Positions 1 through 64,000 of a stretch of 64,000 nt of DNA are shown here, one piece after another. Within the stretch, counting starts at the first letter, position 1, and every line of letters begins with the position of its first letter. The DNA is taken from assembly GCA_035221665.1 (NCBI GenBank), contig CM069141.1, forward strand, positions 47,244,001-47,308,000, written 5' to 3'. Source of the stretch: Okamejei kenojei. Lineage: Eukaryota. The notes under the pieces were generated by a model. That model saw only the letters and a list, made by a program, of their open reading frames with translations, was not told the origin of the DNA and searched no databases. The position numbers and the translations under genes were made by a program.

Positions 1-2
1 AA

Positions 3-347
3 CTGGGTTTTTTTTCTCATCCAAATGTTTATTTAATCGTCATTTTCAGTTGTACGTCCGCTGTCTTTCTACTGTTCATCGTTCTGTTGATTGGGATCAA
101 GTGTAAACAGGACAGAAGTATTATCCAAGGGTATAACTCCCCCAGTTATTGCTGCAATCGTGGAGATTCTCAGGGCACGTTTAATGGAAGAGCCGGCATG
201 GAGGAAACTTTACGCTATCCTGGGACAGGCCGTGTCGCCCGCGAGCCAGAATCGCATCAGTACTCTGTATGTCTGTCTCCAGAGTCAGCTAAAAGCGATT
301 TTCTCTTCTTGGAACCACGCGAAGCTCCTGTCTCTCAGGCTCAATGA
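3..347 (+). CDS. 3' end (TM + short cytoplasmic tail) of a clustered protocadherin exon that begins upstream of the window
   Basis: Open frame from base 3: LGFFSHPNVYLIVIFSCTSAVFLLFIVLLIGIKCKQ...YSVCLSPESAKSDFLFLEPREAPVSQAQ*, the same tail as the intact paralogs. Whether the upstream part is intact cannot be seen. Confidence 0.8.
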   Translation: MGFFSHPNVYLIVIFSCTSAVFLLFIVLLIGIKCKQDRSIIQGYNSPSYCCNRGDSQGTFNGRAGMEETLRYPGTGRVAREPESHQYSVCLSPESAKSDFLFLEPREAPVSQAQ

Positions 348-884
348 TGGGTATCTTTAATGCATGGCCACTTAATATGAATCCATTATTCTATACAAAT
401 ATATGAATGGTTGTGTATGTAACATTTCAGTAAATAAGTACTTCTGACTGAAGGAGTGGTTCGATCCGAAATTTCCTCTATCCACCCCCTTCGGTTTTTC
501 ATGTCTGCGCAGAAATGGGCCAGTTGGTGTCATTGTCGAAATTAACATTCTCATCAAATGCAATCCAGTCTTCTAATAGTGGCACCGATTTTCTCTGCAG
601 GAACCTTACTATTTGAAATTGAATGGGCGTACACAAATGCAATCAAGCCTTCATGCAAGAGTGGTACAAATGTTATTTGTTCAATTACGCGAAAGATCGT
701 TCTGTATGGATCTCATTGTTTGCTAATGTGTTAATATTGGAACACTGCCATCAGAGCATTCATCTATAAGATAATCCATAGCATAAAAAAAGTAAAAATT
801 ATAATCCGGGACATTTCAAATGAAGACAACATTATTGTATACAATATGGTGATGCTGGAATCTTAGGGGGTGGGGGTTGCCTCA

Positions 885-1055
885 ATCATCTCTAACTGCT
901 CACCCTGGCCACAAACTCTTTGAAGCACTTCCATCTGGAAAGCGACTCCGGACTGTCAAAACCGCCACAGCCAAAAAAAAAAAAAAAACAGCCCCCCTCC
1001 CCCCCCCCCCCCACGAGCAGTAGCTCTACTCAATAACCAAAAGTTTGTAGCCTCC
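885..1055 (+). mobile_element. Rex1/Babar-like LINE 3' fragment
   Basis: Translates HPGHKLFEALPSGKRLRTVKTATA..., the typical C-terminal end of Rex1-type ORFs. Confidence 0.55.
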
Positions 1056-1061
1056 TTCGCT

Positions 1062-1405
1062 CTGGGTTTTTTTCTGATCCAAATGTTTATTTAATCGTCA
1101 TTTTCAGCTGACCTTCAGCTTTCTTTCTTCTCATCATCATTCTGTTGATTGGCATCAAGTGTAAACAGGACAGAAGTATTATTCAAGGGTATAACTCCCC
1201 CAGTTATTGTTACAATCGTGGATATGAGGAGGGCACGTTTAATGGAAATGCCGTAATGGAGGAAACTTTACGTTATCTTGCGACAGTGCGGGTATCCCGC
1301 GCGCCAGAATCGCATCCGTACTCCGTCTGTCTGTCTCCAGAGTCAGCTAAAAGCGATTTTCTCTTCTTGAAGCCATTCGGAGCTCCTGTCTCCCAGGCTC
1401 AATGA
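1062..1405 (+). pseudogene. Duplicated protocadherin 3' fragment (TM + tail only)
   Basis: Close copy of 3-347 with an in-frame TGA in the TM segment (ttc agc tga cct). No cadherin repeats upstream. Confidence 0.85.
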
Positions 1406-2060
1406 TGGGTATCTTTAACGAATGTCCACTTTATATGAATTCATTATTCTATACAAATATATGAATGGTTGTGTATGTAATATTTCAGAAAATAAGTACT
1501 TCTGTCTGAAGAAGTGGCCCGATCCGAAATCTCGCCTATCCACCCCCTCCCCCCTCCGAGATGCTCCGTGGCCCGCTGAGATACTCTGGCACAATGACCT
1601 TTACTCTAGATTCCAGCATCTGCAGTCACCTTATTAAAAACTTAGTCGGCTCCTTCGGTTTTCGATGTCTGCGCAAAGAGGGGCCAATTGGTGTAATGGT
1701 CGAAATTAACATTTTCCTCAATCTTCCAAGAGTGGTACCGATTTTCTCTGAAGGGGATCTTACTATTTGCAATTAAATGGGAGTAGACAAGTGCAATCAA
1801 TTCTTCAAGCAAGAGTTGTACAAATGCTATTTGTTCAATTAAGCGAATGATCTTTCTGCCTGGATCAATTTGTTTGCGAATGTGTTAATATTGGAACACT
1901 GCAATCAGAGCATTAATCGACAAGATAATCCATAGCATAAAAAAGTAGAAAATCCAAACGGAGACATTTCAATTTAAGACAACATTATTGAATACAATAT
2001 GGTGATGCTGGAATCTTGAGTGGGGTGGGGGGGGGGGGGGGGGAAGCTGTCGGCGAAGAA

Positions 2061-2300
2061 GAGCGGCACAATGTCCCAGCGGTAGAATTGCTGCCTTAAA
2101 ACGTCAGAGTTCAATCCTGACTATACGGTGCTGGCTGTATGGAGTTTGTACGTTCCCCCTGTGACCGCGTGAGTTTTATCCGAGTACTTTGGTTTTCTCC
2201 TACATACCAAAAACATGCAGGTTTATAGTTTAATTAACTTCTGTGAATTCCCTCTAGAGTTTAAAATGCGAAAGTGGTACAGCATAGAATTGTTGTATGG
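2061..2300 (+). mobile_element. HE1/V-SINE-like tRNA-derived SINE
   Basis: gcggcacaatg...cagcggtagaattgctgcct...gttcaatcctgac (A/B-box-like), then the V-domain-like tgtatggagtttgtacgttccccctgtgaccgcgtgagtttt. Confidence 0.7.
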
Positions 2301-2439
2301 GTGGTCTGAAAATCTTCCTGATATGCATTCAAGCCAATGATGCCCCAGCTGAGCAGCAGTAAATGTAAAACTGGAAACTTGATCATCCTGGATAAAAAAT
2401 GACAAACAAGCAACAAGGTGGAGTGGTCTACTGATCCTA

Positions 2440-2700
2440 GTTCGTTCAACTACTAGTTCGTTCTTGTTCATCCTGTTCGGCCTCTTGGTCTCCACATATC
2501 CCCTCGCTATCACCTTTTCCACGGACAACAAATGGCCAATGCGCACTCCTCTTATCCTTTGTCATCTGAGTCTTTTCATACCTCTAGTTTCCCTCTCTCT
2601 TAACTCTCAGTGTGAAGAAGGGTCCGACCCGAAACGATACCTCTTCGTTTTCTCCAGAGAAGCTGCCTGACCTGCTAAGTTACTCCAGCAATTTGTGTCT
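2440..2700 (+). mobile_element. Penelope-like element terminal fragment
   Basis: gaagaagggtccgacccgaaacg...gctgcctgacctgctaagttactccagca, the same terminus as the Penelope-like element at 21380. Shorter copies occur throughout the window. Confidence 0.55.
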
Positions 2701-2705
2701 ATTTT

Positions 2706-3228
2706 CCAGTGTGTTCAATGTTGGTCAGAACTCCGGTGAAATCAGAACAGCTTGAAAACAATATTGGAGTCAGATACCTCTGCACATTCTCTCGTGTTAT
2801 TAGTGAAGGACAATAGGCAACCAAGCCACTCCAACTGGGTTACTGCCCACATTTCGGTTTTAGTCGAGAATCGTGAATATGCCTCCAAACAAAATCTTTG
2901 ATTGGTCGGCCTTTCCGGCTGCATTTTCATTCTCTTTCGTGCGTCATCATTCTGCTAATTGGCATCAAGTTCAAACAGAACAGGAATCCCGTGCGAGGGC
3001 ACATAACTCCTAATCGCACATAACTACTAATCCAAACCTGGAGATTCCGACGATTCTTTCCACCCAAGACATGCAACGAAGGAAACATTGCGCTATCCCG
3101 GGACCAGCAGAATGACCCACGTGGCAGAATCGCATCATTACACTGTCTGTTTGTCTCCAGATTCGACGAAACGCGATTTAAACTTTTTGAAGCCTTGTAC
3201 CGTTCGCAATTATCAGGCCAAAAGCTAA
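2706..3228 (+). pseudogene. Degenerate protocadherin fragment (EC6-TM-tail)
   Basis: ccagtgtgttcaatgttggtcagaactccggtgaaatcagaaca (PSVFNVGQNSGEIRT), LVLLVKDN, IILLIGIKFKQ and VCLSPDSTKRD...LKP, with frameshifts and deletions. Confidence 0.85.
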
Positions 3229-3899
3229 ATTGCAACAATCCGGTAATGCGAAGAAAAATTGCCAATTTATGGACGGATCTCTTCATACCTGGGAATGTGG
3301 GTCACTGTGCGTAAAGTATTTAGAGAAATATTCAATTTCTGTATGTTTCCTTTGGTGTATTTCTGGACGAGGGCTGGTGTTTGGTTATACTAATAGTCTA
3401 AAATAAAGGTTACGCTAATTATGACCCAACCGTCTGTAATTCGTTTCTGTTAATTTGGAAGGTAATTGTACTACTAGTTAGTGAATGGGCTTCACGTTGA
3501 GGTGACACAAGGAATTGCATATCTTGGAATTTTGAACTAAGTACAAAGTGCTGGAGGAAGTCAACGGCTCAGCCAGTGTCTGCGGAGGGAATGGACAGAC
3601 AACCTTTAGAGTCAGAATCCACCTTCAGAGGCCCGGGATGGACTGTCTGGGGTTAATGTCAGCCGAAAAGTTACATGTCACAAAGTAAGCAAATTGCATA
3701 GAGAAAAAGGTTGACACAAAATACTGGAGTAACTCAGCGGGAGCGGCAGCATCTGTGGAGTGAAGCAATGCGTGACGTTTCGGGTCGAGACCCTGGGGGT
3801 GAGTGGAGGGGGGGGGGGGGAGGGGAGGGGGGGTGGGGGTGAGGGGAGGGAGGGGTGAGGGGAGAGGGTGGGGGGGGAGGACACCTCATTAAATAGTGA

Positions 3900-4180
3900 T
3901 AGGCCTAGAGAGAGTGGAAGTGGAGACGACGTTTCCACCAGTGGGTGAGTATGATCTGAGAGCAGAACCGCGGAATGAAAGGGTGTATGTTTAGAAAGAA
4001 AAGGAGGAATTTGAGGGAGGTGACTCTGTGGAAATCATTGCCACAGAAGGCTGTGGAGGCCAGTTCATTTGATATTTTTAAAGCGGAGATTGAAACGTTC
4101 TTGACAAAAGTTACTGTAAGATGGCATGAAAATGGTTTGCAGAGGGGAATATAGATCACCCATCGTTGAATGACGAAGTC
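3900..4180 (+). mobile_element. Old CR1 LINE 3' fragment
   Basis: Degenerate ORF2 end (LWKSLPQKAVEASSFDIFKAEI). Confidence 0.65.
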
Positions 4181-4189
4181 GGCTCAATA

Positions 4190-4905
4190 TACAATAGGTG
4201 CAGGAGTAGGCCATTCGGCCTTACGAGCTAGCACCGCCATTCACTGCGATCATGGCTGATCATCCACAATGAGTATCCCGTTCCTGCCTTCTCCCCATAT
4301 CCTTTGACTCCACTATCCTTAAGAGCTCTATCTAACTCTCTCTTGAAAGCATCCAGACAATTGGTCTCCACTGCCTTCTGAGGCAGAGAATTCCACAGAT
4401 TCACAACTCTCTGGGTGAAAAACGTTTTCCTCCTCTCCGTTCTAAATTGCCTACCCCTTATTCTTAAACTGTTGCCCCTGATTCTGGACTCCTCCAACAT
4501 AGGGAACATGTTTCCTGCCTCTAACATGTCCAATCCCTTAATAATATGTTTCAATAAGATCCCCTCTCATCCTAAATTCCAGTTTATACCAGCCCAGTCT
4601 CTCCGTTTTATCAACACATGACTGTCCCCCCCCCCCCCCCCCCCCCCCCATCCCAGGAATTAACCCCATGAACCTACGCTGCAGGCCGTCAATAGCAATA
4701 ATGTATTTCCTCATATTTGGTGACCAAAACTGCACACACTACTCCCGGTGTGGTATCATTAGGGCCCTCTATAACTGAAGAAGGACCTCTTTGCTCCTTT
4801 ACTCAACTCCTCTTGTTATGAAACCAACATGTCATTAGCTTTCTTCATTGCCTGCTGGACCTGCATGTTTACTTTCAGTGACTGATGAACAAAGGTCCCC
4901 AGATC
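4190..4905 (-). mobile_element. CR1 LINE 3' fragment
   Basis: Minus-strand ORFs QFWSPNMRK... and FFTQRVVNLWNSLPQKAVE, plus the CR1 3' UTR. Confidence 0.9.
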
Positions 4906-5137
4906 TTGCTGGGACGAATAGCCCAATTCTGATCCTATGACTTATAAATTTACGAATTCATACCAGAATAATTACTTTAGCCCTGGATCGATATATTGGG
5001 GCGAAGAATCTTCATTTTAGTTCGCTTGTATGATTTCGCAACTCTATTGCTGAGCAAAAGAGTTGCGAAATACATTGAATACGTCAGTGTCTGTTTTATG
5101 GCTGTACAATGTTAAATATTTGAGTGGATATTCTATC

Positions 5138-5193
5138 TTTAAGAATAGCCGTTGCAGTTATTGAATGGGACCGTTGTGTCGCTGTGTACCAAT
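5138..5193 (+). promoter_or_regulatory. Protocadherin promoter conserved sequence element (CSE-like, CGCT + CCAAT), orphaned
   Basis: ctttaagaa...tgcagttattgaa...tgtgtcgctgtgtaccaat, matching the element upstream of every intact gene. Confidence 0.8.
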
Positions 5194-5199
5194 AGTAAG

Positions 5200-5727
5200 C
5201 TGTTATCTCGGGATTAACTCGATGAAAGGCACAATTTACGCACTGCGCCCTTTTGACTATAAAAAACGCAATAACGTCCAGGTCCGTTCAAGCTCGTAAT
5301 GCTGGAGTGCCCCCGCTATGTAGCAGCACTACAGTGAACGTGATTAATCTGGATCAAAATAACCACACTCCGGTCATAGTTTCGCCCACAGTGCAGAAGG
5401 GATCTGCAGCAGTGGAGACCTTGGCCCAAAATGCGGTTCCATGGCACTTGATCACAAAAATAACGGCAACGGATGAAGATTCTGTTCACAACGCACGACT
5501 CTCCTATCTGGTCCCGGTTTGTTCAATGTTGGGCAAAATTACGGTGAAATCCGATTAGCCCACAATATTTTTGAAACAGATTCAATTTCACAAACCCTTG
5601 TCATTTTAGTGAAAGGCAATGGGCTGCCATTGGATTACTGTTCTGGAGAAGATCACTGATACAATTTCTGGACGAAGTTATGTACCAACGACTCCCAACA
5701 TGTCACTGCCCTGAATGTATCTTTAAT
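5200..5727 (+). pseudogene. Protocadherin pseudogene, EC5-EC6 part (5' piece, split by DIRS)
   Basis: INSMKGTIYALRPFDY..., ARNAGVPPL, LDQNNHTPVIVSP, ITKITATDEDS. Ends at the start of the TM. Confidence 0.88.
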
Positions 5728-8700
5728 AGTAAGAATAAATGAGAACTTACCAGTTTGAAGTTTGATCTTTATTTTATGAGGAGTTACGATGAGGGATTAC
5801 GTGAAGACCCCGCCAGCACGCATGCGCGTCATTCTTCAAAGCAGTGGTGTGAAATCACATATACCAGAGTAGACTAATATAGTCCGATAAGAGAGAACTT
5901 CCATACCAGTTAAACTTTATAATAGAGTGTTTTGGGAGCGGAGGGCACGTAATCCCTCATCGTAACTCCTCATAAAATAAAGATCAAACTTCAAACTGAT
6001 AAGTTCTCATTTAATCTTACTATTTTACTTCGGAGTCACGTGATTTCGTGAGCTGGAACGAGTCCATGCTCACACACTGCCATTCTGGGAAGGAGGATGA
6101 ACGTATTTCACACACAACACTGTGCTGAAAAACAATAAAGGTATTATTCATACCTAAAATAATATGCCCCACATTGGGTAATTTATTTTACACAACTTAA
6201 ATTTTCCCTGCAAACGTCTCAGGAGCGGCCACGGGTTTATTATAAAGCATTGAAATTCGTTCATTGCTCCAACCGCCTGTGGCAAGGATGTGGTCCATAG
6301 GAACTCCCATCATCCTTGCGTCCGATGTAGATGCAGCCCTGGTGGAGTGAGAATTGAAAACATTAGTATCCACCGCTGCACGTAATACCACCCTAACCAT
6401 CTGGATATGGTTTGCACTGTGACCTTAGGTGAGGGCGTTTATGGCTCATGAGAAAAGCTCTCTCCATGCTCCTAAGTGTCTTGGTGACTCTATATATTGC
6501 AAAATATGTGTCACTATGCAGGGCCGACTATCTGCAGGATAGGCCAGAACTCAAATTTTGGCCAGAGGAACCGGGTCGGTCTTGTTTAAGTACCCCTGTA
6601 TGTAGCAGGTTATCTGCCATTTGTGACATACATGACGTCCAATACTAGCTTGTGTAAGGACTGGACCCGCTGTGCTGATCCAAGTGCCATAATCATTCCC
6701 ATCTAGGATATTAGTTTGTCCAGAGTGAGCCCCGATATTGGTGTCCATCCTCGTAACATGGTTTATACTATACCTATGTCCCATGTATGGGTGTATCTGG
6801 GCCTGGGGGGATAGAGTAAAAATACCCCTCATTCGTTTAGGTACTAGTGGGTGTGATCCTATAGCCAGGTGATCACTCCCTCTGCCCAGATATTAGATAG
6901 GGCACGCCTTGCACAATAATGGCACTGTAACTCAATCCTTCATCGAAATGAAGGGTGGCCTGAACTCCAGCACTTCAGTGTTGGTGGCCGAGTCATATGT
7001 AGTGTTCGTCCTGGTGCAGAACACTTCCCATTTCCTGACATATGTCAGGTACTGTCTTCTCGTGGACCCCCTGCACGACGCTGAGATGGCATTGATTGTC
7101 CTGTCGGAGAGTCCGTATCCCAGAAATGGCCTGTTCAGAATCTGCAAATCAACAAGTTCATACGGGCATGGCACGGATAACTTTCCCATCTCGGGGTGTA
7201 CCAACAACTCGGCCGTTGTTGATCCAGATGCAGGGTTCTGAGGCCATCTTTGTACTGTTGGAAACCATGGTGCCCGTGGCGGAGTTTTGTTTAATTATTG
7301 TAAGACCCGCCTGATGAGGCAGAAGGGGAAAATGCATAGCAAAACAAATCCCCCCCCAATGCAGTGAGAAAGCATCCATCGCTGCTGCCCCTGGGTCTGG
7401 TTCCCAAGCAACATTTGTTGGTAGTTGGTGATTTAGTCTGGATGGAAAAAAGGTCGATATCTGGTGTCCCATACCGTTCTATAATATCAGTTAACACTTT
7501 CCGATCCAACATCCATTTAATGTTGACGTTAAATTTATGTGACCTGGTGTCTGCCACTGTATTTAGCTTACCTGGAAGGTAAGTGGTTGAGATCCAAATC
7601 TCTCTCCCAGCCACCAGTGCCAGATATTATTAGCCAATTCATCACATGATATCGTCTTTATTTCACCCATATGAATATATATAGGCCACCACTGTGGTAT
7701 TATCAATTTGTACCGTACATGCAACTGGTGCATATCTGAGCAGGAGGCCCTGAGTCCATGAAATGCACCCAGCATTTCTAGATAATTAATCCCGAGTGCT
7801 TTAACAGGGTTAATTTTTGTGCACTTCATCTGCCACCACAACTTATGGTGGTATTAGTTGCTCCCCAACCTTTAGCACTGGCATCAGTCTGTAAAGTAAC
7901 CTAGGGATATATGATAGTGATGGGGTTAGAACAATGCTGAGCATTTCTATCCATCAGTTTAATTCTGATTTTTCTTTCCCTGGTAGTTTCATAGGCCTAT
8001 CGAAATGGCCTGCATGATTTTTGAGAGCTAAAATTTCGCTCTTACAGGTTTTAATAATGGAGTGGTCCAGATTGTGCTGCTGGGAATACAGCCACCAATT
8101 TCCCAATCACTCTGGCTCCTTGCCGAATGGATGGTTCCCTGATGCCAGTGAGGCTTTTGTATGCTCCCATCAAGTCTGTCACTTTGTTTGGTGGCAAGGT
8201 GATAGACATATGAACAGTCAATAGTGAACCCCAAATAATCCATGGTAGTCGAGGGTTCCAATTTTGATTTATCTGGATGCATGTTAAATCCCAGCTTTTG
8301 AAAAAGATGTTTTGTGGCTGATACTGCCAATGTAGCCATCTCCAAATTCTCACCTATAATGAGAATTTTATCAAGGTAAGCCATGACGATATGGTTATGT
8401 TTCCTTACGTATGCTAAAGCTGGTTTTAATAATTTTGTAACAGCCTGGGTGCTGATGACAACCCATTGGGTAAGGCCTTATACTGCCATAGCTGTCCCAT
8501 CCAGGGTAAATTTCAGGTATTTACGATGATCCTTGTGTGTGACAAATGTGTCCATTTTGAAATGGGCATACTGAACGGAAGTATTTAGTTCAGTCAAATC
8601 TATAATGATGTGGCAACCGCCATCTTTTTAGTTTTTTGTAACCGCCATCTTTTTAGTTTTTTGTAAATATATTTGATACAAACTCTTGAAATTCTCTGAT

Positions 8701-10315
8701 TGTCTTCTCAATTACCCCATTTGTGTTTAGTCTTAACAGTTCAGCATAGCCTGCTGTTCTCTCTTTTTGTGAAGTATGAACTTTCTGCTAGACGTATGCT
8801 GAACTGGGACAGGGAGTTCTTGTACAAATTCAATTTTGTAATTCTGAATACTTCCGAGTATGTAAAAGATCAGAGGGAAAAATGCAGCACACATGATGAA
8901 ACAAGTGCAACCGTCCAACTTTTGATGAATCAGACATGCAATGTTTTTGAGGCAACTAGACCAACCTACATCCATGGTTACCACCGGTGTTGTGTGGGTT
9001 GGCTCTGCACTTGTTTCTTCTGGTACTGTGTTGCTGCGTTGTGGGGTTGGTTCATTTTCCATGAAGGCCGGGCTGGGCCATGGTCTGAAAGGTCTCGAAG
9101 GCCAGCATTAGGGGTGAGAGCTGGTCCATGGTCTCGAAGGCCAGCCTTCGAGCTTTCACCACCAGATGGTCTTCCATAGTACCGATGTCTGGTGGGTTTG
9201 TAGGGGTGCTGCCGCTGCTGATAGTGGGTTTTAGAGCTGTTTGGCACCTTGATCAGGCCTATAGCCTTGGTTTCCTCATCCAGGTCTTTCACCTGCTTCG
9301 GGAGGTGTCTCCAACAGCAATTTTGGCGGCTGTGTGCTACTGGTCTTGCATAATCCCGCACTTCTTGATGATGCTCTTCCCATAACTGTTAATCTCGAAC
9401 TGAGTATTACACAGTCTGCTAGAGCATCTCGTAGCTCTTCAGGCAAATCAACCCCATCAGTTGTCCTGGTACTGGTGTGATTTTAGCAACCAACAGTTTT
9501 CTGTGGAGCTTCTTCTCCTGGCTCGTTATAGATGGGCTCCTGTTGCCCCAGATGTAGTTGTAGACTGCTGGTACTTTAAGAGAATGCAGTCCTCTGGAGC
9601 GAAGTATTTCCCAGCCGTAGAGTTAATGGCTTGCTCCTGCAGCTGGTTTGTAGCCCTGTATTTTGTACTGGCTTGCAGCTTGGGATGTATAGGCAGTCCT
9701 TCCTGAGTTGGTACAGCATGTTTTCCCATGCCCCACAATTCTTCTGCTGTTCTCTCTTCTGGCACCCCTCCACAGTTGACTGTTCAGCCATTGCCCCTTT
9801 TTCAGGGTCAGCCCAGCTCTGACCCCTAATGCTCCCCTCCGAAGTGGGTGAGATATTTGGCAGTCCTTGAAAGGATGCTGCCATCGGTCTGTGAGGAGAC
9901 CCACTGTGACTCTGCCCCTGCATAAGCAGGTCACGCTGGAGCACTGCTCCCCATCCGCTCCTGGAACGGTTGTCTTCAGGTCCGGACCCAGCCGAGTCAA
10001 CGGTCCTGTCCGACTTCCGGTTAGTTAGCCGCCGACCGCGGTGCACCTGCGGTCTGTAGCGGCGAGAAGTCGGGAGCTGCTGGCAGCACCTGCAGCTCTG
10101 GAGAGACGGCACGCTGCTGGCTGTTTCCACAGCAGCGGTATTAGCCGCTGCGTTCCCTTACGCGACTCCATGGTGCTTCCTCCTCTGAAAAAGAAATACA
10201 CCGAGTCGCCACGCTCACCAGAAAAGGTAAGACTTACCTTCAGTAAGTTTTGAAAACTTAGGCTGGAGGAGCGGCGCTCCTCCCGACTGTCGCTTCCGTG
10301 ACTCCGAAGTAAAAT
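5725..10315 (-). mobile_element. DIRS-type tyrosine-recombinase retrotransposon, near full length, decayed
   Basis: Minus-strand remnants in order: gag-like (~9400-9000), RT (YLDKILIIG, 8384-8028), RNase H (TDASAKGWG; INYLEMLGAF), MT-like (LPGKLNTVAD, DLF, DAF..W) and YR (HSTRAASTS...GGW, 6400-6197). An internal region 5947-6040 is complementary to both termini. Confidence 0.92.
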
Positions 10316-10590
10316 TGTAGCTTTCGGTTGCACTTCCGTTCTATTTCTTGTGATCATCACTCTGTTGATCGATATCAAATGTAAGCAGGATAGCATTGTT
10401 AACCATGACAATAATCCTTCGAGTCGTTGTTACAAATTCGGAGATTCTCAAGATACGTTTAACCGAGGACCTGCATTGGAGGAGACCTTGCGCTTCCAGG
10501 GGATTAGCCGTATAGTCCATGTTCCAGATGCACAGCATTATTCGGTTTGTCTATCAGGAAGAGCGATTTTCTCTTTATAAAGCCATGCGC
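10316..10590 (+). pseudogene. Protocadherin pseudogene, TM + tail (3' piece after DIRS)
   Basis: VAFGCTSVLFLVIITLLIDIKCKQ...EETLRFQG...HYSVCLS resumes exactly where 5727 stopped. Confidence 0.88.
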
Positions 10591-13500
10591 CGTTCTTATA
10601 TCTGAATTTATGTCACAATAAATCGAGGGTCAATTTATTGGCGGTCTTATTATTTATCCAACAGCGTGACCCTAGCGAGTGAAATATTTGTTACTGTTCC
10701 CTTTGTCTGTTATTTTTGTTTTCTTCCCGGTTAGCGATTGAGTCTTAAGAGGGGTCGAGACCCTACACGTCTCTGATCAATGTTCTCCAGGGATGCTGAC
10801 TGGCCTGCTGAGTTAGTCCAGAACTTCGAATATTTTTTTGTTTATTGTCCTTGTTTCTGCATCTTCCTCAGTATTTGGAATGATAAATAGTTTTTTTAAA
10901 AATCGAATGACTGGAATACACGTGTCTCAATTTTGCATCTCTTCAATGTGAAGAGATGCAAAATGTGAAGAGATCCGCCGACCAGTCGTTGACTACTATC
11001 AGAAACCTGTTGGTCCAATTGCGCAAAGGATCTTGGCATAGGGATCCAGTTTTCGGTGTTATAGTATTAACATACTGAACCAAAGACATCGAAATACACG
11101 GATAGGACTGGTTTAGAGGGATATGGCTCAAACGTAAAACGTAAGCAAGTCGGACTAGTGTAGATATGACATATTAGTCGGTGTGGGCAAGTGGGAACAA
11201 AGGACACGTTTCCACACTGTATGCTTCTATGACACTAACTCGCGCGAAAAACACGCCATAAGTAATACTTAGAATTTATACCTGGCGTGATTAAATACAA
11301 ACCTGGATTAGGTTGCGAAATTGTCCAGGCTGCACCTACATGTAGGTGGATGATTAATATAAAAAATAAAGATGGGACTGTAAAGGTCATTATATTAGAT
11401 GTTGTTGATGCGCTCATCGCCAACGATACAAAAAAGATCACAATCAAACCACAGGTCACTTGGTAGAATAGATTCATTTTTTTTTATTTGACCTCACATA
11501 AATCTAGTGCCATCACTCCTGACCTTTTTTAGTACACTACTAACGATAAAGTATCAGGTTTAATATGAAATATAAACTGATTATTGATATATGTTGGGAA
11601 ACATGTAATGAGACGGGCAATGGGTCTTATGCACAGAAAATGAACAACAATCAATCTAATATAATTTTCAATGTTCAGTTTTATTGCCAGGAAAACGTTT
11701 GGAAGTTCCCTGTTCTTTAAACGAGTCGCTGTGCTCTTTAGACGTGCTATTCAAAAGTCATGCTGGCTGGAATTAAATAGGAGATACCGAACAACAGAAT
11801 AACAGTAACTAACAACTCAGGATCCTAAAAAAACGTAATCTATCCAAAACTGGAGCATTTCCGGCATGTTTATTTGGCTATCATCTTTATAGATAACGCA
11901 TTAGCCAATGTGCTTTATTAATTTTGGCTGTAAAGAGAAAGAGGCAGTCATCGTAGATGGCATGCATGCTTTGGACAAGATTGTTGTAATATTGAAAGGT
12001 GGAGATTAGGAAACTAAAATTAATCAATTGTACGGAAGTTGAATGCTGACAATTCTTAAAATATTTACCGTGTGTCCATCGTGCATTTCAGAATTATTGT
12101 AAACTAAAAAGAGGACGGCATGAAGCAAGGAAAGTTACATTGGGTTATACAATATGTTTGAATATACAATCAATTACTTTGATTTTCTTATTAGAGAAAC
12201 ATTTGCCGAGAAATATGAGCACAAACGAGAAGCAAGCATGATTAGTATCGTCGCTGAACGCTGTCTCAAATTTCGAAACAGTTATCTTACAATTATAATT
12301 ATTGAAACTCCAATCTGGTTAAATTGAAGTTGTTCACTACTACCCACCCTTCACTTTTTCGTCAAAAATGAGGGCTCGGATATTGCAATGGTCAAGTCTA
12401 AACTTCTAGGGACTGGAATCCAGGCCTCTAATTGTGGGTACATTCGGACCTTTAAGATTGTAGCGGTTAAAGAGGGGAGCCCCGCACCACCTTCGCAAGG
12501 GCAAGTATACAGTCAATTCAAATCTGACAGCGTGTAAAGCCAGTATTCCTTGCATGGATATTTATCTGTAGACGACCAAAGACCTACGAATGCAACAAGA
12601 CTCATACATTGGTGGGGGGTGGGGGGGGGGGGGGGGGGGGGGAGCAAGTGTAAGATGTCTTTATATTCTTGTTGTTTATTCCCATTAGTTCCATCTTTAA
12701 GCCGCACGGTGGCGCAGCTATTTGCTCACGCTTCAGGAACGGGGTTTTTTTTATCATAAATTTTCCTGCTCTCTGTGCAGAGCTGATCACTTCGCCCTGC
12801 CAGAGGTACCGCCAATTAGCGATCTCCATTTGTTCCCCCACATATTTGTTCTTTTGTGATTATGAGTTGATATAAATTACCCCACAATTTACGAAGAAAA
12901 TACCAAACAGGAGCGCTCATGGACATATGTTGGGAATAAAAAAATACAAGGGGACAGTAAATCAACAGAAGGGGAAATATTACCAATACAATAGACACAC
13001 AACAGCATCCACTCCCCTCCCTGGGTATCGGCGTGGAACAAGTGGCTTCCGTTTGTGTCGACAAAACACCGTGCGATTGCCTATCAAATCACTCAATCTC
13101 GTGCAATTTGGGGTGTGTTCTAAATGCCGCCCATGAAAGGTGCACTCAGCCCTTGAAATTTAAAATATCCAACCATGGCCAACGCAGAATAATTTTGTAC
13201 AATGAGCAATATTTATCGTCAGCAAAACACCGAGTGCAGGAGGCGTTCAGCTGGCGAGGCAGCATATGTGGAGGGAAATGACAGGCGACGTTTCTCGTCA
13301 GAAATTTTTTTCAGACTGAAGTGATCCGTCCATAAAAGTCCGTTATGCCCACAGATGCTGCCTGAGTTATCCTATAATTTTGTGTCTTTCTCAAGATTAC
13401 AGGATCTGGAGTTCATTTTGTTGTCAATATATATCTCCGTATCTGCCGGCCTTTTTCTAATCTATCGTAAAATGGTAATGGCAATTCCAATTTTATCTTA

Positions 13501-14174
13501 CAATTACAACGTCCCTGAAAAGTTAGATACATAGCCGAGAGAAAGTTGGGACAACAGTGGAAGATCTTCACTACTTTCATTACTATAATCTTTACCCCTT
13601 TGTATTTCCTGCAGCCACTGTGGCAGGAGTTGCAGAAAGTTAGAATAATATTTACTTCCCAATCAATCACAATTCATTGCTTTCGGTGTAGTGAACACCA
13701 GTTCACCTTGTTATTCGTCTTGAATTGGACCAGCGACCAGAAAGTGTTTTTATTTATTGCGTTTGCATCTGTTTTGTCGTCCTAGAATAAACGGTGAGAA
13801 AAGAGGGTCGATATATCACATACGTTCTCTAATCGCTTTTAATGCGCAATATATGTTTATCTGTGATACTCAAAGCATATTCTTTTTGCTAATGCCAACC
13901 AGTGGCATTAACTTGATTAGAGAAATTCTCGTTTATAGCCGACTCCGCGATCGTAATCAAATATGATTCGTCTGAGAGATTTTAGTGAAGGAGGTTTCAT
14001 GGATCAACATTATATTGAAATTATCATGGTGGGAGAACTGATAATTCACCTATTTATGTCCTCCTATAAAAGACATCTGGTCTTTCGGATGTAAATGCTT
14101 ATGCTGAGTACATGATTTGTGAATGACTATACATTGCAGTTGTACACTCATAAATATTCCCGAGAACAGTTTAG

Positions 14175-14330
14175 CTTTAAGGATTATCGATGTAGTTTCT
14201 GAGAGGGGCTGGTTGTGTCGCTGTGTACCAATAAGAAGCACAGATGAAGAGATGGATCCAGTGCTCCTCCCACATTTCAAAGAAAAAGATCAGAATCGGC
14301 GAGAATAGCGAGCAGTACGCGTTTAGATCG
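14175..14330 (+). promoter_or_regulatory. Protocadherin promoter with CSE-like motif
   Basis: tgtgtcgctgtgtaccaat at 14214-14232, then gagatggatcca...ctcccaca...cagtacgcgtttag, about 240 bp before the ATG. Confidence 0.85.
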
Positions 14331-14471
14331 TGGAGTCTAGGTGTAAAGGATAACCTCATATAATTGTCCATTCAGAATATTGAATGCTTTTGCCGTAATT
14401 CGATGGTACGACCAGTTCCCCGGTTTCGTCGAGCAGAGGCCCGATTTTGGAAAATATTTCAATGCGGAACA

Positions 14472-16868
14472 ATGGCGAATTCGGTGAAAAACAAAGGCGT
14501 TGCTTTCAAAACCTTCGCTTTCCTGATTCTGGTATGTACATCAGATTTGTGTGCCGGACAAATCCGCTATTCTATTCCCGAGGAATTGGAAGTAGGGGGT
14601 TTTGTTGGGAATATTGCTCAAGATTTGGAGATGAACGTACCGCAGTTGCATGCTCGTAAAATTCGGCTCACTTCCGAGGGCGCTGGACATTACATGAAGG
14701 TGAATTTGAATGATGGGATTTTGTCCATTCGTGAAAGAATCGACAGAGAGCAGGTCTGTGGACAAACATACGTCTGTACCATTCCTTTCGAAATAATACT
14801 GGAAAATCCTTTGGCATCGCAACGCGGGGAAGTGGAGGTTCTTGATATAAATGACAATTCGCCCAGTTTCAGGGATAGCAGCATTTCCTTACAGATAGCC
14901 GAAACGATTGCGCCAGGGGTTCGATTTCGGCTGGTGAGCGCGGAAGATCCTGACATTGGAATAAATACCATCGCTGCTTACACAATCAGTTCCAACGAGC
15001 ATTTTAGTCTAAAAACGCAAAGAACCGATGACGGTGTTACAATTGCAGAATTACTACTGGAGAAGCGTTTAGACCGAGAGCTGCAGTCATCCTTTCGACT
15101 GGCGCTCACCGCAACTGACGGTGGAATCCCTCAGAGATCAGGCACCGCTCAGATTCTTATCACTGTGGTGGACATAAATGATAATCCACCTGTATTCGAT
15201 CATGAAATTTATCGGGGTAGCGTAAAGGAGAACACACCTCAAGGCACGCTAGTGATGAAAGTCAACGCCATTGATTTGGACGAAGGGCCGAATGCCGAGT
15301 TAACATATTATTTTAGCAAGCTGTCCTCAGCAAGAGTTAAAGAATTGTTTACTTTGGACCCGCACACTGGGGAGATTCGGACCAAAGTAGGGCTAGATTT
15401 TGAGGAAACAAACAGCTATTCACTCGATATTGAAGCTGTGGACCATGGAGTACCTGCAATTGCTGGACACTCCAAATTCTTTATCGATGTAATTGATGTA
15501 AATGACAACGCACCAGAGATAAAGGTGACATCCACAAAACGCAAAATTCAGGAAAATGGTCCCCCAGGCACATTAATAACCTTGATCAATGTTATCGATC
15601 GCGATTCTGGAGAAAACGGGCGGTTTCACTGCGAGATACCAAAAAATATCCCATTTAGACTTCGAACGTCGTCCAAAAATCATTATGAGTTGATTACCAG
15701 TGAATCACTGGACCGTGAAAGTATCTCTGAGTATAACATACATTTTCTAGCTTGGGACATGGGATCACCGTCACTGTCAACAAATAAAACAATCCAGATT
15801 TCAATATCAGATGTAAACGATAACGCCCCACGTTTTGGCGAATCCTCTTACAACGTATATGTGATGGAGAACAATGCTCCGGGTACATCTATTTTCGCAG
15901 TGACTGCAAGCGATGTTGACCAGGCCCAGAATTCCTATGTTTCTTACTCCTTTAAGGAAAATCTTCTCCAAGAGTTTCCTGCGTCCAGGTACCTCAGCAT
16001 CAACTCGATAAACGGCACAATTTACGCACAACGTTCATTTGACTATGAGAAACTTAAACGCTTCCAGATCCATGTTCAAGCCCGTGACGCTGGTGTACCC
16101 CCACTAAGCAACAGTGCTACTGTGACTGTGATAATCCTGGATCAAAATGATAACTCTCCGGTAATTGTTTCACCAATACCACAGATGGGATCAGCAGCAG
16201 TGGTGATGCTGCCCCAAACAGCGAGCCAAGGGTACTTGATCACCAAGATCATAGCAACAGATGCAGATTCTGGTCAGAACGCACGGCTATCTTATCAGAT
16301 GCAAAGATCCACCGATCCCAGTTTGTTCAACGTTGGACAAACGTCAGGTGAAATCAGAACTGCCAGACCTATTTTGGAATCAGGTACGACCGCACATTCT
16401 CTCGTTATCTTGGTGAAAGACAATGGGCAGCCTTCGCTCTCCAGTACGGTTTCAATTCACATCACAACCGTGGAGAATATCACTGAAATAACTACTGAAA
16501 GCAGCAACTTCGTGGCAAAATCAGAATCTTTCTCTGATGCGAATCTTTACTTAATTGTATTTTTCGGTTGTACTTCCGTTTTCTTTCTCGTGGTTATCGT
16601 CCTGCTGATTGGCATCATGTGTAAACAGAGTAGAAATACCCTCGAAGAATACAATTCTTCAAGCTGTTGTTCCAGACCTGGAGGTTCTCGAGATGCGTTT
16701 CCTTGCAGGCTTGCAATGGATGAAACTTTACGCTATCGCGGGACAGGCCGGGTGCTCTCCGTCCCAGAACCACACCAATACTCGGTCTCTCTGTCTCCAG
16801 AATCAGCCAAGAGCGATTTTCTGTTTTTAAAGCCGTACGACGTTTCCACGTCCCAGGCCCCATGTTAA
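14472..16868 (+). CDS. Clustered protocadherin, intact (798 aa): signal peptide, 6 EC repeats, TM, short tail
   Basis: QIRYSIPEE, DRE/DFE/DYE and DxNDN motifs over six repeats, TM, SPESAKSDFLFLKP tail. Start placed at the MANS ATG shared with paralogs, not at the upstream non-ATG start in the ORF track. Confidence 0.96.
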   Translation: MANSVKNKGVAFKTFAFLILVCTSDLCAGQIRYSIPEELEVGGFVGNIAQDLEMNVPQLHARKIRLTSEGAGHYMKVNLNDGILSIRERIDREQVCGQTYVCTIPFEIILENPLASQRGEVEVLDINDNSPSFRDSSISLQIAETIAPGVRFRLVSAEDPDIGINTIAAYTISSNEHFSLKTQRTDDGVTIAELLLEKRLDRELQSSFRLALTATDGGIPQRSGTAQILITVVDINDNPPVFDHEIYRGSVKENTPQGTLVMKVNAIDLDEGPNAELTYYFSKLSSARVKELFTLDPHTGEIRTKVGLDFEETNSYSLDIEAVDHGVPAIAGHSKFFIDVIDVNDNAPEIKVTSTKRKIQENGPPGTLITLINVIDRDSGENGRFHCEIPKNIPFRLRTSSKNHYELITSESLDRESISEYNIHFLAWDMGSPSLSTNKTIQISISDVNDNAPRFGESSYNVYVMENNAPGTSIFAVTASDVDQAQNSYVSYSFKENLLQEFPASRYLSINSINGTIYAQRSFDYEKLKRFQIHVQARDAGVPPLSNSATVTVIILDQNDNSPVIVSPIPQMGSAAVVMLPQTASQGYLITKIIATDADSGQNARLSYQMQRSTDPSLFNVGQTSGEIRTARPILESGTTAHSLVILVKDNGQPSLSSTVSIHITTVENITEITTESSNFVAKSESFSDANLYLIVFFGCTSVFFLVVIVLLIGIMCKQSRNTLEEYNSSSCCSRPGGSRDAFPCRLAMDETLRYRGTGRVLSVPEPHQYSVSLSPESAKSDFLFLKPYDVSTSQAPC

Positions 16869-19689
16869 ATTAAAGTGGTCGCCTGACATAAAGCAGCAAC
16901 AAACCATTGCCGGGCAATTTTATATCTAGTCATTTCTATTATATGGAGTGAAACATGTTTGCAAATATTCCGTTTGTTTTTTCCCTGTTAAGAAAAGGAG
17001 TTAATTTATGGAAAATGTCGGAAAAAACGACCACCAACATCTGGATTACAGGCATTCGACGCTGGTCACTGTTCACTTCCAAGGAAAACCTACAAATGGT
17101 CACCGAGTGTTGCATCATTCCGTTTTTGCTCTGCAAACTACTCAGAAGCATCTCTGCGCCCGCACAATTGTAGACATTGAAAACATTTATCAACAAGAAT
17201 ATGTCGTCAAACTTGTTGAAAAGGATTATGTATGAATCGTTTCAGCCATTTAATCGAATCTGATGGTGATTCTGTTTCGATATGTGTCGATTTTGTTTTA
17301 GATAAAAAATGCACGTGATCCTCTTTAAACGCAAGTATATTACATAGAATAAAGGAAAAGCTGTAAGTGTAATTGTTTTATATTATTTTAAAAGTAGCTG
17401 CTGAAGTCTTATATTGTGCAGGTTAATCAAATCAGATCCAAGAATAAGAAGTTTCGCTGCAGTTGGCAATAAACATGATTGCACTCTAGATGAGCACTAA
17501 ATGTACTTTTGATCGTTAATATATCGTTCAAAGTGTTCCGATTTAGATCACTTTACAATTCCATCGCGAATATGAATTCCGTTATATTGTTTGCAGCTGT
17601 TTGGGGAGTGATTTCTGGGCGAAAATTGCTGCAATTGACTGGACAAATCACAAGAGGCCGGGGCTAAATTGTCGCTAGCATCACGTTATATCCCAGGGAA
17701 GAAGAACGTGGAAAGGGTGCCAAGTGATGTCTGATTGATGTCACCTGAACGAAGTGTCTGCAAGTAGTGAAGGGAGAATATTGGAGTAACACCGTTACCG
17801 ACAACGTCTGATATTTCAACTTGAGTGATATTACTTTACAGAGTTTTGCATCATTTCTGATGTTCACATTCTCGAGATACTGGATTCTGTAAGGCCGTTT
17901 CCACCAAGTGCCAATCGCTGGAAAACCCGTAAATATTTCTGGGCGCACCTTCCGTCGTTCGCTCTCCCTGCACAACACTCAAGAAATCCTGGTTATAGTC
18001 CATTCGTCAGTTAACATTCCAATTCCACACCAGTGCGTGGATTATCAACGCGTCACGAGCAGCATGTGATGTGTATACCTGTTCGTGCACGTTTGTGAAT
18101 TGTGAACATGCTGCTGGCGGGTCGGAGCGTTTGAAATTGTTTGAAATTGTTTGAAATTGCCATGATAGTGCAGAACTCCATGAATGGAAATGTGGACGTG
18201 CTTATTTCAATAAGTGAATCACAGCACATTCTAGTTATTTTTTTAAATACATTTCTTACAGAATAAACCATACTCGAATAATCTTTACAACCAGTCTTTT
18301 AAATGAGGCATTTGCAAATATCTTCACTAGTTAGCATATTCATTTCAGAATTAATCAATTCCCTTATAGGTTCTCAGATCTTAACATTTCCAGTTCTTAC
18401 CTTGATTTCCCCTCTCTCTCTCACTCATGATGTACGGAGCAGTAGCGAATGGAAAGACCGACCGTGTGCAGGCAGATTTGAGTAAGTAGATTGGTATCGT
18501 GGTGGGCGCATTCATGGTGGACTGAAGGGCCTATCCCAGTTCTGTACTGCTTCATGCTCCATGATTTAATTGCGATATGCTATCGTTCCCCTCGACAGGC
18601 AATTGGAAATATGATTTGTAAACATTTGGAAAACAATATTTGGTCCGTTTAATAAGCACTTTCTTTGCATTGTTCCAGACTGCGAACGTCACACCGTCCA
18701 TTCCCATGGCCAACCAGAAAGGCAAGCTTTCGGCCCAGATTTGCATCGCTGATGTGGCTCCATGATTGATAGATGCGTAAAGAGACTTCTGTGCCAGTTT
18801 GCTTATCTTGGAATGCAACAAAAAAAATATTGCCCGCGGTGCTTAGGAGTTATTACATCGAGAATGCAGATCAGGCATTGCAATTATGCCAGCTCCAAAG
18901 TTTCAAAGATTGGCAGGTGCGGTGAAGTTTGAAAAGGATATATGTAAAAGCCAAAGTGCCAAATACCTCAGTGGGTCAGACAGCATCTTTGGAGGATATG
19001 GATATTCGAAGAGCTCCGTTTGACAATTTTTTTCACGTAGTGGAAATTGAAGAAGCGACATTAAAGGTATCAATTTGAAGTCTCTGAAATTGGGTTTATT
19101 GGCGCATTTAACTCTTGAGCTGACAACGTCTCCTGAAAAGTGACACAGTGTTTCTAACAGGAGTGACTCCGATACCCACCATATAGACTCGATGGGCTCA
19201 ACAGGTCCAGTGTCATAATGAAATATGAAGCATTCTGCGGTTCGTCGGTGCGCTTGTTCACGCTGGATATCGGGGCCAGATCTCGCTTTCAAAGTTCATG
19301 GTAGAAAACGAGAGGGGATATGAGATGAAGCATTTGCAGTGAAGGAATGGGTAATTGTGATTGGCTGCATATTTGGCCCATGTGCATTTCTTTACCAAAT
19401 TCCTAGCATAAGCAGCCCTGCCCGGATCTGTCAGTACCAGGAGTATGAGAACAGGTGGGGACGGGCGGGCAGGCAGCAAGTGACGGGGACGTTGGCCTGG
19501 AGTGGGGGCATCATGTACACATTAGCCAGCTCAACTCATACATGTTGGACACATACATGTGGTGCAGCTGCAGGATCAGCAACAGCCATGCAGGACGGTG
19601 ACTTAGTGGACAGTCACACAGGGATAATAACACCAGGTGCGTGGAGGAGTGCTGCAAACAACGCTACTTTGGTGCCACTGCAGAAGGGA

Positions 19690-19807
19690 TCAGGGGGTAT
19701 GGAGAGAAGGCAGGTACAGGATACTGAGTTGGATGAACAGCGATTATCATATTGAATGGCGGTGCAGGCTCGAAGGGCTGAATGGCCTACTCCTGCACCT
19801 ATTTTCT
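19690..19807 (+). mobile_element. CR1 3' tail abutting an assembly gap
   Basis: gatcagggggtatggagagaaggcagg...ggcctactcctgcacctattttct. Confidence 0.8.
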
Positions 19808-19944
19808 NNNNNNNNNNNNNNNNNNNNNNNNNNNNNNNNNNNNNNNNNNNNNNNNNNNNNNNNNNNNNNNNNNNNNNNNNNNNNNNNNNNNNNNNNNNNN
19901 NNNNNNNNNNNNNNNNNNNNNNNNNNNNNNNNNNNNNNNNNNNN
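19808..19944. other. Assembly gap (other gaps at 21947-22141 and 62976-63190)
   Basis: Runs of N. Confidence 0.99.
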
Positions 19945-19966
19945 AATAGGCAATATAGTTATATAT

Positions 19967-20100
19967 AGTAGGCAACCCAGGAACCACGCAAAGTATATAT
20001 ACAGCACATGGACATGTGTATATGAGTATATATATATATATATATATAGACATGTCCATGTGCTGTATATATACTTTGCGTGGTTCCTGGGTTGCCTACT
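19967..20100. repeat. Perfect 51-bp inverted repeat around a (TA)n spacer
   Basis: 19967-20017 is the reverse complement of 20050-20100. Confidence 0.93.
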
Positions 20101-20984
20101 GCTGAGTAACTCCACGAGCGGGAGGGGGGGGGGGGGGGGGGGTTGGCGAGTCGGTGAAAATAGAGCTCCAGCTGGAATATAAGAAGAAATAAAACAAAAA
20201 CACTGAAAGCAAATAGTAACTTAACAGCGGGAAGTAGGACATATGTGTGTGTGTGTGTGCGCGCTACTGAATACTTTCTATCCAGTGTCTCCGCTGCAAA
20301 TTGCAATGCATACGCGTTTGATATTTAGACAAACTTAATTTTATTTCCAGTTTTGCATTTTTAGTTTGTTCCACACATTTAATTAGTTTTAATCCCTCCA
20401 GAAAAAAACCTGGAAGTGGAGATGGTTCTCATACATAAAGCCCAAGAGATGGCTTCTTGATTCTAACGAGTGTTTGGGAAAAATAGACACAAAAAGCTGG
20501 AGTAACTCACGGGATAGACAGCATCTCTGGAGAGAAGGGATGGGTGAGGTTGCGGGTTGAGACCCTTCTTCGGACTGTTGTTTGGGAAACGTGGATTAGG
20601 TTTGTTTTCGGGGGGCGAGGGGGGGAATACATTCGCCTTTTTCTCTGATTTCAGGAATGAATGCTTGTTGACACACATAACACAGAGAAGGGGGGATCGT
20701 TGCGTTTAGGTCTGAGGAGAAGGGAGCCAAGAAGTTCTCGATTTTCCCTAGCGATAGTTTCACTTTTTTTGTATTTTTCCTTCTCTCCTGCCGCCTGTCC
20801 CGCTGACTACTTTTTGTGTCAAAGTCGTCTTGTTCAATCTCATTTCATTGCAACTTTCAGCTCTGGATACCCCGCGTTGATCCGCGCGTATTTCAGCATT
20901 TATATTTCTCAAGCCTCATTACCTCCCGGAGCCACATGTAACTTAACCACATGTAATTACTCCAGCATTTTGTGACTATCTTTG

Positions 20985-21310
20985 GTTCAGTCCCTTTAAA
21001 GATTATAAGAAAGTTCCCACGATAGACTCACGAGACACTAAGGTAAACGCACGGGCCATTACGTTATTGCAACGAGTTTAAATGTTTCCATTTTTAACTT
21101 GAACAGTTAATTTGACTCGTGGAAAAAAATCAAACATGTTTGATTTTTTTCACGAGTTAACAAGTTTCCCGAGTACCTACCGTTAGCGTCACGAGTGGAC
21201 AAGTTGATCGCGCGAGTTCCGACGTTGCCGCTAGGTTCATCGTACGTGATCACCACGAGTGAAAACTCGGGGTCACTCGTGGGCCAACTCGCAATGTGAG
21301 ACAGGGTAAT
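20985..21310. mobile_element. Possible decayed MITE / non-autonomous DNA transposon
   Basis: Many short internal cacgag/ctcgtg inverted motifs and a gtgagacaggg end. Termini are poorly preserved. Confidence 0.3.
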
Positions 21311-21379
21311 AAGCAGGTTATTTGTTACTGAAGTCCATGTGGTGCGATCCACCATTCGCCGACCACAATTGAAGATCAT

Positions 21380-22195
21380 GGATAGACACAAAATGCTGGA
21401 GTAACTCAGCGGGTCAGGCAGCATCTCTGGAGAGAAGGAATGGGTGACGTTTCGGGTCGAGACCCGTCAGACTGATGTCAGGGGTGTGAACGGAACAGAG
21501 ATAGAATGTAGTCGGAGACAGTAAGACGAATGGGAAAATTGGGAAGGGGGAGGGGATGGAGACGGGGGGAAAGCAAGAGCTAATTGAAGTTAGAGAAGTC
21601 CATGTTCATACCGCTGGCGTGTAAGCTACCCAAGCGAAATATGAGCGCTGGGCTTCACCACGACAATGGAGGAGGCCCAGGACAGAAAGGTCAGATTTGG
21701 AATGGAAGGAGGAGTTAAAGTGCTGAGCAACCGGCAGATCACGAATGTTGAGGCGGACTGAGCGGAGGTATTCAGCGAAACGATCGCCGATGTACTAAAG
21801 TTGACACCTGGATTAGCGGATACAATAGATGAGGTTGGAGGAGGTGCAAGCGAACCTCTGCCTGACCTAGATAGACTGTCAGGGTCTTTGGGTGGAGTCG
21901 AGTCGGGAAGTAAATGGGCAGATGATGCATCTCCTGCGGTTGCAGTNNNNNNNNNNNNNNNNNNNNNNNNNNNNNNNNNNNNNNNNNNNNNNNNNNNNNN
22001 NNNNNNNNNNNNNNNNNNNNNNNNNNNNNNNNNNNNNNNNNNNNNNNNNNNNNNNNNNNNNNNNNNNNNNNNNNNNNNNNNNNNNNNNNNNNNNNNNNNN
22101 NNNNNNNNNNNNNNNNNNNNNNNNNNNNNNNNNNNNNNNNNTGTATACGACGGTTGATGGGGTGGAAGGTGAGGACAAGGGGGACTCTGTCCTTA
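21380..22195 (-). mobile_element. Penelope-like retroelement, 3' part (GIY-YIG end + terminal repeat)
   Basis: Minus strand reads ...LIFRLGSLHASGMNMDFSNF, followed by the terminal repeat ending gttactccagcattttgtgtcta. Contains a gap. Confidence 0.8.
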
Positions 22196-25100
22196 GAAAC
22201 ATAGAAACATAGAAATTAGGTGCAGGAGCAGGCCATTCGGCCCTTCGAGCCTGCAGCGCCATTCAATATGATCATGGCTGATCGTACAACTCAGTATCCT
22301 GTGCCTGCCTTCTCTCCATACCCCCTGATCCCTTCAGCCACAAGGGCCACATCCAACTCCCTCTTAAATATGGCCAACGAACTGGCCTCAACTACCTTCT
22401 GTGGCAGAGAATTCCACAGATTCACCACTCTCTGTGTGAAAAAACGATTTTCCCATCTCGGTCCTAAAAGACTCCCCCCTTATCCTTAAACTGTGACCCC
22501 TTGTCCTGCACTTCCCCAACATCGGGAACAATCTTCCTGCATCTAGCCTGTCCAACCCCTTAAGAATTTTGTAAGTCTCTATGAGATCCCCCCTCAATCT
22601 TCTAAATTCGAGCGAGTACGAGCCGAGTCTATCCAATCTTTCTTCATATGGAAGTCGTGCCATCCCAGGAATCAGTCTGGTGAACCTTCTCTGTACTCCC
22701 TCTATGGCAAGAATGTCTTTCCTCAGATTAGGAGACCAAAACTGTACGCAATACTCCAGGTGTGGCCTCACCAAGACCCTGTACAACTGCAGTAGAACCT
22801 CCCTGCTCTTGTACTCAAATCCTTTTGCTACGAATGCCAACATACCATTCGCTTTCTTCACAGCCTGCTGCACATGCATGTGTACTTTCAATGACTGGTG
22901 TACCATGACACCCAGGTCTCGTTGCATCTCCCCTTTTCCTAATCGGTCACCATTCAAATAATAGTCTACTTTCCTGTTTTTGCCACCAAAGTGGATAACC
23001 TAACATTTATCCACATTATACTGCATCTGCCATGCATTTTCCCACTCACCCAGTCTATCCACGTCATCCTGCAGCCTCCTAGCATCCTCCTCACAGCTAA
23101 CACTGCCCCCCAGCTTCGTGTCATCCGCAAACTTCGAGATGTTGCATTTAATTCCCTCGTCCAAATCTTTAATATATATTGTAAATAGCTGGGGTCCCAG
23201 CTCTGAGCCTTGCGGCACCCCACTAGTCACTGCCTGCCATCCTGAAAAGGACCCGTTCACTCCTACTCCTTGCTTCCTGTCTGCAGCCAGTTCTCTATCC
23301 ACATCAATACTGAACCACCAATACCGTGTGCATTAAGTTTGTATACCAATCTCTTGTGTGGGACTTTGTCGAAAGCCTTCTGAAAGTCCAGATATAACAC
23401 ATCCACTGCTTCTCCCTTATCCACTCTACTAGTTACATCCTCAACAAAATCAATAAGATTCGTCAGACATGATTTACCTTGGATCGTAAATCCATGCTGA
23501 CTTTGTCCAATGATTTCACCACTTTCCAAATGCACTGCTATCCCATCTTTAATAACTGACTCTAGCAGTTTCCCCACTACCGATGTTAGACTAACTGGTC
23601 TGTAATTCCCCGTTTTCTCTCTCCCTCCCTTTTTAAAAAGTGGAGTTACATTAGCTACCCTCCAATCCTCAGGAACTACTCCAGAATCTAAAGAGTTTTG
23701 AAAAATTATCACTAATGCATCTGCTATTTCTGGGGCTACTTGCTTAAGTACCCTGGGATGCAGCCTATCTGGCCTGGGGATTTATCGGCCTTTAATCCAT
23801 TCAATTTACCTAACACCACTTTCTGGCTAACCTGGATTTCATTCAGTTCCTCCATCTCATTTGACCCGCGATCCCCTGCTATTTCTGGCAAATTATTTAT
23901 GTCTTCCTTAGTGAAGACAGAACCAAAGTAGGTATTCAATTGGTCCGCCATGTCCTTGTTCCCCATGATCACCCGTTTCTGACTGCAAGGGACCTACATT
24001 TGTTTTAACTAATCTTTTTCGCTTCACATAATGATAAAAACTTTTGCAGTCAGTTTTTATGTTTCCTGCCAGTTTTCTTTCATAATCCATTTTCCCTTTC
24101 CTAATTAAGCCCTTTGTCCTCCTCTGTTGGTCTCTGAATTTCTCTCAGTCCCCTGGTAGGTTGCTTTTTCTGGCTAATTTGTATGCTTCTTGTTTTGCTT
24201 TGATACTATCCCTGATTTCCCTTGTTATCCACAGATGCGCTACATTCCCTGATTTATTATTTTGCCATACTGGGATGAACAATTGTTGTAGTTCATCCAT
24301 GCAGTCTTTAAATGCCTTCCGTTGCATGTCCACCGTCAACCCTTCAAGAATCAATTGCCAGTCCATCTTGGCCAATTCACGTCTCATACTCTCAAAGTTA
24401 CCTTTCTTTAAGTTCAGGACCAGTGTTTCTGAATTAACAATGTCACTCTCCATCCTAATGAAGAACTCAACCATATTATGGTCACTCTTGCCCAAGGGGC
24501 CACGTACAACAAGGCTGCTAACTAACCCTTCCTCATTACTCAATATCCAATCTAGAATAGCCTGCTCTCTCGTTGGTTCCTCTACATGTTGGTTTAGAAA
24601 ACTATCCCGCATACATTCCAAGAAATCCTCTTCCTCAGCATCCCTGCCAATTTGATTCATCCAATCTATATGTAGATTGAAGTCACCCATTATAACGGTT
24701 TTACCTTCATTGCACGCATTTCTAATTTCCTGTTTGATGCCATCCCCAACTCCACTACTACTGTTAGGTGGCCTATACACAACACCCACGAGCGTTTTCT
24801 GCCCCTTAGTGTTTCGCAGCTCCACCTATATCGATTCCACATCCTCCAAGCTAATGTCCTTCCTTTCTATTGCGTTAATCTCCTCTCTAACCAGCAACAC
24901 TACCCACCTCCTTTTCCTCTCTGTCTATCCCTCCTGAATATTGAATATCCCTGGATGTTCAGCTCCCAGTCTTAGTCACCCTGGAGGCATGTCTCCGTGA
25001 TCCCAAATATATCATAATTATTAATAGCTATCTGCACATTCAACTCATCCACCTTATTACGAATGCTCCTCGCATTGACACACAAAGCCTTCAGGCTTGT

Positions 25101-25230
25101 TTTTACAACGCTCTTGCCCCTTTTACAATTATGTTGAAAACTGGCCCTTTTTGATTTTTGCCTTGGATTTGTCTGTCTGCCACCTTTCACCTTGCTACCT
25201 ATTGCTCCTATCCTCATTTTACACCCCTCT
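22196..25230 (-). mobile_element. CR1 LINE with near-complete ORF2 (APE + RT), frameshifted, nested in the Penelope element
   Basis: CVNARSIRNK, VYRPPNS, MGDFN, SDHN, YLDFQKAFDKVPH, GVPQGSELGP, KFADDTKL, and a (tttctatg)n tail at 22196. Confidence 0.96.
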
Positions 25231-25785
25231 GTCTCCTTGTTGCGAGTTGGGGGAGGGGGAGCAAGAGTGGAGCTACGCAGTATCGAGGAGACACAAGTGA
25301 GAGCCTCATCTATAATGGAAGAGGGGAACCTCCATTTCCTAAAGAATGAGGACATCTCCGATAATCTAGTAAGGAAAACATCATCCTGGGTGCAGATGTG
25401 ACGTAGACAGATGAACTGAGACTATGGGATAGAGTCTTTACAGGAATCAGGCTTGGAAGAAGTGTATTCTAGATGGCAATGGGAGTCAGTAGGTTTGTAG
25501 TAGATGTCGGTGAATAGTCTGTCTCGTGTGATGGCGACGGTGAGATCCAGGAACGGTAGGAAGATGTCGAAGATGGTCCAAGTGAATTTGAGTGCAGGAT
25601 GGAAATTAGTCGTGAAGTTGATGAAGACAGTGAGTTCTGCATGGGTGCAGCAGGCAGCACCGATGCAGTCGTCAATGTAGCGGAAGTAGAGTTCGGGGAT
25701 AGGGCCAGTGTAGCCTGGAACAGTGATTGTTCGTCGTACCCTTGGAAGAGCCAGGCAAAGCGAGGGCCCATAGTTACGCCTTGGA
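25231..25785 (-). mobile_element. Penelope-like retroelement, RT part (5' piece)
   Basis: GVTMGPRFAWLFQGY, RYIDDCIG, FLDLTV, DSIPYSQF and SSTLAPPPPTRNK, continuing into DRVPLVLT at 22195. Confidence 0.85.
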
Positions 25786-27459
25786 TCATGAAGATCATGG
25801 AGTTAATTTGACGAATTCGAAAGTGACAGACAATTTTGGAATAAGATACTTACCTGGGATATGAATAGATCACTTAACCTCTGCAGCGTTGATACACCTT
25901 GTATTTAATCGTGGTGATTGTTAGCATATTATTGAAAATTAATAGCCAAACTAAAGTGCTGAAGATAACCCGCGAGTCAGGCACCATCTATGGTGGGAAA
26001 AGACTCAACTTCAGACGGAAGGATTCCGACCCGAAGTGCCGTCTGACTATTTCCCCCGCATAAACAGCCTCACAGGTTCCTCCAGCGCAATCCAACATCT
26101 GCAGTTCCTGGCTCCTCGACTCACAGTTGATAACTGTATCAGAGATTTGTGTGTGTGGATGGGCTGTGGCAATGGGTGACTAATTTGCAACTGAAACCGA
26201 AGCTGAAGACCTGAAAGCCCAGCCCAGGCCCCAGAAGAAGTAGTAAAAATCTGGTTTCCATGTGCTGTATTTGGTAAGTATTGAAAGATGTTGTCGCTCG
26301 CGCGAGGAGTTAGCTGGTCCTCTCATCTGCTGATTCCGGAACATTTAATGTACCATAAAATAAAATGCGATAGCCATGAGCGACTCTGGTTAATCTAGAT
26401 AATTTAGCTAATAATTCAGTGAGCTGAGTTAAAATCGCACTTTAAAACGATACTTTACTCCCTGCAAATAATGTGGAAATTGTATCTTTAGTGATTACGA
26501 TTACAAACATATCACAGGGATATAAAATATAATTCGGGTAAGGAAATTTGCCACCAAATAACCAGGAGCCAGAACAAATAATAGTCTGACCCTCTAAGAC
26601 TGTGGTAATCGTTATGTCACCATCATTTGCTTTCCATGCGACATGGTAGGTACGTCGAACCAATAATCGTGTACCTCCTCGCCCGATTAACAACATCGTA
26701 GCCTGTGAATTACTACAGCAATACAGTAGAAGAAAATCCAGATTCTGTTTAGTTGTTCTGGCTCCTAGTTAGATGTTGAAGGGCGCACTTCTTCTCCGTT
26801 ATGATTGTGTCTCCATTGAAGCCATGGGTGCTCTGTTCGAAAACGTCTTGTGAATTTACAGATTTTTAGGATTTATCTTTGAATACCATAGCCCAATAAT
26901 GAGCAGACATGTGTATTAATGTTTGAGAAACTGGTGTCAGCATTCAATCCATTTAAGTTTGTAATGAGAGCAAATATATCATGGATAATAACAGAATAGA
27001 TCTTTAGATCAGAGCAACCAATTGCTTACCCCTGGTCAACTCTGCCTATCAGCCGCATGGTGGCGCGGCAGTTGCTGTTTAGGAAGGTACGGTAGATGCT
27101 GGTTTAAACCGAAGATAGACACAAAAGCTGGAGCAACTCAACGGGTCGTGCAGCATCTTTGGAGAAAAGGAAGAGGTGACGTTTCGGGTCGAGAACCTTC
27201 TTCAGACTGTTAATGTTGTTGCCTCACGGCTTCAAGGAACCTTGTTACATTGTGACCTCCAGTGCTGTCCGCAAGGTGTTTGGAAATTCTCTCCGTGAAG
27301 ATGTCCTCCAGATACCCAAAAAGTGTCCGTCTGAGTTAAGTCAATTTTAGCTACCTAACATTGCAGTTTAATGCAGCACAAATATTCAAGTAGGAGCTGA
27401 TTGACATATGTGAGAGCGAATAAATTGCAGAGATACGGGATATCATGGAATTAGGAAGG

Positions 27460-27635
27460 AAACATAGAAACATAGAAATTAGGTGCAGGAGTAGGCCATT
27501 CAGCCCTTCGAGCCTGCACCGCCATTCAATATGATCATGGCTGATCATCCAACTCAGTATCCCGTACCTGCCTTCTCTCCATACCCTCTGATCCCCTTAG
27601 CCACAAGGGCCACATCCAACTCACTCTTAAATATA
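27460..27635 (-). mobile_element. Young CR1 3' tail
   Basis: aaacatagaaacatagaaattaggtgcagg..., nearly identical to 22196-22370. Confidence 0.88.
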
Positions 27636-27838
27636 AGAAATAAGGAAGCGTGACTGATAAAAATGTTCCCCCTCTCCACGAATTCCTTCATCACCAAAAG
27701 CCAGTAAGGGCCAAATATTATAAAGATAAGACACAGAACTGTATTTTTAAGTGAAACAACTCAAGGGAAATTGCTAGAAGTTCCATAATTCCCCCAAAAT
27801 GCCATAGAAAAATCAGAATTTGTAGAGGGAAGACTCGC

Positions 27839-27876
27839 TCTATACTTATAAAACTCTGATCTTGGATGTGTGTGTA

Positions 27877-27921
<45 letters not shown>

Positions 27922-29123
27922 TGTTCCTGTGCGTTTCACATTTCCTCGAAAACACGACGCGCTAACTGTGACATTTTTTGCATATTCCGATAGAGATTTA
28001 TGCCATGATGTCAAAATTGCCTTATCTGAAAATGGCATGCATTATTTCTCGAGTTATTTATGAAAATGTTCACAAATCTCAAATAATTTAGAAAACAAAC
28101 GAGATGGTCTCGCTGATGACGTCACCATGGATCTGACTGCCTGCCTCGCTCGCGAGTGATGTCACCCCGTTCTGTTTTCTGTACTTCTTGGCTTCTTAAC
28201 TTTCACCTCTTTAAATTCGTCACTTAGGGGTTTTAAACTACTACTCAGGTCGTGCTGCGCGCTCCGCTGGGCTCCTTGCAGTTCTAGAACATGGCTGCGG
28301 GCGCGGGGGGCAGGTGGCCGTGGCGGCCATTACTCCCTCTGGGAGAGACCCTCTACGGAGATCTGCGATTCCTCCGTCGATCGCAGGGACTCGGGGAATC
28401 GTGACCCCTTTTCCTCGCTGGTGATCCTGATCCCACCTGGCGATCTCTGGCTGTGACGGGGGACGACCTCCTCTCCGTCTCCACCACCCGGTCGTCTGTC
28501 ACACGGGTGGGTGGGCTTCCCCTCGCGCAAGCAACGATCGGCCGGCCCTCCGCTGCTTTTAACCATCCTCAGATCGCGCCCGCCATCGGCCTCCCTCGCC
28601 GTCCGCTCACCCGCAGCCCGCTCGTTCGCAACAGGCTCGCCCGCAGTCCGCTCGCGCGCCCGGTTTACCTCCTCCTCTCCCCTCCTCCTCTCCTCCTCTC
28701 CCCTCTCCGTCCCTCCCCCTCCTCCTCTCCCCTCCTCTCCCTCCTCTCCTCCCGCTCTCCCCTCTCCTCCCCCCCCCCCCTCTCCCTCCTCCTTTCTAAC
28801 CCCCTCCTCTCTCCCCCTCCTCTCTCCCCCTCTCTCCCCTCTACCGCCCTCTCTCCCCCTCTCCCCCCTCCTCGCTCTCTCCCTCTCTCCCCCTCCTCTC
28901 TCTCCCCCTTCCCCCCTCTATCCCCCCTCTATCCCCCCTCTCTCCCCCTCTCTCCCCTTCCTCTCTCCCCTCCCCCCTCTGCCCCCCCCCCCCCTCACCC
29001 TCCCTCCCCAGTGTATGTAGGGATGGTTAGTGTGTGTGTGACGCCGCAGGCCGCCTCCTGTCCCCCTCCCCCCCTCAACCGCGCGTTGAGGGGACGGGAC
29101 CCAACAGGTTCCACTTGGTCTAG
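27839..29123 (+). mobile_element. Probable non-autonomous Helitron
   Basis: 5' TCTATACTTATAAAACTCTG followed by (TG)n. The 3' end has an imperfect hairpin gggacccaacaggttcc then CTAG (29120-29123). The interior is GC-rich with a C/T low-complexity tract. Confidence 0.6.
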
Positions 29124-29139
29124 AATCTATTAAATGGGC

Positions 29140-29880
29140 AGAATATCGAGTGATAGAATCATTCAATTCCGCAGCACTGAAACAATTCGTTTGTTCCAAC
29201 TCATCCATATCGACCAAGTTGCACAACAAGTAATCGCACTTGCCTGCACCATGCACTTAATCCTACAAAATGTTTATGTCCTAGTTTTTTCATTGTGTCC
29301 ACCATACAATTTCCCCTGGCAGCTAGTTCCAGCTGCACACCAAACGCTATAAGAACAATGCCTCTCGTATCCCTTTTAAATCTTTCGCTTCTCATCTTAA
29401 TCTAATCCCCTTAAAATTTATATTCCCCTACTCCAGGGAAAATCCGGTGGCTATTCACCTTACCTATGCCCATGGTAATTTTCCAGGCTTCTTTCCGTTT
29501 TCTTTCAATCCCCTAAACTCCATGTAAAAAAATCCAACCTATCCAGCCTCTCCTTACAATTCAAATATTCCAGTTTCCTTCAGATTTACTGACATCCATC
29601 TTATTGCAGGGCGACCAGAACAGTATTCCAATCTCTTGCATAGCTGTAACAGGACGTCCAAATACTTGTCCTCAGTACAGATACAGGCAAGTGTGTCAAA
29701 CACTTTATTTACGACCCTTTTAGCATATATTTCCACTTTCATGGAACTATATACTTGCATACCTAGATCTCTCTGTGCTGCAGCGCTCCACGTGCCTCCA
29801 CCATTTCCTCTGTAAATAACGTACAAATAATTGCCTGATCAAAATGCAACATCTCATAATCATCTGCATTACACTGCATT
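29140..29880 (-). mobile_element. Old degenerate CR1 fragment
   Basis: Minus-strand QRDLGMQVYSSMKV...LDVLLQLCKRLEYC remnants. Confidence 0.7.
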
Positions 29881-30889
29881 CGACCATTTTGTACTTTTTC
29901 TAGACGAGGGAAACACGTTTAACCTACGTCCTTCGTTACAACCATGACCATCCTAAAATATTCCATTAATTATAATACCTGCTGCAGTGTCCTGAATGTC
30001 ACGATAGCCACATAACTTCCTTAACGTTTCCTCGATTTAAATGGTGAATCACAAATCTTTATCTACTGGGCCTGCGGCATCGTATCTTAGGAGTTCGTAT
30101 ATTCAGAACAGTGTTTATATAGAGTAAATTGCTATGTATTGGTTTTTATTTAGTTATACGTCAGTTCGCAGTGGCTAGAAATTTGAACTTGGCCAGCAGT
30201 CAATACTACTTTATATGTTGGATTGCAACACGAGTATATGCTTCGCTGGACGTTAATAAAAATAGACATTGTTCCAAGACATTCATCTGAATGGTTGCCT
30301 GGATGACATATTTTAATCCAATATTGAGTTGAAGGTGTATCATAACCAAAGCATATCATTTTTGCTGTGTTACCATCACGATTTTGAATTGTACTCTCTA
30401 CGGTTAATACACGTGTTAAAAGCGGGAACAATGGCACAACCACACATGCCCCCGCATGCCCGTACGATTCTATTATCTCGGACTGTGGTCGACTTTCAGA
30501 GCATCGTTCAAGGGGGTAAATCCACATGACGAGCCCGCTCGGACGATTTACTGGCCGAGTTCTAGAGAATTGACCAATTGGTTGTAGTATTCTAAGATAT
30601 CTTCAGCCTCTAGCTTTTGCCGCCTGAGGTCCTAGCTGTGTCGAAAGGGCATCTATCATACCGGTTTCCAAGACACCAGAAGTGGCTAAAGAGGGGCCCT
30701 GATCTGAATCAACACATATCCCTTTCTCCGGGGATTCTACCTGACCCGCTGAGTTACTCCAGCACTTGGTGCCCTTTTGTATAGACACCATCTGCAGTTC
30801 TTTTTTTTTCTACCATGTGAAATCTTACTGGCTTTCCATTCTATATTGTCTATCTGGATAACAGGAATATATACATCATGCTGTTGGCC

Positions 30890-32202
30890 ATTGACTACAG
30901 CTCGAAGTACAGCATTACCATCCCTCTCGAAATTCACCACAGTGTTCCACGATTTGCACCTCTGTACCTCCCTTTGTAACTGGATACGTGACTCCCTCAG
31001 TGCAGATATCAATTAGTGTGGGTTGATAACGCCATTATCTCCTCACTGACCATCAGCACGGGTTCAACCCAAAGCTGTGTTCTTAGCTACCCGCTTACTT
31101 TCCGTACATTCGTGAATCTGCGTTTAAACGAATATCCAGTGTCATCTATAAATTCACAGATGACATAACTGTTGGTGGCCGAATCACGGATGGCATTGCG
31201 TCAGCTTACTGGAGAGAGATAAAGCATCTGCTTAAGTGGTGCCAGAACAAAACTTATCACTCAGTTTCAACAACACCAAGGAACTAATCGGTGAGTTCAG
31301 ATAGGGGGATCAGGAGGAACATATGTAATTTTAATTGGTGGTCGGCGGGGGATATGGTTAGTATCTTGAATTTCAAGAGCGTTCACATTTCAGATGGCCT
31401 GACCTGGACCCAGCGCATGGAATAATAGGAAGGCACACCACTGCTTGAGAAAATGTCAAAACATTTAGCACATCAACAAATTCTCTAACAAACCTGCACG
31501 GGTTTGCAGTGGAAGGTATCTTGACTGATTGCAACTTCACATGGAATGACAATTCTAACACACAGTGATGCAAGAGGCTGCAGAGAGACAGGAAATGAGA
31601 TGGCTCCATCATGGGCACAGATCTGCCCACCATCGAAAGGATCCACATGAGGCACTGCCTCATAAAGGTGGAATTCGTCGTCGAGGATCCCCCTCCTATC
31701 AGAGCCGTGCTCTCTTATCGTTGCTACCATCATGCAAGAGGTGCAGAGGTCATGAAGTCTCACGCCATGGGCTTCTGGAATTGCCACTTTCCCACTGAGG
31801 GGGAGCAAGGGTTGAAGAAGGGCGTCGACCGGAGACGTCATCTATTCCTTTTGTCGTGAGATGCTGCATGACCCGCTGAGTTACCTCAGTATTGCGTATC
31901 TACTTTCCTACATACACAGGTTCTTGAACAAACTTGCACAACACTAATCCTATCTCGAGAACGGAATATCGCGGACGACCTCCCGCAGAACCATGGACTT
32001 GTTTTTGTTAATCATGAACGATTGTCATGTGCACAGCTATTTTCTACCCTCCATAATTTCTGTTTATCTTATATATAATTTGTGTGTAATTCATATTATT
32101 GTGATATTGTCGGTATCTTTGATTCCGTGATGCTGCTGCAAGTAAAATTACCATTATATCTGTACCTCTGTGTACTTGTGCAAATGACAATAAATTCGAC
32201 TT
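30890..32202 (+). mobile_element. Old Rex1/Babar-like LINE (RT 3' half)
   Basis: TSLCNWIRDSL, ISTGSTQSCVLS, KFTDDITVGG, and an aaatgacaataaa terminus just upstream of the promoter. Confidence 0.7.
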
Positions 32203-32299
32203 GTTTTGAAGATGGACCTTGCAAAATAAATTGAATGGCCAATTTGTGAAAGAAGACGCATTATGATTGTTCACTATTAAATATTCACAAGAACAGTCT

Positions 32300-32455
32300 A
32301 GCTTTAAGAAATGTCAATGTAGCTATTGAAAGAGGCTGGTTGTATCGCTGTTTACCAATCAGAATCGCAAACGCAAAGCTAGATCCATTGACCCTCCCAC
32401 ATCCCAGAAATAAAGACAAGAAGAGACGAGGAAAAACTGGCAGTGCGGTTTCAGA
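32300..32455 (+). promoter_or_regulatory. Protocadherin promoter with CSE-like motif
   Basis: tgtatcgctgtttaccaat at 32341-32359. Confidence 0.85.
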
Positions 32456-32588
32456 TTGCAGAAGCTGAGAAGGAGAAAGGTCGCCCATTTATGCATTTAG
32501 CATTGCTGGAATTATTTGATGGTAAGGCCTGTCGGAGGTATATTCGAGGAGAAGCTCGGGTTTGAATCGAGTAATTCAACGCGGAATG

Positions 32589-34973
32589 ATGGCGAATTCA
32601 GCGCTCGACAACGCCATTGCATTCAATAGGTTCGCTTTGATAATTCTGGCTTGTATAACCGGCTTGATTTTCGGACAAATTCGGTATTCTATTCCCGAAG
32701 AAATGAAGATAGGGTCTTTTGTTGGAAATATCGCTGAAGATTTGAGACTAAATGCACCGCAATTGTCGACTCGGAAATTGAGACTCACATCCGATGATGG
32801 CGGACAGTACATGAAGGTTAATTTAGAGAATGGGATTTTGTCTGTTCGTGAAAGAATCGACAGGGAGCGTCTTTGTGGACAAACAACAATGTGCATTCTA
32901 CCTTTTGAAATAATACTGGAGAACCCTTTGGTGGTGTTTCGCGGGGTAGTGGAGATTCTTGATGTAAATGACAATTCCCCTACGTTCCGAGACAGCAGCT
33001 TTGTCTTACAAATGTCCGAAGCGATTGCACCCGGTGTACGCTTTCCCCTCGAGAGCGCGGAAGATCCCGATATTGGTAAGAATACTATCGCTGCTTACAC
33101 AATCAGTTTGAATGAATATTTTACTCTTAAAGCGCAGAGAACTCCGTCCGGTGTTATAAATGCTGAGTTACAGTTAGAAAAAACACTGGACAGGGAACGG
33201 CAGGCATTCTTTCAGTTGGTCCTGACGGCGAATGATGGTGGAACACCTCCACGATCTGGCACAACGCAGATTCGTATAACCGTGGTGGACTTTAACGACA
33301 ATCCACCAGTTTTTCATCGCGAAATTTACAAGGCCAGTTTAAGAGAAGACGCACCACAAGGTACATTGGTACTGCAAGTGAAAGCAAGTGATTTGGACGA
33401 AGGTCTGAATGCTGAGCTAACCTATATTTTCAGCAGCTTAGTTCCACCAAAAGTTCTCAAATTGTTCAGTTTGGACCCCTACACCGGGGCCATTCGTGCT
33501 GAAGGAGGGCTAGATTACGAAGAAGCAAACATTTATTCGCTGAATGTTCAATCAGTGGACCACGGATCACCTTCAATGACGGGTCGCACCACAGTACTGA
33601 TTGAGTTAATTGATGTAAACGACAACGCACCCGAAATAAAAGTGACATCTGCTCCGAGCAACATTCCAGAAAATGCTCATCCAGGAACTTTGGTAACTTT
33701 GATCAATGTCATTGATCGAGATTCTGGAGAAAATGGACAGTTTCAATGTGACATTCCAAAGCACTTCCCCTTCAGACTTCGAACATCAACTAAAAATCAT
33801 TATGAGTTGATTACCAGTGAGCCGCTGGACCGTGAATCCGTCGCTGAGTATAATATACAATTTGTAGCTCGGGACTTTGGATCGCCCTCACTGTCGACAA
33901 ATAAAACCATTCAGATTGCAATATCTGATGTAAACGATAACGCCCCGCGGTTTGGTGAATTGTCCTACAACTTATATGTTATGGAGAATAACGCTCCAGA
34001 TACGTCTATTTTCACAGTAACAGCAACAGATCCTGATCTGAATCAGAACTCCTATGTTTCTTATTCTTTTCTCGAGGGACTTATTCAGAACTTTCCAGTG
34101 TCCAGTTACCTCAGCATTAACTCAATGAATGGCACAATTTACGCCCTGCGCTCCTTTGACTATGAAAACCTCAAGAACTTCCAGATCCACGTACACGCCC
34201 GTGACGCTGGTGTACCTCCGCTAAGCAGCAGCGTCACGGTGAATGTGATTATCTTAGATCAAAATGACAACGCGCCGGTAATTGTTTCACCTTCAGAACT
34301 GAGTGGATCAGCAGCAGTGGAGACTGTGCCCCTGTCAGCGGGTCAAGGGTACTTGGTCACCAAGATAATAGCAACTGATGCAGATTCCGGTCAAAACGCA
34401 CGGCTCTTTTATCAGATGGTGAAATCTACTGATCCTACATTGTTCAACGTTGGGCAGAATTCCGGTGAAATCAGAACGGCGCGCAATATTTTTCAGACCG
34501 ATACTACTGCACAAACTCTTTTATTCTTGGTTAGAGATAATGGCCTGCCAAGCCTCTCCAGTACGGCTACAATGCACGTTAGAGTTTTGGAGAACATCAC
34601 GGAAAACCTTTCTGAAAGTGATAACTTGTTGAGCAGTTCAAATCATTTCACCGACTTAAATCTTTATTTAATAATCGTTTTCGCTTGCACTTCCGCTCTT
34701 TTTCTTGCGATTATAATTCTGTTAATTGCCATTAAATGTAAACAGAACACGAGTGCTTCCCAGGAATATAATTCAAGGCGTTTTTGTTACAATAGTGGGG
34801 ATTCTCGTGATACATTTACTCGAAGATCTGAAATGGAGGAAACTTTACGGTATCCCGGGACTGGCCGGGTGGTCTGCGTGCCGGAAGCGAACCACTACTC
34901 GGTTTGCCTGTCTCCTGAATCAGCGAAGAGCGATTTTCTCTTTTTGAAGCCATGCAGCGCTCCCACGTCTTAG
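32589..34973 (+). CDS. Clustered protocadherin, intact (~794 aa)
   Basis: Six EC repeats, TM and SPESAKSDFLFLKP tail. The adjacent in-frame ATG at 32586 is an alternative start. Confidence 0.96.
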   Translation: MANSALDNAIAFNRFALIILACITGLIFGQIRYSIPEEMKIGSFVGNIAEDLRLNAPQLSTRKLRLTSDDGGQYMKVNLENGILSVRERIDRERLCGQTTMCILPFEIILENPLVVFRGVVEILDVNDNSPTFRDSSFVLQMSEAIAPGVRFPLESAEDPDIGKNTIAAYTISLNEYFTLKAQRTPSGVINAELQLEKTLDRERQAFFQLVLTANDGGTPPRSGTTQIRITVVDFNDNPPVFHREIYKASLREDAPQGTLVLQVKASDLDEGLNAELTYIFSSLVPPKVLKLFSLDPYTGAIRAEGGLDYEEANIYSLNVQSVDHGSPSMTGRTTVLIELIDVNDNAPEIKVTSAPSNIPENAHPGTLVTLINVIDRDSGENGQFQCDIPKHFPFRLRTSTKNHYELITSEPLDRESVAEYNIQFVARDFGSPSLSTNKTIQIAISDVNDNAPRFGELSYNLYVMENNAPDTSIFTVTATDPDLNQNSYVSYSFLEGLIQNFPVSSYLSINSMNGTIYALRSFDYENLKNFQIHVHARDAGVPPLSSSVTVNVIILDQNDNAPVIVSPSELSGSAAVETVPLSAGQGYLVTKIIATDADSGQNARLFYQMVKSTDPTLFNVGQNSGEIRTARNIFQTDTTAQTLLFLVRDNGLPSLSSTATMHVRVLENITENLSESDNLLSSSNHFTDLNLYLIIVFACTSALFLAIIILLIAIKCKQNTSASQEYNSRRFCYNSGDSRDTFTRRSEMEETLRYPGTGRVVCVPEANHYSVCLSPESAKSDFLFLKPCSAPTS

Positions 34974-35059
34974 GCGCAATGATGAATTGCAAGGATTTGA
35001 TAATATGGCGATTGGCGTTTCAGCGAATTCTCTTTTAGATTATTGAGATTTATCACTTT

Positions 35060-36950
35060 GAGCGGTTTCATACAGTCAACAGCATCCAAACAGTTATTCC
35101 GGCTAAACTGGTCCATGACGCCGCAAATGCCTCCCTAAAGGATAATCCCATAAGTCGCGTTTGACCTATGTCCCACTGAAACTTTCCTATCCATACATGT
35201 ATCTAGTATCTTAGTGTATTTTAGATGTTATTAAAATACCTGTCTCAATTGTCTATTCTGGCAGGTCGATCTGTAAACCGATCACGCTCTGCGTAAAAAA
35301 ACAAATGTCCCTCAGAATCGTAATAAACCTTCACTTAAAATGCTGTGCAACTCAGCTGGTCAGGAAACGTGTCTTCAGAATATGGATAGGTGATGTATCA
35401 GGTCAGGATGCTTCCGAAACTTCACCTATCCATTTTATCCGGAGATTCTACCGGGTAAGCTGAGTTACTCCAGCATTGTATGACTAAATTTGGTATAAAA
35501 TAGCATCTGCGATTCTTTTTAATTACATTCCTAATTCAACATTCTCCTCTCAACGTAAGCTCATGTCCTTTGCTTCTTGATTGCCTTTCGCTGGGTAAAA
35601 GACCGTTGGCACTCACGCTATCTCTTCCCCTCATAATTGTATGCAACTCTATAAGATTAGCACTCAGCCTTCTGGGCTCCGAGTTTGCCCAACCTCTCCC
35701 TGGAACATAGGCACTCGAGCCCAGGCAGCAACCTCCTAGATGTTCTCTGCATTCATGTCAGGTGACTAAAATCCTTCGTATGTCATTTCAGGTGAATAAC
35801 ATCCTTCGTATTCAAAGCTGAACACAATACTCCAAATGTGTCCATCATCGACGTCTTATGCAACTCTAGCATAACGCTCCAAAGTTTCTACTGAATAGTA
35901 TAGGTGATGGAAGCCAATGTACCAAAAGCCTTCTAGAAACATAGAAACATAGAAAATAGGTGCAGGAATAGGCCATTCGGCCCTTCGAGCCTGCACCGCC
36001 ATTCAATATGATCATGGCTGATCATCCAACTCAGTATCCTGTACCTGCCTTCTCTCCATACCCCCTGACCCCCTTAGCCACAAGGGCCACATCTAACTCC
36101 CTCTTAAATATAGCCAATGAACTGGCCTCAACTACCTTCAGTGGCAGATAATTCCAGAGACTCACCACTGTATGAAAAATATTTTCCTCATCTCGGTCCT
36201 AAAGGAATTCCCCCTTATCCTTAGACTATGACTCCTTGTTCTGGACCTCCCCAACGTCGGGAACAATCTTCCTGCATCTACCCTCTCCAACCCCTTAAGA
36301 ATTTTATAAGTTTCTATAAGATCCCCCCTCAGTCTTCTAAATTCTAGCGAGTACAAGCCAAGTCTATCCAGTCTTTCCTCATTTGAAAGTCCTGACATCC
36401 CAGGAATCAGTCTGGTGAACATTCTCTGTATCCCTTCTATTACAAGAATGTATTTTCTCAGATTTGGAGACCAAAACTGTACGCAATACTCCAGGTGTGG
36501 TCTCACCAAAACCCTGTACAACTGCAGTAGAACCTCCCTGCTCCAGTGACCAACTTTACGGAACTATGTACCTGTCTTTGTAGATCCATCTGCTACATAA
36601 CACTTCCCAGGACAGCATCAGACATGATATCGATCGTGTCCTGCTCTGACTTCACAAAATGAAACATCTCGCACTTATTGGCATTAGATTTCATTTGCCA
36701 TACTGCAGCCCATTTTGCCCAGTTGATAAGGAACCTGCTGTAATTTTTGATAACTATCTTTACTATCTACTTTGCCACCTACTTCACTGTCATCTGCATA
36801 CGTAGTAATTATGCTTAAAAACAATATCCCACCACAAACCTTGCCTTCCTTTCATGAAGCCAATTCTCTATCCAGTCAGCATGATCTATTGGATCCGATG
36901 CGTTCTAATCTTCCAAACCAGCTTACCATACGGAACCATATCAAATATAT
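35060..36950 (-). mobile_element. Old CR1 remnant with a younger CR1 3' fragment nested at ~35935-36545
   Basis: Young part reads YRVLVRPHLEYCVQFWSP and has an agaaacatagaaacatag tail. The flanks are a degenerate CR1 paralogous to 53735-54870. Confidence 0.8.
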
Positions 36951-39299
36951 ATTTAAGTAAACATGTTCTTTGTGTTTATTTTTGTTTTCTGCAATGGTAC
37001 GGGTGATTTTTTGTGTATCGGTAACACAATGTACAGTAGAATTCGAACTGATAGTTGTTTACGTGGAATGCACGCAAACCAATAGTTTCTGACTTTCCAA
37101 CTCAAATGTTTGATATTGTGCCAACTATCCAACTAAATTTAGTACATGAATCTAGTTGTAGTACTTCAACGTTTAACATCACAAGACGAAGCATTCTGAG
37201 GATTCATATTCAGTTGAACAGTGAATTTGATGTTGTTTCGCAGTTCGTCCGAAATTGGTGAGATAAACCAGGAAAGTGGCAGCATAATGGTACCGTTTTT
37301 AACTGAGCTGTAACGAAATAAATAGGTATTAGGTTACCGGTCATTCTGTTCCTTGATATTTAGAATGCTTGTTATTACATGTTACATATAACATCAGAAC
37401 TCGAAAGAGGTCACTCGAAGCAGTACATTCTACGTTGTGTGAATGGTGTCCCAAATATCAACGGGCTGCATCTTAGGTTTTATCTCGCATTAGTGTATCA
37501 CCAAGGTAGACACTTCCTTAACTTTTAAAGCAGATCTTACACCCGTGACAAAATTCGTACAGATTAATTCGGTTACTTTGCATATGTCATTGTATTTGGA
37601 TTGGACTGCTGTTCTGATAGTTTTACAGCATTTCCTCTGCTTTACGCATGTAATCCACAAACGGAATAAAATAACTGCATTGGAATTTTGCTAGGAAAAT
37701 GAACGAAAGTCAACTGCAGCCTATTTTTTAATAATTTCCGACAGGAAAGTACTTTTGCGACGCGGAACCAGTCTTCTGCGCCATCTTCCTCTACTCTATA
37801 CTGCTACACGAACGCCCGCTTCATCGTCTTAACGGCAATGAATAACACTAGTTTTATTCAATGCTGAAATTTAAGAAGATATTAGTGGGACAACAGAAGC
37901 ACCAATTATCTGGACGCACCACGGGAACCCGGCACTGCACATTCAAGCACATAATGCGAGGTGAGTTAAAGGTATATTTCATCCAATCAGATAGATCAGA
38001 GGAAGTGACTAATCAGCACCAACTGTCGGAGTGTACAACATTATAGGATAATGTCTCTATTGGTGCGCCGTCAAGGCCTGAAAATTCAAGATATTTGGTA
38101 CTATTTTACGCTACTTTAAACATTTCCCGTATGATGCAAAATAACGTTGCATCATACAGGATTTAAATATTTTAAAGGAAATTGATTTTGATAGCCTAAA
38201 AAGTCTGAAGCCAACGCCATTTATATTTTCACTCTTCTGGGTGCAACTAGCGAAGTACCGTTTTCCCTTCACACCGTTATCGGATGCTGCTATCGTTCCA
38301 AAATGTTCGTGCGCCTGATTCGCTTCAAATGATGAATTATTTTATCCCATCGTACATCATATATACATACTTGTGAAATTCGTAATTATAAGTAGATCTT
38401 GACGCTAAACGCGCAATAATGAATTCCAATGCCTAATGTTGCGATGGAAATTGAATAATTGTGTCATGACTATCTTTTACTGTATTACACTGTTAAACAT
38501 TTGCGACAAGGGTCTTGTTTTCGAGGTCAGTTGTTACGTGAAAATGAATTGCTAATTTAAGAAATACAAAGGTTGTGTATTTGCACACGATTAAGTATTT
38601 CACGAGGGCGGTATAACTTTAATTGTTGTCGAAGTTGTTGTTGAATAGGCCAGTTAAGTCACTGTGTACCAGTGAGAATCGCACATATAACGTCCAAGTA
38701 AAAAGATCAACAACATGAAACCACGAATTTTACGCGTTTAGATGATATAGCCAGATAACAAGAAGACACCTAAAACATTCTATAATTATTATGCTTTGAA
38801 GAGCCTCGTGGACGTATTTACATTTCAAGGTTTTTTTAATGAAAATTTGTAATAACCACTTTTAATTTATACTTGCGTCTAACTTGAAGAGATATAAACG
38901 TTGGGAGTTTATACATTCAGAATAGTATTTATGTCCATTCCGTTGCTATTATTGTCGAATATCTACTTAGAATTATGTTGCTGGCATTCTGAATATGACC
39001 ATCATCAACATGAATTTGTTTGTTGTGTTTCAACAGGAGTATCACCTTCATTGGGAATTATTAATAAAATCAAAATGATTTATGCCTATGTATTTAGTCT
39101 GAATGTTGCTTGCAGGATGCTATATCGTTATCCCATATTACGTTGAAGATTGTTCGAGGGTAAAATATTTACCATGTCATCCTCTCAAGTTGATATCATT
39201 TGGTTCGAACGCATAATTCAGAAAATAGACTGAAATGGTAATTTAGAAAAGACTACGATTGATAGATGTACCCTGTTCAATGTTCACGAGCGCAGTCCC

Positions 39300-39455
39300 G
39301 CTTTAAGAACTCTAGATGCAGCTATTGAAAATTACTGACTATATCGCTGTTTACCAATCAGTACCTGAAACGAAGAGATGGAGCCATTGACCCTAGCACA
39401 TTTCAGAAAGAAAGACCAGAATCGACGAGAAACGCAAGCAGTACGCGTTTGGCTT
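39300..39455 (+). promoter_or_regulatory. Protocadherin promoter with CSE-like motif
   Basis: tatatcgctgtttaccaat at 39340-39358. Confidence 0.83.
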
Positions 39456-39598
39456 GAGGATTCAAGATGAGAAGGATAAACGTCGTGCCCTTAAGTTTTT
39501 AAAAAGTGGATACATTGTTGCAACTATTTGTTGGCAAGTCTTAATCAGCGATTTATTGGAACGGAAGTCCGGGTTTGGAAAATAATTAAATCCGGAAA

Positions 39599-41195
39599 AT
39601 GGCGAATCCAGCGATAGACAACGCCATTGCTTTCAGAAGGGTTGCTTTCATAATTCTCAGGTGTATAACGGGGTTGTTACTCGGGCGTATTCGGTATTCT
39701 ATTCCCGTGGAAATGAACATAGGATCGTTTGTTGGGAATATCGCGGAACTTTCGAGACTGAATGTACCGCAATTGACGGCTCGCAAATTTCGTCTAACCT
39801 CTGATGAAGGCGGACAGTATCTGAAGATTAGTGTGGAGAATGGGGTTTTGACTGTTCGTGAAAAAAAAATCGATAATGAACATCTTTGTGGAGAAGCAAC
39901 TGCATGGAATATACCTTTTGAACTCATTTTGGAAAACCCTTTGATGGTGTATCGCGGGGTAGTGGTAATTCTAGACATAAATGACAATTCCTCAATGTTC
40001 CGGGGCTTCAGCTTTGTCTTACAAATGGCCGAAGCGATTTCACCTGGTGTACGCTTTCCTCTCGAGAACGCGGATGACCGCGATATTGGAATAATTACTG
40101 TCGCAGCTTACACAATCAGCTTCACTGAATATGTTACCCTGACAGTGCAGAACACTTAGCATGGTGTTGTTAATGTCGAGCTACAATTATAGAAACCATT
40201 GGACAGAGAGCGGCAAACAGCCATTCAGCATGTCCTGAACTCCCTCGAGATCCGGCACAACTCAAATTCTCATTACTGTAGTGGATGTAAAGGACAATCT
40301 ACATGTATTCTCTGAGACCATTTATAAGGGCAGGTTCTGAGAAAACCACACAAGGTACCTTGGTGCTGAAAGTCAAAGCAAGTGACTTGGACGAAGGCTT
40401 GAATGCCGAGCAAACATTTTCTTTCAGCAGCTTCGTTCCACCAATGGTTCTCAAATTGTTCCGTTTGGACGGTAACACCGGAGAGATCCGTGTTGATGCA
40501 TGGATAGATTACGAAAAAACATACAGTTATCCTCTGAACGTTCAGGCTGTGGACCACGGATCACCAACAAAGGTAGGACGATGTACAGTGATGATCACAA
40601 GGTCATTGATGAAAAGGAAAATGCACCCCGCATCAAATTGACTTCGGTTATGCCCGCGGTTCCCTAAAATACTCCACAGGGATCTTTGTAAATTGAATCA
40701 ATAGTATTGATCGCGATTCTGCAGAAAACGGACAGTTTCAATGTGACTTTCCGAAAAATACACCCGTTAGTCTTCGAACATCATCGAAAAATCATTCTGA
40801 GTTGATTACCAATGAGCCACTGGACCGTGAAGCTTTCGCTCAGTATGAAATAAATGCTTGGGATTTTGGGTCGATATCGCTGTCCAGAAATGAAACCACC
40901 ATGATTACAATATCTGATGTAAACGATAACACCCCGCAGTTGGCTGAATTATTTTACAACAGTGATGGAGAATACCGCTCTGTGTGCCTCTATTTTCGCA
41001 GTAACAGCAACGGCTCCTGAATTGAACCAGAATTCCTATGTTTCATGCTCTTTTCTGGAGGGACTTATCCGGGACTTGCCAGTGTCCAGTTACCTCAGCA
41101 TAAAGTCAATGAACGGCACAGTTTAAGCGCTGCATACCTTTGACTATGAGAAACTCTAAAAATTCCCGATCCATGTACAAGCTCGTGATGCCGGG
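39599..41195 (+). pseudogene. Protocadherin pseudogene EC1-EC5 (5' piece)
   Basis: MANPAIDNAI...RIRYSIPVE, TAG at 40157-40159, multiple frameshifts. Interrupted at cgt gat gcc ggg (RDAG). Confidence 0.93.
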
Positions 41196-41459
41196 TGTTG
41201 CACGAGCATTTTCGTGAATAGTCAGTAACGCATACCGCTGTGGCCATAGCGCTATGTTTAAAGTCGATAGCGCTATGGTTAAAACCCACAGCGCTGTGGC
41301 TGGTAGCGCTATGTTTAAAACCCACAGCGCTGTGGTAGGTAGCGCTATATTTACACCACATAACGCCACATCCATTAGCGCTTTATTTAGAGCCCAGAGC
41401 GCTGCAGCCGACAGCTCTTTGTTTACATTTCCATATACGGACAACGCTCTGTTTAACCC

Positions 41460-41758
41460 TTTACGGCAGCGCAGAGAAAGGCGGCAGAAGCGCGGCTGTC
41501 GAGGCTAAGGCTAAATAAATGCCCACACAGACCGGCACTACCCAGCATCTTCCTGACGAACGCCCGATCGCTCAGCAACAAGATGGACGAGCTGGAGCTG
41601 ATCAACGAGAAACACACAGCTGTGCAAACCTGATCGATTATGGTGATAACCGAGACTTGGCATCACGCTGGGATCCCGGACGAGGCCATCAGTCTGGCAG
41701 GCCGCACAGCGCACCGAGCCGACAGGAGCAGTAACTCTGGTAAGAGCAGAGGGGGGGT

Positions 41759-41796
<38 letters not shown>

Positions 41797-43998
41797 TATG
41801 CCAAAATGATGCACAAATGCAGTTGTCGTTGAGAGACACTGTTCAACAGACTTGCAGTTTATAACACTGAAATGCCGACCCTTCTATCTGCGCGGGTGTT
41901 CACAGCTGTTGTTACTATGGTTGTTTATAGTCCACCAAGCGAAGGCCTTAAGCTAGCACTGAACACCCTGCTAACAACCATCAACAAACTACAGACTGCA
42001 CACCCTGGTGGGATTTTCATCGTGGCTGGAGATTCAATCAGGGAAATCTAAAAGCTGTTCTCCCTAAATTCCACCAGCATGTCACATGTCCGACGAGAGG
42101 TCAAAATACATTGGATCATGTATACAGCAACATCAAGGATGGATGCAAAGCCTCCCCCTCCCTCACCTCGGCCAGTCTGACCACCAATCCATCTTTTTCA
42201 CCCCAGCATACAGACCTCTCATCGTGAAAACTAAGCCCGATTTGAGGTGAGTAAGGCAGAGCCTGCGCCTGCAGCCGCATCCAGCACTGACAACCTGGTA
42301 CTCGCTGTGAGCACAGAGGATGTCAGAAGAGTACTCCGGAGTGTCAACCCCAGGAAAGCTGCTGCCCCAGATGGCATCCCAGGGAGAGTACTGCTGTGCA
42401 GACCAGTTGGCGGAAGTATTTAGCGACATCTTTAACCTTTCTCTCTCAACATGCACTGTCCCTAAATGCTTCAAGGCTGCCACCATTGTGCCTGTTCCCA
42501 AAAAAAATCTATCACCAGCTTGAACGACTACAGACCTGTTACTCTCACTTCAACTGTGATGAAGTGCTTTGAGAAACTGGTCCTGGCCCACATTAAATCC
42601 TCACTCCACCCACCCTGGATCAACATCAGTTTACATACAGAGCCAACAGGTCAACAGAAGACACCATCAACATGGCTCTACATTCTGCACTGACTCATCT
42701 GGAGCACCCCAGCTCATATGTGAAGATGTTGTTTGTAGATTTCAGTTCTGCATTCAACACCATCATCCCCAGCAGAATGGTGGACAAACTGTTTGACCTG
42801 GGTGTAAATGGCAACACATGCAGATGGATCAAGGACTTCTTAACATGCCACCCACAGACTGTCAGGATGGGGTCCAATCATTCCCCAGTCCTGATGTCGC
42901 TAAATACCTCCGCCAGCTGGTCTGCACAGTCCAGCAGTACTCATTCCCTAGTCCTGACGCTCAGCACAGGAGCGCCACAAGGCTGTATGCTGAGTCCTAT
43001 TCTCTACACAATATACACTCATGACTGCACACCGACACACAGCACAGACCGGATCATTACGTTTGCAGATGACACGACTGTGCTAGGGCTGATAAATTAC
43101 AATGACGAGTCTGCCTACAGAGATGAAGTCCAAAAACTGACTGTCTGGTGCACTAAAAATAGCCTGGTACTCGACCTAACCAAAACAAAATAACTGGTTA
43201 TTGACTTCAGGAGGAGGAGAGAGGAACTTGCTCCTCTTTACATCAAAGGAGACATGGTGAAGAGAGTCACTGACTTTAACCTCCTGGGCACATACATCTC
43301 CCAAGACCTCACATGGACAGTGTACACCATCACTCTCGTAAAGAAGTCACAGCAGCGGCTATATTTCCTGAGGATTCTGTGGAGAGCAAACGTCTCACAG
43401 CAGCTGCTGCTGTCCTTCTACCAGTGCACCGTGGAAAGCATCCTCTCCTATGGCATGCAGGTGTGGTTTGCTAGCTGCACTGTGGCTGGAAGGAAGGCAC
43501 TACAGAGAGTTATTAAAACAGCACAGAGCATCACAAACGCTCAACTACCCTCCCTGGCAGACATTTACAAGGCCCGATGTTTACGTCGGGCCACAAACAT
43601 CACACAAGACTCATCCCACCCTGCCAACCACCTTTTCACCCACACTTGCAGACTAACTAACAGTTTCTACCCTCGTGCCATTAAAGAACTTAACTCAAAC
43701 AGATAACACCACGGGCAAAACAACACAATTCGGGGTGCGTTATATAAAAAATTGTCTGCTGGAGTGTGCAATATAATGTGCATCACTTTTATTATATATT
43801 GCTTATTTTATGCATTGATCTTGCGGTAAATGTAAATGTGAGAGTAAATGGTTGATTGTGTAATTGTGTTTTTGTTTTTTTTAAATCTTTTTATCTTGTG
43901 TATTTTATTGTATACCACTGAAGGAGATGCACATGAAATTTTGTTGTACAGTTGCTGTGCAATGACAATAAAACGTATTTGATTTGATTTGATTTGAT
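41460..43998 (+). mobile_element. Rex1/Babar LINE (APE + RT, internally deleted)
   Basis: PALPSIFLTNARSLSNKMDEL, LFVDFSSAFNTIIP, GAPQGCMLSP, FADDTTVLGLI, and an aatgacaataaa + (ttgat)n tail. Confidence 0.93.
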
Positions 43999-44136
43999 AG
44001 TGCCAAACAGGCAGCGCTGTATTACCTTTACGCACCAAGTCTGCAGCGCTGTGTGCATTATAATGCGCGCCATCTGTGCTGCTGTGCATTGCCTTACACG
44101 CCAGTCTGCGGCTGATAGCGCTTTTTTCCCGGGGGG

Positions 44137-46070
44137 GGTGGATTTACATTACTCACACACAGTGATTAGGATCCAGACTTTTATTAGCAATTCAGCATAG
44201 GTTACTTCATCTTAATACAGCTCAAAACTGAGAGAAAGGGAAAAAACCTTTCTATTAAACCTGTGGGCGGAGCCACTGTATGATATAACATGAGTGACAC
44301 TGATCTACATCCTCCCTCTTAAAGAACTAAATGTAAATACAAAACTATTGACTAAATAAGGCATGCATAGTGAATGATAAAAGCTGAAGGAAAGTCAAAC
44401 TTAGCGGACAAAGGACTGGACAAGCTAGATGCAGGAAAAATGTTCCCAATGTTGGGCGAGTCCAGAACCAGAACCACAGTTTTAGAATAAAGGGGAGGTA
44501 ATTTAAGACTGAGGTGAGAGAAAACGTTTTCACTCATAGAGTTGTGAATTTGTAGAATTATCTGCCACAGAAGGCAGCGAAGGCCAAATCACTGGATGGA
44601 TTTAAGAGAGAGTTAAATAGAGCTCAAGGGGCTAGTGGAATCAAGAGATATGGGGAGAAGACAGGCACGGGTTATTAAAGTTACAAGTTGTAGTCAGATA
44701 ACAAACAGAAGCACTGATAGTGACCAGTCCCTGGTCGTGACTAGTCTCTGGTTTTCGTATTATCTTCAATTCAGATAAAGACATCATGTTACCCCGAGCA
44801 TCTGTGTCGATTTTCAGAAAATAATTCTTGCCATTAACGAGCAAAGCGACCTTGGGATCTTGAAGTTTTGAGGCAAGTCAGAGAGGGAATGTGCATCCAT
44901 ATCAAGATCCTCGTTAGCAGACAGCAAGTCCCTGGGAGCCGTTTGAGCACTCAGAGTCCATGTTCCCATGGTCGAGTGAATTGACAGATTGTCTTGTTTG
45001 AAAGCTGTTGCTACACGAGCGGCAGTATCGGAAAAATGGTTGCATTTTTTACAGAAGTGACAAAGCTTTCCATAAGCTGGGCAATGGTCATGGACAGAAA
45101 CATGCGAACCCCCACAATAACACATTTGTTTTTTAGTTTAATGGCAGACCTGTTGGGCACTTGAGGAAATTGGCGAGAAGCTTGGCAAAGTGCGCCAACA
45201 ACTTAAACATCGTGGGCTGTGTGGGGGCCATGTCTCAAGATTTTAGCATCAGCTATTTTAGCAATGCGACAGCTGTTTTCAGCAGTCACCAGAGTAAGTT
45301 CGGTATCGCGTATCAGCTCATCGCGTAATTTATCATTCAGTATACCATAGACGAGATGATCACGAACTAAACTGTCACATAAATCACCAAAGGCACATCT
45401 ACTGGCAATGTATTTCAAAGCACTGACGTATGTTTCAACAGACTTGCCATTCCTTTGGCTTCACGAAATATATATATATGTCTCTCCATTACTAGATTAG
45501 TAGGTAACTGACATAACTGTCAGAATTTGTTTAGCAGGCAGTCGGGGTCCCGGATGGACTGAGCGGTAGCAATCTGGATACCAGCCAGATCAAATCTAAC
45601 TGGTTGATAATGAAATCTTCTGGCACGTTGAGCAGCTTCTGTGCCCGCTAGGTTGAGGAGAATAGAGGCACGAACATTTGGAGCAGCAACCGGGTGAGCC
45701 GCATGTATATAAATGGTGAAATCTTCTTTAAATATGCGCCACCATTTGGCAAGGTCTTCATCAAACACAAAATATTCTGGTTTTCTGAGAAAAGAGGACA
45801 TGGTAAAACATGTACTGGGCAAAAAAAAAAAAACTAAAATAAATGCAATATAATTAGGCAAGGAGTGAGTCCGACTTCTCTGACACCATGTTGGATTGAC
45901 ATAACTCACACACAGTGAATAGGATCCAAAGACCTTTGTTAGCAATTCGGCACAGGTAATGTCATCTTAACATACAGTTCAAGACTGAGAGAGAAAGGGA
46001 AAAAGGCTTTATATTAAACCTGTGGGCAGAGCCACAGTATGACTCATAACATGAGTGACACGGACCTCCA
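44137..46070 (-). mobile_element. Gypsy LTR retrotransposon, pol-deleted
   Basis: ~175-bp LTRs at ~44137-44309 and 45889-46070. On the minus strand: PBS tggtgtcag and PPT aagagggagga, gag with CCHC-like knuckles (CYCGGSH...HCPAYGKLCHFCKKCNHF) and a protease remnant LKIDTDA. A CR1 fragment lies inside at ~44415-44675. Confidence 0.9.
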
Positions 46071-46314
46071 AGTGGGAGGGGGAGGGGGGGGGGGGGTTGC
46101 TGTGATGCAGTCCCCTGCCATTTGTTATAGTTTGAATTTGGGAGCAGCACTATTGGCCAGGATTTACCGGCGGTTATTTCAACACCTGATTTCTTACCCG
46201 TATAAAGGCAGGCGCAAGTAAGCCAGAAGTTAGTTCAAGTTCATGTACGAGAGGGGTTCACCGCCAGGCTGAGTCGCGATCAGCGCTGCGGATGGAGGCC
46301 GAGAGAGAGAGAGC

Positions 46315-46358
<44 letters not shown>

Positions 46359-46475
46359 AAAGAGACGTGCGCTGCTGTAAAACGGACCCCGCGCCCACCA
46401 AGACAAGTATTATTTTTGTTCTCTCTCTTGCCAATAAATCTGATGTGTTAATGTACGAGAGGGGCTCCCCGACAG

Positions 46476-46672
46476 TCGGAGGCTCGAGGATCGCTTGAAG
46501 CCATGAGTTCTGGGCTGCTGCGGGCTGTGCCAATCGGGTGTCCTCACCAAGCTGTTCATGGATATGGTGTCTCCGGAGGAATCCGCAATCACCAGGTTGT
46601 GTGAAGCGGGGTGAACCGGCCCAGGTCGGATACGGAGCAGGTCAAAGCCCCCATGTGCCCATCAGTAATCGG
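46476..46672 (+). ncRNA. RN7SL: 7SL (SRP) RNA-derived fragment, truncated at both ends; likely a non-functional copy
   Basis: gaggatcgcttgaagccatgagttctgggctg...atcgggtgtcc...atatggtg...caccaggttg...ggggtgaaccggcccaggtcggatacggagcaggtcaaa...atcagta is colinear with the vertebrate 7SL S domain as I recall it. Confidence 0.93.
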
Positions 46673-46726
46673 CAGGATCTGACGAATAGAATAGAAAATA
46701 TTTGGTTAAAAGTAACAGCAAACAAG

Positions 46727-47139
46727 ATGGCGCTGTTCCAGGCCAAGCACCCCCGCAACAAGCTGCAGCCGTTCGGCGCTTTGGCATCAACAGACAACAC
46801 ATCAGCAGTGTGGAACAGTGAAACTGGTGAAAGAATCAAGCGTCTTAAAGTCACACATCCTTTGTGAGTACATATTATCCAACCCAACGGGGACAACAGT
46901 CGGTCTGTACAGGAAGCAACGACGAAACATTGAAGTTAGGGGACATTCGGAAGAAGGCTGTAATCCATAACTTTCAAAACACGCACCAAGTACTGGCAGC
47001 GCCATTTAATGACACAAACGATCAAATTATCTCTGGTGGTATTGATGACGGCATTAAGGATTGGGACCTCAGACAAAACAAGTTAATTTCTACCATGCGT
47101 GGTCATATAGACTCGGTGACTGGTTTGACCCTGAGTGGG
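46727..47139 (+). pseudogene. SNRNP40: Intronless fragment of U5 snRNP 40 kDa WD40 protein
   Basis: ASTDNTSAVWNSETGERIKRLK/HTSFVSTYYPTQRGQQSVCTGSNDETLKLGDIRKKAVIHNFQNTHQVLAAPFNDTNDQIISGGIDDGIKDWDLRQNKLISTMRGHIDSVTGLTLS matches SNRNP40 (ASTDKTVAVWDSETGERVKRLKGHTSFVN...IISGGIDNDIKVWDLRQNKL...RGHADSVTGLSLS). One-base frameshift near 46850. Confidence 0.92.
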
Positions 47140-47283
47140 GTTAAAGGGAGCATCACCAACCTCGCTGACCATTAGTACATACCATTACGACTATGTATGT
47201 GCGGACTGGCATCACGATCGCGTGGAGTTTATTACAACCTTTGGGCTGGATGTGACGGTAACAAGACTGATCGTGGGGTGGAA

Positions 47284-47638
47284 TGTTATGCGAGAATTTT
47301 CCTGAACAGTCTGTGGCCCATAGCGCTGTGGCAACAACGCTATTTTATAGCCCAGAGCGCTATGTTTAAAGCCCACGGCGCCGTGGCTGGTAGCGCTATA
47401 TTTAAACCCCATAGAGCTGCAGCCACTAGCGCTATATTTAGAGCCCATAGCGCTACAGCCGACAGCTCTGTTTAAATTCCCATGCGTTAAGCCGACAGCG
47501 GTCTACGCGCCACACCGGCAGCGCTGTGAGTATTACCTTTACGCGCCAAGTTTGTAACACTGTATGTATTGTAATGCGCGCCAAGTCTGTTGCGCTGTGT
47601 ATTGCTGGGATGCAGTCCCCTGTCATTGGTTACAGTTT

Positions 47639-47692
<54 letters not shown>

Positions 47693-47809
47693 CCATGACA
47701 AGTATTGTTTTTGTCCTCACTTGCCCATAAAACGGATTTGCAACTAAACGGGCGAGTGAGCCTTTGTCTGTTCTTCTAGTCAGATCCCTGAACCTGTTCC
47801 CTTGTATCA
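47284..47809 (+). repeat. 3' LTR of the cargo-carrying element
   Basis: TGTTA...TATCA, with AGCGCT-rich tandem subrepeats and a (GA)n tract as in the 5' copy. Confidence 0.82.
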
Positions 47810-48183
47810 CCGGTTTGCCTCCACGGTGAATGTGATCGTCCTGGATCAAAATAACATCAGGTCGGTAATTGTTTCACCAGGACAGTGTGGGTCAGCAGCA
47901 GTGGAAGGCGTTCCCCAGTCCGCCTGTCAAGGGTACTTGGTCACCAAGATAATGGCAAATGATGGAGACCCTGGTCAGGACGCAAGCTATTTTATCAGAT
48001 AGTGAAATTATACCGATCCCACTTTGTTGAACGTTGGGCAACATTCCGGTGAAATCAGAACAGTGCAGTATTTTCCAGTCCGATTCTACTACGCAAGCGT
48101 TGTTAATCTTCGTTAAAGTTTATGGGCAGCCAAGCCTCCCCAGCACGGCTACAGTACACATTGCAGTTTTGAAGTACATCACA
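47810..48183 (+). pseudogene. Protocadherin pseudogene EC5 end-EC6 (3' piece); TM and tail lost
   Basis: STVNVIVLDQNN...QGYLVTKIMANDGDPGQDA...HIAVLKYIT, then (GA)n and a CR1 tail. Confidence 0.9.
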
Positions 48184-48205
48184 GAGAGACAGAGAGAGAG
48201 AGAGT

Positions 48206-48267
<62 letters not shown>

Positions 48268-50949
48268 GAGAGGTCACTGGTCGGCGCGGACTCGGTGGGT
48301 CGAAGGGCTGGATTCCGCACTGTATCTCAAAATTATACTAGAAGGTGTAACAAAGCAAAGAGTAATTCGGCTACCCGACCATTCTGCTGCATTATATTAA
48401 TTGATGTACTCATTTATTACACATGAAATATCATACCCGGAAATAAGGCAACACGGTGCAGTTTCTTGATGTTCCCTCAGTATCTGTTTCCACCAATCCT
48501 GATGTTCTCTCTGCATCACCGCTTATATAATTTGATGCAACCTATTTAAATTGGCTATACTGTATATGGAAACAGATTTTTTTTAATGCTCTGCACGACC
48601 GAGGTTTAAATGGACTATTTAAAAACAAATGTCTCGACTGTACCAATTTTCGCATGCCATCGGCATATCATTTCGCCTATTTTAGTTTAGTTTAATAAAC
48701 TGCTGCAGTAAATAAACTTTTTTTGTCGCGTGCTATCCGGCAGCGGAAGAACTGTACATTGTTGCATTCAAGCCGCTCACAATGTACAAACACAAGAGAA
48801 AGGGAAGACATTTGTGTGCTCGATAAAGTCCAGACAAGTCCGATTAAAGATAATCCTCTTCAGTGAACACTTTACTGGAGTTCATATTGTATTTGATTTT
48901 TGTAGTTTGCTGTCTTTATATGTGTGACGATATATGGAATTGCTGGTTGTAGCCTTGTGTTCGACATCATCATTGTAACGCTAAAGTGCGGAAAATGAAA
49001 TTTGATGTGAAACGAATTAATTGCAACGTCGGCTATTGCCAAAAATAAATCTAACGCATTGCGTGGACACAGCGTGATCTGCACTAAACAATTACGCAGT
49101 AGGATTATGCACTCCCATTTAGGTTTCATGTCTTGGTTTTTGCTGGAAAGGTGAAATCCATCGATTCCTTCGTCGGGTGAATGCAGTATCAACTATCAAT
49201 ATGACACTCCTTAGGTTTTAGCTAGCATTATGAAGCACCACCTTATCTTCTTTCGCATGATAAATTCGTGCACATTCATTTAATTTATTTATAGGTGTAA
49301 CTGTGTTTGCATTGTACAGCTGTTCTGACAGTTTTGCAGCATTCTGTCATATGTACGCATGTGGTCTACAAGCGGATTTAAATAACTGCATTCCAATTAT
49401 GCAATGAAAATTAATTATTGTGAACTACAGACCCTACTTAATATGTTTCGACAGCAAGGTAATTCGAGGATCCGAATTGCGAACAGAAAACGGTCTTCTC
49501 CGTCGTCATCTTATATTGTATAGTGTTGCACCGTCGCCCGCTTCAGCTTCGTGTCGGCATTACCCTCGTTATTGATTACCGTCGTTATTGATTAGTGCAA
49601 TTCAAAAAAAACATTTGCGAGAAAATAAGATACAATGTTCTAGGCGGACCACGGGAATCCGGCACTGTGCATGTCACACCCATAATGCGAGGCGTGCCAA
49701 ATGAAATAATCATCCAGTAAGATCGATCAGTGGAAGAGACGAAATTGAATCAACCGTCAGAGGACACAACAGTACCTGACTACAAGGCATAGCATAGCAG
49801 GATGTCTGCATTGCTAAGCCGAAAAGGCCGGAATATTCAAGACAGCCTATTATATAACACTTTAAAATCATATTTGATATAAATATTCTTGAATAAATTG
49901 TTTCTATTAGCCTGAAACGTCTGAGTTGCCAATGACATGTATATTTTCAGTTCTTCTGCATGCTACATGCGAAGTACCGCTTTCCACTACATGGCCAGCG
50001 GATTATGTTGTGCTATCGTGCGCCTGATTCTCCTCAATTGATGAAGTGTTTTGGTCCAATTGTACATCATATATATTTGTGGCGAGGTTCCTCATTTTAC
50101 GTAGATGTTGACGCTAAACCGACAACCATGAGTTTCAAAGGCTGATGTTGCGATGAAAATTGAATAGTGTCATGAATATATGTTATAGTTATACACTGTT
50201 AAACATTTGCGAGAACTTTCGAGGCCAGCTGTTGCAAATTAAAATGAATTGTTAATTTAAGAAAGACCAGGTTTTGTATTTGTACCCTATTAAATAATTC
50301 ACGAGGGCACTGTTGCTTTAAGTATTGCCGACGTAGTTGTTGGAAAGACAAGTTACATAGCAAAAAGATCAACATCCAAGGCAACGGCTAATTTTACTCG
50401 TTTCGATGATAGTCATATAAGTCGAACATTCTATAATTATAATGCCGTGAATAGCCTCGTGGGCCTCACGGTAGCATCGCAACACCTTCTTAGATGTAAC
50501 TTTTGATTATCACTTTTAATGTATATTTCTTGCATCCAACGTGAGGATACATAAAATGTTGGGAGTTGTTATATTTATAGGTATCCTCATATCAATTCGG
50601 TTGCTATCAATTGCCTTATATCTATATGTGTTCAAATTCTGAAAACGACCATCTGCAACATGATTTTATTGATTGTGTTTCAGCAGGGGTATAACCTTCA
50701 TTGGAAATTATTAATTAAATCAAAATGATATAGGCCCAAGCCTTTAGTCTGAATGATTGCTTGCAAGTGGTGAAATATATTTAACCCATATTGCGTTGGA
50801 GACTCTTCAAGGCCAACATTTGTGTTATGTCATCCTCTCAAGTTTGTTTCAAAAGGTTAGAACACAAAACTTGGAAAGTAGATTGAATCGCTAATTTGGC
50901 TACGAATAGGAATTTAGGTTCCACACTTTAAATGTTCACGAGAGCAGTC

Positions 50950-51105
50950 CAGCTTTAAGAAATGTACATGCAGTTATTGAAAAGGACTGGCTGTGTCGCT
51001 GTTTACCAATCAGAACGTGAAACGCAGAGATGGATCCATTGACCCTCCCACATCCCACAGAGAAAAACCATAATCGCGGAGAAACGCAAGCAGTACGCGT
51101 TTAGC
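50950..51105 (+). promoter_or_regulatory. Protocadherin promoter with CSE-like motif
   Basis: tgtgtcgctgtttaccaat at 50992-51010. Confidence 0.85.
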
Positions 51106-51250
51106 TTGTGAGTCCATGAAAAGAAAGATAAACGTTGTGCATTTAAGCTTTTAAAAAGTGCATACATTGTTGAATTGTTTACTGGTAAGTCGTACTGAGC
51201 AGTTTATTGAAGCTGATGCACGGGTTTGGGAAAATATTTGAACGCGGAAA

Positions 51251-53644
51251 ATGGCGAATCCGGAATTCGTCAACGCCATTGCGCTCAGTCGGACTGCCTT
51301 CATGATTCTGGGGTATGTAACGGGATTGATTCTTGGGCAGATTCGGTACTCCATTCCAGAGGAAATTAATATAGGGTCGTTTATTGGGAATATCGCCGAA
51401 GATTTGAGACTGAATTTCCCGCAATTGTCGGCTCGTGAATTGCGTCTAACCTCCGATGATGGCGAACAGTATCTGAACGTTAACGTGGAGAATGGGATTT
51501 TGTCTGTTCGTGAAAGAATCGACAGGGAGCATATTTGTGGAGAAGCAACCGTGTGCAATATACCTTTTGAAATCATACTGGAAAACCCTGTGATGGTGTA
51601 TCACGGGGTTGTGGAAATTGTTGACGTGAATGACAATTCCCCCACGTTTCGGGACACCAGCTTTGTCTTACAAATATCGGAGGCGATGACGCCTGGTTTA
51701 CGCTTCCCCCTCGAAAACGCACAGGATCGCGATATTGGTATAAATACCGTGGCTGCTTACACAATCAGTTCCAATGAATACTTTAGCCTAAACGCGCAGA
51801 GAACTGAGTATGGTGTTATAAATGTGGAGCTACAGTTAGATAAACCATTGGACAGAGAGCTGCAGTCAGCCTTTCAGCTTGTTCTCACAGCGAACGACGG
51901 CGGAAACCCTCAGCGATCCGGCACAACTCAAATTCACATCACTGTGGTGGATGTGAACGATAATCCACCTGTATTCTTTCATGAAATTTATAAAGCTAGA
52001 TTGAGAGAAGACGCACCCCAAAGTACCTTGGTGTTGAAAGTCAAAGCAAGTGACTTGGATGAAGGTTTAAATGCTGAGCTAACCTATTCTTTCAGCAGCT
52101 TAGTTCCACCGAGATTTCTCCAATTTTTCAGTTTGAACCCTCATACTGGGGAGATTCGTGTTGAAGGAGAATTAGATTATGAACAAGCAAACAGCTATTC
52201 TCTGAATATTCAAGCTGAGGATCACGGATCACCCGCAGTTATTGGGCACTCCATGGTCTTAATCGAGGTAACTGATGTAAACGACAATGCACCAGAGATA
52301 AAAGTGAAACCATTTAAGAATACAATTCCGGAAAATGTTCCACCGGGAACGATGATAACTTTGATTAATGTCATTGATCGCGACTCTGGTGAAAACGGAC
52401 AGTTTCTATGTGACATTCCGAAAAATACACCTTTCAGTCTTCGAACGTCATCAAAAAATTATTACGAGTTGATTACCAGTGAGCCGCTGGACCGTGAAGC
52501 CGTTGCTGAGTATAATATACAATTTGTAGCTCGGGACTTTGGGTTGCCTTCACTGTCAAGAAATAAAACCATCCAGATTGCAATATCTGATGTAAACGAT
52601 AACGCACCACGGTTTAGTGAATTATCCTACAACGCATATGTTATGGAGAATAACGCTCCGGGTACCTCTACTTTCGCAGTAACTGCAACAGATCCTGATT
52701 TGAAACAGAATTCTTATGTTTCTTACGCCTTTCAGGAGGATCTTATCCAGAACTTTCCAGTGTCCAGTTATCTCAGCATTAACTCAATTAACGGCACAAT
52801 TTACGCGCTGCGTTCCTTTGACTATGAGAAACTCAAGAGCTTCCAGATCCATGTACAAGCCCGTGACGCCGGGGCGCCTCCCCTAAGCAGCAGCGCCACG
52901 GTGAATGTGATCATCTTGGATCAAAATGACAACGCGCCGGTAATTGTTTCACCTTCAGAAAAGAGTGGATCGGAAGCAACGGAGATCGTGCCCCACTCAG
53001 CGGGTGAAGGGTACTTAGTCACCAAGATAATGGCAACTGATGCAGATTCTGGTCAGAACGCACGGCTCTTTTATCAAATAGTGAAATCTACCGATCCCAC
53101 TTTGTTCAAGGTTGGACAAAATTCCGGTGAAATTAGAACAGCGCGCAGTATTTCTCAGTCCGATTCTATTACGCAAACGCTGTTAATCTTGGTTAAAGAT
53201 AATGGGCAGCCAACTCTCTCCAGCACAACAACAATGCATATTACGGTTTTGGAGAACATCACTGAAAACGTTTCTGAAAATGATCAGTTATTGAGAAGCT
53301 CAGTTCATTTCAACGACTTAAATTTTTATTTGATAATCATGTTCGGTTGCACTTCCGCTCTCTTTCTAATGATTATCATTATGCTCATTGGCATTAAATG
53401 CAAGCAGAGCATGAGTGTCTCTCGGGAATATAATTCAAGGCGTTTTTGTTACAATGGCGGGGATTCTCGCGACACCTTTACTCGAAGATCTGGAATGGAA
53501 GAAACGTTACGGTATCCTGGTACGGGCCCGATGGTCCGCGTACCGGAAGCCAACCATTATTCAGTTTGTTTGTCTCCTGAATCAGCGAAGAGCGATTTTC
53601 TCTTTTTGAAGCCATGCAGCGCTCCGATAGCTCAGGCGCATTGA
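51251..53644 (+). CDS. Clustered protocadherin, intact (797 aa)
   Basis: Signal peptide, six EC repeats, TM and SPESAKSDFLFLKPCSAPIAQAH*. Confidence 0.97.
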   Translation: MANPEFVNAIALSRTAFMILGYVTGLILGQIRYSIPEEINIGSFIGNIAEDLRLNFPQLSARELRLTSDDGEQYLNVNVENGILSVRERIDREHICGEATVCNIPFEIILENPVMVYHGVVEIVDVNDNSPTFRDTSFVLQISEAMTPGLRFPLENAQDRDIGINTVAAYTISSNEYFSLNAQRTEYGVINVELQLDKPLDRELQSAFQLVLTANDGGNPQRSGTTQIHITVVDVNDNPPVFFHEIYKARLREDAPQSTLVLKVKASDLDEGLNAELTYSFSSLVPPRFLQFFSLNPHTGEIRVEGELDYEQANSYSLNIQAEDHGSPAVIGHSMVLIEVTDVNDNAPEIKVKPFKNTIPENVPPGTMITLINVIDRDSGENGQFLCDIPKNTPFSLRTSSKNYYELITSEPLDREAVAEYNIQFVARDFGLPSLSRNKTIQIAISDVNDNAPRFSELSYNAYVMENNAPGTSTFAVTATDPDLKQNSYVSYAFQEDLIQNFPVSSYLSINSINGTIYALRSFDYEKLKSFQIHVQARDAGAPPLSSSATVNVIILDQNDNAPVIVSPSEKSGSEATEIVPHSAGEGYLVTKIMATDADSGQNARLFYQIVKSTDPTLFKVGQNSGEIRTARSISQSDSITQTLLILVKDNGQPTLSSTTTMHITVLENITENVSENDQLLRSSVHFNDLNFYLIIMFGCTSALFLMIIIMLIGIKCKQSMSVSREYNSRRFCYNGGDSRDTFTRRSGMEETLRYPGTGPMVRVPEANHYSVCLSPESAKSDFLFLKPCSAPIAQAH

Positions 53645-53734
53645 TAAATTGCAAAGATCCTGTTACATCGCGATTTGATTTTTGGCCAACTCCCTTTGTT
53701 TTCGAAATGCATTAATGTGGATCTCTTCGACCGG

Positions 53735-54870
53735 TGTATCAGAGTCATAGAGCACGGAAGCAAGCTCTTTGGGCAAACTTATCCACGCCAAACAAACAAC
53801 GCATCTGAAATAATTCCATTTGCTCGTGTTTGGATTGTATCGCCCTAAACCTTTCCTATCCATGTACCCATCTAAGCGTGTTTTAAAAGCTGTTTAGATA
53901 TATGCCCCAAATACCACTTCTGGAAGTTCCTTCCATATATCCAACACCCTCTGAATGAAAAAAATACCCCTCAAGTTAAAAACTTTAAAACCTTTCCCCT
54001 CCCATCAAACCGAGGTTTCGGTTTAGCTTTTTCATTGTTGTTATGTGGGTAAAAGACTCTGTGCATTCACGCTATATATCCCCATCATAATTGTATGCAT
54101 CTCTGCGAGATCACCATTTCACCTCCTAACTCCAAGGAATACATTCATAGTTTCCCAAACGTTTCCTTATAACTTAAGCCTTCGCCGCTAGCTGTATCCT
54201 CATTAAAGTTCTTTACACTCTTTCCAGATTATTGACATCCTTCCCATGGCACAGGGACCAAAAACTGAACACAATGCTGCAAAGCTAGCCACATAGACGT
54301 CTTGTACAACTGTATCATAACGTCACAACTAATCTATTCAATACACTGGGTAATGAAGGGCAAGTGACCTAAAACTTTATTTTCATGTACTGGCACTTCA
54401 AAGAACCATATATGTCTATTCCTAGATCCATTAGCTCTACACCAGGACCAGGACCGTATCCGTCACCGTGTAGATCCTGCCATAGTTTGACTTCGTAAAT
54501 GCAAACCGTACACTTCTCTGCATTAAATTGCATTAGCCAATCCTCAGCTCATTTGCCCAGTTCATCAGGATTCTTGTGTGAAATTTGATAAGCATCTTCA
54601 CTGTCTACAGTGCCACACGCTATCTTCATATGTAGTAAATATGCCTTGTGCAATCTCATCCACATCGTCGATATAAATCACAAAACCAATTAGCCCAGCA
54701 CCGATCACTGATGAACACCGATCCCTGTGGCCTCCGGTCTGAGAAACAACATTCCACAATCACCTTCCCCTTCCTTCCATGATATCATTTTTCTCTCGAG
54801 TCAGCTTGCTCTCCTTGGATCCCATGCGATCTAACCTTCCAGAGAGATTTACCATGCGGAACCTTATCAA
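53735..54870 (-). mobile_element. Old degenerate CR1, paralogous to the one after the 32589 gene
   Basis: CR1 3' UTR/ORF2 remnants (ctaaacctttcctatccatgtacc..., aactgaacacaatgctgcaa) at the same offset from the stop codon. Confidence 0.7.
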
Positions 54871-57499
54871 ATTATAACTAGCTAAATATGTTCTTTCTCT
54901 GCGTTTGTTTTTGTTTTATGCGGTAGCTGGTGTAAATTGTTGTGTATCGATAATAAAATCCGCTGTAACTAGAAATCGAACATTTTTTTTGTTTATGTTG
55001 ATGCGATGCTTACAATTAGTTTCTGAACTTCCAACTCAAATCTTGATTTTGCGTCAATTTGCAAATTAATTGTGCATTACTGGCCATATACTTCGATACA
55101 CAATATTTGAATTGGCTCTAGATTAAAGAACATTTTTTTTATGGTGTGCATGAGTGAGGTCCTAGAGTACTCTTTAATGGACTACTTAAAAATCTTGTTG
55201 CACGACACAAAATTGGAAAGGTTGAAGTCTCCGATAACTGCAATTTCCCAGTCACTAGTATAAATAAGCGGTTAGTTTAATTGCACCCAGTTATGGCATG
55301 CGTTCGGCCAACTTTGTGGAGTTATTCAATTTGTTTTTGGTACTTTGCTGCCTTACGTGCGTGGAAGAAGTTTGAAACTGTGGGTTGGAGCCTTGTATTC
55401 GACGTCATTGTTGTAACACTGAAATGCGGAAATTGGAAATTGAAGGGAATTAATTGCTCAGACGGCTAACGCCAGCAATGGAAGTAATGCATTACGGGGA
55501 CGCAGTATGATCTGGCTTAACCAATTACGCAGCAGGATTATACATTCGGATTCAGATTTAATGTCTTGTTTTTTACTGGAAATGTGAAACGCACGGATTC
55601 GTACATCGATTGAATGCAGTCTCAAATATACACATGATACTTAGGTTTTAGCTCGCATTATTGAATCACCATGGTACACACTCCTGAATCTTTTTAAATA
55701 GATCTTCCACTCGGGAGCATATTCGTGCATATAAATTTAACGTCTTAGCTTGTGCCATTGTATTTCCATTGGACTGCTGTTCTCATAGTTTTGCAGCATT
55801 CGGTCATTTTTACGCACGTGGTCCACAAGCGAAATAAACGAACTGAATTCGAATTATTCTATGAAAATGAATGAATGTGAACTACAGCCGCTTTTCAATA
55901 ATTTTTGGTACAAAAACGTTCGCATATTAGAATTACGAAGAGAAAACAGCCTTCTCCTCCATCATCCCATAGTGTTACACGGTGGCCCGCTTCGTTGCTT
56001 GACAGCAATTAATTTTACCGGAGTTATTGATTGCTGCACTTTGAGAAGATATTGTGCAACAAAATAAGTTACATTGCACTGGACTCACAGGCGAATTCGG
56101 CAGTGCACAGTCAACCACATTAATGTGAGGTGTGTCAAAGAAAATGTTAATCCAGGAAGAAATTTTCGAGGATGCGCCCAATCAGTATCAGCCGTCAGAG
56201 TGCACTAAAGTACTTAACTGTAAGGCATAGTACAGATGTATTTCTGCACTGGCAAGCCCGGGAATTTGATGTTCGGCGGTATTATTTTATACTTTTTCGC
56301 GTGATGCTTGATATGAGTGTTCTGGAAGAAATGTGTATCAATGGCCCGAAATATCTGACACGCCAATTGCGTGTATCTTCTTTTGGAAGTTCATTTCTTC
56401 TATCACATATTTTGGAAGGAACGTGAGAAGTACCCCTTTAAGGTTCCACGGTTATGGAATTCTACTGTGGTCCCAAAACGTTCATTTGCCGATTATCTTA
56501 AATTGATTAAATGTTTTGTTCCCCAAGTACATCATAGTTATGTTTGTTTAGAACTGCGTAATTTTAGGTCGGTGTTGATTCTAATCTGATAATCATGAGG
56601 TTTGAAAAATTATGTTGCGCAATAAATTGAATAGTTGAGTCATGACAATGGTTTGTAGTTATAAACTGTTAAACATTTGTTAGAACGGTCTAACTTTCGA
56701 GGGCTGCGTTGCGAAGGAAAATGAATTGTTAACTTAAGAAAGACTAGGTTTTGTATTTGTACACGATTAAATATTTAACAGTCTTGCTTTATCCACAGTC
56801 GAAGTACTTATGGAAAAGAGCAGTTGTGCCACAGTGTACCAATGGGAATATCAAATAGAATGATGCATCCATTGGTCCTGCCACTGCGCATAAAAAAATG
56901 TCAACAGATAACGGAACGCCAAATTTTACGCGTTTAGATGATCGTCAGTGTACAAGTACATACTTAAAACATCCTTGATTACAGTAATTTCAAGAGGTTT
57001 GTAAGGGTCACGATAGTAATACAATTCAGTTCCGTTTTCTAAAAGGAAATTTTTAATAAGCAAGTTTAATTTATATTGATTGCATCCAATGTGAAGATAC
57101 TTAATATATTGAGATATCATACGTTCATTTGGCACATTTCCTAATATCTACTTCGACCTGTTGACAGCTGCTGGAGTTATGAAAGTTGGCATAATTCACT
57201 TGATTTAATTTGGTTGTAAAGCAGCAGTAGTATAGGTTTCATTGGAAATCATTAATAAAAACAAAATGATATATATCCAAACCGTGTGTATGGCAGGTTG
57301 CTTGCATTGGATGAAATATTCGTAATCCCATAGTACGCCGAAGGCGCATCGACACCAAAGGGTATTATTTTAGCTACATTATCCTCTAAAGTTAATATCA
57401 TTAATGTTGAGGGCATAACTTGCAAAATAGATTGAAAAGCGAATTTTTCAGGAACTACAATTTCTGGTTGTACACTCTGAAATCTTCGCGAGCACAGTC

Positions 57500-57655
57500 C
57501 AGCTTTAAGAAATGTAGATGCAGTTATTAAAAGGGACTAGCTGTGTCGCTGTTTACCAATCAGAATCTGAAACGCAGAGATGGATCTATTGACCCTCCCA
57601 CATTCGAGCAAGAAAGAGCAGAATCAACGCGAGAAGTGAGCAGTGCGGGTTCAGC
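57500..57655 (+). promoter_or_regulatory. Protocadherin promoter with CSE-like motif
   Basis: tgtgtcgctgtttaccaat at 57542-57560. Confidence 0.85.
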
Positions 57656-57801
57656 TTGTGGACTCCTGGTGAGCAGGATACTCGTCGCGGTTTTATGCAT
57701 TTAGACAGTATACACACTGTTGAAGTATTCTGGTGGTGAGATCCGTTGTTCAGTTTATTTGAGCAGACGCCCGGGTTTAGAAAATAATTCATCGCGGAAT
57801 A

Positions 57802-60370
57802 ATGGCGAATCTGGCGCTCGGCAGCGCCATTACGTTCAGTAGGTTTGCTTTCTTTATTTTGGGATGTACCACTGGTCTTAATTTCGGACAAATTCGCTAT
57901 TCTATTTCTGAGGAAATGAAGATAGGTGCTTTTGTTGGGAAAATCGCTGAAGATTTGAGCTTGAATGTATTGCAATTGTCGGCTCGTAAATTGCGCCTAA
58001 CCTCCGATGATGGCGGACATTATCTGAAGGTTAATTTGGAGAACGGGATGTTGTCTGTTCGTGAACGAATCGACAGGGAACTTCTTTGTGACCAAAAACC
58101 TTTGTGCACTATACCTTTTCAACTAATATTGGAATCCCCTATGGTGGTGTATCGTGGGGAAGTGGAGATTCTTGATGTAAATGACAATTCTCCCACATTC
58201 CAGGATAGCACCATTGCCTTGCAGATATCCGAAGCGATTTCACCTGGTGCACGCTTTCCCCTTAAGAGCGCTATTGATCCAGATATTGGACTAAATACTG
58301 TCGTTTCTTACACGATCAGTTCCAACGAATACTTTATTCTAAAATCACAGAGAATTGCGCCCGGTGTGGTAAACGCTGAGTTACAGTTAGAGAAACCATT
58401 GGACAGGGAGCTGCAGGCAGACTTACATCTAGTACTGACGGCGATTGATGGCGGGACACCTGAGAGATCTGGCACAACTCAGATTCTCATTACTGTAGGG
58501 GACGTGAACGATAACCCACCAGTATTTCAGCATGAAATTAACAAGGTCACCTTAAGAGAAAACGCGGCCCAAGGTACCGTGGTACTGAAAATCAGAGCAA
58601 TTGATTTGTCGAAGGTTTGAATGCTGAATTAAGATATTCTTTCAGCAACGTTGCTTCAGCAAGAGATCTCAAATCGTTTCGTTTGGATCCTTATACAGGG
58701 GAGATTAGGGTTCAAGGAGGAATAGATTTTGAAGAAACAAACAGTTATTCTCTGAATGTGCAAGCTGTGGACCACGGATCACCTGCAATCAGCGGGCACT
58801 GTCAAGTCTTGATCGAGGTAATTGATGAAAACGACAATGCACCCGAGATAAAACTGACATCGGTTGTGAGCAATGTCCCAGAAAATGCTCCACCGGGAAC
58901 TTTAGTAACTTTGATCAATGTTATTGATCGCGACTCTGGAGAAAACGGCCAGTTTCAATGTAATATCGCGAAAAATACTCCCTTTAGACTTCGAACATCA
59001 TCGAAAAAGCATTATGAGTTGATAACAAGTGAACCGTTGGATCGTGAAGCTGTCGCTGAGTATAAAGTACATTTTATTGCTCAGGATTTTGGGTCGCCTT
59101 CCCTATCAAGAAATAAAACCACCCAGATTGCAATATCTGATGTAAACGATATTAACATTTAAAAGTAAAGTGGATAGGTATATGGACGTGAAGGGAATGG
59201 AGGGGTATGGTCTGAGTGCAGGTAGATGGGACTAGGGGAAAACAAATGGTCGGCACGGACTGGAAGGGCCGAGAGGGCCTGTCTCCGTGCTGTAATTGTT
59301 ATATGGTTATATGGTTATATGATAACGCCCCGCGTTTTGCTGAACTTTCCTACAACTTATACGTAATGGAGAATAACGCTCCGGGTGCTTCTATTTTCGC
59401 AATATCTGCATCGGATCCAGATCTGGACCAGAATTCTTATGTTTCATATTCCTTGCAGGGCGATATTATATTGGAATTGCCTGTGTCCACTTACCTCAGC
59501 ATTAACGCAATTAACGGCACAATTTACGGGCTGCGCTCTTTTGACTACGAAAAACGAAAAAACTTCCAGATCCATGTACAAGCCCGTGACGCCGGGATGC
59601 CTCCATTAAGCAGCAGCGTCACGGTGAATGTGGTCATCCTGGATCAAAATGACAACCCTCCGGTAATTGTTTCACCTTCTGAACAGAGTGGATCAGCAGT
59701 AGCAGAGATCGTGCCCCAGTCAGCTGGCCAAGGGTACTTGGTCACCAAGATAATGGCAACCGATGCAGATTCTGGTCAGAACGCACGGCTCTTTTATCAG
59801 ATAGTGAAATCAACTGCTCCCAATTTGTTCAATGTTGGGCAAAACTCCGGTGAAATCAGAATTGCGCGCAATATTTTGCAGTCCGATACCATTGCTCAAA
59901 CGCTCGTTATCTTGGTTAAAGATAACGGGCAGCCAAGCCTATCAAGCACGGCTACAATTTACATTACAGTTTTGGAGAACATCACTGAAAACGTGTTTGG
60001 AAGTGACAACTTATTAAGAAGATCAGATCAATTCACTGACTTAAATATTTATTTAATAATTATTTTCGGTTGTACTACCGCTCTCTTTCTAGTAATCATC
60101 ATTCTACTCATTGGCATTAAATGTAAAGAGAACATGAGTATCCCCCAACAATATAATTCAAGACGCTTTTGTTACAACCGTGGAGAATCGCACGATACAT
60201 TTCTCAGAGCCCCTGTCATGGATGAAACTTTGCGCTATCCTACGACTGGTCGGGTGGTCCGCGTTTCTGAGGCGAGCCCTTATTCGGTTTGTCTGTCTCC
60301 AGAGTCGGCCAAGAGCGATTTTCTCTTTTTGAAGCCATGCAGCATTCCTCCGTCTCAGGCCCAATGCTAA
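57802..60370 (+). pseudogene. Recently disrupted full-length protocadherin
   Basis: Three consecutive ORF pieces reconstruct a complete protein. There is a -1 frameshift near 58610 (gatttgtcgaa vs paralog gatttggacgaa) and a ~170-bp CR1 tail in the EC4 DVNDN linker. Confidence 0.92.
59152..59320 (+). mobile_element. 5'-truncated CR1 3' tail inserted in coding sequence
   Basis: acatttaaaag...ggataggtatatgga...gggcctgtctccgtgctgta(gttatatg)n, flanked by GATA at 59148-59151 and 59321-59324. Confidence 0.9.
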
Positions 60371-61084
60371 TTTACAACGGTATGGTCACATCATAAAAGA
60401 CCTATTGGCGAACTTTTCTTTATTATCGATATCCATAAATGTGGATCGTTATGTGAGATGGCTTTTAGTGGAATTTTGATACTGTGAGATTTGTTGTTTT
60501 GATCTCTGTAATAGATGGGCTGAATCTTTCCATGTCAAAAAATAAAATCACCCGTAATTGAAAGCAGAGTGCCTGAGAATATTTGAAATACTTTAAACTT
60601 ATCTCGACACCCTAGCAACTTCACTCATCTGAAAAATGTAAGATAAGACACAGTTTCTCCTGCAACAGCCCCAACAATAAAAATAAACCCTTACCTTCTT
60701 TCTTCCTTGCAGCTGGCACTTTTGTCCCTGTCTTTTGAATTGCTCCTTATTGTTGACTTCTGGTTCGCATGGCCACTGTACAATTCCCCTTGTTACTAGC
60801 CATATTGGATTTAACTTGGCCTACCTGTGTGAAACAGCGAAGAATCAAATTAGTGGCATTCAGCCCCTCAAGCCAGTTCCTCCATTCAACATGTTGAATG
60901 GATGTGGACCAAAAGGCCATGAATTTCTTGCGAAAGTCTGGGTTTCTGGGTCAGATTCCAAAGGAAAAATGGAGCATAGATCCAGTAAGGGTACTTCAAG
61001 AATTAGCTTTACACGGAGCTGCACATCGGTAGACTATAATCCACCAAAGTCAGGGACAGTATAACAATAATAGAGAAGAAGTAC

Positions 61085-62762
61085 ATCAAAGCAAAGATGA
61101 GCGGGAAGCAAGAGGATTGGGTAGTGTTTAAAGATCAACAGAAGATAACTAAAAATGCTATACGGGGAGAAATTATGAGGTACGAAGGTAAGCTAACCAA
61201 GAGTATTAAGGAGGATAGTAAAAGATTGTTTAGGTATGTGAAGAGGAAAACATTAGTTAAGACCAAAGTTGGACCCTTGAAGACTGTAAAAGGTGAATTT
61301 ATTATGGGGAACAAGGAAATGGCAGAAGAGTTGAACAGGTCATTGTCTCCGTCTTCACTAAGGAGGACACAGACAAACTTCCTGATGTTCTAGTGGCCAG
61401 GGGATCTGGGGTGGTGGAGGAACTGAAGGAAATCCACATTAGGCAGGAAATGGTATCGGGTAGACTGATGGGACTGAAGGCTGATACATCCCCAGGGTCT
61501 GATGGTCTGCATCCCAGGGTATTTATGGAAGTGGCTCTAGAAATCGTGGGCGTATTGGTGTTATTTTTCCAATGCTCTATAGATTCAGGATCAGTTCCTG
61601 TAGCTAATGTTATCCCACTTTTTAAGAAATGCGGGAGAGAGAAAACCGGGAATTATAGACCTGATAGTCTGATATCAGTGGTGGGGAAGATGCTGGTCAA
61701 TCATAAAAGATGAAATAGCGACGCAGTTACAGGATTGGTCTAAGTCAGATGGAAAATGGGGGAGGGGGGCAGTGGATGTAGTTTACCTGGACTTTCAGAA
61801 AGCATTTGATAAGGTCCCACATAGGAGATTAGTGGGCAAAATTGTGGAACATGGTATTGGGGGTAGAGTGCTGACATGGATAGAAAATTGGTTGGCAGTC
61901 AGGAAACAAAGAGTAGGGATGGCAGGCAGTGACAAGTGGGGTACCACAAGGCTCGGTGCTGGGACCGCAGCTATTTACAATATACATCACTGATCTAGAT
62001 GAAGGGATTCAAATTAACGTTAGCAAATTTGTAGACGACACAAGGCTTGGTGGCTGTGTGTACTGTGAGGAGGATGCAAGGTGACGTGGACAGGTTTGAT
62101 GAGTGGACAGGTTAGATGCAGTTTAATGTGGATAAATTTGAGGTTATCCACTTAGGTAGCAAAAACAGGAAGGCAGATTATTATCTAAATGGTGTAAAGT
62201 TGAGAAAAGGGGAAGTATAACGAGATCTGGGGGGTCATTGTTCATCAGTCAATGAAAGTAAGCATGCAGATGCAGCAGGCTGTGAAGAAAGCGAATGGCA
62301 TGTTGGCCTTCATAACAAGAGAAGTTGAGTATAGGAGCAAATAATGTCCTTCTGCAGATGTATAAGGCCTTAGTGAGACCACGCCTGGAGTATTGTGTGC
62401 AGTTTTGGTCCTCTAATTTGAGGAAGGACATTCTTACTATTGAGGGAGTGCAGCGTATGTTCACAAAGTTAATTCCCGGGATGGCGGGACTGAGAGAATT
62501 GAATGGCTGTGCTTGTATACTCTGGAATTTATAAGTCTGAGGGGGGATCTTATTGTAACATATAACATTATTAAGGGTTTGGACACGCTAGAGCCAGAAA
62601 AGATGTTCCCGATGTTGGGGGAGTCCAGAACCTGGGGCCACAGTTTAAGATTAAGGGGCAATCCATTTAGAACGGAAATGAGGAAAAACCTTTTCACACA
62701 GAGAGTTGCGAGTCCGTGGAATTCTCTGCCTCAGAAGGCGGTGGAGGCCGGCTCTCTGGATA
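61085..62762 (+). mobile_element. CR1 LINE, RT region, decayed
   Basis: VVYLDFQKAFDKVPHRRL, LVRPRLEYCVQFWS, FTQRVASPWNSLPQKAVEA. Runs into a GA-rich tract and a gap. Confidence 0.93.
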
Positions 62763-64000
62763 GAGAGAGAGAGGGGGGTGAGGGAGAGGGGGAGAGGGGG
62801 AGAGGGGGAGAAGGAGAGAGGGAGAGAGGAGAGAGAGGGAGAGAGAGTGAGGGAGGAGAGAGGGAGAGGAGAGGGAAGAGAAAGAAGAGAGGAGAGAGAG
62901 AGAGAGAGAGAGGAGGGGGGGGCGAGGGATAGAGGGGGAGGGGAGAGAGAGGGGGAGAGAGAGGGAGATAGAGGCNNNNNNNNNNNNNNNNNNNNNNNNN
63001 NNNNNNNNNNNNNNNNNNNNNNNNNNNNNNNNNNNNNNNNNNNNNNNNNNNNNNNNNNNNNNNNNNNNNNNNNNNNNNNNNNNNNNNNNNNNNNNNNNNN
63101 NNNNNNNNNNNNNNNNNNNNNNNNNNNNNNNNNNNNNNNNNNNNNNNNNNNNNNNNNNNNNNNNNNNNNNNNNNNNNNNNNNNNNNNNNNATTCCAACCT
63201 CTTAACGCTTCCTCAGGCCATGGGGAAACGTTGCTACCAAATGACTTTCAATGATAAACTTATGGACAAATGCAAGAAAGCGGCTATGACATATAATGCA
63301 CAATAAACTGTATCACAATTACACAATAAATAAATGATGCATTCATGTACTCTTACATGGGTCTGACCCGACCAGTCGGCGCTCGCACTCCGTCATCCTG
63401 CGTGCCCAGAGTAAAAGATTTGTCATTGTCAAATGTTGGCAGGTATGCTATTGTCTATTGTCAAATTAGTTCGGAATTGAATGCTACTTCGTAATTCGTC
63501 CTACATTATTCTGGAAAGAACAGGAAGCGGTAGCATGTGCTGCCAATTCGTAAGTGCCGTCAGTATGACAAAGCAAACACCTATTAGGCTATTCCGTGAC
63601 ATATTAAGAATACAATATTTGAGCCAAAAAGATGCAGTGTACCAATCAAAGCAAGTTGTTGTTTTTTAGCTCCGCGCATGACTGTTGTGCACTATACATG
63701 GATTGTTAACTTGTTGGGTGGCAGTAAAAATGGTGACACAGCATCGCATGGTCATTGCCATTTATCGTCCACGCTCATTTTTGGCGTGCATCCGGCAGAT
63801 TCATTTTTGGTTGCTTTCGAAGATTTCTTATTGTATTTGTAGTTGGTGCATTACTGTCTTCGGAGGAAAGACATTGCAGAAATTGTGAGTTGTAGCCGTG
63901 TTTTGAACAACATTATTTTAATGCTGGAATGTTGTAATTGGAATTTGAAATGAAATATATCAATTGCACAAAGTTTCATATCAACAATGGAAGTAATGCA

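Follow-up and report, generated by a model that had tools for sequence, protein, structure and literature searches.

A skate endogenous retrovirus family carrying spliced SNRNP40, with one decayed copy probably patched with 7SL RNA by template switching

Introduction

An LTR element of the skate Okamejei kenojei contains pieces of two host RNAs, 7SL RNA and the mRNA of SNRNP40, which raises the question of whether both were captured together and whether 7SL serves a family of such elements. The element lies in a 64,000-nt stretch of contig CM069141.1 (GCA_035221665.1, positions 47,244,001 to 47,308,000), the whole of which is called the window here. A first-pass annotation of the window had proposed a joint capture of the two RNAs in one cDNA and, if the element was multicopy, a TRIM-like family with 7SL as a packaging or localisation signal. 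Co-packaging of 7SL is known from laboratory retroviruses, according to a review (PMC4997597).

Our analysis points to a different history. The element is probably a decayed member of a defective endogenous retrovirus (ERV) family, in which spliced SNRNP40 stands for gag, pol and most of env at about 80 loci, with a 7SL patch that is specific to this copy and likely arose by template switching of reverse transcriptase (RT). The two captures are separate events, that of SNRNP40 having occurred once in the family ancestor and that of 7SL in this copy alone.

Results

Layout of the element and its insertion site

The element started with TG at 41196, ended with CA at 47809 and was enclosed by a target-site duplication (TSD), CCGGG/CCGGT, matching at 4 of 5 positions, as first annotated. 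The predicted insertion into a protocadherin exon was also borne out, in what is now a pseudo-exon: against paralogous cadherin exons (52873 / 52896), the left flank stopped and the right flank restarted at neighbouring points, with an extra loss of 16 nt adjoining the right TSD. Two nested insertions of later date account for 4.46 kb of the 6.6-kb span. The features are as follows (strand in brackets).

41191-41195 (no strand): left TSD CCGGG, within the protocadherin pseudo-exon, placed by paralogue alignment
41196-41465 (+): 5' LTR, U3 segment A, with TGT start and 36-bp repeats
41466-43997 (+): later nested LINE, foreign to the family, with RT remnant (Pfam RVT_1, E 4e-18) and GATTT tail
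43998-44138 (+): 5' LTR, U3 segment B
44139-46069 (-): later nested LTR element, unrelated, with its own LTRs of about 170 bp, 84% alike; ends approximate
46070-46473 (+): remainder of the 5' LTR, with the rest of U3, TATA at 46201, and a first copy of R that contains (GA)n and AATAAA (46433); 27 nt from the start of a second R copy close the segment, and U5 is absent
46474-46672 (+): 7SL RNA nt 41-237, in this copy only
46665-46678 (+): remnant of the primer-binding site (PBS) for tRNA-Ser(AGA), last 14 of 18 nt, overlapping the 7SL end by 8 nt
46679-46724 (+): viral leader, common to cargo-free proviruses
46725-47138 (+): spliced SNRNP40 cDNA spanning roughly codons 10 to 237, less 264 nt deleted internally
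47139-47272 (+): tail of the env transmembrane (TM) gene, internally deleted
47273-47283 (+): polypurine tract (PPT), the same in relatives
47284-47809 (+): 3' LTR, U3 with 36-bp repeats, TATA/R start deleted internally, U5 kept
47810-47814 (no strand): right TSD CCGGT

The two LTRs of the first-pass annotation were confirmed, with 84.5% identity over 386 aligned nt, but they are only partly colinear, the 5' LTR lacking U5 and the 3' LTR lacking the TATA/R-start stretch. Its polypurine tract was found directly before the 3' LTR, and both cargoes were in sense orientation to TATA and AATAAA, with neither poly(A) nor a separate TSD at the 7SL or SNRNP40 cargo of this copy. The interior had been described as free of recognisable gag, pol and env, with about 140 bp left unassigned before the PPT; those 140 bp proved to be the env TM tail. 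The 14-nt PBS remnant between 7SL and SNRNP40 had been missed. Gag-like fragments, among them one in the nested LTR element, matched no Pfam family; we take the remnant in the nested element to be gag-like from its motifs. Two independent solo LTRs, the alternative named at the outset, were rejected, since one TSD encloses the whole, the PBS remnant and PPT lie inside, and the layout is that of the family.

The SNRNP40 cargo and its family

The best PDB match of the cargo translation was U5-40K (E 2.7e-42), and the cargo aligned without introns to exons 1, 4, 5 and 6 of the parent SNRNP40 gene, in agreement with the roughly 410 bp of spliced SNRNP40 first annotated. A spliced origin was indicated by 35 of 71 aligned family copies, which span all five exon junctions. 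The form LTR-PBS-SNRNP40-env tail-LTR was present at at least 79 loci (a hand tally over several searches, in which all family counts are lower bounds). A search with the element interior gave 123 candidates, and all 40 that were scored were SNRNP40 plus env copies, with 7SL in the window only; protein searches of the genome gave 92 and 124 matches. LTR, leader or env adjoined the cargo at 71 of 75 fetched loci (67/70 and 4/5). Both ends were found at 29 of 57 loci, with 12 perfect 5-bp TSDs, all distinct, and nine more matching at 4/5; no TSD of 4 bp and one of 6 bp were seen. TGT starts (25/29) and ACA ends (24/29) prevailed among these loci. Segmental duplication as the general source of the copies was ruled out by the differing TSDs. 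Two loci 17 kb apart (L152 and L153) were sisters at 100/99 and are probably one duplicated copy.

Divergence of the family LTRs was about 0.16, and the cargo tree (57 rows, copies with 280 or fewer of 345 columns excluded) was star-like and weakly resolved, with 4 of 54 inner branches starred. The 264-nt cargo deletion is common to a subfamily (net 264 nt in 7 copies), which this tree did not show as a single clade. Both cargo junctions were common to family copies: the cargo/env joint lay at a 9/11-nt match and was in frame, and the leader/cargo joint showed at most 1 nt of microhomology.

The parent retrovirus

The family PBS is complementary to tRNA-Ser(AGA) over 18 nt. Cargo-free relatives shared LTR, PBS and leader and matched Pfam RVP, RVT_1, RNase_H and TLV_coat, with pro, RT, RNase H and env all broken. 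The TLV_coat matches of the env TM (E 8e-4 to 0.04) were under the curated cut-off; the comparison with syncytin-1 gave E 1e-6, and the alignment for one locus (L168) showed the ISD and CX6CC. Foamy virus RTs were the best PDB matches of the RT, YIDD was present in one of three RT fragments (L164), and dUTPase was listed for two of seven homologues. Judged by best matches and motifs (Ser PBS, TGT..ACA, 5-bp TSD, gamma-type TM), the parent would be a class III-like retrovirus of the ERV-S type. In the search for the autonomous partner that the first-pass annotation had called for, relatives with the same LTR came to light. The five cargo-free PBS-leader loci and 13 more relatives were each broken or incomplete, and none was an intact helper provirus.

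On the preferred reading, RT of this virus would have crossed from env to a co-packaged SNRNP40 mRNA at the 9/11-nt match and then back to the leader. The product would be LTR-PBS-leader-SNRNP40 (part of exons 1-6)-env tail-PPT-LTR, whose junctions are those observed in the copies. This cargo form, with all cis signals, re-integrated many times in a burst, presumably with helper proteins supplied in trans, and further deletions founded subfamilies. The near lack of microhomology at the leader/SNRNP40 junction counts against this course, as does the failure to meet an intact helper among the relatives examined.

Decay of the cargo and its reading frame

The copies decayed neutrally. Second positions and four-fold sites changed equally, at 0.048 and 0.049 for A/T and 0.22 and 0.22 for CpG; terminal branches were neutral, and internal branches were few. 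Singleton pN/pS was 1.06, and selection on the cargo, read from the shared-variant ratios of 0.62-0.69, was not upheld, since the low ratios disappeared once CpG and base type were controlled for. Nothing indicates that the element has a function at present.

These values bear on the idea that spread was aided by one open frame, joining a WD40 fragment of SNRNP40, truncated at both termini, to the membrane anchor of env, as a v-gene-like protein or as a shield of the RNA against nonsense decay. We regard it as improbable. The in-frame cargo/env joint agrees with it, as do a small common indel (net -3 in 34 of 44 copies), the subfamily deletion of 264 nt and a common env deletion that preserves the frame relative to one copy (L086). 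So does the makeup of the 39 PBS-leader matches, 33 (and likely one more) with cargo and 5 without, though the search pattern came from a cargo copy. Besides the neutral decay, the idea has against it that another copy (L133) departs from the env frame and that a deletion between repeats sharing a codon phase preserves the frame anyway. Three non-synonymous codons and one synonymous codon separate the deletion subfamily from other copies, and the commonest family codons differ from host SNRNP40 at 13 non-synonymous places. A related view, which we hold to be just as improbable, sees an endogenised transducing retrovirus of class III-like type. Fusion of an SNRNP40 WD40 fragment, in frame, to the Env anchor would have favoured its spread until the helper was outnumbered, and one copy would be a germline fossil of 7SL packaging. 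If true, packaging of 7SL by class III retroviruses goes back tens of millions of years in cartilaginous fish.

The 7SL patch

The annotated 7SL piece of about 200 bp matched Rfam RF00017 (69.6 bits, E 3.7e-17, Rfam positions 93-255), 0.4 bits under the gathering threshold, with no match in the window at the threshold itself. It corresponds to nt 41-237 of the 298-nt 7SL gene of this genome at 90.5% identity (17 substitutions in 197 nt and a 2-nt indel), with most of the S domain kept. These differences make it unlikely that the assembly has joined a functional 7SL gene to the element by mistake. The piece lacked nt 1-40, a TSD of its own and a LINE tail. A 7SL-derived SINE (SINE1) was rejected: nt 1-40 and the tail are absent, and the genome has eight 7SL-like places in total. 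All eight were scored, and the seven others lay outside the ERV family.

The expectation that the element is multicopy held for the SNRNP40 form but not for 7SL, which was absent from all 78 other cargo loci (70, plus L041, L045 and L142, plus five checked with the 5' part of 7SL only) and from 41 relative or LTR loci, three of them also within the 78. Since the cargo joints are family-wide and 7SL is confined to this copy, capture of both RNAs in one cDNA is not supported. A TRIM- or Cassandra-like family with 7SL and SNRNP40 as its interior and 7SL as its signal has next to no probability left and is refuted within this assembly, barring many unassembled copies with the same joints. It can point to a 7SL piece that is truly present with most of its S domain; the piece sits where U5 and PBS belong, and the env remnant marks a retroviral origin, not an env-less retrotransposon. 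Cassandra TRIMs are short non-autonomous LTR elements with Pol III 5S sequence in both LTRs of all copies. The present element is likewise a short non-autonomous LTR element with Pol III RNA sequence, here at one site in one copy; its interior holds an env tail, and the Pol III RNA is not family-wide. Because the SNRNP40 form spread to about 80 sites and 7SL is in one copy only, the locus is a gene-capture fossil and not a member of a 7SL-dependent family.

At the 7SL piece the copy lacks about 200 nt of R/U5 together with the opening 4 nt of its PBS, in a near size-neutral exchange (about 191 nt gained, about 199 nt lost). Inspection of the junctions, as first suggested, revealed an exact 8-nt microhomology at the 7SL/PBS joint, formed by the first 8 nt of the PBS remnant, and a 7/8 microhomology at the R/7SL joint, read from the first R copy in the window and from L035 (6/8 in other copies). 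The chance of 8 exact was 34/300000 and that of a 7/8 match 245/100000. An 8-nt match to 7SL occurs in 102 of 2338 18-mers of one family copy, so the PBS position lifts the odds only about tenfold by our estimate.

The best reading of these joints is an aberrant strand transfer via co-packaged 7SL that gave a dead-end provirus. Minus-strand DNA at the PBS would have paired over 8 nt with 7SL instead of plus-strand strong-stop DNA, some 190 nt of 7SL would have been copied, and R would have been regained at the 7/8 match. With both outer LTR ends intact, the patched copy would then have integrated; its mobility likely ended there, and it would have had no offspring, since U5 and part of the PBS had given way to 7SL. 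Neutral decay and the two nested insertions followed. Mis-priming of tRNA-Ser on 7SL was rejected, because it would place 7SL in both LTRs and the 3' LTR keeps U5.

With the same family history, 7SL might instead have entered the provirus after integration, either through repair of a DNA break templated by 7SL RNA or cDNA, with microhomology on each side, or through a deletion-causing event driven by a LINE. DNA repair can also make microhomology-flanked patches, which counts against strand transfer, and templated repair is compatible with the two microhomologies and the near size-neutral swap. The locus later took up two further insertions and lost part of its 3' LTR, and two other truncated 7SL copies in the genome lead into repeat tails, so non-retroviral RTs copy 7SL here. 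Against this entry stand the missing poly(A), TSD and LINE tail, the sense orientation, a 3' joint within the 18-nt PBS, which is the strand-transfer site, and the agreement of the divergences (17/197 nt for 7SL; 30/388 for the cargo from its own subfamily). Taken together, later entry seems unlikely. The single, non-autonomous LTR insertion with an intronless host mRNA and RT template-switch junctions, as first annotated, is supported.

Discussion

The skate family is a large natural case of a retrovirus that made a repeat family from one housekeeping mRNA in a cartilaginous fish. A preprint counts 14,081 retrocopies in cartilaginous fishes and links them to non-LTR elements (bioRxiv 10.64898/2026.06.26.734816). 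Retrocopy surveys usually credit LINEs, and the family raises the question whether the top shark and ray retrocopy parents are also ERV-borne. If the 7SL patch was made in reverse transcription, it would be fossil evidence of 7SL co-packaging in class III-like fish viruses; the finding offers no evidence that 7SL functions in the element or that the host benefits. In the literature searched, largely open-access papers, we found no report of an ERV carrying SNRNP40 or of a provirus patched with 7SL in nature; the supplementary data of the VGP retrocopy preprint may list these copies. ERV gene capture with re-amplification is already known (crocodilian ERVs, FAM8A1); what is unusual here is the scale and the natural 7SL patch.

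The comparisons below follow the available portions of the cited texts. The crocodilian gene-capturing ERVs CrocERV29 (KIT ligand, 9 copies) and CrocERV31 (nectin3, 6 copies) resemble the skate family as an old non-mammalian ERV lineage with spliced host mRNA in several copies; they have intact ORFs, purifying selection and a kept pol, whereas the skate family has at least 79 loci, a partial CDS in place of gag-pol and most of env, and neutral decay (PMC4299795). In the LTR-mediated retroposition of Tan et al. 2016, where HERV-K/FAM8A1 and maize Bs1 are cited, partial mRNA likewise lies between the halves of an LTR element with microhomology at the joints and no poly(A); the product can retropose again in non-autonomous form, and multi-source chimeras are occasional, one mouse case including an Alu (PMC5131818). 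The skate family shows the same traits, an intronless partial mRNA replacing the internal genes and the same joints at dispersed sites (12 different perfect TSDs at 29 loci). It differs in a far larger secondary amplification, an env-bearing parent and a second cargo that is 7SL itself, at U5/PBS and not in the coding region (PMC5131818).

XtERV-S and HERV-S share with it the Ser PBS, TGT..ACA, 5-bp TSD, YIDD RT, a class I-like TM with ISD and CX6CC, and many deleted non-autonomous copies that keep PBS, leader and PPT; the skate family, likened to them by motifs and not by tree, has a skate-like host, a host cargo and no intact copy found (PMC8278194; PMC5753468). Like acutely transducing retroviruses, it combines a defective genome with host cDNA in frame with a viral gene. 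The closest counterpart of the patch is a laboratory retroviral recombinant with 7SL (Hajjar and Linial 1993, as cited in PMC4997597), in which 7SL was patched into the reverse transcript by 'patch repair' over fortuitous microhomology, whereas the present copy is natural, germline-fixed and old, and belongs to a class III-like virus of cartilaginous fish.

Structure of the element and identity of its cargoes

The element interrupting the protocadherin exon began with TG at 41196 and ended with CA at 47809, and was enclosed by the target-site duplication (TSD) pair CCGGG (left) and CCGGT (right), as the first-pass annotation had claimed. Both flanks aligned to adjoining positions of paralogous cadherin exons within the window, with an interruption by a 16-nt loss next to the right TSD, and the host exon contained stop codons. 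Of the total span of 6614 bp, 2532 bp was a nested LINE and about 1931 bp a nested unrelated LTR element, both located within the 5' LTR. Without these insertions the element was ~2.15 kb, in the size range of typical family copies (1258-4198 bp in 21 TSD-bounded copies). Its LTRs, compared segment by segment, were 84.5% identical (K2P 0.175).

14364-16865, open single-exon cadherin frame, ~800 aa
32526-34970, open single-exon cadherin frame, ~800 aa
41196-47809, LTR element
44139-46069 (minus strand), nested LTR element lacking pol, its LTRs ~170 bp long, with a gag-like remnant and a tRNA-type primer site of its own
46474-46672, 7SL nt 41-237, 90.5% identical to the two full genes of the genome
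46725-47138, SNRNP40
51242-53641, open single-exon cadherin frame, ~800 aa

The three open frames lie near the disrupted exon, and the cadherin frames of the window form a protocadherin-like cluster with some members intact and some broken. The nested pol-less element represents a second non-autonomous family.

The ~200 bp of 7SL and the spliced SNRNP40 first proposed for the interior were both recovered. In the latter, a deletion of 264 nt and two splice joints, both exact, connect exon 1 with exons 4-6. The parent SNRNP40 gene lies on a different contig with GT-AG introns, and its exons 1-6, when translated, matched a protein labelled Amblyraja radiata without a difference across 249 aa, which marks the genome as skate-like.

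The SNRNP40-bearing family

With the interior as query against its own genome, all 40 scored matches (of 123 candidates) carried SNRNP40, and all except the window began downstream of the 7SL part. Protein searches of the genome gave 92 and 124 matches, and hand-grouping of the genome, protein and PBS-leader matches yielded a lower bound of 79 loci, the window being one of them. An LTR, leader or env piece adjoined the cargo at 71 of the 75 fetched loci tested. Both ends were found at 29 of 57 loci, with 12 perfect 5-bp TSDs, no two alike, and nine more matching at 4/5. The suspected mobilised family stood as to multiple copies with different TSDs and fell as to 7SL, which was absent from 78/78 other cargo loci.

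Most copies held exons 1-6, and 35 of 71 crossed all five exon junctions. The cargo joints were common to all copies examined: at the 3' joint (cargo/env) host and env matched at 9/11 nt, in frame, while the overlap at the 5' joint (leader/cargo) was at most 1 nt. SNRNP40 was captured once, and serial deletions followed. Locus L086 retained more env than the remaining copies, and the 264-nt deletion was common to seven copies, window included. A minimal copy (L142, G000:C21) consisted of PBS-leader and ~60 nt of SNRNP40 exon 4, followed immediately by LTR R.

LTR-LTR K2P had a median of 0.16 (range 0.12-0.21, n=11), and the median divergence of copies from the commonest letter per column was 7% (n=69). 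A burst of amplification soon after capture is likely, since the cargo tree was star-like and the host branch only 0.043 long. At slow rates, none of them skate-specific, this divergence would mean an age of at least tens of millions of years.

After insertion, the cargo decayed neutrally. Singleton pN/pS was 1.06, second-position and four-fold rates were equal class by class, and 68 of 71 aligned copies carried a frameshifting indel. Selection for an SNRNP40-env open frame could be argued from the four shared changes that kept the frame (the cargo/env joint, a net -3 indel present in 34/44 copies, the 264-nt deletion and an env deletion) and from the greater number of cargo than cargo-free forms; however, in most copies shown a frame opened at the viral start upstream of the cargo is closed by a stop six codons on, subfamily changes were three non-synonymous against one synonymous, and locus L133 departed from the env frame. 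With the neutral decay, these observations make such selection improbable.

The retroviral parent

The parent is a retrovirus. In normal copies U5 was followed by two bases and an 18-nt PBS, complementary to tRNA-Ser(AGA) genes, the commonest form occurring in 14/42. The ~140 bp before the PPT, originally left unassigned in an interior said to lack recognisable env, proved to be env TM, which extends further in other copies and which shows, in L086 and in relatives, immunosuppressive-domain and CX6CC-type motifs. Cargo-free proviruses accounted for 5 of 39 PBS-leader matches, and a search with one of the five turned up further ones. Their natural fragments matched RVP, RVT_1, RNase_H and TLV_coat, and the nearest PDB matches of their RT were foamy RTs; no intact cargo-free provirus was found, all examined being broken. 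XtERV-S, as described in PMC8278194, shares with this parent a Ser PBS, TGT..ACA, a 5-bp TSD, YIDD and a class I-like TM, and an XtERV-S-type placement is suggested by these features, not by a tree.

The cargo-free relatives (L143-L147, L162-L175) were also internally deleted in varied ways; L143 kept gag-pro-like sequence and the env tail without pol. Many family LTRs, apparently solo or 3' LTRs (L026-L045), had a doubled R region, and the doubled-R joint motif occurred in 4/57 cargo loci.

Origin of the 7SL patch

An Rfam search of the genome, with 25 candidates scored, found, besides the window, two 7SL genes, one diverged copy and two that are truncated, and a DNA search scored 8/8 candidates; in neither search did any 7SL-like sequence other than the window's lie within this LTR family. 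The 5' LTR of the window belongs to the doubled-R type. 7SL begins 27 nt inside the second R, with 7/8 nt alike in the two at this joint (245 of 100000 random trials), and ends within the PBS at 8 nt exactly common to the 7SL gene and the PBS (34 of 300000 trials). The loss came to about 199 nt (six natural LTRs have 173-227 nt from this point to the LTR end, to which 6 nt are added) and the gain to about 191 nt of 7SL, with U5 retained in the 3' LTR.

Normal retroviral reverse transcription yields two equal LTRs, yet U5 and PBS were lost only on the 5' side, which suggests that the second strand transfer went wrong. At this step minus-strand DNA terminates in a PBS copy; it would have annealed to co-packaged 7SL, and synthesis on 7SL would have run to nt 41 and then rejoined R. 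The 7SL piece and the cargo were similarly diverged (17/197 and 30/388), which is consistent with capture of 7SL at insertion; alternatively, 7SL may have entered the provirus by repair after integration. According to a review (PMC4997597), retroviruses package 7SL, and one laboratory recombinant retrovirus had 7SL patched in.

Two truncated 7SL copies (L024:1447-1735 and L025:1459-1752, 98-99% to the genes) abutted repeat sequence directly. The L024 repeat matched one occurring several times in the window, and the sequence beside the L025 copy resembles a SINE/LINE tail; both are possibly 7SL-LINE template-switch chimeras. At L179, L180 (G000:C8) and L181 (G000:C5) lay two 7SL fragments of ~100 nt (82%) and one longer, diverged 7SL-like sequence, which is 27 kb away from a full 7SL gene; none of the three belongs to this LTR family.

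Comparison with known systems

The family is not the TRIM- or Cassandra-like one proposed at first, given the retroviral parent with env and 7SL in 0/78 other cargo loci. In its mechanism and by membership the element is a case of LTR-mediated retroposition with secondary spread (PMC5131818) and of ERV gene capture (PMC4299795). The ERV gene captures in PMC4299795 number 9 and 6 copies, against at least 79 loci here. Searches of the openly accessible literature, a scope outside which Repbase and subscription papers fall, listed no earlier description. What is new is the scale, the host group and the natural 7SL patch at the PBS. The top retrocopy parents reported in cartilaginous fishes are MIPOL1, SUDS3, SDF2L1, SLU7 and ZNF276; these are unusual parents for LINE-made retrocopies, and their retrocopies might be ERV-borne families like that of SNRNP40.
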